Origin: Myxococcota bacterium
GTDB taxonomy: Bacteria; Myxococcota_A; UBA796; UBA2385
DNA length: 64,000 nucleotides
Direction: 5' to 3'
Assembly (NCBI GenBank): GCA_044344255.1
Contig: JBIJDH010000018.1
Span: forward strand, 1 to 64,000
The first letter of the stretch is position 1. Each line of letters opens with the position of its first letter. The notes under the pieces are model-generated. The model was not told the origin of the DNA, did not search any database, and saw only the letters and a list, made by a program, of their open reading frames with translations. This document shows, in pieces, positions 1 through 64,000 of the stretch. The position numbers and the translations under genes are program-made.

Positions 1-333
1 GCGGTAATTCGGGCCCTCCCCGTCCGCCGTGGTGGAGGCGGGGCAGGTCTCCGGGAGCGACTCCTCAAGGCCCTCACAGTGCTCAGCGGGGGCGGCGCCG
101 CTGTCCCCAGCGCCGCTGTCTCCGGTACCGCCGTCACCGCCCCCGCTGTCGGTGGCTGTGCCGTCGGCGCCGTCGCCGCCGAGACCGCTGTCGGTGGGAG
201 CGTCGCCGCCGTCGGGCTTCCCGGCGTCATCACCCCCGCCGCAGGCCGCGAGGGTGGCGCTCAAGAGGGTGGGGGCGAGGGCGCCGCTGGCGGTGAGCCC
301 AGCGAGGAGGTCGCGGCGGTTGAGGGTGCTCAT
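1..333 (-). CDS. Tat-exported lipoprotein, possibly intradiol ring-cleavage dioxygenase-like (partial, runs off left edge)
   Basis: Not in the ORF track; manual translation from ATG 333 gives MSTLNRRDLLAGL...LAACGGG (twin-Arg plus lipobox), a G/D-rich linker, then CPASTTADGEGPNYR, resembling the T-x-x-x-x-EGP(F/Y)Y start of intradiol dioxygenase domains. Confidence 0.55.
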   Translation of the reverse strand, partial: MSTLNRRDLLAGLTASGALAPTLLSATLAACGGGDDAGKPDGGDAPTDSGLGGDGADGTATDSGGGDGGTGDSGAGDSGAAPAEHCEGLEESLPETCPASTTADGEGPNYR

Positions 334-357
334 GGCCGGAGCCTACCCCCGACGAAA

Positions 358-440
358 GGGGGAGACAACGACGTGGGGCGACATACGATGCGGGGGGGAC
401 AAACGATTGGGGGGGGACAAACGATGGACGGAGACAATCG
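358..440. repeat. Five degenerate ~17-bp G-rich tandem repeats in a divergent intergenic region
   Basis: GACA cores at 364, 380, 398, 416 and 433; consensus approximately GGGGRGACAAACGAT. Confidence 0.7.
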
Positions 441-500
441 GCACCCCGTGTGGGCGAGTTGGGGCTCGATCCGAGCGACGAGGGCGGGATAACAGGCGGC

Positions 501-1613
501 ATGGTCGCGCCCCCTCGCTCCTCGCCTGCCCGCCCCCCCGCGGGGCGCCCCCTCTCCCTCGGTCGGCGGCTCGGCTTTGCCCTGGTCTCGTTGGTGCTCG
601 TGCTGGGCGCGGTCGAGCTCGCCTGCTCCTTCCTCCCGGCCGAGTCCCTCGACACCCGCTCGCTCCGCCTGCGGGCGCAGACGATGGATGACAACCTCAT
701 CGCCAGCAACGAGGTCCCCGGCTGGGACCTGCGGCCCGACGGCGGCGAGGTGGCGCACATCCGCTACACCACCAACCGCTGGCGGATGCGCGGCCCCGAC
801 TATCCAGACCCTCGGCCCGCCGAGGCCGGGCGGGTGATCATGGTGGGAGACTCCACCATCTTCGGCGTCAAGCTCGAGTGGGAGCAGACCTTCACCGCCG
901 AGTTCGCCCGGCAGCGGGCCGAGGGAAAGCGCCCTGAGCTCGTGCAGGTGGCCAACTGTGCGAGCCCCGGCCACTCCACCTACCAGTCGAAGATGAAGCT
1001 GGCGCGCCACTGCCTCGCCTTCGAGCCCGACGTGGTGGTGATCGGCAACCAGAACAGTGACTCCGCCTTTGACGTCGGCACAGACCGCGACCGCTTCCCG
1101 CCCCGCCGCTTCCCGGGCCTCTACGATCTGCTCGACCGCTCCTCGCTCTACCGCGCGGTCTCCACGCTCGTGGTCCGCTCCAAAGACCGGGCGCGGCTCA
1201 AGGCGCAGACCGAGGGTACGCAGATCGCCCAGGTGGGCGGGCCGACGGGCTCGATCGTGCGGGTGAGCCTGGAGGACTATCGGGAGAACCTGCTCGAGAT
1301 GATCGGCCTCGTGCGGGCCTCGGGGGCCCTGCCGGTGTTGCTCGTGCTGCCCGACATCACCGACGTCACCGATCAGGCCCCGCCCCCAGGCAGCAACCTC
1401 GCCGCCTATAAAGACACGCTGCGCGCGCTCGCGGCCTCCGAGGGCGTGCAGCTCGTCGACGCCCAGGAGTGGTTTCGCTTCGTGCTGAGCGGCCAGGACG
1501 TCTTCATCGACGTGGTGCACCCGAATGAGCGCGGCGCCGCGGTCCTCGGAGACCTCCTCCACCGCCACCTGCCCTCGCCGCTGCCGCGCCGGGGCGCCGC
1601 CGCGGGGGGCTGA
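501..1613 (+). CDS. SGNH/GDSL hydrolase family protein with N-terminal TM anchor
   Basis: VGDSTIFG block I, GHSTYQS, GNQN, DVVHPN (DxxH); start taken at ATG 501. Confidence 0.85.
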   Translation: MVAPPRSSPARPPAGRPLSLGRRLGFALVSLVLVLGAVELACSFLPAESLDTRSLRLRAQTMDDNLIASNEVPGWDLRPDGGEVAHIRYTTNRWRMRGPDYPDPRPAEAGRVIMVGDSTIFGVKLEWEQTFTAEFARQRAEGKRPELVQVANCASPGHSTYQSKMKLARHCLAFEPDVVVIGNQNSDSAFDVGTDRDRFPPRRFPGLYDLLDRSSLYRAVSTLVVRSKDRARLKAQTEGTQIAQVGGPTGSIVRVSLEDYRENLLEMIGLVRASGALPVLLVLPDITDVTDQAPPPGSNLAAYKDTLRALAASEGVQLVDAQEWFRFVLSGQDVFIDVVHPNERGAAVLGDLLHRHLPSPLPRRGAAAGG

Positions 1614-3065
1614 TCAGTCGCCGTCCTCCGACCCTGACCCCGATTCGTCCACCTCGGGGAGGAGCGAGACGGGGATGAAGCGGGGCAAGGCGCCGATCTC
1701 CGCGCCCTGGCAGTCGAGGCGCATCGTCCACTGAACGCCGCCGGAGGGGTCGACCTCGAGGGCCTCGTTGTCCTCGGCGCAGCCGACCAGCACATGACCG
1801 GAGGGGAGATCGAAGGCGCTGCCGCCTAACACACAGCTCCGGCCCGTGGGCCAGGCCTGCTCGATGACGGCCTCTCCGGCGGCGCGGTCGAGGCGGAGGT
1901 CGAGGGCGGCCGAGTTGTTGGTGGGGCTCGGATCGCCGTTGTCGAAGAGGCGGAGGCGGTCGTCCGGCAGCCAGTTGGCGTCGTGCTGGGCCGAGAAGCG
2001 CGCCTCGCGGCCGGCCTCGGAGCGGAGGGAGAGGGCGCCCTCGCCGGTGGCCTCGGCCGTGCCGCGGAGGGAGTGGGTGACGACGCCGCTCTCTCCATCG
2101 ACGATCAGCAGCTCGGCGGTGTTCCGGAGGCCGATCAGCCACTCGCCGGCCGTGTTGATCGACAACGAATTGGTGTGGGTGAGGTCGACGGTCGTGTCGA
2201 ACCACTCCGTCCAGTACTCGGAGTGGTCGACCACGAGATCGGCGGGGAGGGGATGGTGGTCGGGGATGCTCCAGCGCTCGACGATCGCGCCCCCCTCGTC
2301 GAAGACCACGACGCCGTCGGCGACCGCGGTGCCCTCTTCGAAGGGGATCTCGAAGGCCTCGAGGGCGTAGAGCCGCCCTTCGTGTCGGAAGAGGTCGTGG
2401 TGGACGGGGCGGTCGAAGTCCTCGCCGTAGAGCAGCGCGGTGCGCTCGACGCCGAAGAGGTCGTACTCGGCGATGCGGCGGCGGGCGACGATGCCGAGCA
2501 GGGTGCCCTCGTCGGTCCAGCGGAGGCCCTCGACGGTCTCGAAATTCCGCGGCGGGGGGAGCTCGACGGTGTTGTCGGGGTCAAAGGACTGGTACCAGCG
2601 CACCCGGCCCTGTCCGTCGAAGAGATCGACCACCGGCGAGCTCCCGCAGTCCCGGGGCGCGAAGACCTGGTCGACCGTCCCGAGCCCGGGCTGGCGCACG
2701 GTGGTGCTCACGGCCGCCTCCTCGGGGAGGGCCGGGGTCTCGAAGGTCCCCGAGGCCTCGCCCCCGTCTACCGAGAGCGTCCAGCGCACCGGCTGCTCGG
2801 CGATGAGGCCGTAGAAGGGGATCGTGTGCTCGGTGGCGGGCTCCGGGCTCTCGAAGCGGAGGTGGACGTCGGCCAGGCGGAGGTCGAGGGTGGCGGCGGC
2901 GGCCTCGTCGAGGTGGAGGGTGCAGGCGCCGCGGAGCGCGTTGTCCGCGGCGAGCACGCAGCTCCCGTCGAGCGCCTCGAGGGAGCCCTTGTCGCCCGAC
3001 TTTCCGGAGCAGGCGGCCAGGCTGAGCGAGGCGAGGATCAGGCGGCGAGCGGCGCGGCGGGGCAT
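1614..3065 (-). CDS. Arylsulfotransferase (ASST)-like lipoprotein
   Basis: Lipobox LAAC; HHD, HTNS, QHD and LFDNG motifs typical of ASST beta-propellers. Confidence 0.7.
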   Translation of the reverse strand: MPRRAARRLILASLSLAACSGKSGDKGSLEALDGSCVLAADNALRGACTLHLDEAAAATLDLRLADVHLRFESPEPATEHTIPFYGLIAEQPVRWTLSVDGGEASGTFETPALPEEAAVSTTVRQPGLGTVDQVFAPRDCGSSPVVDLFDGQGRVRWYQSFDPDNTVELPPPRNFETVEGLRWTDEGTLLGIVARRRIAEYDLFGVERTALLYGEDFDRPVHHDLFRHEGRLYALEAFEIPFEEGTAVADGVVVFDEGGAIVERWSIPDHHPLPADLVVDHSEYWTEWFDTTVDLTHTNSLSINTAGEWLIGLRNTAELLIVDGESGVVTHSLRGTAEATGEGALSLRSEAGREARFSAQHDANWLPDDRLRLFDNGDPSPTNNSAALDLRLDRAAGEAVIEQAWPTGRSCVLGGSAFDLPSGHVLVGCAEDNEALEVDPSGGVQWTMRLDCQGAEIGALPRFIPVSLLPEVDESGSGSEDGD

Positions 3066-3114
3066 GCCCCTGCCTACCATGGGGGGAGGCCCGTCGCGGG
3101 GCCGCCCGCGACGC

Positions 3115-4659
3115 TCACTCCGAGAGCGCTTGCGCGACGCTCTCCGCGGCGACCATCCCGCTGTAGATCACGGCCGAGAGGCTGCCGCTGAAGCCGAGGT
3201 CGCCGACGAGGCTGCCGCCGGCCATGCCGCTCAGCTCCCCGGCGGCGTAGAGGCCGGGGAGGGGGGCCCCGTCGGCGCCCAACACGCGCCCCTCCGCGTC
3301 AACGGCGACGCCGCCGAAGGCCTTGGCGAGGGCCGGCTGCAGGCGGAGGGCCACGAGGGCGCCGGGATCGAGGGGGGAGACCGTGAGGGGGGCGTCGCGC
3401 CAGGGGTCTATGCAGCCGGTATCGGCGCAGTCGTTGAAGGCGCTGAGCTCGGCCGAGAAGGCCGCGGCATCGACCCCCATCGCCAGGGCGAGGGCCGCCG
3501 GGCTGTCCGCCTCGACGGCGATGCCGGCGCGGAGCAGATCGTCGAGGGTGGGAACGGCGGCGTCCCCCTCGGCAGATCCCCGGTCGAGGGGGGCGAAGAG
3601 GTCGAGCGAGGCGGCCGTGGCGGCGCTCATCACGGCCCAGGCGGCCTGACCGGGCTGGGCGGCGAGGGCCTCACCGGTGGAGAGCTGGTTGGTGGCCGAC
3701 TCATCGGTGAAGCGCCGCCCGTCGAGGTTGACCCAGGGGCCCTGATCGAGGGGGTAGAACATCAGCTCCTCCCCGCCGCCGCGGGGATCGGGCGTGCCAT
3801 GCGCGTAGAGGCCGATGACGTCGATGTGATCGAGGGCCGCCCCCTCTGCCTCGAGCGCGCGCCGGAGGGCGCCGTCGGCCTCCGGGGCCACCGAGAGGCT
3901 GAGGGCCGCAGGATCGAGCTCCGGGCGAGCCGCGGCGACGAGGTCGAGCGAGCGGAGGAAGCCGCCGCTGGCCGCGATGACGGCCCCCGCCGCGATCCAG
4001 CCGAGGGTCTCACCGGAGGCGGCGTCTTCGACCTCGACGCCGAGGCCCTCCTCCCCGGCGCCACCCGCTGTCCCGGGGCGCAGGCCCACGACACCCACCC
4101 CGGTCCAGACGATCGAGGCGGGCAGCACCTCGGCCAGCCGCGCTCCCATCGCCTGGCCGCTCTGGTCGAGGCGGTGGATCCGGGGAACGCTGGCCCCCTC
4201 GTCGAGATCGGGGAGCAGGCTGAAGCCCAGCCCCAGCGCGCCGAGCCAGGCCTCCACCCGTGGCACGCTGGACTCCGACCAGCCGAGCAGCCAGGGGGAG
4301 GTGGGGTCACCGCCGGTCATCGCCGGCCAGTCGGCGCGGAGGCGGGCTGGATCGTCGACGACGCCGGCGGCGGCCTGCTCGGCGGAGCCCGCGAAGGTGA
4401 AGGTGGGGGTGCCGCCCTGGTAGCGGAGGCTGCCGCCGAGCGCGCCGGCCTGCTCGAGGAGCAGCACGTCCTCCACGCCGAGGCGCAGGAGCTCGGCCGC
4501 GGCCGACATCCCCGCTGGCCCGCCCCCGATCACGACGACGTCCACTGCGAAGAGCGGGGGCTCCGCGCCTCCAGCGGCGCCGTCTGTGCCGCGGCCCGGC
4601 TTGGGGGCGCAGCCGAGGAGGAGGCCCAGGGAGAGGCAGGGTCGGAGGCCGGAGATCAA
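3115..4659 (-). CDS. FAD-dependent oxidoreductase (flavocytochrome c/FAD_binding_2 family) lipoprotein
   Basis: DVVVIGGGPAG, AASGGF, VNLDGRRFTDES, GGVAVD, PGLYAAGE; probable TTG start at 4659 overlapping the upstream stop; lipobox LLGC. Confidence 0.8.
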   Translation of the reverse strand: MISGLRPCLSLGLLLGCAPKPGRGTDGAAGGAEPPLFAVDVVVIGGGPAGMSAAAELLRLGVEDVLLLEQAGALGGSLRYQGGTPTFTFAGSAEQAAAGVVDDPARLRADWPAMTGGDPTSPWLLGWSESSVPRVEAWLGALGLGFSLLPDLDEGASVPRIHRLDQSGQAMGARLAEVLPASIVWTGVGVVGLRPGTAGGAGEEGLGVEVEDAASGETLGWIAAGAVIAASGGFLRSLDLVAAARPELDPAALSLSVAPEADGALRRALEAEGAALDHIDVIGLYAHGTPDPRGGGEELMFYPLDQGPWVNLDGRRFTDESATNQLSTGEALAAQPGQAAWAVMSAATAASLDLFAPLDRGSAEGDAAVPTLDDLLRAGIAVEADSPAALALAMGVDAAAFSAELSAFNDCADTGCIDPWRDAPLTVSPLDPGALVALRLQPALAKAFGGVAVDAEGRVLGADGAPLPGLYAAGELSGMAGGSLVGDLGFSGSLSAVIYSGMVAAESVAQALSE

Positions 4660-5708
4660 CGGGGGAACTGCGCGTGGAGGACCTTGCCGAGGAGGGCCGC
4701 CCCCTTCGCGTTCGGGTGGACGGTGTCGATGAAGAGGTCTTGATCGGCGTACATCGCCTGGAACCAGGACTGCCCGTCGACCACTGGGACGTCGAGCGAC
4801 TGGGCGAGATCCCGGAGCATCTGCTTTCGCCCGTGGCGGTCGGCCGGGAAGTTCGGGTTGGAGATGACGTCGCCCCGCGCCGGCAAGATGAGGAAGACGG
4901 GCTTTGCCCCCGCCGCCCGCACCATCGCCACGAGCTGGGTCTGGTTGGCGATGAAGTCGTCGTTGTTGACCCGGAGGATATCGCCCTGCGGCCCTTCGCC
5001 CACCTGCGCGATCGTGCGCGGCGGCGGGGGCGGCGGCATCATCCAAGCGGAGATGAGCCGGTACATCGCGAAATTGGAGAAGAAGCGGCGCAGCGCGGGG
5101 GCGACGGGGGCGGGGAAGGCGTCCTTGTCTTCGGCCACGTCGAGGGCGGAGTCGCTGTTCTGATTGGCGAGGATCACGTAGTCCGGCTCAAAGGCGAGGC
5201 ACTGGCCCTTCAGCTTGAAGATGGACTGGTAGGTGGAGTGGCCGGGGCAGGCGCAGGCGGCGACCTCGAGCTGCCGATCGGGGAAGGCGGCGGCCCGGTG
5301 CGCGGCGAACTGGGCGAGGAAGGTCTCCTCCCAGGGGAGCTGCACGCCGAAGGGGGTGGAGTCGCCGAGGAGGATAATACGCTCCGCCCCAGCGGGCTTG
5401 ACCTCGGCGTAGTCGGGCCCGCGCATGTTCCAGGCGTTGACGTGGTAGGGCGCGCCGTCGATGTCGCCGTCGCCGGGCTGGATGTCCCAGCCGGGCACCT
5501 CGTAGGAGGCCACCAGCGAGCCCGCCTGGACGGCGGCGCGGACCCGGATGCTGCGGGTGTCGAGCATCTCCGCGGGCGCCTGCCGGGCGAGGAGCTCGCC
5601 TCCGCCGATCAGGAGCAGGACGGGCAGCACGCCGAAGAGCAGGCGCCGCCCGAGCGAGAGCGGGGGGCGGGGGGCGGGCCCGGGGGCCTGGGCCGGCGGG
5701 GGTACCAT
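4656..5708 (-). CDS. SGNH/GDSL hydrolase family protein (paralogue of 501..1613)
   Basis: LGDSTPFG, PGHSTYQS, NQNSDSA, DTVHPN; blocks shared with 501..1613. Confidence 0.85.
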   Translation of the reverse strand: MVPPPAQAPGPAPRPPLSLGRRLLFGVLPVLLLIGGGELLARQAPAEMLDTRSIRVRAAVQAGSLVASYEVPGWDIQPGDGDIDGAPYHVNAWNMRGPDYAEVKPAGAERIILLGDSTPFGVQLPWEETFLAQFAAHRAAAFPDRQLEVAACACPGHSTYQSIFKLKGQCLAFEPDYVILANQNSDSALDVAEDKDAFPAPVAPALRRFFSNFAMYRLISAWMMPPPPPPRTIAQVGEGPQGDILRVNNDDFIANQTQLVAMVRAAGAKPVFLILPARGDVISNPNFPADRHGRKQMLRDLAQSLDVPVVDGQSWFQAMYADQDLFIDTVHPNAKGAALLGKVLHAQFPR

Positions 5709-5811
5709 GGTGATTGACCAGTCCTTACGGGCGGCCCGGGGAGCCCAGCCCGGGGAGAGTGTGGTAGAGAGCGTCGCTGGGCGGCTGTAACGCATCCCGC
5801 GCTCCCCCCGA

Positions 5812-7266
5812 ATGGTCAATCGGATGTCCACCTTGGCCCCGTCGATCCGGCCCCGCGGCCCCTCTTTCGTGCTCGCTTGTGCTCTGGCGGTGTTCGCTGC
5901 CTGCACCCCCCTGCCGGACACCATCGAGGCCTGTAAGGACGCGGACTGTCAGCGCGAGGTCGCGCTCCGCGCCTGGCAGAAGAGCCCCGCCGGCCTCGCG
6001 GCCGAGATCTCGCAGATGCAAGACCCGATCGGACAGCTCATCGCGGTTGAGGCCATCGTCGAGAAGCACCCGGGGGAGCTAGCCGACTTCTGCCCGGCCC
6101 TGCCCGAGGGTCGGCTCCGCGAGCGCTGCAACACCATCCACATGCGGCCGCACCTCCGCAGCGACGCCGAGGGCAGCAAGACCGAGGATCGCGGCTCCAT
6201 CGCGACCACCAAGGTCAGCAAGTCCCAGCGGGACAGCCCGAGCTTCATGGAGCTCGTGCCGACGAAGGAGGGCAACCTGCCCTCCCCCTGGAAGGACACC
6301 GCGCCGATCGACGTGGCCTGTGAAGATGCCGCCCTCGCCGTGCCTTGCCGCACCGCCGCCGCCGAGCGCGCCGCCGCCGCCCTCGACGCCGCCACCGCTG
6401 CGGGCGCCTGCGCGGGGATCAAGGAGGAGGCCTGGCGAAAGGAGTGCTTCTTCCGCGCCTCGGAGTCCGCGCTCGCCGACACCCAGCGCGGCCCCGACGT
6501 CGCGCTCCCGCTCTGCCTCGGCGCCAACGACTACGTCCAGTTCTGCCTCGCCCACCTCTCGATGGCGCTCAGCCAGCGGGAGGCGCCGATGGCGACCGAC
6601 ATGGCGCCTGCCTGGCTCGGCCTGAAGGCCGCGGCCCTGCAGGTCGACGCCCAAGTGCGGCCGCTTGACCCCGGCCTCGCGGATCGGGTGGCCGATCGCA
6701 TCTGGTCGGAGAGCCTGTCTCTCTCGTATCGGAGCGTGGATGTCGTGACCGGCGATCCGCTGGACGGCGTGCCCCCCGCCGCGCTCCCCCACGTCCGGGC
6801 CGCCGCCGCCGCCCGCCTGTGGGACCTCGAGGGCAGCGAGCCGCGTGACCTCGCGACCTGGCAGGCCCGATTCTCCGAGGTCCTCGCCGCTCGCCAGGGC
6901 TACCCTGGCGTCCCCGCACAGCTCGGCCGAATGGGCCCCACCCTCGGCCTCTGGGACACATGGCTCCCCGGGGAGCGCGAGCTGCCGACGGTGATGTACC
7001 TCGGCGCGGGCCGCCGGGCGCTCTCCCCCGACCCCGACATCGACGCCCTCATCTGTCTCCTCGAGGCGGGCGCCCGCGGGCAGAGCCCCCCCTTCAACCT
7101 CTTCGGTGAGGCGATCCAGCACCCCGATCCGCTCGTTCGCTGGACCGCCGCCCGCCTCGGCCAGGCCCGTGACGCGCGGGGTGGCTTCACCGAGCTGCTT
7201 CGCAAGAGCGATGACCCGTTGGTACGCGCGCAGGCAGACCGCGAGCGTCACCGCCAGGGCGGGTGA
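5812..7266 (+). CDS. Hypothetical Cys-rich helical lipoprotein
   Basis: Lipobox FAAC, spaced Cys pairs, HEAT-like C-terminus (DPLVRW, DPLVRA). Confidence 0.6.
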   Translation: MVNRMSTLAPSIRPRGPSFVLACALAVFAACTPLPDTIEACKDADCQREVALRAWQKSPAGLAAEISQMQDPIGQLIAVEAIVEKHPGELADFCPALPEGRLRERCNTIHMRPHLRSDAEGSKTEDRGSIATTKVSKSQRDSPSFMELVPTKEGNLPSPWKDTAPIDVACEDAALAVPCRTAAAERAAAALDAATAAGACAGIKEEAWRKECFFRASESALADTQRGPDVALPLCLGANDYVQFCLAHLSMALSQREAPMATDMAPAWLGLKAAALQVDAQVRPLDPGLADRVADRIWSESLSLSYRSVDVVTGDPLDGVPPAALPHVRAAAAARLWDLEGSEPRDLATWQARFSEVLAARQGYPGVPAQLGRMGPTLGLWDTWLPGERELPTVMYLGAGRRALSPDPDIDALICLLEAGARGQSPPFNLFGEAIQHPDPLVRWTAARLGQARDARGGFTELLRKSDDPLVRAQADRERHRQGG

Positions 7267-7287
7267 GCCGCGCCGGCCGGGCCCGGT

Positions 7288-7923
7288 TTAGCGCTCGGTC
7301 GCGCTCGGACCGGGGAGCGCGAGGATGCGGGCCCGCAGAACGCCGACGGCGGTGACCGTGAGCGCGAGCAGCCCCGCGATGGCCGCGAGGCCACCGGCCG
7401 ACAAGCCGAGCCCCGCCGCGGAGGAGCCGGAGCCGCCTCCTCGCTCTCCCGCCTCGAGCGCGGGGCGCCGCGACGAGCGCAGCCGCTCGAGGCGATAGCG
7501 TACGCCGTCGTGCACCGCGATGAAGGTCATCGGGTAGGTGGTGGAGGTCCAGGCCATCGGGACCTTCAGGGTCTCGGTCTGGCGGATGGGCACGCCGTTC
7601 GCCGAGCCCACCACCGTGATCTCCGAGCCGTTGGGGCGGAGCTCGAGCAGGGCCCACCACTCGCCGTCGCCGGCCTCATCGACGGCGAGGGTGCCGTCGT
7701 CGGTGAAGACGACGGCGTCCTTGGGGTCACCGTAGGTGGCGGTGAGCTGCACGCGCCGGAGCTCCCGCGGGAGGAGGATCGCCACGCCGACGGCGCCGTC
7801 CTGGTTGCCGCCGCCGGGCCCGCCCGGACCGCCGGGGCCGCCCTGGGCCCAGGCGGGGGCGCCGAGCAGCGCAGCCAGGCCGAGGCCGAGCCCGGTGAGC
7901 GGGGGGAGGAGGCGGGGGCTCAA
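7288..7923 (-). CDS. Exported membrane-anchored protein with DDG..D..GDG (choice-of-anchor X-like) motif
   Basis: Probable TTG start 7923; signal peptide ending AWA-Q; FTDDGTLAVDEAGDGEW; C-terminal TM helix. Confidence 0.55.
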   Translation of the reverse strand: MSPRLLPPLTGLGLGLAALLGAPAWAQGGPGGPGGPGGGNQDGAVGVAILLPRELRRVQLTATYGDPKDAVVFTDDGTLAVDEAGDGEWWALLELRPNGSEITVVGSANGVPIRQTETLKVPMAWTSTTYPMTFIAVHDGVRYRLERLRSSRRPALEAGERGGGSGSSAAGLGLSAGGLAAIAGLLALTVTAVGVLRARILALPGPSATER

Positions 7924-8170
7924 GGGTCCAGTCTCCCGGAGGGGAGGTTCCGGATATCGCCGCGCTCGGGCGCAGACCAGCGCCCCCACGCCGGGGCGAG
8001 GTGGCGCGACCCGCGTCGAGAAGGCGGGCTTCGCTCGTTGAGAGTGCCGATTAATACGAGACACGATGGTCAAGATTCGGTGTGGATTCCAAGGCTTGTG
8101 GCGGCCGTGCGGGCCTTGGACGAATAGTGGGGGTTGCTTTGTGTCGGTTTCTCCGGAACCCCTGGTCCAC

Positions 8171-8878
8171 ATGAAACGAATTGGCCTCGCCCTCGCCTTC
8201 GTCCTCGTCGTGCTGGCGCCCGGCTGTAAGCGCCGGAGCATGGGCCGCGGGGTGGATGACCCCAACCTCGCCCGGCTGCTCTCGGAGTGTGATGATCACC
8301 CCTCGCCGCGGCGAGACTGGTGCGCCCTCTCCACCATCACCTCGATCCCCACCCAGACCTTCACGGGCGAGCAGCTCTTCTCGGTCTGCAAGAACATCCG
8401 CGAGCCGGCGGCCTACGACCAGTGTGTGGCCCACGTGATGCGCCTCGCTCCCTCTCCCCCTGCCGAGACCTGCGACACCGTGATCGACAAGCGGATGCGG
8501 GAGTCCTGCTGGCTGGACGTGGTGGATGGTGTGGTGGCAAAGGCGAGCGCCCTCGATGAGGTGGTCAACACCTGCGCGATGACGGGTGACCTCTACGAGC
8601 ACTGCCTCGTGCACTTCTTTGGGCGCTCGACCGAACGATGGCAGGCGGCGGGGGCGGAGCAGTTCGAGGTGGAGCTGCGATACATCATGAAGGCCGTGCC
8701 GGGCGCGGCCGAGATGGACTACTTCGCCAAGTCGGTCGGGGTGTCGGCGGTCGAGATCGGCTACCCGGCGGGGGACTTCCCGTGTGACCAGTTCACCGGA
8801 GACGCCCAGGCGGCCTGTGACTCCACCCGTCGCCTCCACACCGCGGGCGGCGGGAACCCCGGCCAACAGCGCGACTGA
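8171..8878 (+). CDS. Hypothetical Cys-rich lipoprotein
   Basis: MKRIGLALAFVLVVLAPGC signal/lipobox; repeated C-x(9-10)-C units. Confidence 0.65.
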   Translation: MKRIGLALAFVLVVLAPGCKRRSMGRGVDDPNLARLLSECDDHPSPRRDWCALSTITSIPTQTFTGEQLFSVCKNIREPAAYDQCVAHVMRLAPSPPAETCDTVIDKRMRESCWLDVVDGVVAKASALDEVVNTCAMTGDLYEHCLVHFFGRSTERWQAAGAEQFEVELRYIMKAVPGAAEMDYFAKSVGVSAVEIGYPAGDFPCDQFTGDAQAACDSTRRLHTAGGGNPGQQRD

Positions 8879-8901
8879 GCGCACCCTCCCTGAACCACCG
8901 C

Positions 8902-10764
8902 TTGCCCGTTCGCCCCCCCCATGACGCCCCTCCCCACGAGGGCTCCTCCCGTGCCCTCCTGTGGTTGCTCGGGCTGGGGCTGGTCGTCGGCGTCTTCGCC
9001 GCGGGCCTCCCGCGTTGGTCGAGCGCCTTCCTGGGGGATGACGGGGTCGACAGCTGGGGCACGCAGTGGTTCTACTGGCTGATCGGCCGCCGCATCCTCG
9101 GGGACGAGCCCTTCGCCCATACCGACCTGCTGTTCTACCCGTGGGGCAAGGACGTCTACCTCCACACGGGCGGCAACGTCCTCGACGCGGTCCTCGCGCT
9201 GCCCTTCCGCTTCGTGTTCGGGCCTTTCGTCGGCTACAACCTCTTCGTGGTGGCGATCCTGGCCGCCAACGGCCTCGCTGCGGGCGCCCTCGGGCGGAGC
9301 TTCGGGGCGAGCCGGTGGGCCGCGGCGGTGGCGGGGCTGCTCTTCGCCTTCCACCCCTTGCCGCTGTCGGAGATCGCGGGCGGGCGCCCCACGCAGGCCC
9401 TGCTGGTCTTCGCGCTGTTGTTCTTCCGCTCCTGGTTTCGGCTCTTTGAGGGCGGGCGCAGCCGGGACGCCCTGCTGGCCGGGCTCTGGATGGCGGTCAC
9501 AGGCCTCTGCTACTGGTTCTACGCGATCTTCGCCGCGATTCTCCTCATCTTGCCCGCGGCGGTGGGCCTGCTCCGGCGGCCGGCGGGGCTCCGGCCGGGG
9601 CGCCTCTTCGCCGAGGCCGCGCTGGCCGCCGGGGTCGCCCTGCTGCTGGTGCTCCCGCTGGCCTGGCCGATGATCGAGGGCCTCGGCGCGGGTCAGGTTC
9701 CGGGCCTGCTCGACGTGCAGGCCTGGACGCTCACCGAGTGGTCGCCGCGCACCCGGGAGGGCGTGGCGATCGGGATCGACGCCTTCGATCCCCTGCGCGG
9801 GCGCGCCGGCTTCTACGCCGGGGAGCCGGGCGCCCTCCGCTTCGCCGAGCCGCGTGTGGTCGCGAGCTTCGCGGCCCTCGGGCTCGGCCTCGTCGGGCTC
9901 GCCGGGATCGATCTGCGGCGGCGCCTCCTGCTCGGGAGCGGCCTCGCGGTGGGCCTCCTGCTCGCCCTCGGCCCCGAGCTCGGCCCCGACAGCGGGCTCC
10001 CGAACCCCGTCTACCTCGGCCTCGTGCAGCTCTTCGCGCCGATGCAGCGCCTGTGGTGGCCGGTGCGGGCGCTCGGCCCCACCCTCTGCCTGCTCGTGCC
10101 GCTCCAAGCCTTGGCCTTGGACTCCCTCAAGGCCCCCCGTCGCAGGGTCGCGCTGGCCGCTGCGGCGGGGCTGGGCCTCGGCCTCGAGCTGCTGCGCGGC
10201 GGCCTCCTGCCGCTGCCCTTGGCCTCGGCGGAGGTGCCGGAGGTCTACCGCTGCTTCGCCCAGGCGGAGGGCGCGCTGCTCGAGCTCCCGTTCTTCGGTC
10301 ACCCCGAGCGCCTCCACTGGCAGGCGGTGCACGGCCGGCCCCGCTTCGGGGGGATGCTCGAGGACAACCCGGTCTTCGCCCCGGTCGCGCACACCCGCTA
10401 CCGCGAAGAGAACCGCTTCATCGCCGCCCTCATCCGCGCCACCGACGCCCCTCCCGCGTCGGGGGCCCCCGCGGCGGCGCACGAGGTGGGCGCCGAGGCC
10501 GCCGAGCCTTCGGAGGCGGCCCGCCTCTCGGCGGATCGGGGGGCCGCCGTGGCGCTGGGCGTCGCCTGGGTGTTGCTCGACGAGGGGGCGGTGGGGGAGG
10601 GCCTGCCGAAGCCCACCCGACAGGGGCAGCGGCGGCGGGTGGTGGCGGCGCTGGACGCCCTGCTCGGCCGGCCCGCCCACCTGGAGCCCGGCTGGCGGGT
10701 GTACTCGACGCGAGGCGAGCCCTGGCCTTGCCCCGCGTCGTCGGACGAAGCTCGGACGCCGTGA
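8902..10764 (+). CDS. Polytopic membrane protein, GT-C fold glycosyltransferase-like
   Basis: Multiple TMs; D..GTQWFYW, LFYPWG, GYNLF, QAVHGRP C-terminal pattern. Confidence 0.6.
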   Translation: MPVRPPHDAPPHEGSSRALLWLLGLGLVVGVFAAGLPRWSSAFLGDDGVDSWGTQWFYWLIGRRILGDEPFAHTDLLFYPWGKDVYLHTGGNVLDAVLALPFRFVFGPFVGYNLFVVAILAANGLAAGALGRSFGASRWAAAVAGLLFAFHPLPLSEIAGGRPTQALLVFALLFFRSWFRLFEGGRSRDALLAGLWMAVTGLCYWFYAIFAAILLILPAAVGLLRRPAGLRPGRLFAEAALAAGVALLLVLPLAWPMIEGLGAGQVPGLLDVQAWTLTEWSPRTREGVAIGIDAFDPLRGRAGFYAGEPGALRFAEPRVVASFAALGLGLVGLAGIDLRRRLLLGSGLAVGLLLALGPELGPDSGLPNPVYLGLVQLFAPMQRLWWPVRALGPTLCLLVPLQALALDSLKAPRRRVALAAAAGLGLGLELLRGGLLPLPLASAEVPEVYRCFAQAEGALLELPFFGHPERLHWQAVHGRPRFGGMLEDNPVFAPVAHTRYREENRFIAALIRATDAPPASGAPAAAHEVGAEAAEPSEAARLSADRGAAVALGVAWVLLDEGAVGEGLPKPTRQGQRRRVVAALDALLGRPAHLEPGWRVYSTRGEPWPCPASSDEARTP

Positions 10765-10777
10765 TACCGCGGCGGCG

Positions 10778-12664
10778 ATGCCCGACGTCGCCGCTGGCCC
10801 ACCGACCCCGTCCCGCGCCGCCCGCACCAAGGGCCTGGTCGTCCTCTGGTTCGCCGTCTGGATCGTGATCTTCACCTGGCCGGCGGTGCCGGAGATCGGC
10901 CATCGCATCATCGGCGGGGAGCTGGTGGGCGCCTGGCGCACCCTGTGGGCCCATGACTGGACGCTCAACCGGCTCCTCCGGGACGGCCGCTGGCCCCTCG
11001 ACGCCCCCGAGATCGGCTACCCCCGCGGCGGGCCCTTCTCGAGCATCGCGCCGGTCAACGATCTCCTCTCGCTGCCGCTCCAGCTCATCGTCGGGCTCGT
11101 GCCCGCCTACAACCTCGTCGTGCTCTTCCACATGCTGCTCGCCTGCACGGGGGGCTATGCGCTGGCGCGGGCGGCGGGGGTGCGGCAGGCGGGCTCGGTC
11201 ACCGCGGGGACGATCTTCGGCTTCAACAGCTTCTTTCTGACCTACGGCGTGGCGAGCGCGGTGGTCGAGACGAGCACCGTGGGCTGGGTCGCCTGGTTCC
11301 TCGCGGCGATGGTGCGCCTCGTCGAGCGGCCCACGGCGCGGATGGCCCTGCTCACCGGTCTGCTCTTCGCCATGGCGGGCATCGCGAGCTTCTACTGGGC
11401 CCTCATCGTCGGCGTGCTGAGCCCGGTGGTGGCGCTGCCCGCGCTGATCTCCCGCCTCGGCGCGCTCGACAGTCGCGGGCGGCTGCGCCTGCTCGGCCTC
11501 GTCGGCCTGTCCCTGGTGGTGGCCACCGCGGTCTGGGCGCCGGTCGCGATGGCCTTGCTCGGCACCTACGAGGCCCAAGGGGCCCTGCTCCAAGACTACG
11601 CCGAGCGGAAGCAGGAGCTGCTCGACCCCGGGATCATGGCCAACCTCGCCCATGACTACGCCACGCTCGCGGGCTTCCTCCTGCCGGGCAAGGAGCGCCT
11701 CGTCTTCCACGAGGACATGGACCTCCTCTGCCAGTCTACCTACGCGGGCTGGGTGGCGATCGCGCTCGCCAGCTTCGGCCTCGCTCGCGGGCGGCTGCGC
11801 TGGCTGGTCGTGGGCCTGCTGGGCGCGATCCTGTCGCTCGGGCCCTTCGTCTTCGTCACCTTCACCTCCTGGCGGGAGGAGCCGGTCTGGTGGTGGCTGG
11901 CCCTCCGGGAGGCCTTCCCCCCCATCCGGATGGTCACCTCCTACGTCCGCTTCAGCGCCTTCGGCTTCCTCGGCCTCGCGGTCTTGGCCGGCTTTGGGGT
12001 CGACCGGCTGCACAGAGCGATCGCCGACCGCTTCGCCCACCCCCTCCGCCTCGCGGTCGGGGTGGGCCTCGTCGCCTCGGCGCTGGTGCTCGTCGAGGTG
12101 ATGTTCGTCTCGCCGGTCCCCTTCCCGATCTACTCCGCCGACGCCCACATCCCCGAGTCCAGCCGCGCCTTGGCTGAGCTCTCTGGCCAGGGCGCGGTGC
12201 TCGACTGGCCGCAGCGGTACCCGGGGCGGCGGGTAGAGGTCAGCCGGTACTTCTTCTACCAGTCCGTGCACCAGCGGCCGATCCCCTACGACTTCGCGCC
12301 CACCAGCTACATGCCGGGGCTCATCGAGTCGAACCCCTTCTTCGCGCGCCTCGAGCGCATCACCTACGGGGAGGCCTACGACTCCGGCGCCTGGAACGCC
12401 TCCACCCTGAACCCCATCCGGCGCGGCGTCCTCGAGATGCAGCGGATGGGCTTCGACTGGCTGGTGGTCCACCCTGAGCAGGTCGATCCTGCTCGGCAAG
12501 AGCTCCTGCTCGGCTATCTCGACAGCCTCCTCGAGCGGGAGCGTACATTTGAAGACGGGAGCGCTATCTTCCGGGTCGCCCTCCCCGACGTGGCGCGGGA
12601 CGCCGAGGAAGTCGTCCCGCTGGAGGGCCCCACATTCGATGAACCACCGGCAGAGGCGCCGTGA
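10778..12664 (+). CDS. Polytopic membrane protein, GT-C fold glycosyltransferase-like (paralogue)
   Basis: ATG 10778; TWP, IGYPRGG, AYNLV, LSLGP, VRF, YQSVHQRP motifs parallel the upstream gene. Confidence 0.65.
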   Translation: MPDVAAGPPTPSRAARTKGLVVLWFAVWIVIFTWPAVPEIGHRIIGGELVGAWRTLWAHDWTLNRLLRDGRWPLDAPEIGYPRGGPFSSIAPVNDLLSLPLQLIVGLVPAYNLVVLFHMLLACTGGYALARAAGVRQAGSVTAGTIFGFNSFFLTYGVASAVVETSTVGWVAWFLAAMVRLVERPTARMALLTGLLFAMAGIASFYWALIVGVLSPVVALPALISRLGALDSRGRLRLLGLVGLSLVVATAVWAPVAMALLGTYEAQGALLQDYAERKQELLDPGIMANLAHDYATLAGFLLPGKERLVFHEDMDLLCQSTYAGWVAIALASFGLARGRLRWLVVGLLGAILSLGPFVFVTFTSWREEPVWWWLALREAFPPIRMVTSYVRFSAFGFLGLAVLAGFGVDRLHRAIADRFAHPLRLAVGVGLVASALVLVEVMFVSPVPFPIYSADAHIPESSRALAELSGQGAVLDWPQRYPGRRVEVSRYFFYQSVHQRPIPYDFAPTSYMPGLIESNPFFARLERITYGEAYDSGAWNASTLNPIRRGVLEMQRMGFDWLVVHPEQVDPARQELLLGYLDSLLERERTFEDGSAIFRVALPDVARDAEEVVPLEGPTFDEPPAEAP

Positions 12665-12672
12665 GGAGGACG

Positions 12673-13140
12673 ATGGTCATGGACCAGGGACAACGGGGAC
12701 GGAATTCGGATCACCCGCGCCGGGGGCTCCCCGCGCGCCTGGCCCTGCTTGGTTCCCTCGCCTGGGTCGGCCTCGCCGGCTGCGGGGACGTCGAGAAGGG
12801 CGGGACTTCGAACGAGGCGGGGGACAGCGGGGCCGGAGGCGGCGACGGCCTGCCGAGCGAAGAGTGCTCCGCCGAGGAGGCCGCCCTCTCCGTCTCCTGG
12901 ACGCTGACCACCGAGCCCATCCTCCTCACTTACTGCAGCTCCTGCCACGCCGCGGGCTCCCCCAACCGCTTCGGCGCGCCGGAGGGGGTGACCTTCGACA
13001 ACGAGGCCGAGGCGCGCCAATGGGCGCCCCGCGTGCGGGCGCGCGTGATCGTCGACCAGGACATGCCCGTGGGCGGCGGTGTCTTCGACGAGGACGCCCG
13101 CGACCTCGAGGCCTGGCTCGACTGCGGCGACACGATCTGA
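12673..13140 (+). CDS. Monoheme cytochrome c lipoprotein
   Basis: GAGGAGG RBS; lipobox LAGC; CSSCH; distal MP; WLDCG end. Confidence 0.75.
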   Translation: MVMDQGQRGRNSDHPRRGLPARLALLGSLAWVGLAGCGDVEKGGTSNEAGDSGAGGGDGLPSEECSAEEAALSVSWTLTTEPILLTYCSSCHAAGSPNRFGAPEGVTFDNEAEARQWAPRVRARVIVDQDMPVGGGVFDEDARDLEAWLDCGDTI

Positions 13141-13165
13141 CGCCCTGGGATCCGAAGCTCAGGAA

Positions 13166-14857
13166 TCAGAAGCTCAGGAAGGCGGGGTCACGCAGGGCCA
13201 CGGTGATCACCGCGCTCCAGGCGGCGTCGGCGGTGCCGGTGAGGGCGAAGGCGGCCGACCAGAGCTCGCTGAGCTCGGCCTTGTCGGCCTCCGTGGGGTG
13301 CACCGCCATCAGGCGCCACCAGAGGGCCTCGAGGGCGGCGTCGAAGGCCGCGTCCCCAGGGCGGGTCTCAAGGGTGACCCCGACGAGCAGCGGGGCCTCG
13401 CTCCCGACCACGAGATCGCGCTGCGCGATCTGGAGGCCCGCGGCCTCTGCCACCCGCTGCGTGGTCAGCGCCCAGGTGAGGCCGGGGGTCTGCTGGGCCG
13501 CGCTCAGCATCTCGCCGTCCGCACCCCCGCCGAGCACCCGCACGCCCACGACGTCGTTGTCGAGCTGATCGGCCCCCCCCACCGTCCAGGTGAAGCCGCT
13601 CAGGTCTCGCAGGATAGAGCGGAGGTGGTGGCTGACCAGGAGCCGCCGGGTGGTGGCGCCGACCTCATCCTCGGCGTCGGCCCCTTCGGTGAGCGCCCCC
13701 GCCTGGTAGGCCGAGCTGTCGGTGACGTGGCGGATCACCACCTTCATGTTGAGGTCGGAGTCGATGAATGCGGCGCGCCCCGCCTCGAGGAGGGCGAAGT
13801 CGTCATCCCCCGTGGGGCGGCGGAGCAGGCCCTCGGTCATCGTCTCGACGCCGCAGCTCACGAAGCGGGGGTCGAGGGCGATGGCACGCCCGAGGTCGGC
13901 CAAGCCGTCTACCGGCGTGCCAAACCAGGCCGACTCCACCTGCAACAGCGACTCGCCGAGGAACTCACGCTCGGCGTGGTACCGCTCCATCTCCATGGAG
14001 TTCTGATCGTCGAGGGGCAGGAAGCCGAAGAGGGAGGCCGCGACGGGCTCGATGGCGGCGTGGCAGGCGACACAGGTGGGGTTGGTGCGGATGGCCTCCT
14101 CGGCGCTGCCGTCGAGCAAGGACACCGCCCCCGAGACCTGCACGGGACGGTTGAGGAAGTCCTCACAGGTCAGCAAGTTGAAGATCGCGGCGGTCCGACC
14201 CCGATTGTAGTTGAAGATCGGGCTGAAGTAACGAATCCACATCCCGTTGGTGGACAGGACGCCGGCGTGGGGGCGGGTGTCCGTGTAGGTGGCCACCTGC
14301 CAGCCCGTCTGCCCCTCGGGGTAGGCGAGGGGCCAGGCGGCGCCCGTGATCTCTGTGGCCATCGTCCAGTCGGCCGTCACGACCTCGGTGTAGGGGGCGT
14401 CGGTCGCGATCACGTGGGCGACGAGGCGGAGGGGCTCCTCACCGATAGACCGGTGGTAAGCGTAGGCCTGTTCAGGCTCGAGCTGGTGGTCATAATAGTA
14501 GGTGCGAAAGGTGTCGATCGCGGTGAGCCAGCGCTCCTGATAGAGCGCGACCATCTGCTCCTCGAAGCGGGGGTCTTCGAGGTAGGTGTCCCGCAAGGCC
14601 GGGAGGGAGGCCGGATCGGCCTCGACACGGTCTAGCTCTTCGGCCGTGGGCAGAACACCGCGGAGGTCGATGCTCAGCCGCCGGGCGAGGCGAGGGGCGT
14701 CCAGCGGGCTCACGGCCGGTGGCGCGACCTCGGGGGCGGCGGTCTCCTCCGAGGGGCCGGTCACCTTGGGCTCAGGGTCGCACCCGCAGCCTAGAGAGAC
14801 GCCGAGCGAGACCGGTCCGAGCAGCACCGCCACGTGCTTTGAAATAGAGGTGAGCAT
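13166..14857 (-). CDS. DUF1549/DUF1585-like heme c lipoprotein (copy 2), DUF1501 partner
   Basis: RLARRLSIDLRGVLPT, RPHAGVLSTNG, CVACH; nearly collinear with 17258..18979. Confidence 0.7.
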   Translation of the reverse strand: MLTSISKHVAVLLGPVSLGVSLGCGCDPEPKVTGPSEETAAPEVAPPAVSPLDAPRLARRLSIDLRGVLPTAEELDRVEADPASLPALRDTYLEDPRFEEQMVALYQERWLTAIDTFRTYYYDHQLEPEQAYAYHRSIGEEPLRLVAHVIATDAPYTEVVTADWTMATEITGAAWPLAYPEGQTGWQVATYTDTRPHAGVLSTNGMWIRYFSPIFNYNRGRTAAIFNLLTCEDFLNRPVQVSGAVSLLDGSAEEAIRTNPTCVACHAAIEPVAASLFGFLPLDDQNSMEMERYHAEREFLGESLLQVESAWFGTPVDGLADLGRAIALDPRFVSCGVETMTEGLLRRPTGDDDFALLEAGRAAFIDSDLNMKVVIRHVTDSSAYQAGALTEGADAEDEVGATTRRLLVSHHLRSILRDLSGFTWTVGGADQLDNDVVGVRVLGGGADGEMLSAAQQTPGLTWALTTQRVAEAAGLQIAQRDLVVGSEAPLLVGVTLETRPGDAAFDAALEALWWRLMAVHPTEADKAELSELWSAAFALTGTADAAWSAVITVALRDPAFLSF

Positions 14858-15004
14858 GAGTGGGCCGCTGCTCCTCCCTGAGAATAGCCTATCAAGCCGA
14901 CTTTGTCGAGCAGCCACAGCGGTTTGAGCGGGGCCTCGGCCATCTCGGAGGCGCAGACGCGCGGCTCGGCCCGGCACCTCGCCCGCCGGAGGCTGCTCCG
15001 CCGC

Positions 15005-15970
15005 TCAGATCACCCACATGTTCGAGGCGATCTCGACCAGCACGGCGAGATCGACGCAGAGCGGTCCGAGGTCCTCGCTGTCGTCCCAGGTGAGGGTGCC
15101 GCAGCCGGAGCCGTCGGGGTCGAGCTCGAGGTCATACCAAGTGGAGTCGGCCTGTCGCAGCGAGACGCGGCCGCTCATCGGGGCCGTCGCCGAGCTGCGG
15201 GTGTCGATCTCCACCGCGTCGAGCTCGAGAGAGACATCGCCGATCGAGACGAAGCCGTCGATGGTCTGCCGGTAGTCAGTCCCCTCTCGGATCCCGTTGG
15301 TGTCGAGGCTTCCCGAGAAGCCCTCGCGGAGCCAGGTCTCGGAGGCGCCGTCCTCATAGGTGCCGGTCATGTGGCACCAGTAGGCGAGGCTGGTGCCGTC
15401 CGACTGCATCTTCAAGGAGAAGACGCCGCCCGCCTGCAGGCTCGTCCCATCTGGCCGATAGATGGCGTAGTCGGCGGGCTGGGTCTGGATGTAGTAGTCC
15501 CCGACCCAGGAGCCGGTGTCGCCAAGGACCCGCTCGTCTTGGATCAGCAGCCCCGCCGCGCCCTGGAAGAGGTAGCCCTCGGCAGTGGTGCAGCCTTCGA
15601 GATCGACGAAGCCGTAGTTGAAGGTGGCAGCGCCGGGGCAGGTCTCGTCGGCGAAGGTGAGCATGCGGAGGTAGTCGGCGACCACGTCCTGGGGGCGAGG
15701 GTAGCCGCGCGCGAAGGCCCGCTCGATCTCGGCGCCCACCTCGGCGGCGGTCAACGTTGGGGCATGGACGTCATCCTCGACGAGGTGTGACCAGTCCGGC
15801 TCAGGCTCGGCGGTGTCGGGCCCGCCTCCGCCGTCCGGGATGCCCGGCCCGTCGCCGGCCTTGTCCTCCGGCGCTGCGCCACCGCAGCCCGCCGAGAGTC
15901 CGAGGAGCAGCCCCACGACCGCGATGGAGCCGGCGGGGGCAGTAGGGGCGGTCGGGCAGGTGTGGCGCAT
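15005..15970 (-). CDS. Hypothetical lipoprotein
   Basis: Lipobox SAGC; starts 1 bp after the DUF1501 stop, same strand. Confidence 0.65.
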   Translation of the reverse strand: MRHTCPTAPTAPAGSIAVVGLLLGLSAGCGGAAPEDKAGDGPGIPDGGGGPDTAEPEPDWSHLVEDDVHAPTLTAAEVGAEIERAFARGYPRPQDVVADYLRMLTFADETCPGAATFNYGFVDLEGCTTAEGYLFQGAAGLLIQDERVLGDTGSWVGDYYIQTQPADYAIYRPDGTSLQAGGVFSLKMQSDGTSLAYWCHMTGTYEDGASETWLREGFSGSLDTNGIREGTDYRQTIDGFVSIGDVSLELDAVEIDTRSSATAPMSGRVSLRQADSTWYDLELDPDGSGCGTLTWDDSEDLGPLCVDLAVLVEIASNMWVI

Positions 15971-15971
15971 C

Positions 15972-17258
15972 TCAGGTGTCCAAGAGGCAGGTGAGCGGCT
16001 CTACTTCGTCGCCGAAGGTCTCGGCGGGGTCGATCCCGGCGAGGGTGAGCAGGGTGGCGCCGATGTGTGCCGGCTCGATGAGCACGCCCCCTGCGCTTCC
16101 GGTGGTGTCGGTCTCACCGGTCTCCGGGATGACGGGCTGGCCCCCCATGTTGGCGTCGTAGCCCCCGATCATCGTGCCTCCCCGGATCCCGCCGCCGATC
16201 AGCATCATTGAGGTGGTGGTCCAGTGGTCCTTCCCGCCCGAGGCGTTGAGCACCGGGAAGCGGCCCATCTCCGAGAAGACCACCACCGTGATCTCGTCGA
16301 GGAGCGTCCCGCCCGTGGTGCCCGGGGTGGTGCTCAGGGAGTCGAGCAAGGAGGTGAGGTTGGTGAACAACAACTGGTAGCTCGGCGCCTGACGGCTGAT
16401 CTCCGAGTGGTGGTCCCAGCGGGCGCCGTAGAAGCCGCGGTCCGAGGTCATCACGCAGCGCGAGAATCCGGAGCCGAGCACCGAGGCTGCGGCGGTGAGC
16501 TGTAGCATTGGACTGCCGGTGGGCACGTAGAGCACCGTGGCGACGTCGGGCAGGTTGGCGAGGTCGTTGAGGGTATTGCCGTAAGCGGCCGAGATCCTCG
16601 CCTCCGCCCCTCGGCCGGCCGCCGCCGCCGCCGCCTCGACCCGCCGACGCACCACGGCGTCCTCGAGGGCCCGCACCGCCGCGTTCGGCGTCAACAGACC
16701 CTCCTCGCTGCTATTGAAACAATCCCCCGACAGGAGCGAGCTCAGCTGCCCGTTCGACCCCACCCGCACGACGTTGGACGCCGCCGAACCCGCGTAGGAG
16801 GGCCCCTCCAGCACGAGGTGGCCGAGCGGCAGGTGGGTGGCGGCGGAGGCGGCGATCAGCGAGGGGAAGTCGTCGGCGTCGGCCGCCGACTGGCCGGTGA
16901 GCAGCAGGCGCTTGCAGCGCTCGTGGGCCACCGAGCGCACCTCGAGCCCGTTTACGATCGCGGTCCGGTGGCCGTACTTCACGAAGTAGTCGTCGACAGC
17001 CGGGCGGTTGGCGCCGCTCACCCAGGACAGGCCGCCGGACTCGGCCAGCTCGGCGTCCTCCGGCATGTCCACGAGGCTGTTGTCGAAGACCGTGGCGAAG
17101 ACCCAGGTGGGGTCCCAGCCGCCGTCCACGAACACAAAGAGGAAACGGCGGTCCGAGGCGCTCAGCGCGGCGCGGGCGAGCCCGGGCAGCGCGGCGCCGA
17201 CCATCAGCCCGCCCGTCATTAGGCGCAGCGTGTCGCGTCGGGAGGGGAGTTTTCGCAT
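15972..17258 (-). CDS. DUF1501 domain protein, Tat-exported
   Basis: SRRDTLR Tat motif; FVFVDGGWD, WDHH, VVVFSEMGRFP..N..GGKDHW, GGGIRGG; TGATG overlap with upstream gene. Confidence 0.85.
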   Translation of the reverse strand: MRKLPSRRDTLRLMTGGLMVGAALPGLARAALSASDRRFLFVFVDGGWDPTWVFATVFDNSLVDMPEDAELAESGGLSWVSGANRPAVDDYFVKYGHRTAIVNGLEVRSVAHERCKRLLLTGQSAADADDFPSLIAASAATHLPLGHLVLEGPSYAGSAASNVVRVGSNGQLSSLLSGDCFNSSEEGLLTPNAAVRALEDAVVRRRVEAAAAAAGRGAEARISAAYGNTLNDLANLPDVATVLYVPTGSPMLQLTAAASVLGSGFSRCVMTSDRGFYGARWDHHSEISRQAPSYQLLFTNLTSLLDSLSTTPGTTGGTLLDEITVVVFSEMGRFPVLNASGGKDHWTTTSMMLIGGGIRGGTMIGGYDANMGGQPVIPETGETDTTGSAGGVLIEPAHIGATLLTLAGIDPAETFGDEVEPLTCLLDT

Positions 17259-18979
17259 CAGAAGCTCAGGAAGGCGGGGTCGCGCAGGGCCACCGTGATC
17301 ACGGCGGCCCAGGCGGCCTCCGCGGTGCCGGTGAGGGAGAAGGCGGCCGACCAGAGCTCGGTGAGCTCGGCCTTGTCGGCCTCCGAGGGATGTATCGCCA
17401 TCAGGCGCCACCAGAGGGCCTCGAGTGCGGCGTCGAAGGCCGCGTCGCCGGGGCGGGTCTCGAGCGTGACCCCCACGAGCAGCGGGGCCTCGCTCCCGAC
17501 GACGAGATCGCGGTCGGCGATCTGGATGCCTGCGGCCTCCGCCACCCGTTGGGTGGTGAGCGCCCAAGTGAGGCCGGGGGTCTGCTGGGCGGCGCTCAGC
17601 AGATCGCCGTCGGCCCCACCCCCGAGCACCCGCACGCCCAGGACGTCGTCGTCGAGCTGGGCGGCGCCCTCCCGGGTCCAGGTGAAGCCGCTCAGGTCTT
17701 GCAAAATGGAGCGGGCATGGTGGCTGACGATCAATCGTCGGGTGGTGGCGCTGACCTCGTCCTCGGCGTCGGCCTCGTCTGTGAGCGCCCCCGCCTGGTA
17801 GGCCGGGCTGTCGGTGACGTGGCGGATCACCACCTTCATGTTGAGATCGGAGTCGATGAAGGCCGCGCGCCCCTCTTCAAGGAGGGCAAAGTCGTCATCC
17901 CCCGTGGGGCGGCGGAGCAGGCCCTCGGTCATCGTCTCGACGCCGCAGCTCACGAAGCGGGGGTCGAGCGCGATGGCCCGCCCGAGGTCAGCGAGGCCGT
18001 CCACCGGCGTGCCGAACCAGGCCGACTCCACCTGCAAGATGGACTCCCCGAGGTACTCCCGCTCGGGGTGGTACCGCTCCATCTCGAGGTGGTTCTGGTC
18101 GGCCAGGGGGATGAAGCCGAAGAGCGTGGCCGCGACGGGCTCGATGGCGGCGTGGCAGGCGATGCAGGTGGGGTTGGTGCGGATCGCCTCTTCGGCGCTG
18201 CCGTCCAGCAGCGAGACTGCCCCCGAGATCTGCACCGGCCGATTGAGGAAGTCCTCACAGGTCAGCAAGTTGAAGATGGCAGCGGTCCGCCCCCGATTGT
18301 AGTTGAACATCGGGCTGAAATAGCGGAGCCACATGCCGTTGGTGGACAGGACGCCCGCGTGGGGACGGGAGTCGGTGTAGGTGGCCACCTGCCAGCCCGT
18401 CTGGCCCTCGGGATAGGCGAGGGGCCAGGCTGCGCCGGTGAGCTCGGTGGCCATCGTCCAGTCGGCCGTCACGATCTCGGTGTAGGGCGTGTCCGTCGCG
18501 ATCACGTGGGCGATCAGCCGAATGGGCTCCTCGCCGATAGACCGGTTGTAGGCGTAGGCCTGTCGGGGCTCGAGGAGGTGGTCGTAATAATAGGTCCGGA
18601 AGGTGTCGATCGCGGTGAGCCAGCGCTCCTGATAGAGCGCGACCATCTGCTCCTCGAAGAGAGGGTCTTCGAGGTAGGCGTCCCGCAGCGCGGAGAGGGC
18701 GGCGGGATCGGCCTCGACACGGTCCAACTCTTCGACGGTGGGCAGCACGCCGCGGAGGTCGATGCTCAGCCGCCGGGCGAGGCGCGGGGCGTCAAGCGGG
18801 GTCACCGTGGGCGGCGCGGCCTCGGGGGCGGCGGTCTCCTCGGGCGGGGGCGCGCCGGCCTTGGGCGACGGCGCCTCACCGCAGCCGAGGAGCGAGAGGA
18901 CGAGCACCCCCGCTATTGGAGGGGCACATAGGCGAACGGGCATCGTCGTGGCGCGGAGCCTAGTTTGGTCTTCGCTCAT
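17258..18979 (-). CDS. DUF1549/DUF1585-like heme c lipoprotein (copy 1)
   Basis: Lipobox LLGC; RLARRLSIDLRG; CIACH; translationally coupled to the DUF1501 gene. Confidence 0.7.
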   Translation of the reverse strand: MSEDQTRLRATTMPVRLCAPPIAGVLVLSLLGCGEAPSPKAGAPPPEETAAPEAAPPTVTPLDAPRLARRLSIDLRGVLPTVEELDRVEADPAALSALRDAYLEDPLFEEQMVALYQERWLTAIDTFRTYYYDHLLEPRQAYAYNRSIGEEPIRLIAHVIATDTPYTEIVTADWTMATELTGAAWPLAYPEGQTGWQVATYTDSRPHAGVLSTNGMWLRYFSPMFNYNRGRTAAIFNLLTCEDFLNRPVQISGAVSLLDGSAEEAIRTNPTCIACHAAIEPVAATLFGFIPLADQNHLEMERYHPEREYLGESILQVESAWFGTPVDGLADLGRAIALDPRFVSCGVETMTEGLLRRPTGDDDFALLEEGRAAFIDSDLNMKVVIRHVTDSPAYQAGALTDEADAEDEVSATTRRLIVSHHARSILQDLSGFTWTREGAAQLDDDVLGVRVLGGGADGDLLSAAQQTPGLTWALTTQRVAEAAGIQIADRDLVVGSEAPLLVGVTLETRPGDAAFDAALEALWWRLMAIHPSEADKAELTELWSAAFSLTGTAEAAWAAVITVALRDPAFLSF

Positions 18980-19043
18980 CCCTCGACTTTAGCCGATCGG
19001 CGCGCCGCGGTCCACCGGCGGAGGGCGGACCGCGGGAGCGATA

Positions 19044-19874
19044 TCAGGGAGCCTCGGCCGGGACAAAGGTGGGCGTCACGAAGGTGCCAAGGTCTTCCGC
19101 GACGGACTCCTCCGGAGTGCTGGCGTTGTAGCGCCACTCTGCCTTTCCCTTGAAGCCCTCGGTGACGTCGCGGATCTCCCCGGCGATGACGAGGGTGGTC
19201 GTCGCGTAGTTCTCTTCGGCGATGGTCTCGGGCCGCGCAGTGCCACCGACGTCCGCGACGAGGGGAACGATCTGGAACCGCATGTCGGCGGTGCTGTAGG
19301 CCGTGAACTGGGCGCTGGTTTCCTGGTTCAGCTTGCCGTCCGCGGTCGTGAAGCTGGGGAGGGTGCTCCAGGTGTAGGCCGGGGGACACACGCCGACCGG
19401 GCCGCCCTCCTCTTCGGGGATGAACTCGTAGGTCACGTACTTCGCGTTGCCGACGCCGAAGGAGAACTCCACGGTGAGATCGGAGGTGGTGGTGTCGGCG
19501 TAGGTCATGGTGCCGGTCCAGACGCCGGCAATGGCGCCCGCCGTAGCGGAGACGGAGAACTCCATGTCGCCCACGGGCGTCACGAGATCGGTGATCGCGG
19601 TGGTGGTGTCGGGCTCACAGCGGCCAACGGGGGGCGGGACCTCGCCGGTGTCGTCGGCGTCGGCGTCGGCGTCGGTGTCGGCGTCGGTGTCGGCGTCGGT
19701 GTCGGCGTCGGTGTCGGCGTCGGTGTCGGCGTCGGTGTCGGCGTCGGTGTCCGCGTCTGCCTCGCCGCCGTCATCGCCGCTGCCCTCGGACTTGTCGCCG
19801 CAGGCGCCGAAGGAGAGCATGAGGCCGCCGGCCAGCAGCGGGAAGATCCAGGTGTTTCGTCGGATGGGATACAT
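19044..19874 (-). CDS. Hypothetical lipoprotein with (DTDA)n linker
   Basis: Lipobox FGAC; DADTDADT repeat; beta-rich C-terminal domain. Confidence 0.7.
   Translation of the reverse strand: MYPIRRNTWIFPLLAGGLMLSFGACGDKSEGSGDDGGEADADTDADTDADTDADTDADTDADTDADTDADADADDTGEVPPPVGRCEPDTTTAITDLVTPVGDMEFSVSATAGAIAGVWTGTMTYADTTTSDLTVEFSFGVGNAKYVTYEFIPEEEGGPVGVCPPAYTWSTLPSFTTADGKLNQETSAQFTAYSTADMRFQIVPLVADVGGTARPETIAEENYATTTLVIAGEIRDVTEGFKGKAEWRYNASTPEESVAEDLGTFVTPTFVPAEAP
19653..19757. repeat. 12-bp coding tandem repeat (GTCGGTGTCGGC)n
   Basis: Directly visible; encodes the Asp-Thr-Asp-Ala linker. Confidence 0.9.
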
Positions 19875-20162
19875 TCGTCTACCTCCAAAGTCGGGCCAGG
19901 GTAGCCTGCGGTGTCCGCGTTGCCCACCGCTACTCGCGCCCCGCGGAGCTTCGTGCTGTACTCACCCGGAGTCCGCCTTTCGAGAGACCTTCCTTGTTGA
20001 GCCGCCGCGAACACGCGGGTTAAGCAGGCCCCTCAGGCCTTGCCCTGACGGCGAATTGGCATCCTTTGACGTTCAATTGGCGCTTCGGCGCGCGCCAGCC
20101 CACCGGCGGTCGTCGGCCCGATTAGGGGGCGCGGCCGTGCGCGGGCCCACCCAGGAGCGCCC

Positions 20163-21035
20163 ATGAACCTCGCCGCCTTCGCCAACCCCTGGGAGCACGC
20201 CCGCCTGCTCTCCGACAGCGCGCGGAACGCCCAGATGATCGCCCTCCTCGAGCGGCACGCCGCGGGGGCCCGGGTGATGGAGATCGGCTGCGGGACGGGG
20301 CTGCTGTCCTGCATCGCCGCGCGCCTCGGGGCCCGCGAGGTCTGGGCGGTCGAGCCCACGAGCATCGCGCGTGTCGCCCGTGAGGTGGTGCGGGCCAACG
20401 GCCTCGAGGGCGTGGTGCACGTCCTGGACGGTCGTGTAGAAGACCTGAGCCCGCGCCCGGTCGAGCTCGCCTTCTCCGAGCTCCTCAACGCCGACCCCTT
20501 CGCCGAGGGCGTCCTGGAGGCGATGGAGGCCGCCCGGCCCTGGGTGGTGCCGGGGGGACGCCTCGCGCCGAGCCGGCTCCGCGTCTTTGGCGCGCTGGCG
20601 CGGGTGAACGGCCCCGCGCGGGAGGTCTCGATGGCGATGACCGAGCTCGCCCGGGCGGCCCGCAGCTATCACCTCGACCTCGGGCCGATCTACGAGGGGC
20701 TGGCGACCGCGGGCGCCTACCGCTACCTCGGGCAGTTCTCCGAGGCCCCCGGCGCGCCGACGCTGCTCTGGGACCTCGAGCTCGGCGTGGCCCGGGAGGC
20801 GGCCCCCGTCGTCGTCGAGATGATCGCCGAAGAGGCGGGCCCGATCGGCGGGGTCGTGCTCTGGTTCGACGCCACGCTCGATCCCGATCTCCCGATGACC
20901 AACGCCCCCGGCGCGGGAGGACATTGGGGGCAGCTCGTGTCGGCCTGGCCCTTCGAGCGTGGCATGCGGGCGGGGGAGCGGATCCAGCTCCGCGCCTGGG
21001 TGGGCCCGAACGGCGTACAGGTGCTCCCCGACTGA
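20163..21035 (+). CDS. Protein-arginine-methyltransferase (PRMT)-like SAM-dependent methyltransferase
   Basis: EHARLLSDSARN helix, VMEIGCGTGLLS motif I, VWAVE post-I, SELLNADPFAE double-E loop, WFD, GHWGQ (THW-like loop). Confidence 0.7.
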   Translation: MNLAAFANPWEHARLLSDSARNAQMIALLERHAAGARVMEIGCGTGLLSCIAARLGAREVWAVEPTSIARVAREVVRANGLEGVVHVLDGRVEDLSPRPVELAFSELLNADPFAEGVLEAMEAARPWVVPGGRLAPSRLRVFGALARVNGPAREVSMAMTELARAARSYHLDLGPIYEGLATAGAYRYLGQFSEAPGAPTLLWDLELGVAREAAPVVVEMIAEEAGPIGGVVLWFDATLDPDLPMTNAPGAGGHWGQLVSAWPFERGMRAGERIQLRAWVGPNGVQVLPD

Positions 21036-21075
21036 GGTCGGCCCCGAAGCGGGCGGGGGCCAAGGCCCTGGGCGG

Positions 21076-22140
21076 TCACTCCGCCCGTTCTGGCGCCGCG
21101 CCGAGGAGGCGAGCGCGCCTCTGCAGCTCGGCGGCGACGGCCTCGGCGGTGGACGCGGTGAAGAGGACCTCCGGCCAGAGCCACAGCTCGAAGGGGGAGA
21201 GGAGGTCGGGCCGGCCCTTGGGGAAGGTGCGGGCCCGCTTGGCGCGGAGCACGGTGTAGCTGCCGGTGACGATGTCGTGCGTCACGAGCAGGAGGGTCCC
21301 GCTGCGGAACCCGGGCAGGCACTCGACCACCAGGGGCTGATCGATCGCCGCCGGGAGCTCCTCTTGCCACGCCGGGGCCTCGAACATCGGGTAGCTGCGG
21401 AGCGTGTTCGGGTAGCCGGCGGCCTCGAGGGCCGCGCTCACCGCTTCGAGGGCCTGCTCGAGCGCGAGGTGTGGCAGCCGGGTGCCGGCCAGCTCGGGGA
21501 GGGGGCGCCACGCCTGGGTCCAGGGGTCGAGGAACTCCATCGCCCCGAGCCGGAGCTTGTAGTCCATCGAGGGATCGCCCGGCAGCACATAGCCCGGGTA
21601 GTGGAAGGCGAGGCCCTCGCGCGCCGCGTGGTCGACCTCCAGCAGCATCGTGGTGAAGCCGAGGCTGTCGCGGTGAAAGGCCGGCTCATAAATACCCAGC
21701 AGGCTCTGGACGCTGTCGCGGCCGCGGTCAAACCAGGAGAGCGCGACGAGCTCATCGACGTCCCAGAGGCTGATCTCGTGGGTGTCGAACAGGCCGCGAT
21801 CGGCGTGGTGGGACAGGAAGTCCGACAGGGAGGCCGAGCGCTCCCCCTCGGCGATGGTGAGGTACCGCTGATAGAGCGCCTCTCGCGCGGCGTCGATCAG
21901 GAGCGGCCGGTGCTCGATCCGGTATCGACGGCGGTTCTGAGAGAGGAGGCGCCGCGCGCTCGAGCTGAAGCGGTGGCCGGCGAGGGGCAGGCGCGTCCAG
22001 ATGGTCGAGCGCAGGCCCCGTGAGGAGTGGATGAGGCGACAGGTCATCAAGGACTGACCGATTCGAAACCACCCCTCGGCGAGGTAGAGGTCGAGCTCTT
22101 CGGGGGAGAGCTGGTCGGGGCGTGTCACTCGAATGTGCAT
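21076..22140 (-). CDS. Arginyl-tRNA-protein transferase (ATE/Bpt) family protein with C-terminal extension
   Basis: ELDLYLAEGWFR, EALYQRY, LVALSWFD, SLGFTTMLLE, YPGY, MDYK. Confidence 0.75.
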   Translation of the reverse strand: MHIRVTRPDQLSPEELDLYLAEGWFRIGQSLMTCRLIHSSRGLRSTIWTRLPLAGHRFSSSARRLLSQNRRRYRIEHRPLLIDAAREALYQRYLTIAEGERSASLSDFLSHHADRGLFDTHEISLWDVDELVALSWFDRGRDSVQSLLGIYEPAFHRDSLGFTTMLLEVDHAAREGLAFHYPGYVLPGDPSMDYKLRLGAMEFLDPWTQAWRPLPELAGTRLPHLALEQALEAVSAALEAAGYPNTLRSYPMFEAPAWQEELPAAIDQPLVVECLPGFRSGTLLLVTHDIVTGSYTVLRAKRARTFPKGRPDLLSPFELWLWPEVLFTASTAEAVAAELQRRARLLGAAPERAE

Positions 22141-22150
22141 CAACGACCCT

Positions 22151-22390
22151 CTACTCTCCCTCGTTCGGGAAAGCGAAGAGGGCGCCCTCATCGCCGTGGG
22201 CCGGGCCGTTCCAGCTGCTCGCGCCGAGGAGCAGGCCCTTGTGGCCATCCCCGGTGAGGCTCCCGGCGGGGACGGGCCCGTTGAACAGACAGCCGCCGCC
22301 GAAGGCGAGGTCGGCCACGCCGTCTCCGCTCAAGCCCCCGGGAGCGCCGAGGTCGAGGCCGAGCGGGAGACGAGGGCTGTGCGTGCGCAT
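22151..22390 (-). pseudogene. Degenerate FG-GAP/integrin-alpha repeat fragment
   Basis: GLSGDGVADLAFGG, LTGDGHKGLLLGA, GALFAF; short and without a signal peptide. Confidence 0.45.
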
Positions 22391-22442
22391 GACGTCGGGC
22401 TCCGGTGCTCCTCGGCTGTAACACCGGGGCCGCGCCGACCCG

Positions 22443-23183
22443 TCACCGAATGGTGAGGCCGCCGTCCGCCGCGAGCACCTGACCGGTGACGTAGCTCGCG
22501 TCGTCGCTCGCGAGGAAGACGAAGACGGGCGCCACCTCGGCGGGCTCTGCCCAGCGGCCGAGCGGGATCCGCTCGAGGTAACGGTCCTTGAAGCGGGGGT
22601 CTGTGCGGATCGTCTCGGTCATCGGCGTCGCTGCCGCGGGGGCGATGGCGTTGACCGTGATGGCGTGGCGCCCGAGCTCCTTGGCCGCCGACTGGGTGAG
22701 GCCCACGATCGCCGCCTTCGCCGCGGAGTAGTTCGCCTGCCCCACGGTGCCCTGCAGCCCCGCGGTGCTGGTGACGTTGATGATGCGGCCGTACCGCCGC
22801 GTGATCATCCCGGCGGAGGCGGCTTGCAGGAAGTGGAAGCTGCCGTCGAGGTGTACCCGGAGCACCGCGTGCCACTGATCGAGCGTCATCTTGTGGAGCA
22901 TCGCCGGGCGGGTGATCCCGGCGTTGTTCACCAGGATGTCGAGCCGGCCGAAGCGCGCCTCGACCTCGGCGACCGTCGCGTCTACCGCGGGTCGATCGCC
23001 CACGTCGCAGGCCACGGCCATCGCGGCGCCGCCGAGGGAGTCAGCGACCGCGCGGGCGCGGTCGAGCTGCAGGTCGACCACGGCGACGCGGGCGCCTGCG
23101 GCGACGAAGGCGCGGGCCACGGCCTCGCCGATCCCCTGGCCCGCCCCGGTGACGAGGGCGACACGATCTTCGAGCCTCCTCAT
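22443..23183 (-). CDS. SDR oxidoreductase (FabG-like 3-oxoacyl/3-hydroxyacyl-CoA dehydrogenase)
   Basis: TGAGQGIG, NNAGITR, YSAAK; overlaps the bcrD stop. Confidence 0.9.
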   Translation of the reverse strand: MRRLEDRVALVTGAGQGIGEAVARAFVAAGARVAVVDLQLDRARAVADSLGGAAMAVACDVGDRPAVDATVAEVEARFGRLDILVNNAGITRPAMLHKMTLDQWHAVLRVHLDGSFHFLQAASAGMITRRYGRIINVTSTAGLQGTVGQANYSAAKAAIVGLTQSAAKELGRHAITVNAIAPAAATPMTETIRTDPRFKDRYLERIPLGRWAEPAEVAPVFVFLASDDASYVTGQVLAADGGLTIR

Positions 23184-24043
23184 GGTTGAACGGCGGGCCC
23201 CAGGAGGGCGACCTCGACCCCCCGCTCACGGAGCCGCTCGTAGCGCCAGGCGCCCCAGAGCGCGGCGCCGATGGCCCCGGCGTGGATGGAGTGGGGGTGG
23301 GCCCTCACGTCGAGCTTCGGGCCGCCGTCCTTGTCGACCAGCTCCTGAAAGGCGCCCCGGAGCCCGCCATCGGCGGCGAGGCCGCCGGTCATCAGCACCA
23401 CGCCGCTCACCTTGAGGGCCCGCACGAGCTTGGCGAAACGGCCGGCCATCGAGAGGTGGATGCCGCGGAGGATGTCTGGGGTGGAGATGCCGCGGCTGAC
23501 CATGTTGATCACGTCGGTCTCGGCGAGCACCGCGCAGATCGACGAGACCTTCTCGGGGTTGGCCGACGAGAGGGACAGCTCTCCCACCTCGTCGATCGAC
23601 ACGCCGAGGTAGCGGGCGATGTTCTCCAAAAATTGCCCGGAGCCGGAGGCACATTGGCTGGTCATCCGGTACGAGAGCACCTTCGCCCGACCGTCCATGG
23701 CCACGGCGCGGGCGTGCAGCGCCCCGGCGTCGACCACGGCCACGGCGGCGGGATCGAGGAAGATGCCGCCGCGCGCGTGCGCGGTCATGCCGTAGAAGTG
23801 CCCGGTGGCGAAGGGGAGATCCTCGCCTTCGCCGGTGGTGGCGACGTAGTCCACCTCTGAGAGGGGGACCCCTGCCTCGGCGAGGACGCCGTGAAAGACC
23901 TCCTCGGCGACGCTGTGGACGTCTCGGCGGCGCATGCGGTCGACCCGCGCGCTGACGATGACCCCGTCGCTGCCTGCGTTGGAGCGGACGACGACGCCCT
24001 TGATGGCGCCGGTGCCGACGTCGATGCCGACGGTGGTGTTCAT
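23180..24043 (-). CDS. bcrD: Benzoyl-CoA reductase subunit D (ASKHA ATPase)
   Basis: GIDVGTG, TTGEG, MTSQCASGSGQFLENIARY, SICAVLAETDVIN. Confidence 0.9.
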   Translation of the reverse strand: MNTTVGIDVGTGAIKGVVVRSNAGSDGVIVSARVDRMRRRDVHSVAEEVFHGVLAEAGVPLSEVDYVATTGEGEDLPFATGHFYGMTAHARGGIFLDPAAVAVVDAGALHARAVAMDGRAKVLSYRMTSQCASGSGQFLENIARYLGVSIDEVGELSLSSANPEKVSSICAVLAETDVINMVSRGISTPDILRGIHLSMAGRFAKLVRALKVSGVVLMTGGLAADGGLRGAFQELVDKDGGPKLDVRAHPHSIHAGAIGAALWGAWRYERLRERGVEVALLGPAVQP

Positions 24044-25344
24044 GCGGTCGCCTCGGCCTCCGGCGCGGGGGCCGGGATCGGGTGGAGCGTCTCCGCCGAG
24101 CGCTGGGCGAACATCGCCGCCCCGAGCGCGCCGGTGTAGATGGAGTTGGGGGAGATGTTGAGGACGCGCTGGCCGTAGTTCTCCTCGACGAGGCCCATCA
24201 GCGCGTGCACCGCGGCGGAGTTGCGGGCGACGCCGCCGGTGAAGGTGAACTCGTCGTTCACGCCGCCGGAGCGCGCGAGCAGGCTCATCGCGCGGAGCAT
24301 GATCGCGCGGTGGAGCCCGGCGAGGATGTCCTCGCGTTTCTCCCCCATCCCCAGGCGGTCGCGCAGCTCCGCCCCGGCGAAGACGGTGCAGGTCGAGTTG
24401 ACGCGGGTGGGGCGCTTGGACTGGTCGGCCAGCGGGCCGAGCTCGTGCAGGCCGAGGTTCATCTCGTCGGCGATGTAGCCGAGGTACCGCCCACAGCCGG
24501 CGGCGCAGCGGTCATTCATCTGGAAGGAGGTGACGATGCCCGCGCCGTCCACCTGGATGGCCTTCGTGTCCTGGCCGCCGATGTCGAGCACCGTGCGGGT
24601 CTCGGGGAACATCGCGTGGGCGCCCAGGCCGTGACAGAGGATCTCGCTGCGGATCTGCTCGCGCGGGAAGGGCAAGCGCGCGCGTCCGTAGCCGGTGCCC
24701 ACGGAGGCGCCCATGACCAGCGGCATGTCGCGGACCCGCTGCACCGACTCCCGCACGTCGCCGCCGCCGATACGCTCGACGGCGCGGAGGATGTTGCCCT
24801 CGAAGGAGACGTCGACGTCCGCGTTCTCGACGCGGAGGATCGCCCGGTCGAAGACCGCGAGCATGGCCTCGAAGGTGACCCCCCGTCGATCTCCGCGCTC
24901 TTCGGCGAACTTCGAGAAGTCCGCCGCGGCGCGGTCCCGGAAGAAGTGACTGCCGGCCTCCTCTCTCCGAATGAAGCGGGCCTGCTCGGCCCCCTCCATC
25001 GCCGCGAGGATCTCGGTGAGCCTGTCCAGCAGGGGGCGACCGTAAGCGGCGCTGCGCCCCTTCTGGGCCTCCTCCTCGACGATCTCGCCGAGCAGCCGGA
25101 GCTGGGTGAGGTACTGCTCGAGGCGAAAGGCGGCCGGGAGTCCGGTCTGGTCGAGCGCGCCGAGCTCCCGGCCGAGCAGGGCGAAGCGGGCGTCGATGGT
25201 CGCCTCGGTGCCGGCGATCCGCGCCGCCACGGAGTAGTTCGAGCGGGAGTTGGTGATGCCGCGGCCGAGGACCTCCCCTTCGTCGTCGAGGATCACCGCC
25301 TTGGTGGTGGTGCTGCCGAGGTCGATGCCCAGATAGGCGTTCAC
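24040..25344 (-). CDS. bcrA: Benzoyl-CoA reductase subunit A (ASKHA ATPase)
   Basis: GIDLGSTTTK, ITNSRSNY, GTGYGR, DIGGQDTK, MNDRCAAGCGRYLG, CTVFAGAE. Confidence 0.9.
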   Translation of the reverse strand: MNAYLGIDLGSTTTKAVILDDEGEVLGRGITNSRSNYSVAARIAGTEATIDARFALLGRELGALDQTGLPAAFRLEQYLTQLRLLGEIVEEEAQKGRSAAYGRPLLDRLTEILAAMEGAEQARFIRREEAGSHFFRDRAAADFSKFAEERGDRRGVTFEAMLAVFDRAILRVENADVDVSFEGNILRAVERIGGGDVRESVQRVRDMPLVMGASVGTGYGRARLPFPREQIRSEILCHGLGAHAMFPETRTVLDIGGQDTKAIQVDGAGIVTSFQMNDRCAAGCGRYLGYIADEMNLGLHELGPLADQSKRPTRVNSTCTVFAGAELRDRLGMGEKREDILAGLHRAIMLRAMSLLARSGGVNDEFTFTGGVARNSAAVHALMGLVEENYGQRVLNISPNSIYTGALGAAMFAQRSAETLHPIPAPAPEAEATA

Positions 25345-26636
25345 GGCGACACCTCCATCGTTTGTGTGTGGCCGCCGGCCCGGCGGGCGTCGATCATCTG
25401 CAGATAGCTCTCGAGGCGGTTCTTGATGTTGGCGGCGGAGAAGTAGCGGGGATCGACGAGGTCGGACTCGATGAACGCCCCTGGCCTCCCCGTGCGGCGC
25501 TCCACCTCGCGCAGGATCAGGAGCTGACCGGCGGAGAAGCTGTTGCAGCTCTTCACCGAGTTGATGATGAAGCCGTCCGCGTCATACATCTCGACATACT
25601 TCACGAGCATGTCGATACGGGTGGGCACGTTTCGGTTCGTGTAACACTCGCCACAGTACTCCGCGAGGGTCTCCAGCGGGCGTGTGTAGTCGTGTCGAAA
25701 GCCGAAGTCGTAGGTGCCACCGACCTTGGTGTAGGTCGAGGCGACCACGGTGGCGCCCTCGTCATAGAACATCTTCCAGAACTCGCGGAAGCTCGTCCAG
25801 TTGGGCGGGCCCTCGGCCACGAGGCGGAAGCGCTCTCGGTTCATGTCCCCCTCGGGGGTGATCGGGCCCTTCCCCAGTCGGATGCGCTCCTCGACCTCGG
25901 CGCGGAGCAGCCGGTAGTAGTCGACGCCCGCCTGGGTGCCGCGGAAGGCGGTGAACATCGGACCGATGTAGTACACCCCCCCGAACCAGGCGTCGATCGG
26001 GCTGGGCTTCGCCTTCGCCGACTCGAAGACCGCGACGAGGTCGTCCTCGGCCTGCGCGGAGAGCTTGAGCATCTCCTGAAGGCGCTCCTGGTCGAGCTTC
26101 TTGCCAGAGAGCTCCTCGAGCGCGGGGATCAGCTTCTCCTTGAGCTGCTTCACCACGTAGGCCTTGTGGGAGTCATTGATCTTGCCGTCCCCCTGATAGG
26201 GGATGTGCAGCATCACCACCGGACACTGGTACTCTTCCCGAAGCAGCTCGAACCACTTCATGAAGGTGTAGCAGCCGGTGTAGCTCAAGAGGAGCAGATC
26301 GGGCTTGGGGAGCTTCTTTCCGGTCGGCCCGATGTTCCCCGCGCGCAGCATGCCGAGGTCGGCCTTGACGTAGGTGCAGACGTCCTCCGAGTGGCCGGCC
26401 TTCTCGGCCTCGAGGATGAAGGCCCCGGTCTTCTGGCGCATGCCGTTCTGCAGGGCGTTGATCTCGGGCAGCACCGGGAGGAGGTCAAAGGCCCGGATGA
26501 GCTCGGTGAGGTTGCCGGGGACGAAGGTGTAGACCACCTTCTTGCCGTCCTCGTGCGCGGTGGAGAGCGCGTCGAAGTAGCCGGAGATGAGCTGCTTCTG
26601 GAGCTCCTGGGATTGGTCGCGGACGACGGCGCTCAT
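25341..26636 (-). CDS. bcrB: Benzoyl-CoA reductase subunit B
   Basis: YTFVPGNL, GHSEDVCTYVK, SYTGCYTFMKWFE, KSCNSFSAGQ, ESDLVDPRY. Confidence 0.9.
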   Translation of the reverse strand: MSAVVRDQSQELQKQLISGYFDALSTAHEDGKKVVYTFVPGNLTELIRAFDLLPVLPEINALQNGMRQKTGAFILEAEKAGHSEDVCTYVKADLGMLRAGNIGPTGKKLPKPDLLLLSYTGCYTFMKWFELLREEYQCPVVMLHIPYQGDGKINDSHKAYVVKQLKEKLIPALEELSGKKLDQERLQEMLKLSAQAEDDLVAVFESAKAKPSPIDAWFGGVYYIGPMFTAFRGTQAGVDYYRLLRAEVEERIRLGKGPITPEGDMNRERFRLVAEGPPNWTSFREFWKMFYDEGATVVASTYTKVGGTYDFGFRHDYTRPLETLAEYCGECYTNRNVPTRIDMLVKYVEMYDADGFIINSVKSCNSFSAGQLLILREVERRTGRPGAFIESDLVDPRYFSAANIKNRLESYLQMIDARRAGGHTQTMEVSP

Positions 26637-27799
26637 GCGTTCCCCCAGAGCTTGATGGCGTCAGAGAAGGTGCCAGCCTGCTCACGGAACTGCTGAAACT
26701 GGCCGGTGTTCTCTGCGTACTTGAACGAGATGAAGGAGATTCCCTCCGCCGCGGCCCCCGTCTGCAACATCGGGCGGTCGAGCAGGGCAGGGTCACAGAA
26801 GCTCGGCGCGGCGAAGATGACGCCCTCCGCCCGCGCGGCGCGGAGCCGCTCGCCGACGAGCCGCCGCTTGCCGCCCGCGTCCTTCTCGTAGACGATCGGG
26901 TTGGTGACCGTGTGCGAGAGGAAGGCGTCGGCGAGGTCGCGCACCGCGTCGCCCTCTACGCGCACCTCGCGGGTGAGGAAGCGGTTGCCGACGAGGTAGT
27001 CGTCGTCCACGATGTAGCAGCCGGCCCGCTCGATGGTGCGGATGAGGCCCAGCGGCGGCTGCTCACAGAAGCTGCCGATCACGATGACCCGCGCGTTGTC
27101 GCGGGGGCGGCGCCCGTCTTTGTCACAGACCTCGAGGTAGGCCTCCGCCATCGTCATGAACTCGTCGAAGGGCACGATCTCGCCCGCGCGGAGGAGCTGA
27201 TAGAGCTCATCGGTGGGGACGTTGTGGGGCTCGTCTCGACGCTTCGCATAGAGCGCTCGAATGACCGCCCGGCGCCGGTTCCAGTCGCCGATGCCCTTCT
27301 GGAGCTCGGCCTCGGTGAGGGGGGAGCCGCGCAGCTCGCCCAGATCGTGCACGAGCTCGCGGAGCTCGTTGTTCCAGAAATCACCGCCCATCCCGACCGA
27401 GAAGTCCTGGGGGAGATCGACGTAGCGGCTGTACTTCTCGGGGTACATCACCTTCCACATGCCGGACAGGTTCCGGATCACGTCGCAGGTGCTCGGGAAG
27501 AGCGCGCCGCTCAGGAAGTCGAGCCGGCCGGTGACGGCGAGCTCCACCACGCTCCGCGGGAGGTGGCAGATGTAGGACTGGTAGTAGGCGTCTCCGCGGA
27601 TGATGTCGATCCGGTCCCCGCCGCCGTGGACGCCGACGGGCAGCATCCCCGCGGCGTGGATGAGCTCCACGGGCGCATAGACGGGGAGGAAGCCCACCGC
27701 CTTACGTCCCGGGGCCTCGGCGAGCCAGCGGCGGGCCGCCGTGAACTCCAGGTCGAGGTAGTTCGCCTCGGCCCAGGCGACGATCTCTGCTCGGTTCAT
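26633..27799 (-). CDS. bcrC: Benzoyl-CoA reductase subunit C
   Basis: GDAYYQSYIC, CDVIRNLSGMW, FCEQPP, PSFCDPALL, FKYAENTGQ; ATG 27799. Confidence 0.9.
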   Translation of the reverse strand: MNRAEIVAWAEANYLDLEFTAARRWLAEAPGRKAVGFLPVYAPVELIHAAGMLPVGVHGGGDRIDIIRGDAYYQSYICHLPRSVVELAVTGRLDFLSGALFPSTCDVIRNLSGMWKVMYPEKYSRYVDLPQDFSVGMGGDFWNNELRELVHDLGELRGSPLTEAELQKGIGDWNRRRAVIRALYAKRRDEPHNVPTDELYQLLRAGEIVPFDEFMTMAEAYLEVCDKDGRRPRDNARVIVIGSFCEQPPLGLIRTIERAGCYIVDDDYLVGNRFLTREVRVEGDAVRDLADAFLSHTVTNPIVYEKDAGGKRRLVGERLRAARAEGVIFAAPSFCDPALLDRPMLQTGAAAEGISFISFKYAENTGQFQQFREQAGTFSDAIKLWGNA

Positions 27800-27839
27800 G
27801 GGGTCCTCAGGTTCGTGGGGTCCTCCAGGGTGGGGGGCC

Positions 27840-28601
27840 TCAACGGTGTGTCCAGGTCGGGGGGCGACGGGCGATGAAGGCTTCGATGCCCTCGTTGGCG
27901 TCGTGGGTGAGGACGAGGCGCTCCAGGTAGAGCGCCTCGAGCTCGGGGAGCTCTGTGCGGAGTCGCCCGGCCATCCCGATCCGCGCGCCGGCCCAGGCGT
28001 GGCGCACCGCGACCGCGGAGAGGGGGGCGAGCTTCGCGGCGTACCAGGTGCGGGCCGCGGCGGCGGGATCGTCGGCGAGCTCATCGACGAGGCCGATCCG
28101 GGCGGCCTCGTCGGCCGCGACGCTGTCTCCGCTCAGCAGCATGGCGATGGAGCGGCCCTTGCCCACGCGCCAGTCGAGGGCGAGGCTGCCGACCGGCGCG
28201 AAGACGCCGAGCTTCACCTCCGGGCAGGCGAAGACGGCGTTCGGCGCCGCGAAGACACGGCCGCACCACGCGGAGACCTCGAGGCCGCCTCCGAGGCAGC
28301 GACCGCGCACGACGGCGGCGGTGGGGACGCCGAGGGCCTCGAGCTCGCGGAAGAAGGCGTGGAAGCCCTGGAGCATGCCCTCCACCTGCGCCCGCTGGTG
28401 CTCCTCCACGGAGGCGCCGAAGCTGAATTCGGTGCCGGCGCCCTCGAAGACCACCAGCTTGAGCTCGGGCACCCCCGCGAGGCCGCGCAGCGCCGCGCGC
28501 AGCGCCGCGGTCATCGCTGCGTCGATCACGTTGGCCCGCGGGCGGTCGAGCGTGATCCAGGCGAGGCCGCCCTCGACCGACAGGCGGACCGGGCCGCTCA
28601 C
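27840..28601 (-). CDS. dch: Cyclohexa-1,5-diene-1-carbonyl-CoA hydratase
   Basis: Crotonase fold: FSFGASVEEH, CLGGGLE, PEVKLGVFAP; operon context. Confidence 0.85.
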   Translation of the reverse strand: MSGPVRLSVEGGLAWITLDRPRANVIDAAMTAALRAALRGLAGVPELKLVVFEGAGTEFSFGASVEEHQRAQVEGMLQGFHAFFRELEALGVPTAAVVRGRCLGGGLEVSAWCGRVFAAPNAVFACPEVKLGVFAPVGSLALDWRVGKGRSIAMLLSGDSVAADEAARIGLVDELADDPAAAARTWYAAKLAPLSAVAVRHAWAGARIGMAGRLRTELPELEALYLERLVLTHDANEGIEAFIARRPPTWTHR

Positions 28602-29695
28602 GGGCGGTCCCAGGTCTTGTATTGCGGAGAGACGGCGCGCACGAGGTCTTCGCCCCAGCGCTCCCCGCGGGCGAGGCGGAGGCGGAGATCGACGAAGTCG
28701 ATCTCGCGGTGGCCTCTCGGGCCCTCGTTGAAGGCCTTGAAGCCGGCGCTGCCCTCGGTCATCATGTTGTTGGCCAGCCAGGCGCGGTTGCTCTCTTTGT
28801 TCTTGTCCCAGTGGGCGAGCTTGTGCTTGCGGATCGACTCGACCGTCTTCGTCGTACAGTCGGGGAAGGTGAGCAGCAGCTTCGTGACGAGGGCGTCTAC
28901 CGCCTCATCGAGCAGGGAGAGGTCGATCGTCCCGCTGGCCAGGGTGGCTTTCGCGGCGGTGGCCTCGGCGCCCGTCTTCTTCTTGCCGAGGATGATTCTT
29001 CCGTATTCGTCGAGCATCCGGTCGGTCACCGCCATCGGGTTGGGGACGAAACGACCGTCCACCTTGAGCGCGGGCACGATCTGGGTGAGCAGCCCGAGGC
29101 GCAGCGCCTCGTGCGCGGTCCACTGCTCACAGAGGGTGCAGGACTCCATGGCCCGCTCGACGCCCACGTAGAGGGGCAGGAAGTCGGTGGAGCCGCCGTC
29201 GGGGGCGCTGCCGTGCTTGGGGCCGGCCTGCCCGAAGACCGCGAGGTCTTGCGCGACCGAGTAGTCGCAGGCCATGCCGATCTCCTGACCGCCGCCCACC
29301 CGCATCCCGTTCACCCGGCAGATCACCGGCTTGTCGCAGAGGAGGATCGCGCTCACCATGTCATTGAACAGGCGCATGTACTGGCGGTACTCATGGGGCT
29401 GCCCCGCGTAGTACTCGGCGTACTCCTTTGTATTTCCGCCCGTACAGAATGCGCTCGTGCCAGCGGCCGTGAAGACTACCGCCACTGCCGCGCGGTCACA
29501 GCTCGCGCGCCGAAAGGCGAGGATGACCTCCTTGACCATGTCGGTCGTATACGAATTGAATTGTTTTGGGTTGTCCAGGGTGATCTGGACGGCGTGTAAG
29601 CCATCCACCACCTGGCCCGAGGCGTCCCGCACGGGGCGCGCCTCGGTGCGGACCTGGCCGGGGGTGCCGATGACGTCGAGGGTGTGGTCGTTCAC
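28598..29695 (-). CDS. oah: 6-oxocyclohex-1-ene-1-carbonyl-CoA hydrolase
   Basis: NPKQFNSYTT, FCTGGNTKEYAEYYAG, GGGQEIGMACD, GPKHGSAPDGGSTDFLP; GTG 29695. Confidence 0.9.
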   Translation of the reverse strand: MNDHTLDVIGTPGQVRTEARPVRDASGQVVDGLHAVQITLDNPKQFNSYTTDMVKEVILAFRRASCDRAAVAVVFTAAGTSAFCTGGNTKEYAEYYAGQPHEYRQYMRLFNDMVSAILLCDKPVICRVNGMRVGGGQEIGMACDYSVAQDLAVFGQAGPKHGSAPDGGSTDFLPLYVGVERAMESCTLCEQWTAHEALRLGLLTQIVPALKVDGRFVPNPMAVTDRMLDEYGRIILGKKKTGAEATAAKATLASGTIDLSLLDEAVDALVTKLLLTFPDCTTKTVESIRKHKLAHWDKNKESNRAWLANNMMTEGSAGFKAFNEGPRGHREIDFVDLRLRLARGERWGEDLVRAVSPQYKTWDRP

Positions 29696-30759
29696 AGGGG
29701 CTCCGGAGGGACGAGCACGACGCGGCGCGGGAGGCCGCCGTGGTGGAGGGTCTCGAAGACGGAGGGGAGCTCGGCGAGGGGTCGCAGCTCCGACTGGGAG
29801 CGAACGTCCACCTTGCCGTCGAGCACCAGGAGCAGGATCGCCGGGTAATGTTCGGGCAGGCAGCCCCAGACCCCGCGCGCCGTCGCGTCGAAGGCCATCA
29901 GGTTGCTCAGCCGGAAGGTCGAGGCCTCGCGGGTGAAGCCGACCACGAGCAGCGTGGCGCCGGGGCCGAGGAGGTCCCAGGCCGTGGCCTGCCCGGGCGT
30001 GCTGCCGGAGGTCTCGAAGATCTTCCAGCGGTCGGCGCGCCAACCCTTCGCCTTGACGAGGGCGCGCACCTTCTTCTTGAGGTCGGGCTCGCGCGCGTCG
30101 AGGGTGAGGGCGCCGGCCGCCGCCGCCGCCTCCAAGCGCTCGGCCCGCACGTCGATCGCGATGACGTTGGCGCCGAAGGCGCGGGCGATCTGCACGGCGT
30201 AGCCACCCACGCCGCCGCAGCCGACCACCACGGCGGTGTCCCCCGCGCGCAGCCCGGAGTGGATCACCGCCTGATAGGGCGTGCTCACCGCGTCGGCGAT
30301 GACCGCGAGCTCGCGGAGGGTGGTGCCGGAGGCCCCGAGCGGCTGGTCTGCCGAGGTGCAGCCCGGGACGACACAGAGGCCCTCCGCCGGCACGTCCACG
30401 CGGTCGGCGAAGCCGCCTTGTACGTCATTGCCGGGGAAGATCTGCGCGCCGCAGATGCCGCCCACGCCCTCTCGACAGGCGACGCACTGGCCACACGGGA
30501 TCACCGCCGGCACCAGCACCGCCTGGCCGACGAGCTCTTCGGGCCCCTCCTCGACGAAGCCCGAGATCTCGTGGCCGAGCGTGAGCGGGAGCGGGTGGCG
30601 CGTGCGCACGCCGTCGTAGAAGAAGCCGAGGTCGGTGTGGCAGACCCCGCAGCCGGCCACGCGGATCCGTGCGTAGCCCTCCGGGAGCGGGCCCATCTCC
30701 TCACAGACGGGCGCCATCTCCTGGGCTCCGATCATCTGCCAGCCGGTACGAACCGCCAT
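29692..30759 (-). CDS. had: 6-hydroxycyclohex-1-ene-1-carbonyl-CoA dehydrogenase
   Basis: Zn-ADH motifs CGVCHTD, GHEISG, CxxCxxC; GVRTRHPLPL; RLSNLMAFDA..GVWGC. Confidence 0.85.
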   Translation of the reverse strand: MAVRTGWQMIGAQEMAPVCEEMGPLPEGYARIRVAGCGVCHTDLGFFYDGVRTRHPLPLTLGHEISGFVEEGPEELVGQAVLVPAVIPCGQCVACREGVGGICGAQIFPGNDVQGGFADRVDVPAEGLCVVPGCTSADQPLGASGTTLRELAVIADAVSTPYQAVIHSGLRAGDTAVVVGCGGVGGYAVQIARAFGANVIAIDVRAERLEAAAAAGALTLDAREPDLKKKVRALVKAKGWRADRWKIFETSGSTPGQATAWDLLGPGATLLVVGFTREASTFRLSNLMAFDATARGVWGCLPEHYPAILLLVLDGKVDVRSQSELRPLAELPSVFETLHHGGLPRRVVLVPPEPL

Positions 30760-30866
30760 GCCACGCTCCAAGGGGGTCCGGGCGGACTCGTGCACTCCGT
30801 GTGCCAACGGCCGAACGCCGGGAACATCGCCGAGATGCTCCCAGGCGTGCGTTTATCCCCAGCGCA

Positions 30867-33443
30867 CTAGGGTGATTGGACACACCTGCGCGCGGGGAGG
30901 GCGCCGGCCGCCTGCATGTGCTCCCGCAGCTCGCGCTCGAGGCGGACGCTGGCCGGCCCGAGCTGCTCGGCCCGGGCGAGGTGAGCGCGCGCGAGGTCGG
31001 CCTCCCCGCGGTGCCAGGCGAGGTCGGCGCGGATGGCGAGGTTCACGCGCAGCTCGAGGACGGGAGGGGCGTGGGCGAGCATCTCCCACGCTTCGTCCAG
31101 GTGGCGGTCAGCCTCCGGTAGCGCCAGCCTCCCCTCCACCCAAGCGAGGTTGGCCAGGGCATAGGAGCGGTGGCGAATCGCCCGGACCGGCTGGGAGACC
31201 GCCATCCGCGCGTGTTCGAGTGCGTCCGCGAACCGTCCGGAGTGAAGACACACGTCGGAGAGCCCGATGTGCGCCTGGGCGGTGCAGGGGCTGTCGGCCA
31301 AGGCCTCCGCCAGGCGCAGCATGGTGTGCGCTTCTCGGGACACGGCTGCATAATCACCGTCCTCCAGCGCGATGAACATACGGTTGGTGGCGATATCGGA
31401 GGCGAGCGCGAGCGAGGGCCGGGGCGTGGCCTCTGCCTTCTCGATGGCCTCGCGGGCAGCGGACAGGTCTCCGCACACCACGTTCGCGGTGGCCACACGC
31501 GTCCAGGCCTGTGCGGCCGAGATGGTGCCGATCCCATGAAGGTTGGCCGCCTCCAAGCAGAGTCGCAGGCTTCCTTCATGATCGCCCTGCGCTCGCCGCA
31601 ACACCGCGAGGCGAAGGAGCACCGGAGAGCGGGTCTTGGGCGGACCGCCTTCAGCAGCGACGAGGGCCGCATCAAGCTCTTCGGCTGCCGCAGCCTGATC
31701 TCCTAAGACACAGTGGAGGTATCCGGCGAGGCTCCGCGCGTCCGCGACCGTGCGCCGATCGCCCCTGGCCTCGGCCGCGCGACTCAAGCGGCCCGCGACC
31801 GTTATCGCTCCCTGAAGGTCGTCAAACCGACGAAGCGCATAGAGCGCGACGCGACAGAGGAGGACCTCCTCGGGGAGCGCGAGGTCGCTCCGGAGCAGAC
31901 CGGCCGTGATCAAGGGGGTGATCCGCGCGAGCGGCCCCTCGGCCTGGAGCAGCGCCCAAGCGAGCTCCGCGAGGCTCCCGATGTCCGGCCGCCCGGCGGC
32001 CACCGCCCACTCCGCCGCGGCGAGGATGCTGGCCTTGTCCTCGCTCCGCCCTCGTGCGCGCTCGGGGGGCAAGGGCGTCGGGTAGCGCGTGAGGAGCGAG
32101 GTGATGAGCCTGTCCCAGGCCTCCTGTCGGTCGAGCTCGGTCAAGCGCTCGGCGGCGAAGGCCCTCACGGTGGGCAGCATCTCCAGCCGCCCCTCGCCCG
32201 ACCGCCGCAGCAGGCCGGCGCGCACGAGGGTGTCGAGCGTGGCGGGGCCCCGGGCCTCGACGGCCCCCCCGAGGAGGGCCTCGGCCGTCTCGAGGGAGAA
32301 GCCGTCCTCGGCGAGGGAGAGGCGGGCGAGCGCCGCTCGTGCGGGCGGCGGGAGGAGGGCCCAGGTGCCCTCGAGCACGCCCAACATGGCGCCCTGCCGC
32401 TCGGGGGCGCTCGGATCGGAGAGCACCCGCAGCCAGCCTGCGCCGCTCTGCTGCTCGCGGAGGAGGCTCGCCAGAGCGCCCGGGCCGACGAGGGCGGTCC
32501 GCGCGGCGGCGAGCTCGACGGCCAGCGGGATGCCGTCGAGGCGGCGGAGGACGGCGTCGGCCGCTGCGTCGTCGAGGGCGGCCTCCGCGCGGGCCCGCAG
32601 CAGGGCGCCGGCGGCCTCCGGGTCGAGGCCGAAGAGCGGGAGCCGTGACTCACCGGCGATCTGGAGCGGTGCGCGGGAGGTCACGAGCACGCGCAGCGAG
32701 GGGGAGAGGTCGAGGCAGAGCTCGACCATGCGCGCCGTCTCGACGAGGGCGGACTCCGCGTTGTCGAAGAGGAGGAGCGCGTCGGGGGCCTCGGCCAGCG
32801 CGGCCTCGATCGCGGCGCTCGGGCGCGGCGAGGTCGCGGGGGCCCCGACGGCGCGCAGCACCGCCGCCTCGACGTCGGCATCGCCGCGGGCCGCCACGAG
32901 GTCGCAGAGCGCCACGGGGCCCGTCCAGCGAGCGGTGGCGAAGTGGAGGGCGAGGCGCGTCTTGCCGATGCCCCCCATGCCGACGAGGGTGACCAGGCGG
33001 TCTCCCCGCTGGAAGCGGGCCCGGAGCTGCTCGAGCTCGGCCGCTCGGCCGAAGAAGCGGTTCCGCTCGGCGGGAGGACGCCGGAAGGCGGAGCGCGCCC
33101 CCGGCACCTCCGCCGGGGCGGGCGGCGGCGGGGGCGCCACGACGCGCGCGGACAGACGGTACCCCACCCCCCGCTCGGCGAGCACGACGGTGGGCTCTGC
33201 AGGATTGTGCTCGATCTTCGTGCGCAGTCGCCGGCAGGTGTGGAAGACCGCCCGTGTCTCGGCGGAGGGCGCGTAGCCCCAGACCTCCCGGAGGAGCTCG
33301 ACGGTGCCCACCACCTCGCCGGCTCGTTCGGCCAGATAATGAAGGAGTTCGCGCTCTTTGGCGGTCAGGCTGGCGGTGGTGCCACCGCGGCGCACGAGGC
33401 CCGACTCCGTGTCGCAGGTCCCATCGGGGAGGTGGAGCAGCAT
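30867..33443 (-). CDS. Winged-helix/STAND ATPase/TPR transcriptional regulator
   Basis: OmpR-type wHTH (LTAKERELL, VWGY, GVGYRL), FFGR, GMGGIGKT Walker A, LLLFDN, LDGIPLAVELAAAR, TPR-like tail; ATG 33443. Confidence 0.85.
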   Translation of the reverse strand: MLLHLPDGTCDTESGLVRRGGTTASLTAKERELLHYLAERAGEVVGTVELLREVWGYAPSAETRAVFHTCRRLRTKIEHNPAEPTVVLAERGVGYRLSARVVAPPPPPAPAEVPGARSAFRRPPAERNRFFGRAAELEQLRARFQRGDRLVTLVGMGGIGKTRLALHFATARWTGPVALCDLVAARGDADVEAAVLRAVGAPATSPRPSAAIEAALAEAPDALLLFDNAESALVETARMVELCLDLSPSLRVLVTSRAPLQIAGESRLPLFGLDPEAAGALLRARAEAALDDAAADAVLRRLDGIPLAVELAAARTALVGPGALASLLREQQSGAGWLRVLSDPSAPERQGAMLGVLEGTWALLPPPARAALARLSLAEDGFSLETAEALLGGAVEARGPATLDTLVRAGLLRRSGEGRLEMLPTVRAFAAERLTELDRQEAWDRLITSLLTRYPTPLPPERARGRSEDKASILAAAEWAVAAGRPDIGSLAELAWALLQAEGPLARITPLITAGLLRSDLALPEEVLLCRVALYALRRFDDLQGAITVAGRLSRAAEARGDRRTVADARSLAGYLHCVLGDQAAAAEELDAALVAAEGGPPKTRSPVLLRLAVLRRAQGDHEGSLRLCLEAANLHGIGTISAAQAWTRVATANVVCGDLSAAREAIEKAEATPRPSLALASDIATNRMFIALEDGDYAAVSREAHTMLRLAEALADSPCTAQAHIGLSDVCLHSGRFADALEHARMAVSQPVRAIRHRSYALANLAWVEGRLALPEADRHLDEAWEMLAHAPPVLELRVNLAIRADLAWHRGEADLARAHLARAEQLGPASVRLERELREHMQAAGALPARRCVQSP

Positions 33444-33573
33444 GGGCGCACCGTAGCCTGTCTCTGACGCAGGTCCTGCGTCCGTCCGCGTCTGGGACGC
33501 ATCGCGTTGGGGGGTGATGAAGGGAGCGGTGGTCGCGAACCCCGCGCCCCGCACCCCCGCCCTGGAGCACCCC

Positions 33574-35181
33574 ATGAACCCGCTGTCCCGCCGCCTCTCC
33601 TCGATCCTCGGCCTCACCCTCTCCGCCGCAGGCCTCCTTGCCCCGGCCGTCGCCAGCGCAGGCTCCGCCGGTATCAACGGTGTCAATTGCGGCTTCGCCA
33701 CCATCCAGGCCGCCATCAACGCCGCCCCCGATGGGGGCACGGTCTTCGTGAGCGAAGGTGTCCAGACCGATCCCGGCTTTGTCGTCACCAAGCGGCTGAC
33801 CATCCGCCGCGGCACCAGCGCCTGCCAGGCGGGGGGGGCCGGGATGGCGGTCATCGACTTCGCCGGGGCTGGACACGCGGAGATCGCCGACGACCTCTCC
33901 GCCGTCGTCTTTGAAGACCTGAGCCTCCTCCGTGGCGCGTCCTCCACCCAGGGCGGCGGGATCCTCGTGGGCGAGCGCTCGAACCTCGACCTGCGGGACA
34001 GCGCGGTCTCCCTCAGCAACGCCGACGAGGGCGGCGGCGTCTACGTCTCGGCGGGCGCCACCCTCGAGGCCGACGGCCTGCTGCTCGTCGGCAACACCGC
34101 CGAGGACGGGGGTGGGATCTACGGCGGCCCCGGCGCCACCCTCGACCTCTCCACCAGCCTCAGCGGCGACCTCCACTTCGCCAGCAACACGGCCAGCGGG
34201 CTCGGCGGCGGCCTGCTCTGCGCCGGCTGCACGCTGACGATCGATCGCGGCGTGAACGACTTCGCCGACGTGGTCTTCGAGGACAACGCGGCGGATCGCG
34301 GCGGCGCCGTCGCCGTGCTCGACGGCGACTCGGAGGTGGCAGAGGCCACGGTCTCCACGGGCAGCTTCGAGGCCAACGAGGCCGACGCGGGCGGCGCCTT
34401 CTACCTCTACACGAGCGGCGCCATGCGCCTCAGCGGCCTCGACCTCCTCGGCAACAGCGCCCGAGTGGGCGGCGCGCTGGTGGCCGACACGGCGAGCGAC
34501 GTCGCGATCGAGGGCGCGCTCTTTGAGGGCAACGTCGCCACCGCGCTCGGGGGCGCCATTCACTCGCTCTCGAGCGACCTCCTCGTCGAGACGAGCCGCT
34601 TCGAGGCCAACGCGGCGGCGGCGGGCGGGGCCTTCCTCTCGGACGCCGAGGTGCCCTTCCACCACTCGACCCTCGTCGATCGCTGCACCTTCTTCGACAA
34701 CACCGCGACCGGCGGGAGCGCCGGCTCGGCCGTCGAGGTGCGGAGCGCCGTCAATGACCTCACCCTCTCGAACAGCCAGGTGGTGGGCGGGAATTCCCCG
34801 GTCTCCCCTGGGGCCGCGGTGCTGGCGCTGAACGGCGCCACGCTGCACCTCTTCGACTCCACCGTCGCCTACAACGAGCGCTGGGGCGTGGCGAGCGTGG
34901 GGGGCACCGTCGAGATGAAGGGGGACATCGTCTGGGCCAATACCAACGGCGTGACCGGCGCGGGGCTCAGCGCCGTCTGCTCGGACGTCCAGGGCGGGCT
35001 CTTGCCGGGGGCCCTCAACCTCTCCACCAACCCCCTGTTCACCGATCCCGCCAACGCCGACCTGACGCTGCAGGTGGGCTCTCCGGCCCGCGACGTCTGC
35101 GCGGCGCACCCTGGCACTTCGCTCGACAATCACGATCGCAGCGTGAACCAGACCAACATGGGCGCCTACGACTGGAACTGA
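33574..35181 (+). CDS. Secreted right-handed beta-helix (Pmp-like GGA repeat) protein
   Basis: Signal peptide; TIQAAINAA; repeated FxxNxA..GG(A/G); C-terminal NPLF..DLTL..SPARD..MGAY. Confidence 0.8.
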   Translation: MNPLSRRLSSILGLTLSAAGLLAPAVASAGSAGINGVNCGFATIQAAINAAPDGGTVFVSEGVQTDPGFVVTKRLTIRRGTSACQAGGAGMAVIDFAGAGHAEIADDLSAVVFEDLSLLRGASSTQGGGILVGERSNLDLRDSAVSLSNADEGGGVYVSAGATLEADGLLLVGNTAEDGGGIYGGPGATLDLSTSLSGDLHFASNTASGLGGGLLCAGCTLTIDRGVNDFADVVFEDNAADRGGAVAVLDGDSEVAEATVSTGSFEANEADAGGAFYLYTSGAMRLSGLDLLGNSARVGGALVADTASDVAIEGALFEGNVATALGGAIHSLSSDLLVETSRFEANAAAAGGAFLSDAEVPFHHSTLVDRCTFFDNTATGGSAGSAVEVRSAVNDLTLSNSQVVGGNSPVSPGAAVLALNGATLHLFDSTVAYNERWGVASVGGTVEMKGDIVWANTNGVTGAGLSAVCSDVQGGLLPGALNLSTNPLFTDPANADLTLQVGSPARDVCAAHPGTSLDNHDRSVNQTNMGAYDWN

Positions 35182-35317
35182 CGCGGGTGGCGGGCCAGGG
35201 GGTGCCGGGCGGGCGCAGGTGCGGAATGCACCTTGCCCGCCCGGCCGGGCACGGTTTAACGGGGCGGGCAGCCAATCGCTGACCCTGGTCACTCAATCCC
35301 CTTCTCGCGAGACCCCC

Positions 35318-36139
35318 ATGGACATCAAGAAGCTCCAACAGATCGTGATGGAGACCGTCGTCCCCCTCGGGACCAGCCTGATCACCAACCTCATCGTCGC
35401 GCTGCTGTTCTGGCTGATCGGTCGGAGGCTGGTGGCCCTCGCGATCGGCTTGCTGGACCGCGCCCTCTCCGCCCGCAGGATCGATGACACGGTCCGCCGG
35501 TATCTCACCTCCGCCCTCAACATGGTGCTGACCGGCGCGCTGGTCGTCGCCATCTTCGGCTACCTCGGCGTGGAGACCACCACCTTCGCGGCGCTGCTGG
35601 CCGGCGTCGGCCTCGCGGTGGGCACGGCCTGGGGTGACCTGCTCCGCAACTTCGCGGCGGGGGTCTTCATGCTCGTCCTCCGCCCCTTCAAGGTCGGAAA
35701 TTACGTGGTGGCCGGCGGCATCGAGGGCACCGTGGTCGAGATCGGCATGTTCGTGACTGCCATCGACACCCCCGACAACGTGCGCACCTTCGTGGGCAAC
35801 AACGCCGTCTTCGGTGGCACCATCAAGAACTTCTCCAACAACGCCCACCGCCGCGTCGAGCTCGTCGCCCAGCTCTCCAGCGACGCCGACTGGAAGAAGG
35901 TCATCACCGAGCTCCAGACGCGCCTCGCCAAGATCCCGAACGTGGTGGCGAACCCGGCCCCCGACGTCTACATCCTCACCTTCAGCGAGCGCGGGCCTGT
36001 CCTCTGTGTGCGCCCCCACTGCCACACGGACCATTATTGGCAGGTCTATTTTGACACCAACGCCCTGATCGCCAGCGTCGGCGCAGATCTCAACCTGCCC
36101 ACGCCTCAGATCCCGGTGCGGCTGGCCGGGAACGCGTGA
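35318..36139 (+). CDS. mscS: Small-conductance mechanosensitive channel
   Basis: Three TMs; GLAVG, NFAAG, RPFKVG, EGTVVEIG, IKNFS. Confidence 0.9.
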   Translation: MDIKKLQQIVMETVVPLGTSLITNLIVALLFWLIGRRLVALAIGLLDRALSARRIDDTVRRYLTSALNMVLTGALVVAIFGYLGVETTTFAALLAGVGLAVGTAWGDLLRNFAAGVFMLVLRPFKVGNYVVAGGIEGTVVEIGMFVTAIDTPDNVRTFVGNNAVFGGTIKNFSNNAHRRVELVAQLSSDADWKKVITELQTRLAKIPNVVANPAPDVYILTFSERGPVLCVRPHCHTDHYWQVYFDTNALIASVGADLNLPTPQIPVRLAGNA

Positions 36140-36155
36140 TCGTCGAAGGGGCGGC

Positions 36156-38387
36156 TCAGTCGAAGGCGAGCTGCAGGTAGACCGCGCCAGCGGCCATGCC
36201 GCCCGTGCTCTCACTGTAGGCGCCCATCGCGAGGTCGCCCCAGCCGTCGCCGTCGAAGTCACCGATGGCGAGGCCGTGGCCCAGCGCCTCATCGGCGCCC
36301 TCTCCCACGAAGCGGGCGGTGGCGTCGCTGGCCGTGAACCGGCCGGCGCGGACGGGGCCCATGAACAGGTAGGCGGCGCCCGCGCCGACCTCCATGGGGG
36401 CCCCGATGAGCAGCTCGTCCACGCCGTCGTGGTCCACGTCCCCCACGGTGTTGCCCATCCCGAAGTATCCGTTGGCGACCTCTCCAAAGATGACGAGGTC
36501 GGCGACGTCGAGGCCGGCCCTGTCGTTCGCCGGCCCGAACACCACGTAGACGGCGCCCGCCTGCATCCCGAGCTCGCTCGAGAAGGAGCTGATCACGGCG
36601 TCGGCGAGGCCGTCCCCGTCCACGTCGCCCTGGGAGACGCAGTAGCCGGACGACTCGCTCGGCTCGATGCCGGCGTAGGCCCCGTGCGCGTCGTCCATCG
36701 TCGTGGTGCCGCTCAGCGGCCCGGTGAGGATGTAGGTGATCCCGGAGTTGGTGGGTCCGACGCTGGCATAGACCGCCGGCACGATGGCGTCTCCGATGCC
36801 GTCTCCGTCCATGTCCCGCCCGGCCCGGAGGTTGCGGCCGAGGTATCCCATCTCCGCCGTGCCCTCGATGAGGGCGTCGGCGTCGGTGGTCATATCGATG
36901 GTCCCCTCGAGCGGGCCATACTCCACATAGACGCTGCCGCGGGCCCCAAGCGTGTTGTAGGCCCCGATCACCGCGTCGGCGACGCCGTCTCCGTTCATGT
37001 CGCCGACGTCGGAGCCATGGCCGAAGTAGGAGTCGGACTCACCGAGCAGCGTCACGTCGGGGGCGTCGAGGGCCCGGTCCTCGAGGACCGGACTGAGGAG
37101 GATGGCGACGTTGGGCGGGCTCGCCCAGGGGGCGCCGATCTCGACGTCCTCGAACCCGTCACCATCTACGTCGCCGAGGCCGATCGATCGGCTGGCCCCG
37201 TAGGTGCGGGGCACGCCGGCGAGGTTGTAGCCGACGTCGGGCAGCGCGTTCGTGCCGTCCGGGATCGCCCCGTAGACGAGGAAGGCGCCGCCGTTGAAGG
37301 CGTGGGCGTAGAGGGTGGCGACGAGGAGGTCGTCGACGCCGTCCCCGTCGAGGTCGGCGGCGTCGAGCAGGCGGCCGGCGTCCATGTTGGCCCGGTGGGC
37401 GGTGAGCTTCGTGCTCGCCTCGGAGACCAGGTACTCGCCCCCGAAGCCGCCGAAGGTGTCGTGGCCGTCACAGTCGTCATCGATCCCGTCGCCGGCGGCG
37501 TCCTCCGCCCCGGGGTGGATGGCGGGGTCTGTGTCTTCGCAGTCGCCGCCGCCGCAGCTCTCGGCGCCGTAGCCGTCTCCATCCGCGTCGAAGCCCTCGT
37601 CTGAGGCGCCGTCGCAGTCATCGTCGAGGCCGTTGCAGACCTCGAGGGCGCCGGGGTGGGCCACGGCCTCGTCGATCAGGCAGTCGCCGCCCTCCAACAC
37701 CCACCCCGCCGGCGGATCGCAGGCGTCGAGCTCGGTGCTGTCGTCGCCGTAGCCGTCGCCGTCGAGGTCTTCGTACCAGAGGGCGGGCGCGTCCGCTCGG
37801 TCAGGCAGGCCGTCGCAGTCGTCGTCGTCGTCGTCCCCGCAGACCTCCTCCGCGCCGGGGCTGCGACTGGGGTCTGTGTCGTCACAGTCCTCTCCCACCC
37901 AGGACTGGTCGTCGGCGAGCACGCAGGTGCGGGTGCGGGCGGTGGAGTCGCCGTAGCCGTCCCCGTCGGCGTCGGTGAAGGCGACCTCGGGCGCGCCAGG
38001 GTCGGCCTCGCCGTCACAGTCGTCGTCGAGGCCGTTACACAGCTCCTCCACCCCGGGGTGGACCGCGGCGTCGGCGTCGTCACAGTCCCCGTCGACCTCG
38101 GCGTACCCGCCCGGCGCGGCGCAGCCCTCGACCGACCCCTCGGAGCGGCCGTAGCCGTCGCCGTCGCCGTCCGGCCAATAGGCGACGAGCACGCCGTCAT
38201 CCACCGCCGCGTCGCAGTCGTCGTCCTTGCCGTTACAGCGCTCGGTGGCCCCGGGGTGGATGCCGGGGTGGGCGTCGTCACAGTCCTGCTCCGCGCTGTA
38301 GCCGTCGTTGTCGTCGTCGGTGACCTCGCCCTTGTCGCCGCAGCCGAGCAGGAGGAGGAGGGCGATCGGCATGAGGGGGCGGGACAT
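36156..38387 (-). CDS. Lipoprotein with MopE-like metal-binding repeats and FG-GAP repeats
   Basis: Lipobox LLGC; repeated DCDD..HPGA.E.CNG.DDDCDG; multiple GDxxGDGxxD..GA FG-GAP units. Confidence 0.85.
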   Translation of the reverse strand: MSRPLMPIALLLLLGCGDKGEVTDDDNDGYSAEQDCDDAHPGIHPGATERCNGKDDDCDAAVDDGVLVAYWPDGDGDGYGRSEGSVEGCAAPGGYAEVDGDCDDADAAVHPGVEELCNGLDDDCDGEADPGAPEVAFTDADGDGYGDSTARTRTCVLADDQSWVGEDCDDTDPSRSPGAEEVCGDDDDDDCDGLPDRADAPALWYEDLDGDGYGDDSTELDACDPPAGWVLEGGDCLIDEAVAHPGALEVCNGLDDDCDGASDEGFDADGDGYGAESCGGGDCEDTDPAIHPGAEDAAGDGIDDDCDGHDTFGGFGGEYLVSEASTKLTAHRANMDAGRLLDAADLDGDGVDDLLVATLYAHAFNGGAFLVYGAIPDGTNALPDVGYNLAGVPRTYGASRSIGLGDVDGDGFEDVEIGAPWASPPNVAILLSPVLEDRALDAPDVTLLGESDSYFGHGSDVGDMNGDGVADAVIGAYNTLGARGSVYVEYGPLEGTIDMTTDADALIEGTAEMGYLGRNLRAGRDMDGDGIGDAIVPAVYASVGPTNSGITYILTGPLSGTTTMDDAHGAYAGIEPSESSGYCVSQGDVDGDGLADAVISSFSSELGMQAGAVYVVFGPANDRAGLDVADLVIFGEVANGYFGMGNTVGDVDHDGVDELLIGAPMEVGAGAAYLFMGPVRAGRFTASDATARFVGEGADEALGHGLAIGDFDGDGWGDLAMGAYSESTGGMAAGAVYLQLAFD

Positions 38388-38492
38388 CGGGGGGCTCCAG
38401 CACGACGGGCGATCATACGTCGTGCCGGTTCGATCCGCCGCGCCTTCATCGGCCACGTGCTCGATGCCAGGCCCGGACTGGGCGGATGTGGG

Positions 38493-39287
38493 TCAGAGGG
38501 GCTCCATCACCAGCCAGGGCGTGGGGCCCTCCCGCCACTCCCAGGTGGCCAGCAATTGGTCGAGGTGCCCGAGGCGCTGGAGCCAGTCGGGGAGCGGCGG
38601 AGCGGCGAGGCGGTGCTCGACGCGGGTGACCCTGTGGCTGTCGGCGAAGCGGCGCGCGAGCGTGTCGGTCAGCCCGGGGATGAAACAGTCATGGCACTCC
38701 ACCACCACCGTCATCGCGCGGAGGCCGGGGCTGGCGACGGGGTCGAGCAGCTCCCGCTCCGCGCCCTCGATGTCCATCAGGAGCCAGGTCTTCTTGTCTG
38801 CGAAGGCGGCGAAGTCGGCGGGCGTGAACAGACCTCCCACGGTCACGCGGTCGCCCACGCCGTTGAGCTCGGCGACGGCGCGGCAGGCCGCCTGGGCGAG
38901 GGGGTTGAGGTCGTGCGCGAAGACGGGGACCGCGGGGAGCCGCGTCGCGAGGCCGACGGCGTAGTACCCATCGGCGCAGCCGACGTTGAGCACCGCGTCC
39001 CAGCGCTCCAGGAGCAGGCGCTCGACGTAGGGGTGGAGCTCGTGCTCATAGCAGCCGAGCAGGCGCGGCGCCGAGCAGCCCTCCGTGACCTCTCCGACGA
39101 AGCGGAGCCCGGCGAAGGGCCCCGTCTGCACCACGTTCCCGCGCTCGGCGACCAGGGTGTTGGTGATCAGCCCGTGGCGCCACTTCGAGAGGAGGCGGGT
39201 GAGCTGGTTGAGGTCCTCGTTGCTGAGCGCTGACCGCTGGGCGAGCGCCTTTCGGAGCAGGATCTCGACGGGCTTCTGCGGAGGCAT
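38493..39287 (-). CDS. FkbM-like class I SAM methyltransferase
   Basis: GPFAGL, LGCYEHEL, NVGCADGYYAVG, MDIEGAE, VECH. Confidence 0.7.
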   Translation of the reverse strand: MPPQKPVEILLRKALAQRSALSNEDLNQLTRLLSKWRHGLITNTLVAERGNVVQTGPFAGLRFVGEVTEGCSAPRLLGCYEHELHPYVERLLLERWDAVLNVGCADGYYAVGLATRLPAVPVFAHDLNPLAQAACRAVAELNGVGDRVTVGGLFTPADFAAFADKKTWLLMDIEGAERELLDPVASPGLRAMTVVVECHDCFIPGLTDTLARRFADSHRVTRVEHRLAAPPLPDWLQRLGHLDQLLATWEWREGPTPWLVMEPL

Positions 39288-39558
39288 CGGGCGGCTCCTG
39301 GGTCCCCAGGGGAGAGGACCGGGCGTGGACCTATGCTCCGCGGGGGCGGGCGAGCAAGCGGGAGACCCGCGCGGGGAGGAGGGGGAGGGGTGACGGAGGT
39401 CGACGAAGGGTGGTGGACATTCGTCAGTCTTCACCACCACCCAGACGGTTGAAGGCTCGTTTTTTGGTGGCATGCCTCCTGCATTGGGGGGCGCCACGCA
39501 CCGTCCGACCTCGACCGCCCTCCCGGCGGCGCCCACCCGGCGGTGAAGTGGCTGTCCC

Positions 39559-40359
39559 TTGACGCTCCGCCCGCTCTCTCCCCCTGCCGTCGCCCTGGCT
39601 CCTCCCGCCGCGCCCGCCGCGCCGATCGTGCTCGAGCTCCGCGGGAGGGCGGACTACCTCGGCGCGGTCTCGGTCATCCTGGCGATGAGCGACGGTCACC
39701 GGCCGCTGCAGCCCGTGGTCGTCCAGATCGTAGAGCCGGTCGGCCTCCCCTCCGTGCTCCACCTCGGCGAGGCGGGGGAGGGGCTGCCGGTTGACCTCAC
39801 CCTGGACGGAGGAGGCCACCGGCTCCGGCGCTGTCGCGTCTCCTTGGCGGGCCGGCGGGTGGTGGTGCGGGACCTGCACCTCGAGCCGGAGGGCCTCGCG
39901 GGGGACGCGCTCGTGGTGGACGCGACGCAGGCGGTGGAGCTGCACAACCTGAGCGTGACGGGGGCGGGGCGCGCACCTCCGGGCCGAGGCCCGCGGGGCG
40001 CGGGGCGCAGCGTCCTCCTCAGCGCCTCGGGCCCGTCCGTTCGGGTGGTCGCGGAGGGGGTGAGCGTCCTGGACGCGGGCTCTCCGGGCTCCGTCGTGCT
40101 CATGGGACAGGGGCAGGGATCGTTTGGCGAGGTGGACTGGGTAGAGGGGCGCTTCGGTGGGAACATCGATCCCACCTTTGTCACCGGGGGGGTGACGCTC
40201 ATCCGCGCCCGGGGCACCCAGCACATGGGCGCGGGCAGGCTCCTGTCGGCGCTGCCTTCGACCCTGCTCCTCGAAGACTGGACGGAGGTGCCCGCCTCCC
40301 AGGCCCTCCTCGACGCGTGGCGACAGGCGGCTCGGGGTGCCCTCGGAGCGCCCGGGTAG
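39559..40359 (+). CDS. Hypothetical protein
   Basis: 266-aa ORF with GC3-biased codons filling the gap upstream of the protease; no recognised motif. Confidence 0.4.
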   Translation: MTLRPLSPPAVALAPPAAPAAPIVLELRGRADYLGAVSVILAMSDGHRPLQPVVVQIVEPVGLPSVLHLGEAGEGLPVDLTLDGGGHRLRRCRVSLAGRRVVVRDLHLEPEGLAGDALVVDATQAVELHNLSVTGAGRAPPGRGPRGAGRSVLLSASGPSVRVVAEGVSVLDAGSPGSVVLMGQGQGSFGEVDWVEGRFGGNIDPTFVTGGVTLIRARGTQHMGAGRLLSALPSTLLLEDWTEVPASQALLDAWRQAARGALGAPG

Positions 40360-40458
40360 CGGCACCTTCCCGCGCGCTCGCCTCTCTCTTCCGCCTGTCT
40401 CTCCCACTGTTCCCACCCTCCCTTCGCGCCGTCCCTATGGGACGGAGAGGACACCGCC

Positions 40459-42249
40459 ATGTCCAAGCGCCGCGCCGACCTTCGCTCCACCTCCCGAGAT
40501 GCCGCCCGCTCCGCCACCCCCGAGCAGGGGAGCGCCGCTGACCAGGCCGGCTCCAACCGACAGACCGGCGGCGCCGGGATGAGCGCCCGCGCCGAAGACC
40601 AGTCGGCGGCCGGTCAAGGCGCGACCCCCGTCACAGACCCCACGACCCCGTCGGAGGTGGAAGGGGAGCCGACCGAAGAGGGCCCGCTGAGCGTCGGCGA
40701 CAGCCAGGCGCCCCCGGAGCGGGCCGCGCCGGCGGTGGTGGAGGGCGAGCGAGCGGTGAGGGTGCTCGTGACGGCCGACCAGCCGCTGATCTTGTCCGGC
40801 CAGGCGGCGCCGCCGGCCTCCGCCTTGGTCGAAGAGCGACCGACCTCCGCGGAGGGCTCCTCCGAGGACTCCGCGGAGGACACGGCGGAGTGGGTTACGG
40901 TGACGCGTCAATACGGCACCGTGGAGGCGCCGTTCAGCGCCGCCTGCCTCGATCCGGTCGCGGTCTTCATCGGCGGTGAGCCCCAGCTCGCGGACATCCA
41001 GCAGGGGGCCATCGGCGACTGCTTCCTCCTCGCGGCCCTGGCCGACCTGCTCGGGAGTGACCCCGCGCGGATCAAGGCCATGATCCACGCGGACGCCCGC
41101 TCTGTCGCGGTGGACTTCTTTCGTTTCGATACGACCGCCGGCCAGTGGGCGCCGGTCACCATCCGGGTCGGCCGCGACCTGCTGCACTATCAGGACGGGG
41201 CGGACCTCTCGGGGTTGGTCGGGGCGGGGGTTCGGGTCGCCGCCAACCCGACCCAGGGCGCCTGGTTCGCGGAGGTCGATCCGCAGGGCCTCGGGGTCTG
41301 TGTGGACTGGACCTATGAGGCGGCCTCCTGGGTCGCCTATCTGGAGAAGGCATACGCGGCCTTCGCCGAGTCCTACGGGAAGTCGGGCGGCGCGCCCCAG
41401 GTCGCCGAGGCAGACGACCCGACGGGCGATGGGGTCTCTGGCTACGAGCACATCGACGGCGGCTTCGAGCGGGACGTGTACCGTGTCCTCTGTGGAGGCG
41501 ACGTCGTCCGCACCGGACGCTTCGGCATCGACGGCTGCGCCGACTCCGACTTCCTGATGGCGAACGCGGCGGTCATTCGAAGATTGGCCCAGGCGAGCGT
41601 GCCCGGGGAGACGGTGGACCGCTGTCTCACCGCCTCGATAGACCCAGGCAGCGCGGCCGAGCGGCTGCTCGTCGAGCTCCAGCGCGTCCTGTCCTGCGAG
41701 TGGATGAAGCGTTACCCCGCCTATCTTCGGGAGGAGCTTCAGTCCCTCGCCGCCGCGATCGGCCTGTGGAGAGACGCCCCGCTGTCCCCGTCGGACGAGG
41801 CGGACTCCCCCCGCGCGGCCGCGCTCGAGGCGGTGGCGGTCCGCGCGCGGCACCTCGTGGAGCCCGGTCGTTGGCCTGCCCTCGCCTCCGACGCGGAGGG
41901 CGGCGCCTTTCGGGCGCTCTATGAGCTGCTGCTCATCAACGCGACCAGCGGAGACGCCGAGGACCCGCAGCACACGATGACGGAGCACGCCTACTCGGTG
42001 CTGGGGGCCACGTTCATCGACCGGTCGGGGGCGGTCATCCCGATCGAGGGGGCCCCCTCGGTGGAGACCATCGCGACGATGGACGCCGACGCCTCCCAGG
42101 TGTCGCTCCGCAACCCGCACGGCGCCAACTCGCCGAAGCCGGCCGGGCCCGTTCCCGCGGATGATGGGCGCTTCTCCCTCAGCCTCGGCCAGTTCCTCCG
42201 GGCCTTCAGCGAGGTGGAGGTGGGGATGGTGAAGCGGACCGGCGCCTGA
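40459..42249 (+). CDS. Calpain-like (peptidase C2) cysteine protease
   Basis: QQGAIGDCFLLAALA (catalytic Cys), YLEKAYA, DGG, HAYSVL (His), LRNPHG (Asn), DGRF. Confidence 0.8.
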   Translation: MSKRRADLRSTSRDAARSATPEQGSAADQAGSNRQTGGAGMSARAEDQSAAGQGATPVTDPTTPSEVEGEPTEEGPLSVGDSQAPPERAAPAVVEGERAVRVLVTADQPLILSGQAAPPASALVEERPTSAEGSSEDSAEDTAEWVTVTRQYGTVEAPFSAACLDPVAVFIGGEPQLADIQQGAIGDCFLLAALADLLGSDPARIKAMIHADARSVAVDFFRFDTTAGQWAPVTIRVGRDLLHYQDGADLSGLVGAGVRVAANPTQGAWFAEVDPQGLGVCVDWTYEAASWVAYLEKAYAAFAESYGKSGGAPQVAEADDPTGDGVSGYEHIDGGFERDVYRVLCGGDVVRTGRFGIDGCADSDFLMANAAVIRRLAQASVPGETVDRCLTASIDPGSAAERLLVELQRVLSCEWMKRYPAYLREELQSLAAAIGLWRDAPLSPSDEADSPRAAALEAVAVRARHLVEPGRWPALASDAEGGAFRALYELLLINATSGDAEDPQHTMTEHAYSVLGATFIDRSGAVIPIEGAPSVETIATMDADASQVSLRNPHGANSPKPAGPVPADDGRFSLSLGQFLRAFSEVEVGMVKRTGA

Positions 42250-42428
42250 GGCGGCGCCGAATCAGCGTTGGGAATCGGTGGGGAGCTGACCCGCTGCGAC
42301 CAAGAGCACGCGCCCCAGAGCATCGTCGAGCAGGGAGCCTGGTTCTTCCCGGTTCACCGTTGCCCGGCGGCAGGCTCGGGACGAGGGGGCGACCCGCCAT
42401 CCCTGGCACCGATTCGATTGGGGGACGA

Positions 42429-43316
42429 TCAAACTCCGCCGCCAAGCTGGTCCAACAGGAAGTCCCAGACCGCCGCCACGCGAGGGACGTGGCGCTGCGC
42501 GCGATGCGCCACCAGCCACAGCTCCGTGGCGGGCAGGTCGGCCCAGGCCGTGGTCAGCGCCTCCCCGGGTGTCACAGGGACCAGCCCGAGGCGGGTGTAG
42601 GGGGCGGGGAGCAGCACGAGACCGAGGCCAGCGCGGGCCGCGGCGATGAGGCTCGCGGCGTGGTTGCTGCGCAGCACGGGGACGAGGTTTGGGGCGTGGG
42701 AGCGCAGCCAACGGGAGCCGGCAAGGTGGGCGAGCTGGTCCCCCCAGCCGAGCCAGCGGGCGTCGGAGAAGGCCTGCAGCGTGCCGAGGGAGGCCGCATA
42801 TTCGGGGGAGGTCAGCGGGAGCTCGTGGGTGGCCGCGACCTGAACCACCAGCAGCTCGCCGCTCTGGGGACGGACGGTGCGGAGCGCCAGATCGGCCTCC
42901 CGGCGCGTGAGGTCCGCGTAGGACACGCTGGCGTCGAGCTCGATGAGGAGGCTGGGGTACCGGGCCAAGAGCAAGGGGAGCAGGGGTGCCACGAAGGTGT
43001 CGGCGACACCCGGAGGCGCGGTGATGCGCACCAGCCCCTCAACGGTGGTCTCCACCTGGTTGCCCGCGGAGGCGAAGTGGGCGACGGCGAGCTCGACCTC
43101 TTCGGCGTGAGGAAGGAGGTGCTCGGCGGCGCTCGTGGGAACGAGACCGTCGCGGGTTCGGTCGAAGAGTGGTGCGCCAAGCTCCTCTTCGAGGCGGGCC
43201 AGACGGCGGCTGACGTTCGAGGCGTCGAGGCCGACGCGCCGCCCCGCGCCGACCAGGGTGCGAGCGCGCATCACAGCGAGGAAGAGGCGGATCTGCTCCC
43301 AGGGAGGCTCGAACAT
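42429..43316 (-). CDS. LysR family transcriptional regulator
   Basis: SNVSRRLARLEEELGAPLFDR HTH; READLALR; AGLG; divergent from the epimerase. Confidence 0.9.
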   Translation of the reverse strand: MFEPPWEQIRLFLAVMRARTLVGAGRRVGLDASNVSRRLARLEEELGAPLFDRTRDGLVPTSAAEHLLPHAEEVELAVAHFASAGNQVETTVEGLVRITAPPGVADTFVAPLLPLLLARYPSLLIELDASVSYADLTRREADLALRTVRPQSGELLVVQVAATHELPLTSPEYAASLGTLQAFSDARWLGWGDQLAHLAGSRWLRSHAPNLVPVLRSNHAASLIAAARAGLGLVLLPAPYTRLGLVPVTPGEALTTAWADLPATELWLVAHRAQRHVPRVAAVWDFLLDQLGGGV

Positions 43317-43422
43317 GGGGTCCACCGGGCTCGGCTGCGAAATCGCAAACCGGGACGGCAAATTAACAGCTTGGCCGGCGAACACGCAAGGGGCAAGTTG
43401 GGTTGAACCCAAGGAGCTCCCC

Positions 43423-44364
43423 ATGCAAGCGCTTCATGTCGTCCTCGGTGCCGGCCAGGTCGGACCCCTCGTCGCCCAGTCCCTCGTCGCCCGCGGGCAC
43501 CGGGTGCGGGTCGTCCGTCAATCGAGCCGGGCGGTCACGGTCCAGGGTGTCGAGGTGGTCACCGCCGATGTCCGCGACGCGGGAGTGGTGGCTCGGGTCA
43601 CCGAGGGCGCCGCCACCGTCTATCACTGTGTCAATCCGCGCTATTTCGAATGGCCCGCGCTGCTCATGCCCATCACAAAGGGGATTGTCGAGGGGACCCG
43701 CCGAAGTGGCGCAAACCTCGTCGCCCTAGACAATCTCTACATGTACGGCGATACCTCCCATGTCCACGCGGGCTCTGTCGTCGGGCCGCGCTCTCGAAAG
43801 GGGGCGCTCCGCGTGGAAGCGGCGGCCCTGATGTTGGACCCGACGATGAAGGGGGATCGGCGCGTCGTGATCGGTCGAGCGGCAGACTTCTTCGGGCCGG
43901 GCTCGACACAGTCCGCCGTCTTCGGAGCACGGTTCTTCGAGCGGATCCTGAACGGTCGTGCGGGCGAGTCTCTCGGCGACCCCGACATGCTCCACAGCTA
44001 CTCCTATGTGCCCGATGTGGCAGAGGGGCTCGTGGCGCTCGGCACCTCCGCGACGGCGACAGGCGTCTACATGCTGCCCGTCCAACCCGCGGAGACGACA
44101 CGCGCTGTCATCCAGCGCTTCTACCGCGAGATGGGCATCGACCGCGGGGTCGATCGGGTGCCCACCTGGGTCCTGCGTTTGATGGGGCTGTGGAACCCGA
44201 CGGTGCGGGAGCTGGTGGAGATGGTCTACCAGTGGGAGCAGCCCTATGTGGTGGATGACAGCCGAATTCGGGGCGAGCTCGGCCTGCAGCCCACCCCCTG
44301 GGAGGAGGCGGTGTCGGCGACCCTCGCTTGGGGCCGGACCGCCATCGGCCCGGCCCTGGCCTGA
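43423..44364 (+). CDS. NAD-dependent epimerase/dehydratase family protein
   Basis: LGAGQVG, DNLYMYG, RAADFFGPG, HSYSYVPD. Confidence 0.85.
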   Translation: MQALHVVLGAGQVGPLVAQSLVARGHRVRVVRQSSRAVTVQGVEVVTADVRDAGVVARVTEGAATVYHCVNPRYFEWPALLMPITKGIVEGTRRSGANLVALDNLYMYGDTSHVHAGSVVGPRSRKGALRVEAAALMLDPTMKGDRRVVIGRAADFFGPGSTQSAVFGARFFERILNGRAGESLGDPDMLHSYSYVPDVAEGLVALGTSATATGVYMLPVQPAETTRAVIQRFYREMGIDRGVDRVPTWVLRLMGLWNPTVRELVEMVYQWEQPYVVDDSRIRGELGLQPTPWEEAVSATLAWGRTAIGPALA

Positions 44365-44977
44365 CCGATATCTGGAGATCGGGGATGGAGATGGAGTGTC
44401 CGCATTGGAGATGGAGTGCCAGCGATGGATCGTTGACACTCCTGTTCGGCGTCGGCCCGAGGTCGGACAGCCCCTCCTTCCATCGCTCACACTCCGCATC
44501 GCGGGGGCGATGGGCACGCTGGCGCGCCTATCTCATTTGTATACGCGCGGGGGATCTCCCGTCACCTGGAAGAAGACGCGGCACGCCATCGAGCTCAAGC
44601 TCCGCCGAGGACCCGACACAGAGGAGCGCGCGCTGCGGCAGACCAACCACTGCCTCGACACCGCGGGTCGCGTCCATCCAAGGTAGCGCCCGCCGTGGAG
44701 GCCGTCCAAGGGGGCAGTTCACTGCCCGTTGACCGCAGAGTCCCGCCCTGCAGGTCTTCCAACAGGCTCATCGTACCGGAACGTCGGTGCCGAGCCCCGC
44801 TCCGAATCTTTGGCCCCAAAGCAGGCGGGTGAGCACCCCTCGAAGGAGCGACCCTCCATGCCTGGAACTGACTTGCGTCGGGAACGGTGATGTGGGTGAT
44901 CTCGGTACACCGCTGGCGGATCACGGCGTCGATGCCAGCAGGATCTGGCGATCGCCGACCTCGGCGACTACAATCCG

Positions 44978-45190
44978 ATGATGGAACGCTCCTTCGACCA
45001 GATGACCAAGGCCGAGCGCATCCTCTACGTGCAGGATCTCTGGGACCGGATCGCCGCAGATCCCGAGCCGGTGCCGCTCTCGGCCGCACAGGTCGCAGAG
45101 GTCCGTCGCCGGCTGGCTGACCACGAGGCGCATCCCGAGGCGTCGATCCCGTGGGAGACCGCCCGCGAACAGGTTCGGATTCGGCGGTGA
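44978..45190 (+). CDS. Addiction module antitoxin (TIGR02574-like)
   Basis: ERI..VQDLWDRI, EVRRRL, IPWE; overlaps the toxin start. Confidence 0.8.
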   Translation: MMERSFDQMTKAERILYVQDLWDRIAADPEPVPLSAAQVAEVRRRLADHEAHPEASIPWETAREQVRIRR

Positions 45191-45483
45191 CTCTGCCGCT
45201 CCGGATCCGCGCGGAGGCCAGCGCGGAGCTGAACGCCGCGTGGAACTGGTACGAGAACCAGCGCGAAGGGCTCGGGGATGATCTCCTGGGCTGTGTCGAC
45301 GCCGCCTTCGCCGCTGTTGCCAGAGCGCCCGAGGCCTACGCCGGCGTCGATGGACCAGTTCGGCGCGCGCTCGTCCGCCGGTTCCCCTACATTGTCCTGT
45401 TCCGCGAGTACCCCGATTACATCGCGATCCTGGCGGTTTTTCACACGAGCCGGAACCCGCAGGAGGCCCGCGGTCGGGGCTGA
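45187..45483 (+). CDS. RelE/ParE family toxin
   Basis: A.AEL..A..WYENQREGLG, RRALVRRFPY, ILAVFHTSRNP; GTGA overlap. Confidence 0.85.
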   Translation: MTLPLRIRAEASAELNAAWNWYENQREGLGDDLLGCVDAAFAAVARAPEAYAGVDGPVRRALVRRFPYIVLFREYPDYIAILAVFHTSRNPQEARGRG

Positions 45484-45537
45484 CGATCGGCGACCTGCTA
45501 TGCGAGTTCGATAACTTCGGCGCCCAGAATTGAAGAA

Positions 45538-45594
45538 GGCCCGTAGAAGTTCGTCACTTTCGACGGGCCCTCATAAGGTTGGTCGGGATGGGCG
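45538..45594 (-). mobile_element. Putative degenerate att site (tRNA-Pro 3'-end copy) with adjacent hairpin; likely left island border
   Basis: TTGGTCGGGATGGGCG (45579-45594) matches TTGGTCGGGGTGGCCG (62180-62195) at 14/16; GGCCCGT/ACGGGCC inverted repeat at 45538-45569. Confidence 0.5.
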
Positions 45595-45769
45595 AACGCT
45601 TATAGAACTTTTTGGTCGGATCCGCAGGAGTGGTCGGAGGAGCGAATGCTGGCGTTGAAGGCGGCGGCGGAGCCGCCGGTGCCGGTGTTGGCGGAGTGAG
45701 CGCCAGGGCTTCCGGGCGTCCCTCGGGGGCCGCGAGGGCGTAGCAATCGGTGCATCAGCACGATCCGGC

Positions 45770-45949
45770 TCACGACGCGCCCGCGGTACCGCGACCCCAG
45801 CCGTACCGCGACGTCGCGAGGAGCGCCACGCCGGCGACGAGCCAGAACGCGACCAGCGCGAGCGCCGCTGGGTCCGTCTCGTGAAGGTGCGGAACAGCCG
45901 CGGGGTGGGCATGGGCGAAGCTGACGAGCGTGACGGCGAGGGAAAGCAT
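45770..45949 (-). CDS. Small His-containing membrane protein
   Basis: MLSLAVTLVSFAHA-HPAAVPHLHE followed by a TM helix; its start overlaps the possible kinase start. Confidence 0.4.
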   Translation of the reverse strand: MLSLAVTLVSFAHAHPAAVPHLHETDPAALALVAFWLVAGVALLATSRYGWGRGTAGAS

Positions 45950-47216
45950 GAACTCGACCCTATCCCGCTCCGCCGCCGGGACGGATAGCGTCGCGCTCGT
46001 GACCCGCCCCCCCACCGTCGACCCCGCCCTCGCGCTTCGCTGGCTCTCGCAGGCCCGCCGCGGCGTCATCCTCGCCCAGACGCTGCTTCTGGCCGTTGCG
46101 CGGTTCGGGACCGACGTGCGGCCACCCCTCGTACCGCTCGTCGTCCTGCTCGGAGGGCTCGCCGTCTTCGACATCGTGGAACGCCGACGCGCCCCCACCG
46201 AGAGGCGTGTCGTCATCCACGCGGCCGTCGACCTGCTCGCCCTCACGGGCATCCTGCTCGTGACGGGGGGCGCGCAGAACCCGCTACAGGCGTTCTACCT
46301 CGTCGAGGTCGCGCTCCTCGCGATCGTGCTCCCCGGCCGCGCCGCGTGGATGGCAACGGGCGCCGCGGTGCTCTTGCAGGCCGTGGCAACGGTGTTCGCC
46401 CTCCACATCCCCGGCTTCGACGAGGAGCCGCACCACCATCACGGGCACCTCGCGGGGCATGTGCTGGCGTTCGACCTCGCGGCCGTGGCCGTCACCGCGT
46501 TCGTGGGTCGGCTCTCGGCGGCGCTGCGGGAGCGCCAGGAAGCGCTCCGAGCGTCCGAGGCGGAGCGCGCGCGCAGCGAGAAGCTGGCCGCGCTCGGGAC
46601 GCTGGCCGCGGGGACCGCACACGCGCTTGGGACGCCACTCGGCGCCATCGAGCTCCTTGCGGAGGAGATGGCGCTCGAACCTACGGACGAGACGCTCGGT
46701 GCGCTGCGCGGGGAGGTCCGGCGGTGCCGCGCGATCCTCGACCGGATGCTCGCCGGCGATGGTGGCGCCGACGGGACTACGGATCGGGTCGGTGAGCGCG
46801 TGGCCGGGTGGGTGGAGGCCTGGCGGGCCGGACAGCCCGGCGCGGTGCAGCTCGAAGTGGACGGCGCTTCGGTGCTCGCGACGGTGCTCGGCGGCGAGGA
46901 GGGCTGGCGCGATGCGATGTGGACCCTGCTCGACAACGCGCGCGCGGCGGGCGAGCCGATTCGGGTGATGACGCGTCGCGATGGCGATCGCGTCCTGGTC
47001 ACCATCGAGGACAGCGGCCCCCAGGTCCCGCCCGAGCGCCTCGCCCGCGCGGGCCAGCCGTTCTTCAGCGCGTGGCCGAGCCGTAAGGGGACGGGCCTCG
47101 GCCTCTACGTCGCGCGGACGTTCGCCCGCGCCGCCTCGGGCGACGTCCTGCTCGAGCCTTGCCCCGAGGGCGGCGCCCGGGCCATCCTCACGATGGTCGT
47201 GGTGGAGGGAACGTGA
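45948..47216 (+). CDS. regB: RegB/PrrB-family sensor histidine kinase
   Basis: TMs with GGAQNPL (GGxxNPF-like), H-box AHALGTPL, RRCRAIL redox Cys, DNA N-box, DSG, GTGLGL; true start uncertain. Confidence 0.8.
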   Translation: MNSTLSRSAAGTDSVALVTRPPTVDPALALRWLSQARRGVILAQTLLLAVARFGTDVRPPLVPLVVLLGGLAVFDIVERRRAPTERRVVIHAAVDLLALTGILLVTGGAQNPLQAFYLVEVALLAIVLPGRAAWMATGAAVLLQAVATVFALHIPGFDEEPHHHHGHLAGHVLAFDLAAVAVTAFVGRLSAALRERQEALRASEAERARSEKLAALGTLAAGTAHALGTPLGAIELLAEEMALEPTDETLGALRGEVRRCRAILDRMLAGDGGADGTTDRVGERVAGWVEAWRAGQPGAVQLEVDGASVLATVLGGEEGWRDAMWTLLDNARAAGEPIRVMTRRDGDRVLVTIEDSGPQVPPERLARAGQPFFSAWPSRKGTGLGLYVARTFARAASGDVLLEPCPEGGARAILTMVVVEGT

Positions 47217-47728
47217 ACACAGTGCTGGTGGTCGAGGACGACGAGGTCTACCGAAAGGCGCTCGCCCGGGCCCTCCGCCGGGAGGGGTTCGAACCGGTGG
47301 AAGCCGAGAGCGTGGAGTCCGCCCTCGCCGCCCTCGGCGGGATCGCGCCAGCGTACGCGGTCATCGACCTCGCGCTGGGGGACGGCTCCGGCATCGACGT
47401 CGTGCGCGCCATCACCGCGCGTGCGCCGGGATGTCGCTCGTTGCTCCTCACGGCTCACGGGACCATCCCATCCGCGGTCCAGGCCATACGCGCGGGCGCC
47501 GTCGACTTCCGCACCAAGCCCATCTCCACCGCCGAGCTCGTGGACGCCTTGCGCCGTGCCGAGCCCCATCGGCAAGCCCTGCCCGACGAGCTCGACGACG
47601 CTGAGCGCCAGCACATCCAGCGCATCCTCGCGGAGTGCGACGGAAACGTGTCCGAGGCCGCCCGGCGCCTCGGACTTCACCGCCGAACGCTCCAGCGCAA
47701 GCTGGAGAAGCTGGCATCCAACCACTGA
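47213..47728 (+). CDS. regA: RegA/PrrA-family response regulator
   Basis: VEDD, IDL, LLT, KP; Fis-type HTH GNVSEAARRLGLHRRTLQRKL. Confidence 0.85.
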   Translation: MNTVLVVEDDEVYRKALARALRREGFEPVEAESVESALAALGGIAPAYAVIDLALGDGSGIDVVRAITARAPGCRSLLLTAHGTIPSAVQAIRAGAVDFRTKPISTAELVDALRRAEPHRQALPDELDDAERQHIQRILAECDGNVSEAARRLGLHRRTLQRKLEKLASNH

Positions 47729-47751
47729 CAAGGCAAAGTGTCGCAGCCTGT

Positions 47752-47768
47752 CGCGACAACGTGTCACA
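47752..47768 (+). promoter_or_regulatory. Putative RegA box upstream of the TonB receptor operon
   Basis: CGCGACAACGTGTCACA; 13/17 identical to the 54371 site. Confidence 0.5.
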
Positions 47769-47802
47769 GGGCCAAACGGCGCGCTCACTCGTATGAGGCG
47801 CC

Positions 47803-49725
47803 GTGGAACCAGCAGACGATACAACCGGCGTAGAGATCGTCATCGAGGCGCAGCGTCCGCAGGACTCGGCGACGGACCGCAGGCTCGACCGCGCGGCGAT
47901 CGAAGCGCTCCCCGGCCGCTCGGCGGACGACATGCTGCGCGCCATGCCAGGGCTCCACCAGTCGGCCCACGGCGGCCACGGGAAGGCGTACCAGTACTTC
48001 CTCCGCGGCTTCGACGCGGTTCACGGCTCCGACATCGCCGTCTCGCTCGAGGGCGTGCCGCTCAACGAGGTCTCCAACGTCCACGGGCACGGCTACCTCG
48101 ACCTGCACTTCATCCCACCGGCCGTCGTGCGCGGGCTCACGCTCCGGCCGGGGACCTGGCGCGCGGACGCCGGCGACTTCGCCGTGGCGGGGTCCGCCGA
48201 CTTCTCGCTGGGCCTCGAAGAGCCCGGCGGCCAGGTCTGGATCGGGGGAGGGACCGACGTGAGCGGAGCCGCCACCCTCGCGTGGCGCCCGCAGAAGTCC
48301 AAGCCGGGCACCTTTCTGGTCGCGGACGTGGACCTCGGCCAGGGCGTCGGGGACGCTCGCTCCTGGCGGCAGCTCCGCGCCGGGGGCGGGTGGGAAGGTG
48401 AGCTCGGTGGCGTGCACGCACGCGGCTTCCTCCTCGCCTACGACGGCGTCTTCGAGTCGCCGGGCGTGCTTCGGGAGGACGACCTCGCGGCGGGAGAGGT
48501 GGAGTTCTACGACGCGTACCCGGCCGCGGGCGGGGGCGCGTCTCGCCGGGTCCTCGCGAGCGCGCTGGTTTCGGGTGGAGACCGCGTGCCCTGGCGCGCC
48601 ACGCTCTACGGCGGGTGGCGAGACCTGCGGCTGGTCCAGAACTACACAGGGTTCTACGGCGACGACGGGCACGGCGACGGCACCGCGCAGGCGCACCACG
48701 CGGGCCTGGCGGGTGGCCGGTTCGAGGCGGGTTGGGCGGGTCCGCTCGGCCTCGTCCTGAAGGGCGGGCTCGACGCGCGCGGCGACTTCTTCCGCCAGAC
48801 CGAGGAGGGCGTGCTCTCGGACGGCGCGGTGTGGGAGACCCCCATCGACGCGACCGCCCAACAGGGCGATGTCGGCGCCTGGATCGCGGCGCCGTGGTCG
48901 ATCGCGCCCTGGCTCCGGATCGAGCCCGGCCTGCGCGCCGAGCTCCTCCTCGTGCACCCCGAGGAAGGCGACCCGGGCGTCGCGTGGGCGCCCGTGCTCG
49001 CCCCCAAGGCCGCCGTCACCCTGTTCCCCCGCGGCCCCGTGACCGCGTTCGCCGCCTACGGCCGTGGCTTTCGCTCCCCGGAGGCCCGGGGAACTGAGCC
49101 CGGGGAGATCGCCCCCGTCGCCCTGTCAGACTCCGCCGAGCTCGGGACGCGGGCGCACCCGACCGACTGGTTGGAGCTGCGGGCGGCGGGGTTCGCGACG
49201 CTCATCTCCGACGAGATCGTGTTCGACCACGCCGCCGCGCGCTTCCTCGCGACGGGCAGCACACGCCGCGTCGGCTTCGACGGCGGCGTGACCGCCCACC
49301 CCATCGAGCCGCTGCGCGTGGAGGTCGACGTCACCTGGTCGGACGGTGTCTACGTCGCGACGGGCGAGCCCATCCCATACGCCCCGCGCCTCCTCGTGGT
49401 CGGCGGGGTCTACACGGACGACCTGCCCGTCGGCCCCCTCCACCTGACCGCCGGCGTGCGCGCGTGGCTCCTCGGCCCTCGCCCCCTGCCCGGCGGCTTC
49501 TCCAGTCACACCGCCGGCGTCGTGGATGTCACCGCGCGGGCAGATTGGAAGAAGTGGAGCCTGTCGCTCGATGTCGACAACGTGCTCGGCAGCCAGTGGC
49601 GCGACGGGGAGTTCGTCTTTCCGTCGCATTGGGACCTCGACGAAGCACGCAGCGAGCTGCCCGTGCGTCACTTCACAGCGGGGGCGCCGACGGTGGCGCG
49701 CCTCGCGATCGGACGGAGCTTCTGA
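47803..49725 (+). CDS. TonB-dependent receptor with His-rich plug (metal uptake inferred)
   Basis: LRAMPGL, HGGHGKAYQYFLRGFDAVHG, NVHGHGYLD, PGLRAE, YGRGFRSP, DNV, C-terminal Phe; no signal peptide visible. Confidence 0.8.
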   Translation: MEPADDTTGVEIVIEAQRPQDSATDRRLDRAAIEALPGRSADDMLRAMPGLHQSAHGGHGKAYQYFLRGFDAVHGSDIAVSLEGVPLNEVSNVHGHGYLDLHFIPPAVVRGLTLRPGTWRADAGDFAVAGSADFSLGLEEPGGQVWIGGGTDVSGAATLAWRPQKSKPGTFLVADVDLGQGVGDARSWRQLRAGGGWEGELGGVHARGFLLAYDGVFESPGVLREDDLAAGEVEFYDAYPAAGGGASRRVLASALVSGGDRVPWRATLYGGWRDLRLVQNYTGFYGDDGHGDGTAQAHHAGLAGGRFEAGWAGPLGLVLKGGLDARGDFFRQTEEGVLSDGAVWETPIDATAQQGDVGAWIAAPWSIAPWLRIEPGLRAELLLVHPEEGDPGVAWAPVLAPKAAVTLFPRGPVTAFAAYGRGFRSPEARGTEPGEIAPVALSDSAELGTRAHPTDWLELRAAGFATLISDEIVFDHAAARFLATGSTRRVGFDGGVTAHPIEPLRVEVDVTWSDGVYVATGEPIPYAPRLLVVGGVYTDDLPVGPLHLTAGVRAWLLGPRPLPGGFSSHTAGVVDVTARADWKKWSLSLDVDNVLGSQWRDGEFVFPSHWDLDEARSELPVRHFTAGAPTVARLAIGRSF

Positions 49726-50384
49726 TGCTGCTCACCCTGCTCCTGGCCTGCGGGACCACCGACCGCGCCCTGCTCACGGTGCCCGTGACGTTCAAGGGCG
49801 CCACCGCCGACGTTGCGCCCGTCGACGGCGTCGCCGTCACCCTCACGGAGGCGTCCGTGACCGTCTTCGACGTGCGGATGGAGGGCCTCGCGCAGACGGC
49901 GTGGCGCTGGTCCCCCATCCCGAGCGCGCAGGCACACCCCGGGCACGACTTCGCGGGCGACCTGGCGGGCGAGCTCACGGGGACGTGGACCCTCGATCTG
50001 CTCGGCGGCGACGCTCTCCTCGGGGACGCCTCCTGCTACGAAGGCGAGTACGCGACCGGGCGGATCTCGCTGCTGGCGGACCCCGTCTCCGTGCTCGCCG
50101 GTACCGCGACCGTGGACGGCGTGGCCACCCCGTTCCGCTTCGAGCTCGCGCCCGCTCAGGAGATCACCGGCCTCTCCTTCGAGACCACGATGGCGGCCGC
50201 TGCGCCGCCGTCCGGAATCTCCCTGTCCGTCGACCTTGCCCACGCCCTCTCGTTCGCCGACTGGCGGACGGTCGACGCGGACGGAGACGGCACGCTCACC
50301 ACCGCCGACGGCACCCTCGCGAACACCGTGCTCTTCGGCATCGTCGCCACGCCCACCTGGACCCTCACCCCGGAGCCCTCATGA
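49725..50384 (+). CDS. Lipoprotein with AHPGH motif
   Basis: MLLTLLLAC; SAQAHPGHD; EF-hand-like DADGDG; TGATG coupling. Confidence 0.7.
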   Translation: MLLTLLLACGTTDRALLTVPVTFKGATADVAPVDGVAVTLTEASVTVFDVRMEGLAQTAWRWSPIPSAQAHPGHDFAGDLAGELTGTWTLDLLGGDALLGDASCYEGEYATGRISLLADPVSVLAGTATVDGVATPFRFELAPAQEITGLSFETTMAAAAPPSGISLSVDLAHALSFADWRTVDADGDGTLTTADGTLANTVLFGIVATPTWTLTPEPS

Positions 50385-51106
50385 CCCTCTTCTCCCTTCT
50401 CCCCCTCCTCGTCGCCTGCGGCGGCGGCACCTGGACCGTCAACACCTGGGGCGAGGAGTACATCGAAGACACGATGCCCGCCGAGATCTTCGAGGATGGC
50501 TGCTCCGTCACCTACGACAGCTTCGAGATCGCGATGAGTGGCGTCGCGCTGCTCGACGGCGACGGCACTGAGGTGGGCGTGGTCGACGGCGAGCAGGTGT
50601 TCGACCTCACCGCCGCCGGCCCCCACGACGTCGGCTCCGCGGAGGTGTCCGCCACCCACTACGCCAACGCCCGCTACGTGATCGCGCCGTCCGAAGAGCT
50701 TGGCGGCAGCTCCGTCGTCGCGGCAGGCACCCTCACCTGCGGCGCCGAATCGGTGACGTTCGACTGGGCGTTCGACACCGACACCACCTACGAGTGCGAG
50801 CCGGCCGACCTCACCATCCCCGCCGGGGGCGAGGACAGCACCGAGTACACCATCCACGGCGACCACCTCTTCTACGACGGGCTGGAGAACGAGGACGCCG
50901 TGGTCCGCGGGCAGGCGATCGCGGACGCGGACGGCGATGCCGATGGCGTGGTCACCCTCGCGGAGCTCGAGGCCGTGTCCGTCGCGACGCTCGGCTACGA
51001 GGTGGGCCAATACAGCGAGGTGACGAACCTCGCGCAGTTCGTGCGCTTCCTGACCCAGACGCTCGGCCATGTCGACGGCGAGGGGCACTGCCAGGTGGAC
51101 CTGTAG
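50381..51106 (+). CDS. Putative metal-binding lipoprotein
   Basis: LVAC lipobox; WGEEYIE, TIHGDHLFYD, DADGDADG, GHVDGEGHC. Confidence 0.7.
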   Translation: MTLFSLLPLLVACGGGTWTVNTWGEEYIEDTMPAEIFEDGCSVTYDSFEIAMSGVALLDGDGTEVGVVDGEQVFDLTAAGPHDVGSAEVSATHYANARYVIAPSEELGGSSVVAAGTLTCGAESVTFDWAFDTDTTYECEPADLTIPAGGEDSTEYTIHGDHLFYDGLENEDAVVRGQAIADADGDADGVVTLAELEAVSVATLGYEVGQYSEVTNLAQFVRFLTQTLGHVDGEGHCQVDL

Positions 51107-51107
51107 C

Positions 51108-51869
51108 GTGCTGCTGCTCGCTTCCATCGCGTTCGCGCACGACCTCTGGCTCTCGCCGGCCACGCTCACCCCACCGCGTGGCCCCGCGCCCGCCGTCGTT
51201 TTGCGGCTGGGCGAGGACCTCGTGGTGGAGGAGGAGCGGCCCCTCGAGGCCGTGAAGGCCACGCGCTGGGTGCATGCGTGGAAGGGTCGCCGCGAGGAGC
51301 TGCTACGGGACGGAGTCCTCACCCAAATCGGCACGCTCGGGCGCGGGTGGCACGTCCTTGCCATGGATCGCACCCCGGCGCTCCTGGAGCTGCCCGCCGA
51401 CCGCTTCCGCGCCTACCTCGCGGAGGAGGGGCTCACGGACGTCGTGGCGCGCCGGGACGAGCTCGGCGAGGGCGAGGCTCCCGGCCGAGAGCGCTACCGA
51501 CGCTGCCTCAAGGCGCTCGTCCGCGTCGGTGAAGCGCCCTCAGCGGGTTGGGACAGCCGTCTCGGCCAGCCGCTGGAGCTCGTCGCAGCGGATCCGCCGG
51601 CGTCCGTGGAGGCCGGCGCCGACTGGCGCGTCCGCGTGTGGTTCCAGGACGCGCCGCTCCGTGGCGCGCGGCTGCGCCTCACTGTCAACGGCGCGGCGGG
51701 GCCGCGAAGCGTCGACGCCACCTCGGACGCAGAGGGCTACGCCACGTTCGTCGCGCCCGGGGCCGGCGACGCGCTGGTCACCATGGTCCATATGCAACGC
51801 GCGCAACCGGGCGACACGGTGGAGTGGGAGAGCTGGTGGGGGGCACTGTCGCTCCCGCTCGGGCGCTGA
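51108..51869 (+). CDS. DUF4198 domain protein (metal transport associated)
   Basis: AFA-HDLWL N-terminal His, FRAYLAEEGL, ERYRRCLKAL, GQPLEL, SDAEG, WESWW. Confidence 0.75.
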   Translation: MLLLASIAFAHDLWLSPATLTPPRGPAPAVVLRLGEDLVVEEERPLEAVKATRWVHAWKGRREELLRDGVLTQIGTLGRGWHVLAMDRTPALLELPADRFRAYLAEEGLTDVVARRDELGEGEAPGRERYRRCLKALVRVGEAPSAGWDSRLGQPLELVAADPPASVEAGADWRVRVWFQDAPLRGARLRLTVNGAAGPRSVDATSDAEGYATFVAPGAGDALVTMVHMQRAQPGDTVEWESWWGALSLPLGR

Positions 51870-51995
51870 GACATCGACGATGGAGTACGCGCGCCCGCTC
51901 GTCGCGCAGGAGCGCGGAACATCTCCGGCGCGCGCGCAGGCGCGGAGCGGATCGCCGCCGGTCCCGGATTACACAGTGAACCTTTGGAAGGCACG

Positions 51996-52766
51996 ATGAC
52001 GGAGCAATACGCACAAGCGGCGACCGGACGGTGGATGGACGAGGCCGGCGTGGTGCCGGGGATGCGCGTGCTCGACGTCGGCTGCGGGCCCGGCGCCGTG
52101 ACCGCGTTGCTGCTGGAGCGAGTGGGTCCTGAGGGCCGGGTGGTCGGCATCGACCGGGCGCCCCCGCTCCTCGAGCTCGCCGCGGCCCGCAACCCGGACC
52201 CGCGCGCGACCTTCGTTCGCGCCGACCTGGACGCCGCGCTCCCTGAGCTTGGCGCGTTCGACGCCGTGGTCGGCCGGCGCGTCCTGATGTACCTGAAAGA
52301 CCCGGCGGCGACGCTCGCCCGGATGGTGGCGCTCGTCCGCCCTGGCGGCGTGGTGCTCTTCCAGGAGCTCGTGATCGACACCGCGCCGACGGGGCTCCGC
52401 CTCCACGATGCGCTGCGGGACGCGCTCGTCGGCATGCTCGCGCACGAGTCCGCGTCCTGGACCCTGGGGCGCGCGCTGCCCGGGATCTTTCGGCGCGCGG
52501 GGTTGCCTGCTCCGGTGTTGCGCGCCGAGATCGGCGTGGCCGCTCCGGGACAGCCAGACACGCTCGCCGCCCGCGTGGGGATGATGAAGGAGCGCCTCGC
52601 CGCGGGCGGGGCCTCGCCGGAGCTGCTGGACACCGACACCCTGGGCGCGCGCCTGCACGCGGAGCGGGAGGAGGCCGGCGTGGCGTGGCTGGCGGAGGCG
52701 GCGGTCGTCGCGTGGACCCGGGTTGGCGAGCGTCCAGCCGACACCGCCGGTCAGCGCCACCCGTAG
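51996..52766 (+). CDS. Class I SAM-dependent methyltransferase
   Basis: RVLDVGCGPG, VVGID, FDAVVGRRVLMY, VRPGG. Confidence 0.85.
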   Translation: MTEQYAQAATGRWMDEAGVVPGMRVLDVGCGPGAVTALLLERVGPEGRVVGIDRAPPLLELAAARNPDPRATFVRADLDAALPELGAFDAVVGRRVLMYLKDPAATLARMVALVRPGGVVLFQELVIDTAPTGLRLHDALRDALVGMLAHESASWTLGRALPGIFRRAGLPAPVLRAEIGVAAPGQPDTLAARVGMMKERLAAGGASPELLDTDTLGARLHAEREEAGVAWLAEAAVVAWTRVGERPADTAGQRHP

Positions 52767-52769
52767 GTC

Positions 52770-53420
52770 GATGCCGGGGGGCCGTCCTTCGACGCCCGCG
52801 CCGACCTCGTGGTCGGGCGCGCCCGCGTCGACGCGGAGCGGATCGACTTCTTCAGCCTCCGGCTCGGCGGTGGCTTCCACTTCGAAGACGCCGAGGACCG
52901 GGCCGGCATCGCTGGACGAACGCCCACGGGCTTCGAGTTCTGGCGCTCGCCGACCGTCGCGGGGACCGTGTGGATTGCCGAGGGGCATGGCGTCGTGCTG
53001 GTCGGTCCTGTGCAGGTCACCATCGAGGGCGCCGCGGCGTCGGGGGGCGCTCCGAGGACACGGACGGCAACCCCGACACCCCGCGCGCCGAGCTGGATCC
53101 GGTTCAGTCGTGGGGGACGTCTGGAGAGGTGGCCTGGATGGTGACCGGGCAGCATCGGCGGCCGGGGGCGTGCCCGGTCGCCGGCGAGAAGATCGGCGTC
53201 GAGGTCGCGGGGGGCGGCGAGCGACTCTCGCTCGGTGGCGGCGCCTCGGGCGGCGAACTCGCCGTGCGGGTGTGGCACCCGATCGGGCTCGGCGGCGGCG
53301 TATCCGGCGGCTGGTTCCTCTACGACACCGTCCCGCTGGAGGAGCCCGAGGCGACGTCGTCATGGCATGTCGCGGCCCGCGTCACCGCCCGGTGGTTGTG
53401 GAGGGGTGATGGCCGGAGAG
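52770..53420 (+). pseudogene. Fragmented outer-membrane beta-barrel-like gene
   Basis: Amphipathic beta-strand-like peptides spread over different frames; C-terminal piece duplicated at 61885-62002. Confidence 0.4.
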
Positions 53421-53498
53421 GAGCGGGACGGCGGTCTGGCCCCGCACGCGCCTGCGCCGACCTGGTCATTGCCTCGCTGCAGGCCGTCCCGAGCCCCC

Positions 53499-54329
53499 TC
53501 ACCACGTCCGCCCCCCGTGCCCCTCCCCATGGCACGAGCCCTCGCATTGCCGCGTCGGCAACCAGTCCATCCCCTCGGGGAGCGCGACGTCGGCGATGCC
53601 GTCGACGTGCCGCGCCGCGTCGGCGAGCGCGCCGGAGGCGTCCAGCGTGGCCGAGTGACACTCCGCGCACGCGAGCCCCTCGTCCAGGTGCCGCTTGTGA
53701 TCTCCGCTCATCCCGGCCCAGGCCGCGCCTTCGCTCTCCGCGGAGGCGTGGCAGTCGTCGCACGCGGCGAAGGTCTGCCCGACCGCCGCGGTGCCGTCGT
53801 TCCCCTGGCCGTTCCCGTGGCAGTACAGGTTGGAGCAGGTCCCGGACCCGGCGTACACCGCCGCCGGTGAGATCCCACCGGCAAAGGCGACCTCAGCGAC
53901 CGAGGGCGTCGCGTCCCCGTGGAACACGTGCCCCTCCGAGAGGGCATCGGCTGGGCGGGTGTGACATTGGACGCAGTCGTACGCCCCATGCAGGTTGGTG
54001 GTCACGTGCGCGGTGTGCGCCGCGAAGCTGATGTCGGCGTCGGCGCCGTCGATGTCTCGCGGAGGCGCGCCGGATGGCTCGTTGGTGCCGCCGTGGCAGA
54101 ACGTGCAGTCGGTGCGCCATCCCACGGGGTGACACGTGTCACAGGAGACAGCGGCCCCTTCCCCGGAAAGATCGGCGCCGTGGCAGTCCACGCAGACTTC
54201 CGCCTGGCTCTTGGCCGCGACACCGTGGACGGTCGGCGCCGCGAACCCGTCCGGATGGTGAGCGGCCGTCGCGGTGTCCTTTCCCGTGGGCGAGCAGGCG
54301 ACGAGGGTGGCGAGGAGGAGGGCGGTCAC
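53499..54329 (-). CDS. Multiheme cytochrome c lipoprotein (CxxxxCH/CxxCH type), about 8 hemes
   Basis: CVDCH, CDTCH, CTFCH, CVQCH, CSNLYCH, CDDCH, CAECH, CEGSCH; lipobox LVAC. Confidence 0.85.
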   Translation of the reverse strand: MTALLLATLVACSPTGKDTATAAHHPDGFAAPTVHGVAAKSQAEVCVDCHGADLSGEGAAVSCDTCHPVGWRTDCTFCHGGTNEPSGAPPRDIDGADADISFAAHTAHVTTNLHGAYDCVQCHTRPADALSEGHVFHGDATPSVAEVAFAGGISPAAVYAGSGTCSNLYCHGNGQGNDGTAAVGQTFAACDDCHASAESEGAAWAGMSGDHKRHLDEGLACAECHSATLDASGALADAARHVDGIADVALPEGMDWLPTRQCEGSCHGEGHGGRTW

Positions 54330-54370
54330 GCCGTGTCCGTTACCCCGCCACCGTGCGCGTCGGCGCCGAG

Positions 54371-54387
54371 TGCGACAACTTGCCGCA
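54371..54387. promoter_or_regulatory. RegA/RegR-type box in divergent promoter
   Basis: TGCGACAACTTGCCGCA = GCGGC-N5-GTCGC on the minus strand; 16/17 identical to the 61831 site. Confidence 0.7.
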
Positions 54388-54441
54388 TTGCGTTGATCCT
54401 CCGCTCGCCGCTATCCGTACGACCCACTGTACGAGGAGCCC

Positions 54442-55341
54442 ATGGCACCGCCCACCTCCCTCCGCGCCCTTGCCATCGCCGCCTTCGCCACCTTCGGCGC
54501 AGGCTGTACCGGCCACGATCACGACGACACCGCCCACGCCGATGACACCGCGCACGAGGCGGACACCGACACCGATACGGACGCCGACACCGATACGGAC
54601 ACCGACACCGACGTTGTCGACCCCCTGACCACGGACGACGACCTCGACGGCGTGAGCGAGAACGACGGCGACTGCAACGATCGCAACGACGCCGTCTACC
54701 CCGGCGCGCGCGAGCGCAGCTTTGACGGCGTCGACTCCGACTGTGACGGCGCCGAGCTCCCCGCCGGCGGTTCGGACCGCTACGCCGAGGCGCTCCCCCT
54801 CCTCGACACCGACGAGGACGGCGCGGTCTCCTTCGAGGAGTTCGACGCGGCGTGCACCGCCTCGGCGATGGTGCTCGGGGAGGCGAATCCGGGCGTGGTC
54901 CAGACCCACGTGAGCTGCGGCGGCACCAACAGCTGCCGGGGCATGGTCCTGCACCCGTGGAACGAGCTCTACGAGCACGACTGTCGCGGCGTGAACGGCT
55001 GCGCCGGGTGGAGCTGCGTCGAGACGGTGGACGGTGCGGGGCGGGACGGCGCCACCGTCTACACCGAAGCCACGTGCGACTGGTGCCATGGCGGAGAGGG
55101 CACCTTCCTCGTCCACACGCCGGCCGGGGAGGACCCGGAGAGCTGGATCGCCACCTTCTTCGACCGCACCGACACGGAGTTCCGCTCCGCGATCGCCTTC
55201 GGGATGGACGGGATCGACTCCGATGGCGTGGCCACGCGCGACATGCCCGGCTTCCACGAGCGGATCTCCCGGGCCGAGATGGACGCGGTGATCGCGTACA
55301 TCCGCACGCTCCCGGTCGCGGCCCCGCCCGAAGAAGAGTGA
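54442..55341 (+). CDS. Putative MNIO substrate: lipoprotein with bufferin-like Cys repeats fused to cytochrome c
   Basis: Lipobox GAGC; His/Asp tract; DT linker; MopE-like repeat; EF-hand DTDEDGAVSFEEF; CGGTNSCRG and CRGVNGCAG; CDWCH...MPGF...VIAYIRTL. Confidence 0.7.
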   Translation: MAPPTSLRALAIAAFATFGAGCTGHDHDDTAHADDTAHEADTDTDTDADTDTDTDTDVVDPLTTDDDLDGVSENDGDCNDRNDAVYPGARERSFDGVDSDCDGAELPAGGSDRYAEALPLLDTDEDGAVSFEEFDAACTASAMVLGEANPGVVQTHVSCGGTNSCRGMVLHPWNELYEHDCRGVNGCAGWSCVETVDGAGRDGATVYTEATCDWCHGGEGTFLVHTPAGEDPESWIATFFDRTDTEFRSAIAFGMDGIDSDGVATRDMPGFHERISRAEMDAVIAYIRTLPVAAPPEEE

Positions 55342-56150
55342 GCATCGCGCGCGACGCCCTGGGCATCGGCCTGAGGCGCCCGCACGTGGACGCCCTCCTC
55401 GCCGAGCACGCGCCCATCGGCTTCCTCGAGGTGATCGCCGAGAACCACCTCGACGCGGGCTCCCTTCCGCGGGCGCGCCTCGACGAGATCGCGGCGCGCT
55501 ACCCCGTCGTCGGGCACGGCGTCGCGCTGAACCTCGTGGGCGCGGAGCCGCTCGACCTCGTGCACCTGGAGCGCGTTCGGGAGTTGGTGCGGGCCTACGG
55601 GATGCCCTGGTTCAGCGACCACCTCTGCTGGTCGGCCTCCGGCGGGCACCGTCACCACGACCTGTTGCCCGCACCCTACGATCCCGAGCTGGTGCCCTAC
55701 GTGGCCGCCCGCGCGCGCTTCGTGCAGGACTTCCTCGGCGTGCCGTTCGGCATCGAGAACCTCTCGTCCTACGTCGCCTGGGGCCGCGACCGGATGCCGG
55801 AGTGGGAGTTCTATCGGCGAGTCGTGGACGCGTCGGATTGCTGGTACATGCTCGATCTGAACAACATGTATGTGTCGAGCGTGAACCACGGCTTCGACCC
55901 CATGGACTACCTTGCCTCCGTGCGGTGGGACCGGGTGCTCCAAGTGCACATGGCGGGGCACCTCGTGCGGCCCGACGGGCTCCGGCACGACACGCACGAC
56001 CGTCCCGTCTGCGCCGAGGTCTGGGCGCTGTACCGCGAGGCGTGGGCGCTGGGCGGGCCGTTCCCGACGCTGCTGGAGTGGGACGACCAGGTGCCGCCGC
56101 TGCCCGAGGTGCTCGCCGAGGTCGCCAAGGCGGCGAGCGTGCGCACGTGA
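55338..56150 (+). CDS. DUF692 family multinuclear non-heme iron oxidative enzyme (MNIO)
   Basis: GIGLR, LEVIAEN, HGV, SDHLCW, DLLP.PY, IENLSSY, LDLNN, HMAGH, DTHD, LLEWD; GTGA overlap. Confidence 0.9.
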   Translation: MSIARDALGIGLRRPHVDALLAEHAPIGFLEVIAENHLDAGSLPRARLDEIAARYPVVGHGVALNLVGAEPLDLVHLERVRELVRAYGMPWFSDHLCWSASGGHRHHDLLPAPYDPELVPYVAARARFVQDFLGVPFGIENLSSYVAWGRDRMPEWEFYRRVVDASDCWYMLDLNNMYVSSVNHGFDPMDYLASVRWDRVLQVHMAGHLVRPDGLRHDTHDRPVCAEVWALYREAWALGGPFPTLLEWDDQVPPLPEVLAEVAKAASVRT

Positions 56151-57067
56151 CGTCGCTTCCGCCGCCGCCCCCGTGGCTCGCGCCGCTCCAGGAGGCGTTC
56201 GGCGCGCTGCTGGAGACGCCGCTCGACGCGACGGGCGGCACCCTGCGCTCCTCTGCCGACGCGCCGGCGCTCACGGCGGCGCTGGCGGACCCGGCCACGG
56301 CGCGGGCGCGCCTCGCGCTCTACCACGAGCAGTACTGGATGCGCCTCTACGGCTCGCTCCACGCGGAGCTGCCGCGGTTCGCGCAGGTCGTCGGGTATTG
56401 GCGCTTCAATGGGCTCGCCACGCTCCACCTCCGTGAGGCGCCGCCCACGCGCGTGGACCTCGCGCGCTGCGGAGACGGCCTCGCCGCGCGGCTCCTCGCC
56501 GGGATCGATCGCGTCGCCGCCACGGCCCCGCCGCCCGGCACCCCCGACACCCGGCCGATCGGACTGCTGGTCACAGTCGCGGGCCCCTGGGAAGCCGCGC
56601 TGCGATCGGTGTCGGCGCCCGTCGACCTCGCCCGGCAGGCGCTTCGAATGGACGAGGCGGCGCGCCGCGCCCTCGCCTCCCCGTTCGCGGGCGTGTGGCG
56701 GCCGTCCGGCGCCGACGCCGCCTCGCTCCCCGAGCGGCGGCTGCGCTTCGCGCCGTCGTTCCGCCTCCTGCGGGAGGACTGGGCCCTCGCCGAACGCGCC
56801 GTGCCATCGGACCCGCCCGCGCCCTTCGCGCGCCACGCCGAGCCGTGGTTCTGGGTGTCGTTCCGCGCCGAGCGCACGACCGCCCTGGCGCGGGTCGAGC
56901 CGGGCTTCGCGCGACTCCTGGCGCTGGCTGCGGAGCGGCCGTTCGGCGAGGCGATCGACGCGCTCGCGCAAGGCCGCGACCCGACGGAGACGGCGGCGTT
57001 GGGCGCGGCGCTCCCCGGTTGGATCGAGCGCGCGTTGACCTCCGGATGGTGGATCGGGGCGCGGTGA
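56147..57067 (+). CDS. DUF2063-like MNIO partner protein
   Basis: LQEAFG, RLALYHEQYWMRL, LPRF..VVG...F; coupled to the DUF692 gene. Confidence 0.75.
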   Translation: MTSLPPPPPWLAPLQEAFGALLETPLDATGGTLRSSADAPALTAALADPATARARLALYHEQYWMRLYGSLHAELPRFAQVVGYWRFNGLATLHLREAPPTRVDLARCGDGLAARLLAGIDRVAATAPPPGTPDTRPIGLLVTVAGPWEAALRSVSAPVDLARQALRMDEAARRALASPFAGVWRPSGADAASLPERRLRFAPSFRLLREDWALAERAVPSDPPAPFARHAEPWFWVSFRAERTTALARVEPGFARLLALAAERPFGEAIDALAQGRDPTETAALGAALPGWIERALTSGWWIGAR

Positions 57068-57222
57068 GCGGGGATGTCGGACCCGGAGGAGGGCGCCAGA
57101 GAGCGTCGGTGCCCCTGCGGGCGGCGGTCGGCGCCCGCGGCTCACGCCGCGGCCATCGACGGTGCCCCGGAGGAGGGTGCGGCCGCGCTCGGCGGGGGCT
57201 ACCCTGGTCCCGAGGAGCCCTG

Positions 57223-58041
<819 letters not shown>

Positions 58042-58120
58042 AGCAGGCTGGCGTCGCGCCTCGTCGAGCCGCTTGCCACGGGCGTCGTAGGCCCGCAGCT
58101 CCAACGTTAGGAAGCTCCCC

Positions 58121-58915
58121 GTGCACCCACCCCCGCCCACCCTCGCGCTCCGCTGGCTCGTCCGCCTCCGCTGGTGGGCCGTGGGCGCGCAAGCGGGCGT
58201 GCTCGCCGCCGCGACATTGGGCCTCGACGTCGACCTTCCGCTCCCAGCGCTCGCGGGCGTGGTGGGCACCGTGGCGCTCTCGAACGTCGCGCTCTCGCGG
58301 CTCCAGCGCGTCCATCCCTTGCTCCTCCCCGGCACGCTCCTGGCCGCGGAGCTCGAGGCGGACGACACGCTCGGCGCGGACACACGGGAGGATCTCGCCC
58401 TCATCCGCCGCGAGACGGAGCGCTGCCGCGCCATCCTCGCCCGGATGTCCACCGAGCCCGGGGTGCACCCCGGCGAGACGCTCGCGCCGATCGCCCTCGC
58501 CGGCGCGCTCAGCCGGATGAAGGAGCGATTCGGTCCCCGCGCGGAGCGGATCTCCGTTCACGCCGCGCCCGAGACGGTCGTGCGGGCCCCCGCCGCCGCG
58601 GTCGAGCGCGCCCTCGCCGGCCTCGTGGACAACGCGCTCCGGGCCGCACCGGCGCCCGCGCTGGTGCGGATCGAGGCGACCGAGCGGGACGGGCGGGTCT
58701 CCATCGCCGTCTGCGACACGGGTCCCGGCATCCCACCCGAGCACCTCGGCAAGGTCGGAGAGCCGTTCTTCACGACGCGACCCGCGGGAGAAGGCATGGG
58801 CCTCGGCGTCTTCCTCGCCCGGCGGCTCGCCGAGGAGCTCGGGGGGGCCTTCCTCGTGGAGTCGGCTCCCGGCCGCACCGTGGTGACGCTCACGCTCCCG
58901 GGCCATCCGGCATGA
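58121..58915 (+). pseudogene. Internally deleted RegB-like kinase
   Basis: LRWLVRLRWWAV N-terminus and ERCRAIL/DNA/DTGPG/GMGLG retained; GGxxNP motif, most TMs and the H-box missing. Confidence 0.7.
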
Positions 58916-59060
58916 CTGATGAACAACCTTCGCTCCTGCTCGTCGAGGACGACGAGACGCTTCGCGAGCGCCTCACGCGCGCGTTCGCTCGGCGGGGCTA
59001 CGCGGTGACGGGCGCCGGCACCGTGAGCGAGGCCCTGACCGTCGCGCGCGCTCCGCCGAC
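58912..59060 (+). pseudogene. Truncated RegA-like response regulator
   Basis: MTDEQPSLLLVEDDETLRERLTRAFARRGY...; homology lost before the phosphoacceptor Asp. Confidence 0.7.
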
Positions 59061-59110
59061 GCGGACCTCCGCGCCTCCGCCGGCCTGCTCCTCGTGCACC
59101 CGACCCAGGA

Positions 59111-59473
59111 GTGACCGTGCTCTTCCTCCTCCTCGCCTGTGTCGACTCCGGTACGGCCGACACGGCGGCCGACGCGTCCATCACCTTCCTCGACCCGGTG
59201 GACGGTGACACGCTCGCCGTCGGCGCGCACCCGGTCTCCCTGATCGTGGACGGCTTCTCCCTCGTCGAGGCGAAGCACAACGAAGGCACGCCGGTCGGGT
59301 TCCTCGTGGTCCGGCTCGACGGCGAGGAGGTCCTCTCGACTGGCGAGACCATCTTCGACGTGGACTTCCCCGTGGCGGGGGACGTGACGCTCTCCGCCGC
59401 CCTCCAGTACGCCGACGGCGACGCGCTCGACCCGCCCGTGGAGGACAGCATCGGCCTCACGATCACCCCGTAG
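59111..59473 (+). CDS. Small Ig-like lipoprotein
   Basis: AGGAG RBS; LLAC lipobox; ITFLDPVDG, LQYADG. Confidence 0.6.
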   Translation: MTVLFLLLACVDSGTADTAADASITFLDPVDGDTLAVGAHPVSLIVDGFSLVEAKHNEGTPVGFLVVRLDGEEVLSTGETIFDVDFPVAGDVTLSAALQYADGDALDPPVEDSIGLTITP

Positions 59474-59621
59474 GGATCCGGAGGCGGGGCGCCTGGACCG
59501 CGCGGACGCGGCCAGCGCGGAGACGGGGGTGCCGTCGCGGTCGGCGGAGGCACCGGAGCCTCCGGCGGTCGCGGAGGCTGCGTCGTCGCCGCGGCGCGGA
59601 GCGGCCGCCCCCCTGCGCCCG

Positions 59622-60812
59622 TCACTCCTCGAACGGATCGCTGTGGGCCGGGTTCTCCACGAACGTGTGGTCCGTGAACGATTCGAGGAACGCGACCACC
59701 GCGTCGATCTCCTCGTCCGTCGCGTCGAATCCCCGGATGAGACCCGACTTCAGAGGGCTGACGCGGCCGTCTCCCGCGTAGTCCCCGTCCTCGATCACGC
59801 GCCCGCCCGCAGCATAGTGCTCGACCATCTCGCGGAGGGTGGGGATGCTCCCGTCGTGCGTGTACGGCGCGGTGAGCTCGACGTTGCGCAGGCTGGGGGG
59901 ACGGAAGAATCCACGCAGATCGAGATCGATCCGAACGTCGTAGAGCCCCTGATCGTAGGCTGGATAGCTCCCCTCTCCGTCGACGTTGTAGAGGCCCGTG
60001 TTGAAGAACGGGTATTGGATCGTGTCAGCGGTCGTCCGCCAGTCACGGTAGGAGCCGGTCGCGTTCGTGCCACCATGGCAGTGGAAACACTCGAACTTCT
60101 CCCCGTTGAACAACGTCATGCCCGACTTCTGCTGATCGGTCAGGGCGTCCCGGTCGCCGGAGACGAACCGGTCATAGGCGCTGTCGCCCGACACGAGGCT
60201 CCGGCAGAAGCTGGCCAGGGAGTACGCGATCTTGTTGAGCGTGGCGCCTGACTCGCTCTCCGGGAACGCCTCAGCGAACATGCCTGCGTAGGTGGGGTCG
60301 TCATCGAAGCGCGATAGGACCTCGGCCTGAACGCCGTCGTTGACGCCCAACTCCACCGGGTTGTCCCCGGTGATGGGCACGAGGAGCTGGTTCTCCATCT
60401 CCAACATGCCATCGTGCGCCCACGTCAGCGTGGAGTACCAAGCGACATTCGCCAGCCCCGGGCTGTTGCGAACCAACGTCTCCCCGGTCGAGCCCTGCGG
60501 GGAGCTCTTGCCGTCGGAGAACGCCAGCTCCTGGAGGTGGCAGTTCGCGCACGCCTGGGTCCCGTTTCCCGAGAGGCGCTCGTCGTAGAACAGGTATCGA
60601 CCGAGCTCGATCTTCTCGGGCGTGAGCGGATTGTAGTCCGGGATGTACGGCACCTCGAGGTGGTCCGGCAGGTCCAGGAGCTCGCGGACGTAGGCCTGCT
60701 CGTCGCCCTCGGCCGCGGGCGCGTCCGGATCGACGACCTCGTCGGGCTCGCACGCCGCGACTCCACCCAGCCCGAGCACGACGACGAGACGGAACGCCGG
60801 GATGGATCGCAC
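59622..60812 (-). CDS. mbnH: MbnH-family di-heme (MauG/bCcP-like) enzyme
   Basis: LGRYLFYD.RLS, CANCH, RNSP, LTWA, CFHCH, PSLRNVELTAPY.HDGS; directly downstream of the MbnP-like gene. Confidence 0.85.
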   Translation of the reverse strand: MRSIPAFRLVVVLGLGGVAACEPDEVVDPDAPAAEGDEQAYVRELLDLPDHLEVPYIPDYNPLTPEKIELGRYLFYDERLSGNGTQACANCHLQELAFSDGKSSPQGSTGETLVRNSPGLANVAWYSTLTWAHDGMLEMENQLLVPITGDNPVELGVNDGVQAEVLSRFDDDPTYAGMFAEAFPESESGATLNKIAYSLASFCRSLVSGDSAYDRFVSGDRDALTDQQKSGMTLFNGEKFECFHCHGGTNATGSYRDWRTTADTIQYPFFNTGLYNVDGEGSYPAYDQGLYDVRIDLDLRGFFRPPSLRNVELTAPYTHDGSIPTLREMVEHYAAGGRVIEDGDYAGDGRVSPLKSGLIRGFDATDEEIDAVVAFLESFTDHTFVENPAHSDPFEE

Positions 60813-60819
60813 GTGGCCC

Positions 60820-61773
60820 TCAGTTCACGCTGAACGCGAGGTTGTCCGCGGCGGCCGACGCCCCGGAGGCGAGGTCGAGGCCCACGTTCGCGAAGAACGG
60901 CGCGCAGTCGGGCTGCATGGAGGACGAATGACACTCGACTCCGACCCCCTCACCGATGACCTCGAAGGTCTCGGGGTCGTAGATGGGCGAGAGAAAATCG
61001 AGCCCGGCGAGGAGCGTGGGGATGTCGAGCGTGACGACGTTCGTCTCGAGGTCGAAGTCGGTGAGCTCTACCGAGGGAGTGTTCACGTACCCGCACTCGT
61101 CGCGGGACTCGAGCGCGAGCTCGCCGTCGCCTGCGCAGTCGACGCTGCCGATGTGGAGATAGCCCTCTCCGGTCTCGGTTCCGTCGTCCACCGTCATGTT
61201 GAACGCGAGGTGACGGTATCCGGTGGCCCACGACCAGTAGAGCTCGTTCAGCGGGGAGGGAGCTGCCTCCACGGAACCGGAGCCGATCACCTCCTGCATG
61301 AGGGCCTGGGGGACGCCGACATCGAACGACACCGAGGCGACGTGGTGCACGATCGTGGAGCCGGTGATGGCGTCGTTGGTCCGCGCGGTGCCTTCCGAGA
61401 AGCTGATGGCGGAGGCGACGCAGCTGCCGTCGGTGTTGCCGGTGAGATCGATCAGCCCGACCCATCCAGCCGCGCCGGTGTACTGGAAGTCGTTCGCGTC
61501 GAAGGTCGCCTCGACGGCGGCCCCGTTCTCGTCCCAGAACTGTACGTTGGACACGAAGAACCGGAGGTCGCTCATCCCGACGGTGTGCTGGCCGGCCGGG
61601 CCGAGGCCCGCGACGGGTGTGGTGCAGTCGGCGGGCGCGCCGTCGGCGGTCGCCTGGAAGCGGAGGCTGAAGGCCTCGGCCTCGTCATGATGCTCGTCCT
61701 CTTCCTTGGGATCGCAGGCGATGACGGAGAGCAACGGGATGAACAGGCAGAGGCTCGGATGGGCGCGGAACAT
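60820..61773 (-). CDS. mbnP: MbnP-family copper-binding lipoprotein
   Basis: Lipobox VIAC; DLRFFVSN, FDVGVP, PLN.LYWSWATGY (WxW), LHIGS..C, ECHS. Confidence 0.85.
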   Translation of the reverse strand: MFRAHPSLCLFIPLLSVIACDPKEEDEHHDEAEAFSLRFQATADGAPADCTTPVAGLGPAGQHTVGMSDLRFFVSNVQFWDENGAAVEATFDANDFQYTGAAGWVGLIDLTGNTDGSCVASAISFSEGTARTNDAITGSTIVHHVASVSFDVGVPQALMQEVIGSGSVEAAPSPLNELYWSWATGYRHLAFNMTVDDGTETGEGYLHIGSVDCAGDGELALESRDECGYVNTPSVELTDFDLETNVVTLDIPTLLAGLDFLSPIYDPETFEVIGEGVGVECHSSSMQPDCAPFFANVGLDLASGASAAADNLAFSVN

Positions 61774-61830
61774 GGGCGGCCCCAGTAACGATGGTGGCAC
61801 GAGGCTATGCCATGCCGTCCGCCGCCGTGA

Positions 61831-61847
61831 TGCGGCATGTTGTCGCA
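61831..61847. promoter_or_regulatory. RegA/RegR-type box upstream of mbnP
   Basis: TGCGGCATGTTGTCGCA (GCGGC-N5-GTCGC). Confidence 0.7.
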
Positions 61848-61884
61848 GCACTCTGCCCGTGGCGGCCCGACTCGTCGAACGCAG

Positions 61885-62002
61885 CGTGTCCAGCGGGTAC
61901 TTCCTCAACGACACGGCTCCGTTGGAGGAGCGCGAGCCGGCCTCGTCGTGGCACGCGGCAGCGCGCGTGACCCCTCGGTGGTTGTGGCCGGGTGATGGGC
62001 GG
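61885..62002 (+). repeat. Diverged 118-bp direct repeat of 53299-53416
   Basis: Encodes VSSGYFLNDTAPLEEREPASSWHAAARVTPRWLWPGDGR versus VSGGWFLYDTVPLEEPEATSSWHVAARVTARWLWRGDGR. Confidence 0.8.
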
Positions 62003-62136
62003 CGACAGCGGGCGGCCTTGAGTACCCCCTCCGACGGTCGCGACGCGAACTCCGCGGCATCTTGACCACGTTCGAGCCTCGTTATGCCCTGTTCTGGGGT
62101 CCGGCGTCGGAGCGACTATCGAACCCTGAAAACCTA

Positions 62137-62175
62137 CGAAGCTCCATGAAAACATGCGGTTTCCATGGAGCTTCG
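62137..62175 (-). terminator. Hairpin immediately downstream of tRNA-Pro
   Basis: Perfect 12-bp inverted repeat CGAAGCTCCATG/CATGGAGCTTCG. Confidence 0.55.
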
Positions 62176-62180
62176 ATGTT

Positions 62181-62257
62181 TGGTCGGGGTGGCCGGATTC
62201 GAACCGACGGCCTCTTGCGCCCAAGGCAAGCGCTCTACCAGGCTGAGCTACACCCCG
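62181..62257 (-). tRNA. tRNA-Pro (TGG)
   Basis: CGGGGTGTAGCTCAGCCTGGTAGAGCG-CTTGC-CTTGGGC-GCAAG...GGTTCGAATCC...CCCCGACCA; 77 nt with encoded CCA. Confidence 0.97.
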
Positions 62258-62383
62258 CCGGCCGGCGTTGTAGCACCCTCGGCGGCCCCCTTCAAGGTGG
62301 CGCGGTCCGGGCGATCCTGTTCGTTCCCGAGGGGCGGGCGCGGGGCCGCAGGGGTGGTAGGCTCTGCGGCTTGGAGGGCTCCT

Positions 62384-63202
62384 GTGCACGACACCTTGAG
62401 AACACGACGAAATACCCCGACTCTGCGGCGCCGCTGGATCGGGCTGGTGGGGCTCGTGGCGGCGGGCGCCGCGGGCTGCGATGACACCTCCTTTGGGGGC
62501 GGTGGAGGGGGAGGTGGCGTGACCGGCTCCACCTACGACGACATGGTCACCCTCTTCGACGGCAACTGCATCGGCTGCCACAGCGCGGCCTCCAAGCTCG
62601 GCGGGCTCGACTTGGAGACCGACCCCTGCGTCGCCTTGGTCGGCGTCAGCTCCGGGTACGGCGATCCGCTGGTTGACCCAGGGAACGCAGATGGCAGCGT
62701 GCTCTTCGGCAAGGTGTCGGACTCTGGCGCGTATGGCGGCGTCATGCCGCAGGGCGGCGCGCTCGACAGCGCGAGCGTGGAGGCGGTGCGGAGCTGGATT
62801 GACGGCGGGGCCTCCTGCGCGACGGGCGGGGCCGACTCCGGGGGCTCGGATGGCGGTGGGGCGGCGGGCTTCACCTTCGCGCGGGTGCAGGATGAGATCC
62901 TGACCCCACAGTGCGCCGTCTGTCACGCGCCGGGCGCCGATCCGGACGCGGAGTACCTCGACCTCAGCGAGGGTGCAGCCTACGACAACATCGTGCGCGT
63001 CGCCGCGGGCTGGGACGCCTCCCTGTACCGGGTGACCCCCGGCAACCCCGAGACCAGCTTCCTCTACATGAAGGTGCGGAACTCCATCGCCGAAGACGGC
63101 TCCCAGGGCGAGCCGATGCCCGAGGGCGCGCCCAACGGGCTCGATGACACCGAGAAGCTGACGCTGCTGTACGGCTGGATCCTGGAAGGAGCCAATCCAT
63201 GA
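62384..63202 (+). CDS. Diheme cytochrome c lipoprotein (two repeated domains)
   Basis: GGAGG RBS plus GTG; AAGC lipobox; CIGCH..MP..WIDGGA and CAVCH..MP..WILEGA. Confidence 0.75.
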   Translation: MHDTLRTRRNTPTLRRRWIGLVGLVAAGAAGCDDTSFGGGGGGGGVTGSTYDDMVTLFDGNCIGCHSAASKLGGLDLETDPCVALVGVSSGYGDPLVDPGNADGSVLFGKVSDSGAYGGVMPQGGALDSASVEAVRSWIDGGASCATGGADSGGSDGGGAAGFTFARVQDEILTPQCAVCHAPGADPDAEYLDLSEGAAYDNIVRVAAGWDASLYRVTPGNPETSFLYMKVRNSIAEDGSQGEPMPEGAPNGLDDTEKLTLLYGWILEGANP

Positions 63203-64000
63203 TGTCCCTCGCTCTCCTCTGGGTGACCGCCCTCTCCAGCGTCGCGCAGGCGACCATCGACCCCAAGTGCCAGGACCTGGCCGACGAGGGCCCCCCCGCC
63301 GGCTACTCCGAGCAGGGGCAGCAGGACTGGCTGCTGAACTACTTCTCCCTGGCGACGACGCTGTCTCCGATGCACCCGCCGGTGCCCGTCGAGCCCGGTC
63401 ATGGCACCGTGGGCCTCGAGCTGATGGTGATCCCGCCGGTGAGCTGCGAGCACCGTCTCGTGCTCGGCTATTCGAAGACGGAGGACACGAACAAGGCCCC
63501 GGTGGCGCCCCGCCCGCGGGTGACCTTCGCGTTCCCCAAGGTGGGGCCGCTGATCCTCTACGGTGGCTTCGCCTACGTGCCCCCGATCACGGTCTTCGGG
63601 ACCCGCAATGTCATCGTCAGCGCGGAGGCGGGCGTCGGCTACCCGATGGAGAGCGGCCTGCAGCTCGGCCTCCGCTACCACGCCACCCTGATGAAGACGG
63701 TCGCGGAGATCGCCACCCCCTTCAACGAGGGAGATCCCGCGAAGGACGACTTCTATGTCGGCTCCACCTTCGGAACCGACGCCATGGTTGGCTTCGAGAC
63801 GAAGAAGCTCACGCCCTATGTCGCGCTGGGCTTCACGGATGTGAGCACCTACTTCTACATCGGTGACGATGGGTATGTGGGCAACAACGCGGACCCCTTC
63901 CTCGGCTTCACCGGGTCGGTCGGCACCAACCTCCACCTCGTGAAGTGGCTGGATCTGGATGGGGAGCTCTACACGGCCCCTGGCTATCTCTACACGGGGC
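63199..64000 (+). CDS. Exported protein, probable outer-membrane beta-barrel (partial, runs off right edge)
   Basis: Not in the ORF track; ATGA overlap; MMSLALLWVTALSSVAQA signal peptide; later alternating beta-strand pattern. Confidence 0.6.
   Translation, partial: MMSLALLWVTALSSVAQATIDPKCQDLADEGPPAGYSEQGQQDWLLNYFSLATTLSPMHPPVPVEPGHGTVGLELMVIPPVSCEHRLVLGYSKTEDTNKAPVAPRPRVTFAFPKVGPLILYGGFAYVPPITVFGTRNVIVSAEAGVGYPMESGLQLGLRYHATLMKTVAEIATPFNEGDPAKDDFYVGSTFGTDAMVGFETKKLTPYVALGFTDVSTYFYIGDDGYVGNNADPFLGFTGSVGTNLHLVKWLDLDGELYTAPGYLYTG

Follow-up and report, generated by a model that had tools for sequence, protein, structure and literature searches.

Does the operon at positions 54442–57067 of a 64,000-nucleotide stretch of DNA from a Myxococcota bacterium (contig JBIJDH010000018.1; hereafter the window) encode an enzyme of the MNIO (DUF692) family whose substrate is a membrane-anchored hemoprotein? 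So far, the thiooxazoles that MNIOs make are known solely as chelating groups of small exported peptides. The operon consists of three open reading frames on the + strand: a gene in the bufA (precursor) position (54442–55341, 299 aa), an MNIO gene of BufB type (55338–56150, 270 aa) and a gene for a DUF2063 partner in the BufC, or PME-type 1, position (56147–57067, 306 aa). This is the bufABC order of Buf2 bufferins. Both junctions are 4-nt overlaps (GTGA), in agreement with the translational coupling claimed in an earlier, sequence-only reading of the locus, and the DUF692 and DUF2063-like assignments of that reading hold: gene 2 matches PF05114 at 314.9 bits and gene 3 matches PF09836 at 41.9 bits (cut-off 27.2).

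The order of parts in gene 1 is also as had been claimed: Cys22 after a hydrophobic stretch (the lipobox), a His/Asp tract, a DT tract, a MopE-like repeat (PF11617), an EF-hand, a six-Cys region with two CxGxNxCxG units, and a cytochrome c domain (PF00034) with CDWCH and a distal MP. The 299-aa predicted lipoprotein has 92 full-length relatives in which the cysteines, the CxxCH and the distal Met are invariant; the fusion protein is a conserved family, not a single oddity. By sequence pattern, the signal peptide (54442–54507, + strand) ends in a lipobox-like GAG-C22, and a hydrophobic stretch followed by this Cys, as in exported Cys-rich precursors, occurs in at least 90% of the 93 sequences. 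The leader resembles Buf2 leaders weakly (PSSM score −1.2).

Not every part of the protein belongs to its core. The His/Asp and DT tracts (54514–54612, + strand) form a low-confidence linker (pLDDT about 50) and are not conserved, the His tract occurring in four and the DT tract in two of the 93 sequences. The MopE-like acidic repeat, which carries C78 and C101 (54634–54747, + strand; residues 77–104, 38.1 bits against a cut-off of 27), is a generic module: the source genome holds 134 similar repeats, relatives contain one to three copies, and the repeat is missing from 71 of the 85 cytochrome-fused clusters described below. Likeness to the copper protein MopE extends to this short generic repeat only. 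All 93 MopE-type relatives have Trp173, which is not invariant across the family at large. Neither Trp173 nor the repeat, nor either of the two tracts, was retained as a core feature; the repeat and both tracts are accessory and do not count as evidence of copper. The EF-hand loop D122–E133 (54805–54840, + strand) is present by pattern in 88 of 93 sequences, although its profile match (residues 121–135) is weak and below the cut-off; the helix that leaves the loop doubles as the opening helix of the six-Cys domain (helix 131–140 in the model). The predicted structure (pTM 0.74, with about 60 disordered residues) suggests that the domains pack together.

The heme domain (55036–55317, + strand) is a real and conserved class I cytochrome c, as the sequence-only reading had it. 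The PF00034 match spans residues 202–290 (31.6 bits, cut-off 21.3) and includes C212-x-x-C215-H216 and the distal M268-P269. Across the family the two Cys and the His ligand are present in 83 of 83 members and the Met in 81 of 83, and the linker to the domain is short and of fixed length. The fold matches 5mxz over 70 residues (Z 8.0, rmsd 2.0 Å). CxxCH, distal Met and fold are shared with Kustc0563 (5mxz), the cytochrome domain of NirN (6rtd) and cytochrome c6; identity to these is only 23–28%, and the domain forms a separate subfamily, marked by AFG and NMP segments that are conserved. Strong matches to this subfamily among 401 genomes lie only inside the fusion. The source genome carries System I heme-maturation genes (three PF01578 genes and CcmE).

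The six-Cys domain (54823–55026, + strand) comprises C138, C159, C165, C181, C187 and C192, together with H179, and is predicted to hold four thiooxazole sites and one disulfide. Its CxGxNxCxG units begin at C159 and C181, and positions 54916–55017 correspond exactly to C159–C192; C138 and C192 are likewise invariant. The CxGxNxCxG pattern occurs three times in the six frames of the 8.18-Mb source genome, two of them inside gene 1. The domain family encompasses 201 clusters at 50% identity. Of the 150 best clusters, 61 consist of stand-alone domains and 85 carry a fusion to a single cytochrome c subfamily; since the former are heme-less, heme is unnecessary for the core job of the domain. Word-seeded searches for shorter or longer forms were blank, a weak result given that a full HMM scan found short forms. 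H179 is kept in 144 of 146 sequences, and a conserved H156 also lies near the Cys loops. The residue after C165 and C181 is mostly Arg or Lys, that after C159 and C187 is small, C138 is followed by D, A or E and C192 by V or I. In 6 of 151 alignment rows C165 alone is missing, so it does not serve as one partner of an obligate disulfide.

How does this domain relate to bufferins? The sequence-only reading had placed the repeats in a bufferin precursor class. The two CxGxNxCxG units stand; membership of canonical Buf2 does not, the protein scoring 15 bits against NF050166 (cut-off 60) with a different order of cysteines. Judged by its profile, the six-Cys segment is a domain of its own. Weak matches to NF050166 are found for 33 of 40 stand-alone members (best E 5.2e-6). 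Alignment to 15 canonical Buf2 cores places four Cys and provides neither Cys III nor a downstream Cys VI, and an HMM alignment sets C159 at the unmodified Cys I. His171 was considered as a stand-in for Cys III and dropped, since the wider family does not keep it. The helix Cys, in a helix-Cys-x3-GG-strand motif, is N-terminal, whereas in Buf2 it is C-terminal within the I–VI order. The domain could be a strict circular permutation of Buf2, as the arrangement of these elements suggests; hhalign aligned only 18 columns (81.7%). A fold search with the stand-alone domain gave a best Z of 4.2 and no clear match, which speaks neither for nor against a new fold. No solved structural relative of the stand-alone domain was found by sequence, and in the ESM Atlas the six-Cys domain had no hit, the leads being confined to generic cytochromes c, all below 0.9.

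Against NF050167 (BufB), the best of five MNIO models, gene 2 scores 290 bits (cut-off 310). Residues H60, D94, H95, E140, D173, N176, H204, D218, H220, E247 and D249 are invariant in 39 MNIOs, and we take several of them to be metal ligands; the last two lie within the segment E247-W-D249-D250. In our mapping, gene 2 has Asp at the positions of the FonB catalytic Asp249 and of the Cys-Lys-type Asp. The locus has a PF05114 enzyme with an intact active site beside a DUF2063 (PME-type 1) partner, as do RiPP loci of captophorin or bufferin type. No solved relative of gene 3 was found against which to check a C-terminal RRE fold.

Relatives of the fusion are mostly linked to a DUF692 gene: the MNIO gene lies directly downstream of the fusion in 21 of 23 genome loci (a set that includes close kin, 8 of the 23 being Sorangium), with DUF2063 next in 20 of the 21. 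After de-duplication, and with at least 1 kb of downstream sequence, MNIO or partner is present in 24 of 28 cytochrome-fused and 27 of 35 stand-alone loci. Stand-alone genes are mostly convergent with the enzyme gene rather than upstream of it (25 of 35). In two fused loci, at least one flank is free of an MNIO for about 8 kb; each of these genomes has a linked copy elsewhere. On the MNIO tree, all 42 domain-linked MNIOs fall on one side of a branch with support 100/99 and 18 canonical-Buf2 MNIOs, from the same phylum as the window MNIO, fall apart. Twenty further MNIOs were chosen by similarity alone: two joined the branch, both with the domain, and the other 18 are without it. No Buf1 or canonical Buf2 precursor was found in the source genome; DUF2282 (PF10048) has no match there, nor in the 299-aa protein at E up to 0.1. 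Neither of the two other MNIO genes of the genome has a six-Cys-type precursor beside it. The cytochrome fusion is probably the MNIO substrate, because the domain-linked MNIOs form a single branch apart from those linked to Buf2; gene order, tight linkage and the lack of another bufferin precursor in the genome, added to this dedicated branch, make it very likely, and support what the sequence-only reading had proposed.

Beyond the operon, the surroundings are variable. Scanning 81 of 214 crudely called neighbor genes revealed no conserved wider neighborhood around fused loci, and no conserved electron donor or acceptor gene nearby; copper-related genes recur only sporadically. RNA-library contigs of a Sorangium relative were rejected as a sign of transcription, as the operon and its flanks are evenly covered (one study).

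Several described systems share features with this locus. The precursor–MNIO–DUF2063 order without DoxX is that of Caulobacter vibrioides buf2ABC (Leprevost et al. 2024, PMC11626156). Bufferin 2 (BUF_6/12Cys) is likewise an exported precursor with six Cys and CxGxNxC(K/R)G units, and carries four Cys modified by −4 Da and one disulfide (PMC11626156). Unlike Bufferin 2 as presented there, the window domain has its helix Cys first, lacks a third Cys in unit 1 and ends its Cys series five residues beyond the fifth; in addition, the window precursor, at 299 aa, also carries a MopE-like repeat, an EF-hand and a cytochrome c, and its MNIO branch is separate. For Buf1 the reported KD values are 6e-15 M for Cu(II) and 7e-20 M for Cu(I) (PMC11626156). 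The claim that fusions of this kind had not been described requires correction: Antoine et al. 2025 (PMC12452194) list, in silico only, a few Buf1|Cytochrom_C (WP_017136223.1) and Buf1|Cytochrom_C|FGE-sulfatase (WP_160059411.1) proteins. These also join a bufferin-type domain to a PF00034 cytochrome c; by their description, they differ from the window protein in using the four-Cys DUF2282 domain. A table in the same work lists enzyme and partner for Sorangium So ce56 and gives no precursor; the six-Cys domain and its cytochrome architecture appear to have been missed there.

A lipoprotein signal on an MNIO substrate is shared with the DAG-RiPPs DybA and NedA, which are without a heme domain (PMC13056109). 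That study proves lipidated MNIO products and reports that MNIOs modify proteins larger than 30 kDa as well; its mining cut-off of 50–160 aa excludes the fusion, though not some stand-alone members. Captophorins of the Cys-Lys group (PMC13097082) share with the locus the MNIO and DUF2063 partner, Cys-Arg/Lys motifs and Asp at the mapped Cys-Lys determinant. They are 5-thiooxazole metallophores of MNIO-PME1 clusters, and their described products are chelating peptides; the words "cytochrome" and "redox" do not occur in the main text of PMC13097082. The literature searched contains no description of the six-Cys domain or its cytochrome fusion, and the supplements of PMC12452194 and PMC13056109 and the data sets of PMC13097082 could list members. 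The six-Cys domain and its architecture appear uncatalogued.

What might such a protein do? Our main reading, to which we assign a probability of about 45%, is that the operon produces an MNIO-modified, membrane-anchored copper-heme protein with four predicted 5-thiooxazoles, in which a His/Met heme would set the redox state of the copper. In the cytoplasm, the BufB- and BufC-like proteins would oxidize C159, C165, C181 and C187 (−4 Da each), leaving the CxxCH pair, C22, C78/C101 and C138/C192 untouched. Once exported through Sec, the protein would be lipidated at C22, receive its heme from Ccm and form the C138–C192 and C78–C101 disulfides. Copper would be bound by the thiooxazoles, perhaps with H179 and H156; the heme, recharged by the respiratory chain, would reduce bound Cu(II) to Cu(I), which would be held tighter. 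The published Buf1 affinities, which may not carry over, correspond to a preference of about 10^5-fold for Cu(I) over Cu(II), and the computed shift of the couple (about +290 mV) would make reduction of Cu(II) downhill for a typical His/Met heme; the direction depends on the heme potential and the standard potential of the Cu(II)/Cu(I) couple. The product may be a tethered reductive copper trap or a Cu(I) loader, of which stand-alone members would be the heme-less version. Weighing against this reading are the 61 heme-less clusters, the absence of a conserved electron donor or acceptor gene among the neighbors scanned, the two fused loci with an MNIO-free flank, the weak leader match to Buf2 and the HMM alignment of C159 with an unmodified Cys. 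Slightly more tentative is the wider proposal that the family represents an unrecognised class of MNIO substrate as redox metalloprotein: lipid-anchored, with thiooxazole-bound copper in electron-transfer contact with heme c and, in one subfamily, a calcium-binding EF-hand on the same helix.

Alternatively, the protein may be a modified copper buffer with no electron transfer to the heme, the tethered bufferin shielding the cytochrome c (its CxxCH thiols during maturation) or merely sharing its export signal. Stand-alone members are common (the 61 clusters above), bufferins have been described as chelators (PMC11626156), and excess copper disrupts assembly of c-type cytochromes in many bacteria (bioRxiv 10.64898/2026.10.17.759849). 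We nevertheless regard this as unlikely: a mere passenger should be variable or also turn up by itself, whereas this cytochrome subfamily is found only in the fusion, behind a short conserved linker, and labels of fused and stand-alone change just 4 times on the (poorly resolved) domain tree compared to 47 when shuffled. A somewhat less likely possibility is that the heme acts on the thiooxazole thiols rather than on copper, redox of a labile S-S gating metal release, a role guessed for DoxX/BufD. Congeners of Buf1 and Buf2 at −12 and −20 Da contain such a labile S-S between modified residues (PMC11626156), and no DoxX was found in the source genome, near three fused loci checked or among the 81 neighbor proteins. 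Yet DoxX is dispensable for Buf1 and absent from C. vibrioides buf2 (PMC11626156), and in one genome the heme-less stand-alone locus also lacks a nearby DoxX while the canonical buf2 cluster has one.

A catalytic copper-heme enzyme, acting on peroxide, superoxide, NO or nitrite at a thiooxazole-copper site to which the heme relays electrons, seems more doubtful still. Cytochrome c domains commonly feed catalytic sites, a one-electron heme is present in fixed linkage, and the conserved H179 and H156 lie near the Cys loops; but members without heme keep the same residues, the domain is small at about 70 residues, and the 81 neighbor proteins scanned include no conserved substrate-related gene. 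Least credible is that the 299-aa protein is not modified at all, its six Cys being ordinary disulfides or unmodified metal ligands and the enzyme acting elsewhere. The failed Buf2 cut-off, the convergent stand-alone genes and the loci without enzyme could be read in this way; against this are the dedicated MNIO branch, the result that 107 six-Cys-domain/MNIO loci contain no Buf1, canonical Buf2 or EGKCG motif by pattern, the single losses of C165, and the Cys-Arg/Lys motifs.

If the copper-heme reading is true, an enzyme-made copper site would lie next to a heme and copper handling may be redox-controlled, rather than the work of a passive copper sponge. Should the wider proposal hold, MNIO chemistry would supply a protein with a cofactor for electron transfer or catalysis and not yield a natural-product chelator. 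The family offers a test of thiooxazoles as redox cofactors, with the heme as optical reporter and the heme-less members as natural controls. It also raises the questions of how an MNIO selects four of eleven cysteines, sparing the CxxCH and the lipobox, and how export waits until a large substrate has been modified. A cultured representative exists in Sorangium cellulosum So ce56 (WP_012240313.1, annotated only as a MopE-related protein), and the fusion family would fill the precursor gap for orphan MNIO–DUF2063 pairs in myxobacteria.

The three genes are translationally coupled, as the sequence-only reading had it, adjoining genes overlapping by 4 nt each. The first (54442-55341, forward strand) encodes P0001, a 299-residue predicted lipoprotein; in HMM searches PF11617 and PF00034 both scored above cut-off, the latter bearing out the proposed cytochrome c part, and the EF-hand match was weak. 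The proposed DUF692 gene (55338-56150) encodes P0002, an MNIO (PF05114 at 314.9 bits) scoring 290 bits on the BufB model NF050167 against a cut-off of 310, and P0003 (56147-57067) exceeds the DUF2063 cut-off, as expected. Both CxGxNxCxG units reported in the first gene are present; a six-frame scan of the whole genome gave three occurrences of the motif, two of them here. The description of these as bufferin-like Cys repeats holds for the units and not for Buf2 membership: the Buf2 model NF050166 matches residues 139-192 weakly (15 bits, cut-off 60), and with 15 canonical Buf2 cores four Cys are alignable, no more.

The Cys segment is an uncatalogued, bufferin-like domain of its own. Pfam holds no model for it, and NF050166 matches 33 of 40 stand-alone members weakly (17.8 bits for the first). 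A profile search of 401 genomes revealed three forms. In two the domain is part of a fusion, either the MopE type or a shorter one lacking both repeat and EF-hand; the third is a stand-alone lipoprotein, terminating immediately after the sixth Cys. Searching with the domain only gave 201 clusters at 50% identity; among the best 150, 85 run on to a heme motif (CxxCH in 76, a more widely spaced motif in 9; MopE-like repeats in 14), in 61 the protein stops once the domain is complete, and the last 4, mostly repeats, are of other kinds. Across the 146 fused and stand-alone clusters C159, C181, C187 and C192 are invariant, with C138 and H179 kept in 144 and C165 in 139. AlphaFold2 modelled P0001 confidently (pLDDT 85, pTM 0.74), and a stand-alone member at pLDDT 82. 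A helix-Cys-x3-GG-strand motif, C-terminal in several canonical Buf2 peptides, opens the six-Cys domain, which hints at a rearrangement. P0125, P0135, P0186 and P0255 carry the domain in two to four tandem copies; at L143/L168 (G165:C1:2158437-2159750) three tandem stand-alone genes are convergent with one MNIO-DUF2063 pair.

A protein search gave 132 matches among 3018 candidates. When P0001 was aligned with 92 full-length relatives (25 sequences matching mainly via a fragment or the repeat were excluded, as were 3 partial ones), C78, C101, C138, C159, C181, C187, C192, C212, C215, H216 and M268 proved invariant, and C165 was kept in 88 of 93 sequences; the His tract (4/93) and DT tract (2/93) are both private. 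By the sequence-only reading, homologues of the fusion mostly lacking DUF692 neighbours would count against it; an MNIO lies directly 3' of the fusion gene in 21 of 23 genome loci, which are not independent because 8 are Sorangium. One remaining contig stops at the gene, and L014 has no MNIO.

The sequence-only reading knew of no described example, but fusing a bufferin to a cytochrome is an idea already published: Antoine et al. 2025 (PMC12452194) list, in silico, Buf1|Cytochrom_C and Buf1|Cytochrom_C|FGE-sulfatase fusions. The same source gives, likewise in silico, EGKCG|EF-hand fusions and about 16% of Buf2 as lipoproteins; its first precursor screen covered <200 residues only, and its genome table credits Sorangium cellulosum with five DUF692, three DUF2063 and zero precursors, the entries including WP_012240314.1 and WP_012240315.1. 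WP_012240313.1 belongs to the fusion family, and the three genes stand together in the So ce56 locus, which we infer to be the one with these three accessions. Lipidated MNIO products are proven, with mining confined to 50-160 aa (PMC12636315, PMC13056109; further background in PMC3621798 and bioRxiv 2026.10.17.759849). Our literature search, with subscription papers and several supplements outside its reach, found no published account of the six-Cys domain or its cytochrome fusion. Judged by sequence, the observation is real and conserved: a bufferin-like precursor family, not catalogued before, for which the MNIOs form a separate branch and the cytochromes a separate subfamily.

To survey gene order, 110 loci were collapsed to 82 at 90% domain identity. 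An MNIO or partner lies within 24 of 28 fused loci (directly downstream in 21, divergent in 2, about 4 kb upstream in 1); two others are cut at a contig end, and the two without either gene are second copies, a linked copy lying elsewhere in the same genomes. Stand-alone loci have an MNIO or partner in 31 of 53; with at least 1 kb downstream (n=35), 27 do (25 convergent) and 8 have none. A tree was built from 61 MNIOs, reduced from 80 by de-duplication, with an outgroup of one phylum without Buf1 enzymes. A 100/99 branch separates all 42 domain-linked MNIOs from 18 canonical-Buf2 MNIOs, also in one genome that has both kinds. In a reverse test, from which two long-branch rows were excluded, the nine MNIOs closest to P0002 across 401 genomes were all domain-linked; of 20 further MNIOs, the 2 that grouped with the branch carry the domain, and the 18 outside it have none within 1.5 kb. 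In the P0001 genome (95% complete), no match to Buf1, canonical Buf2 or DoxX was found. On a Buf2-leader PSSM the medians, inflated by kin, are 2.4 for short and stand-alone members (n=109), -1.7 for the MopE type (n=93) and -5.2 for control lipoprotein N-termini (n=176); the P0001 leader scores -1.2. The fusion protein is thus very probably an MNIO substrate. The same genome has two more MNIO genes (L003:577-2304 and L002:1426-2430, both reverse strand), one encoding a 575-aa fusion whose C-terminal extension is long; neither has an evident Cys-rich precursor within 1.5 kb. Elsewhere, L170:1748-2620, L171:423-1445, L173:53-472 and L179:2310-2927 hold a second Buf2-like precursor type with HDCAGxNxCKGLGGC repeats, and the MNIOs beside these form a supported group of their own.

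In C. vibrioides Buf2, 4 Da is lost at each of four central Cys, and the remaining two form a strand-helix disulfide (PMC11626156). Here the next residue is Arg/Lys after C165 in 107 and after C181 in 94 of 151 rows, small after C159 and C187, D/A/E after C138 (helix) and V/I after C192 (strand); C165 is lost singly in 6 of 151. P0002 holds E247-W-D249-D250, most stand-alone-linked MNIOs having Ala at 250; by our mapping via 3bww, the Asp pair would correspond to the catalytic Asp249 of FonB and the Asp of Cys-Lys-type enzymes (PMC13097082). The simplest reading predicts four thiooxazoles and a C138-C192 disulfide; alternatively, C159 may be an unmodified Cys I.

No conserved redox partner was found near the fusion loci; MbnP/MbnH, YtkA, TonB receptor and FGE-like genes recur only sporadically. 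In the window, an MbnH (TIGR04039, 453 bits) and MbnP (TIGR04052, 196 bits) pair lies on the reverse strand at 59622-61914, 2.5 kb from the operon, and such a pair is also near the fusion in L011. Directly after the operon (57223-58041, forward) is a lipoprotein with a DT tract and two YtkA-like domains; a YtkA gene also adjoins the fused copy without MNIO in L059. A multiheme CxxxxCH/CxxCH lipoprotein (TIGR01904; 53499-54329, reverse) is divergent from the operon, an arrangement seen elsewhere only in the near-identical relative L004/L161. A TonB-dependent receptor, two lipoproteins without Pfam match and DUF4198 occupy 47803-51869 (forward), with similar genes near the fusion in L024. A DUF3570 gene flanks the fused gene in L058 and L059, the latter with a DUF2271 gene as well.

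The heme domain has a class I cytochrome c fold (Z 8.0). Its C, C and H ligands are kept in 83 of 83 fused sequences and the Met in 81, and the stretch between the last domain Cys and the first heme Cys is 17-20 residues long in 54 of 82. Atypical motifs (CxxxCH and longer) occur in 9 of 85 (P0130, P0143, P0161, P0171, P0176, P0183, P0189, P0195 and P0256). Across 401 genomes ten matches to a cytochrome-domain profile reached at least E 1e-27, all within the fusion, the next standing at 1e-8; since most of the ten were bound to match by the way the profile was built, only the absence of other strong matches is informative. By this profile the cytochrome is a subfamily of its own. System I heme-maturation genes are present in the genome. 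That the cytochrome is an unwired passenger, or shielded by the domain, is doubtful; a heme that gates the thiols of the modified domain is less probable still, and a catalytic copper-heme enzyme slightly less again. Absence of any modification of the P0001 cysteines is the least probable.

Buf1 binds Cu(II) with a KD of 6e-15 M and Cu(I) with 7e-20 M (PMC11626156). Computed from these affinities, the bound copper couple is shifted by about +290 mV. Aqueous copper lies near +150 mV, and His/Met hemes at about +150 to +350 mV. Given a Buf1-type shift, electron transfer from heme to copper would run downhill, and it is for this reason that we favor, with a probability of about 0.45, a fusion that may act as a tethered reductive copper trap or Cu(I) loader.
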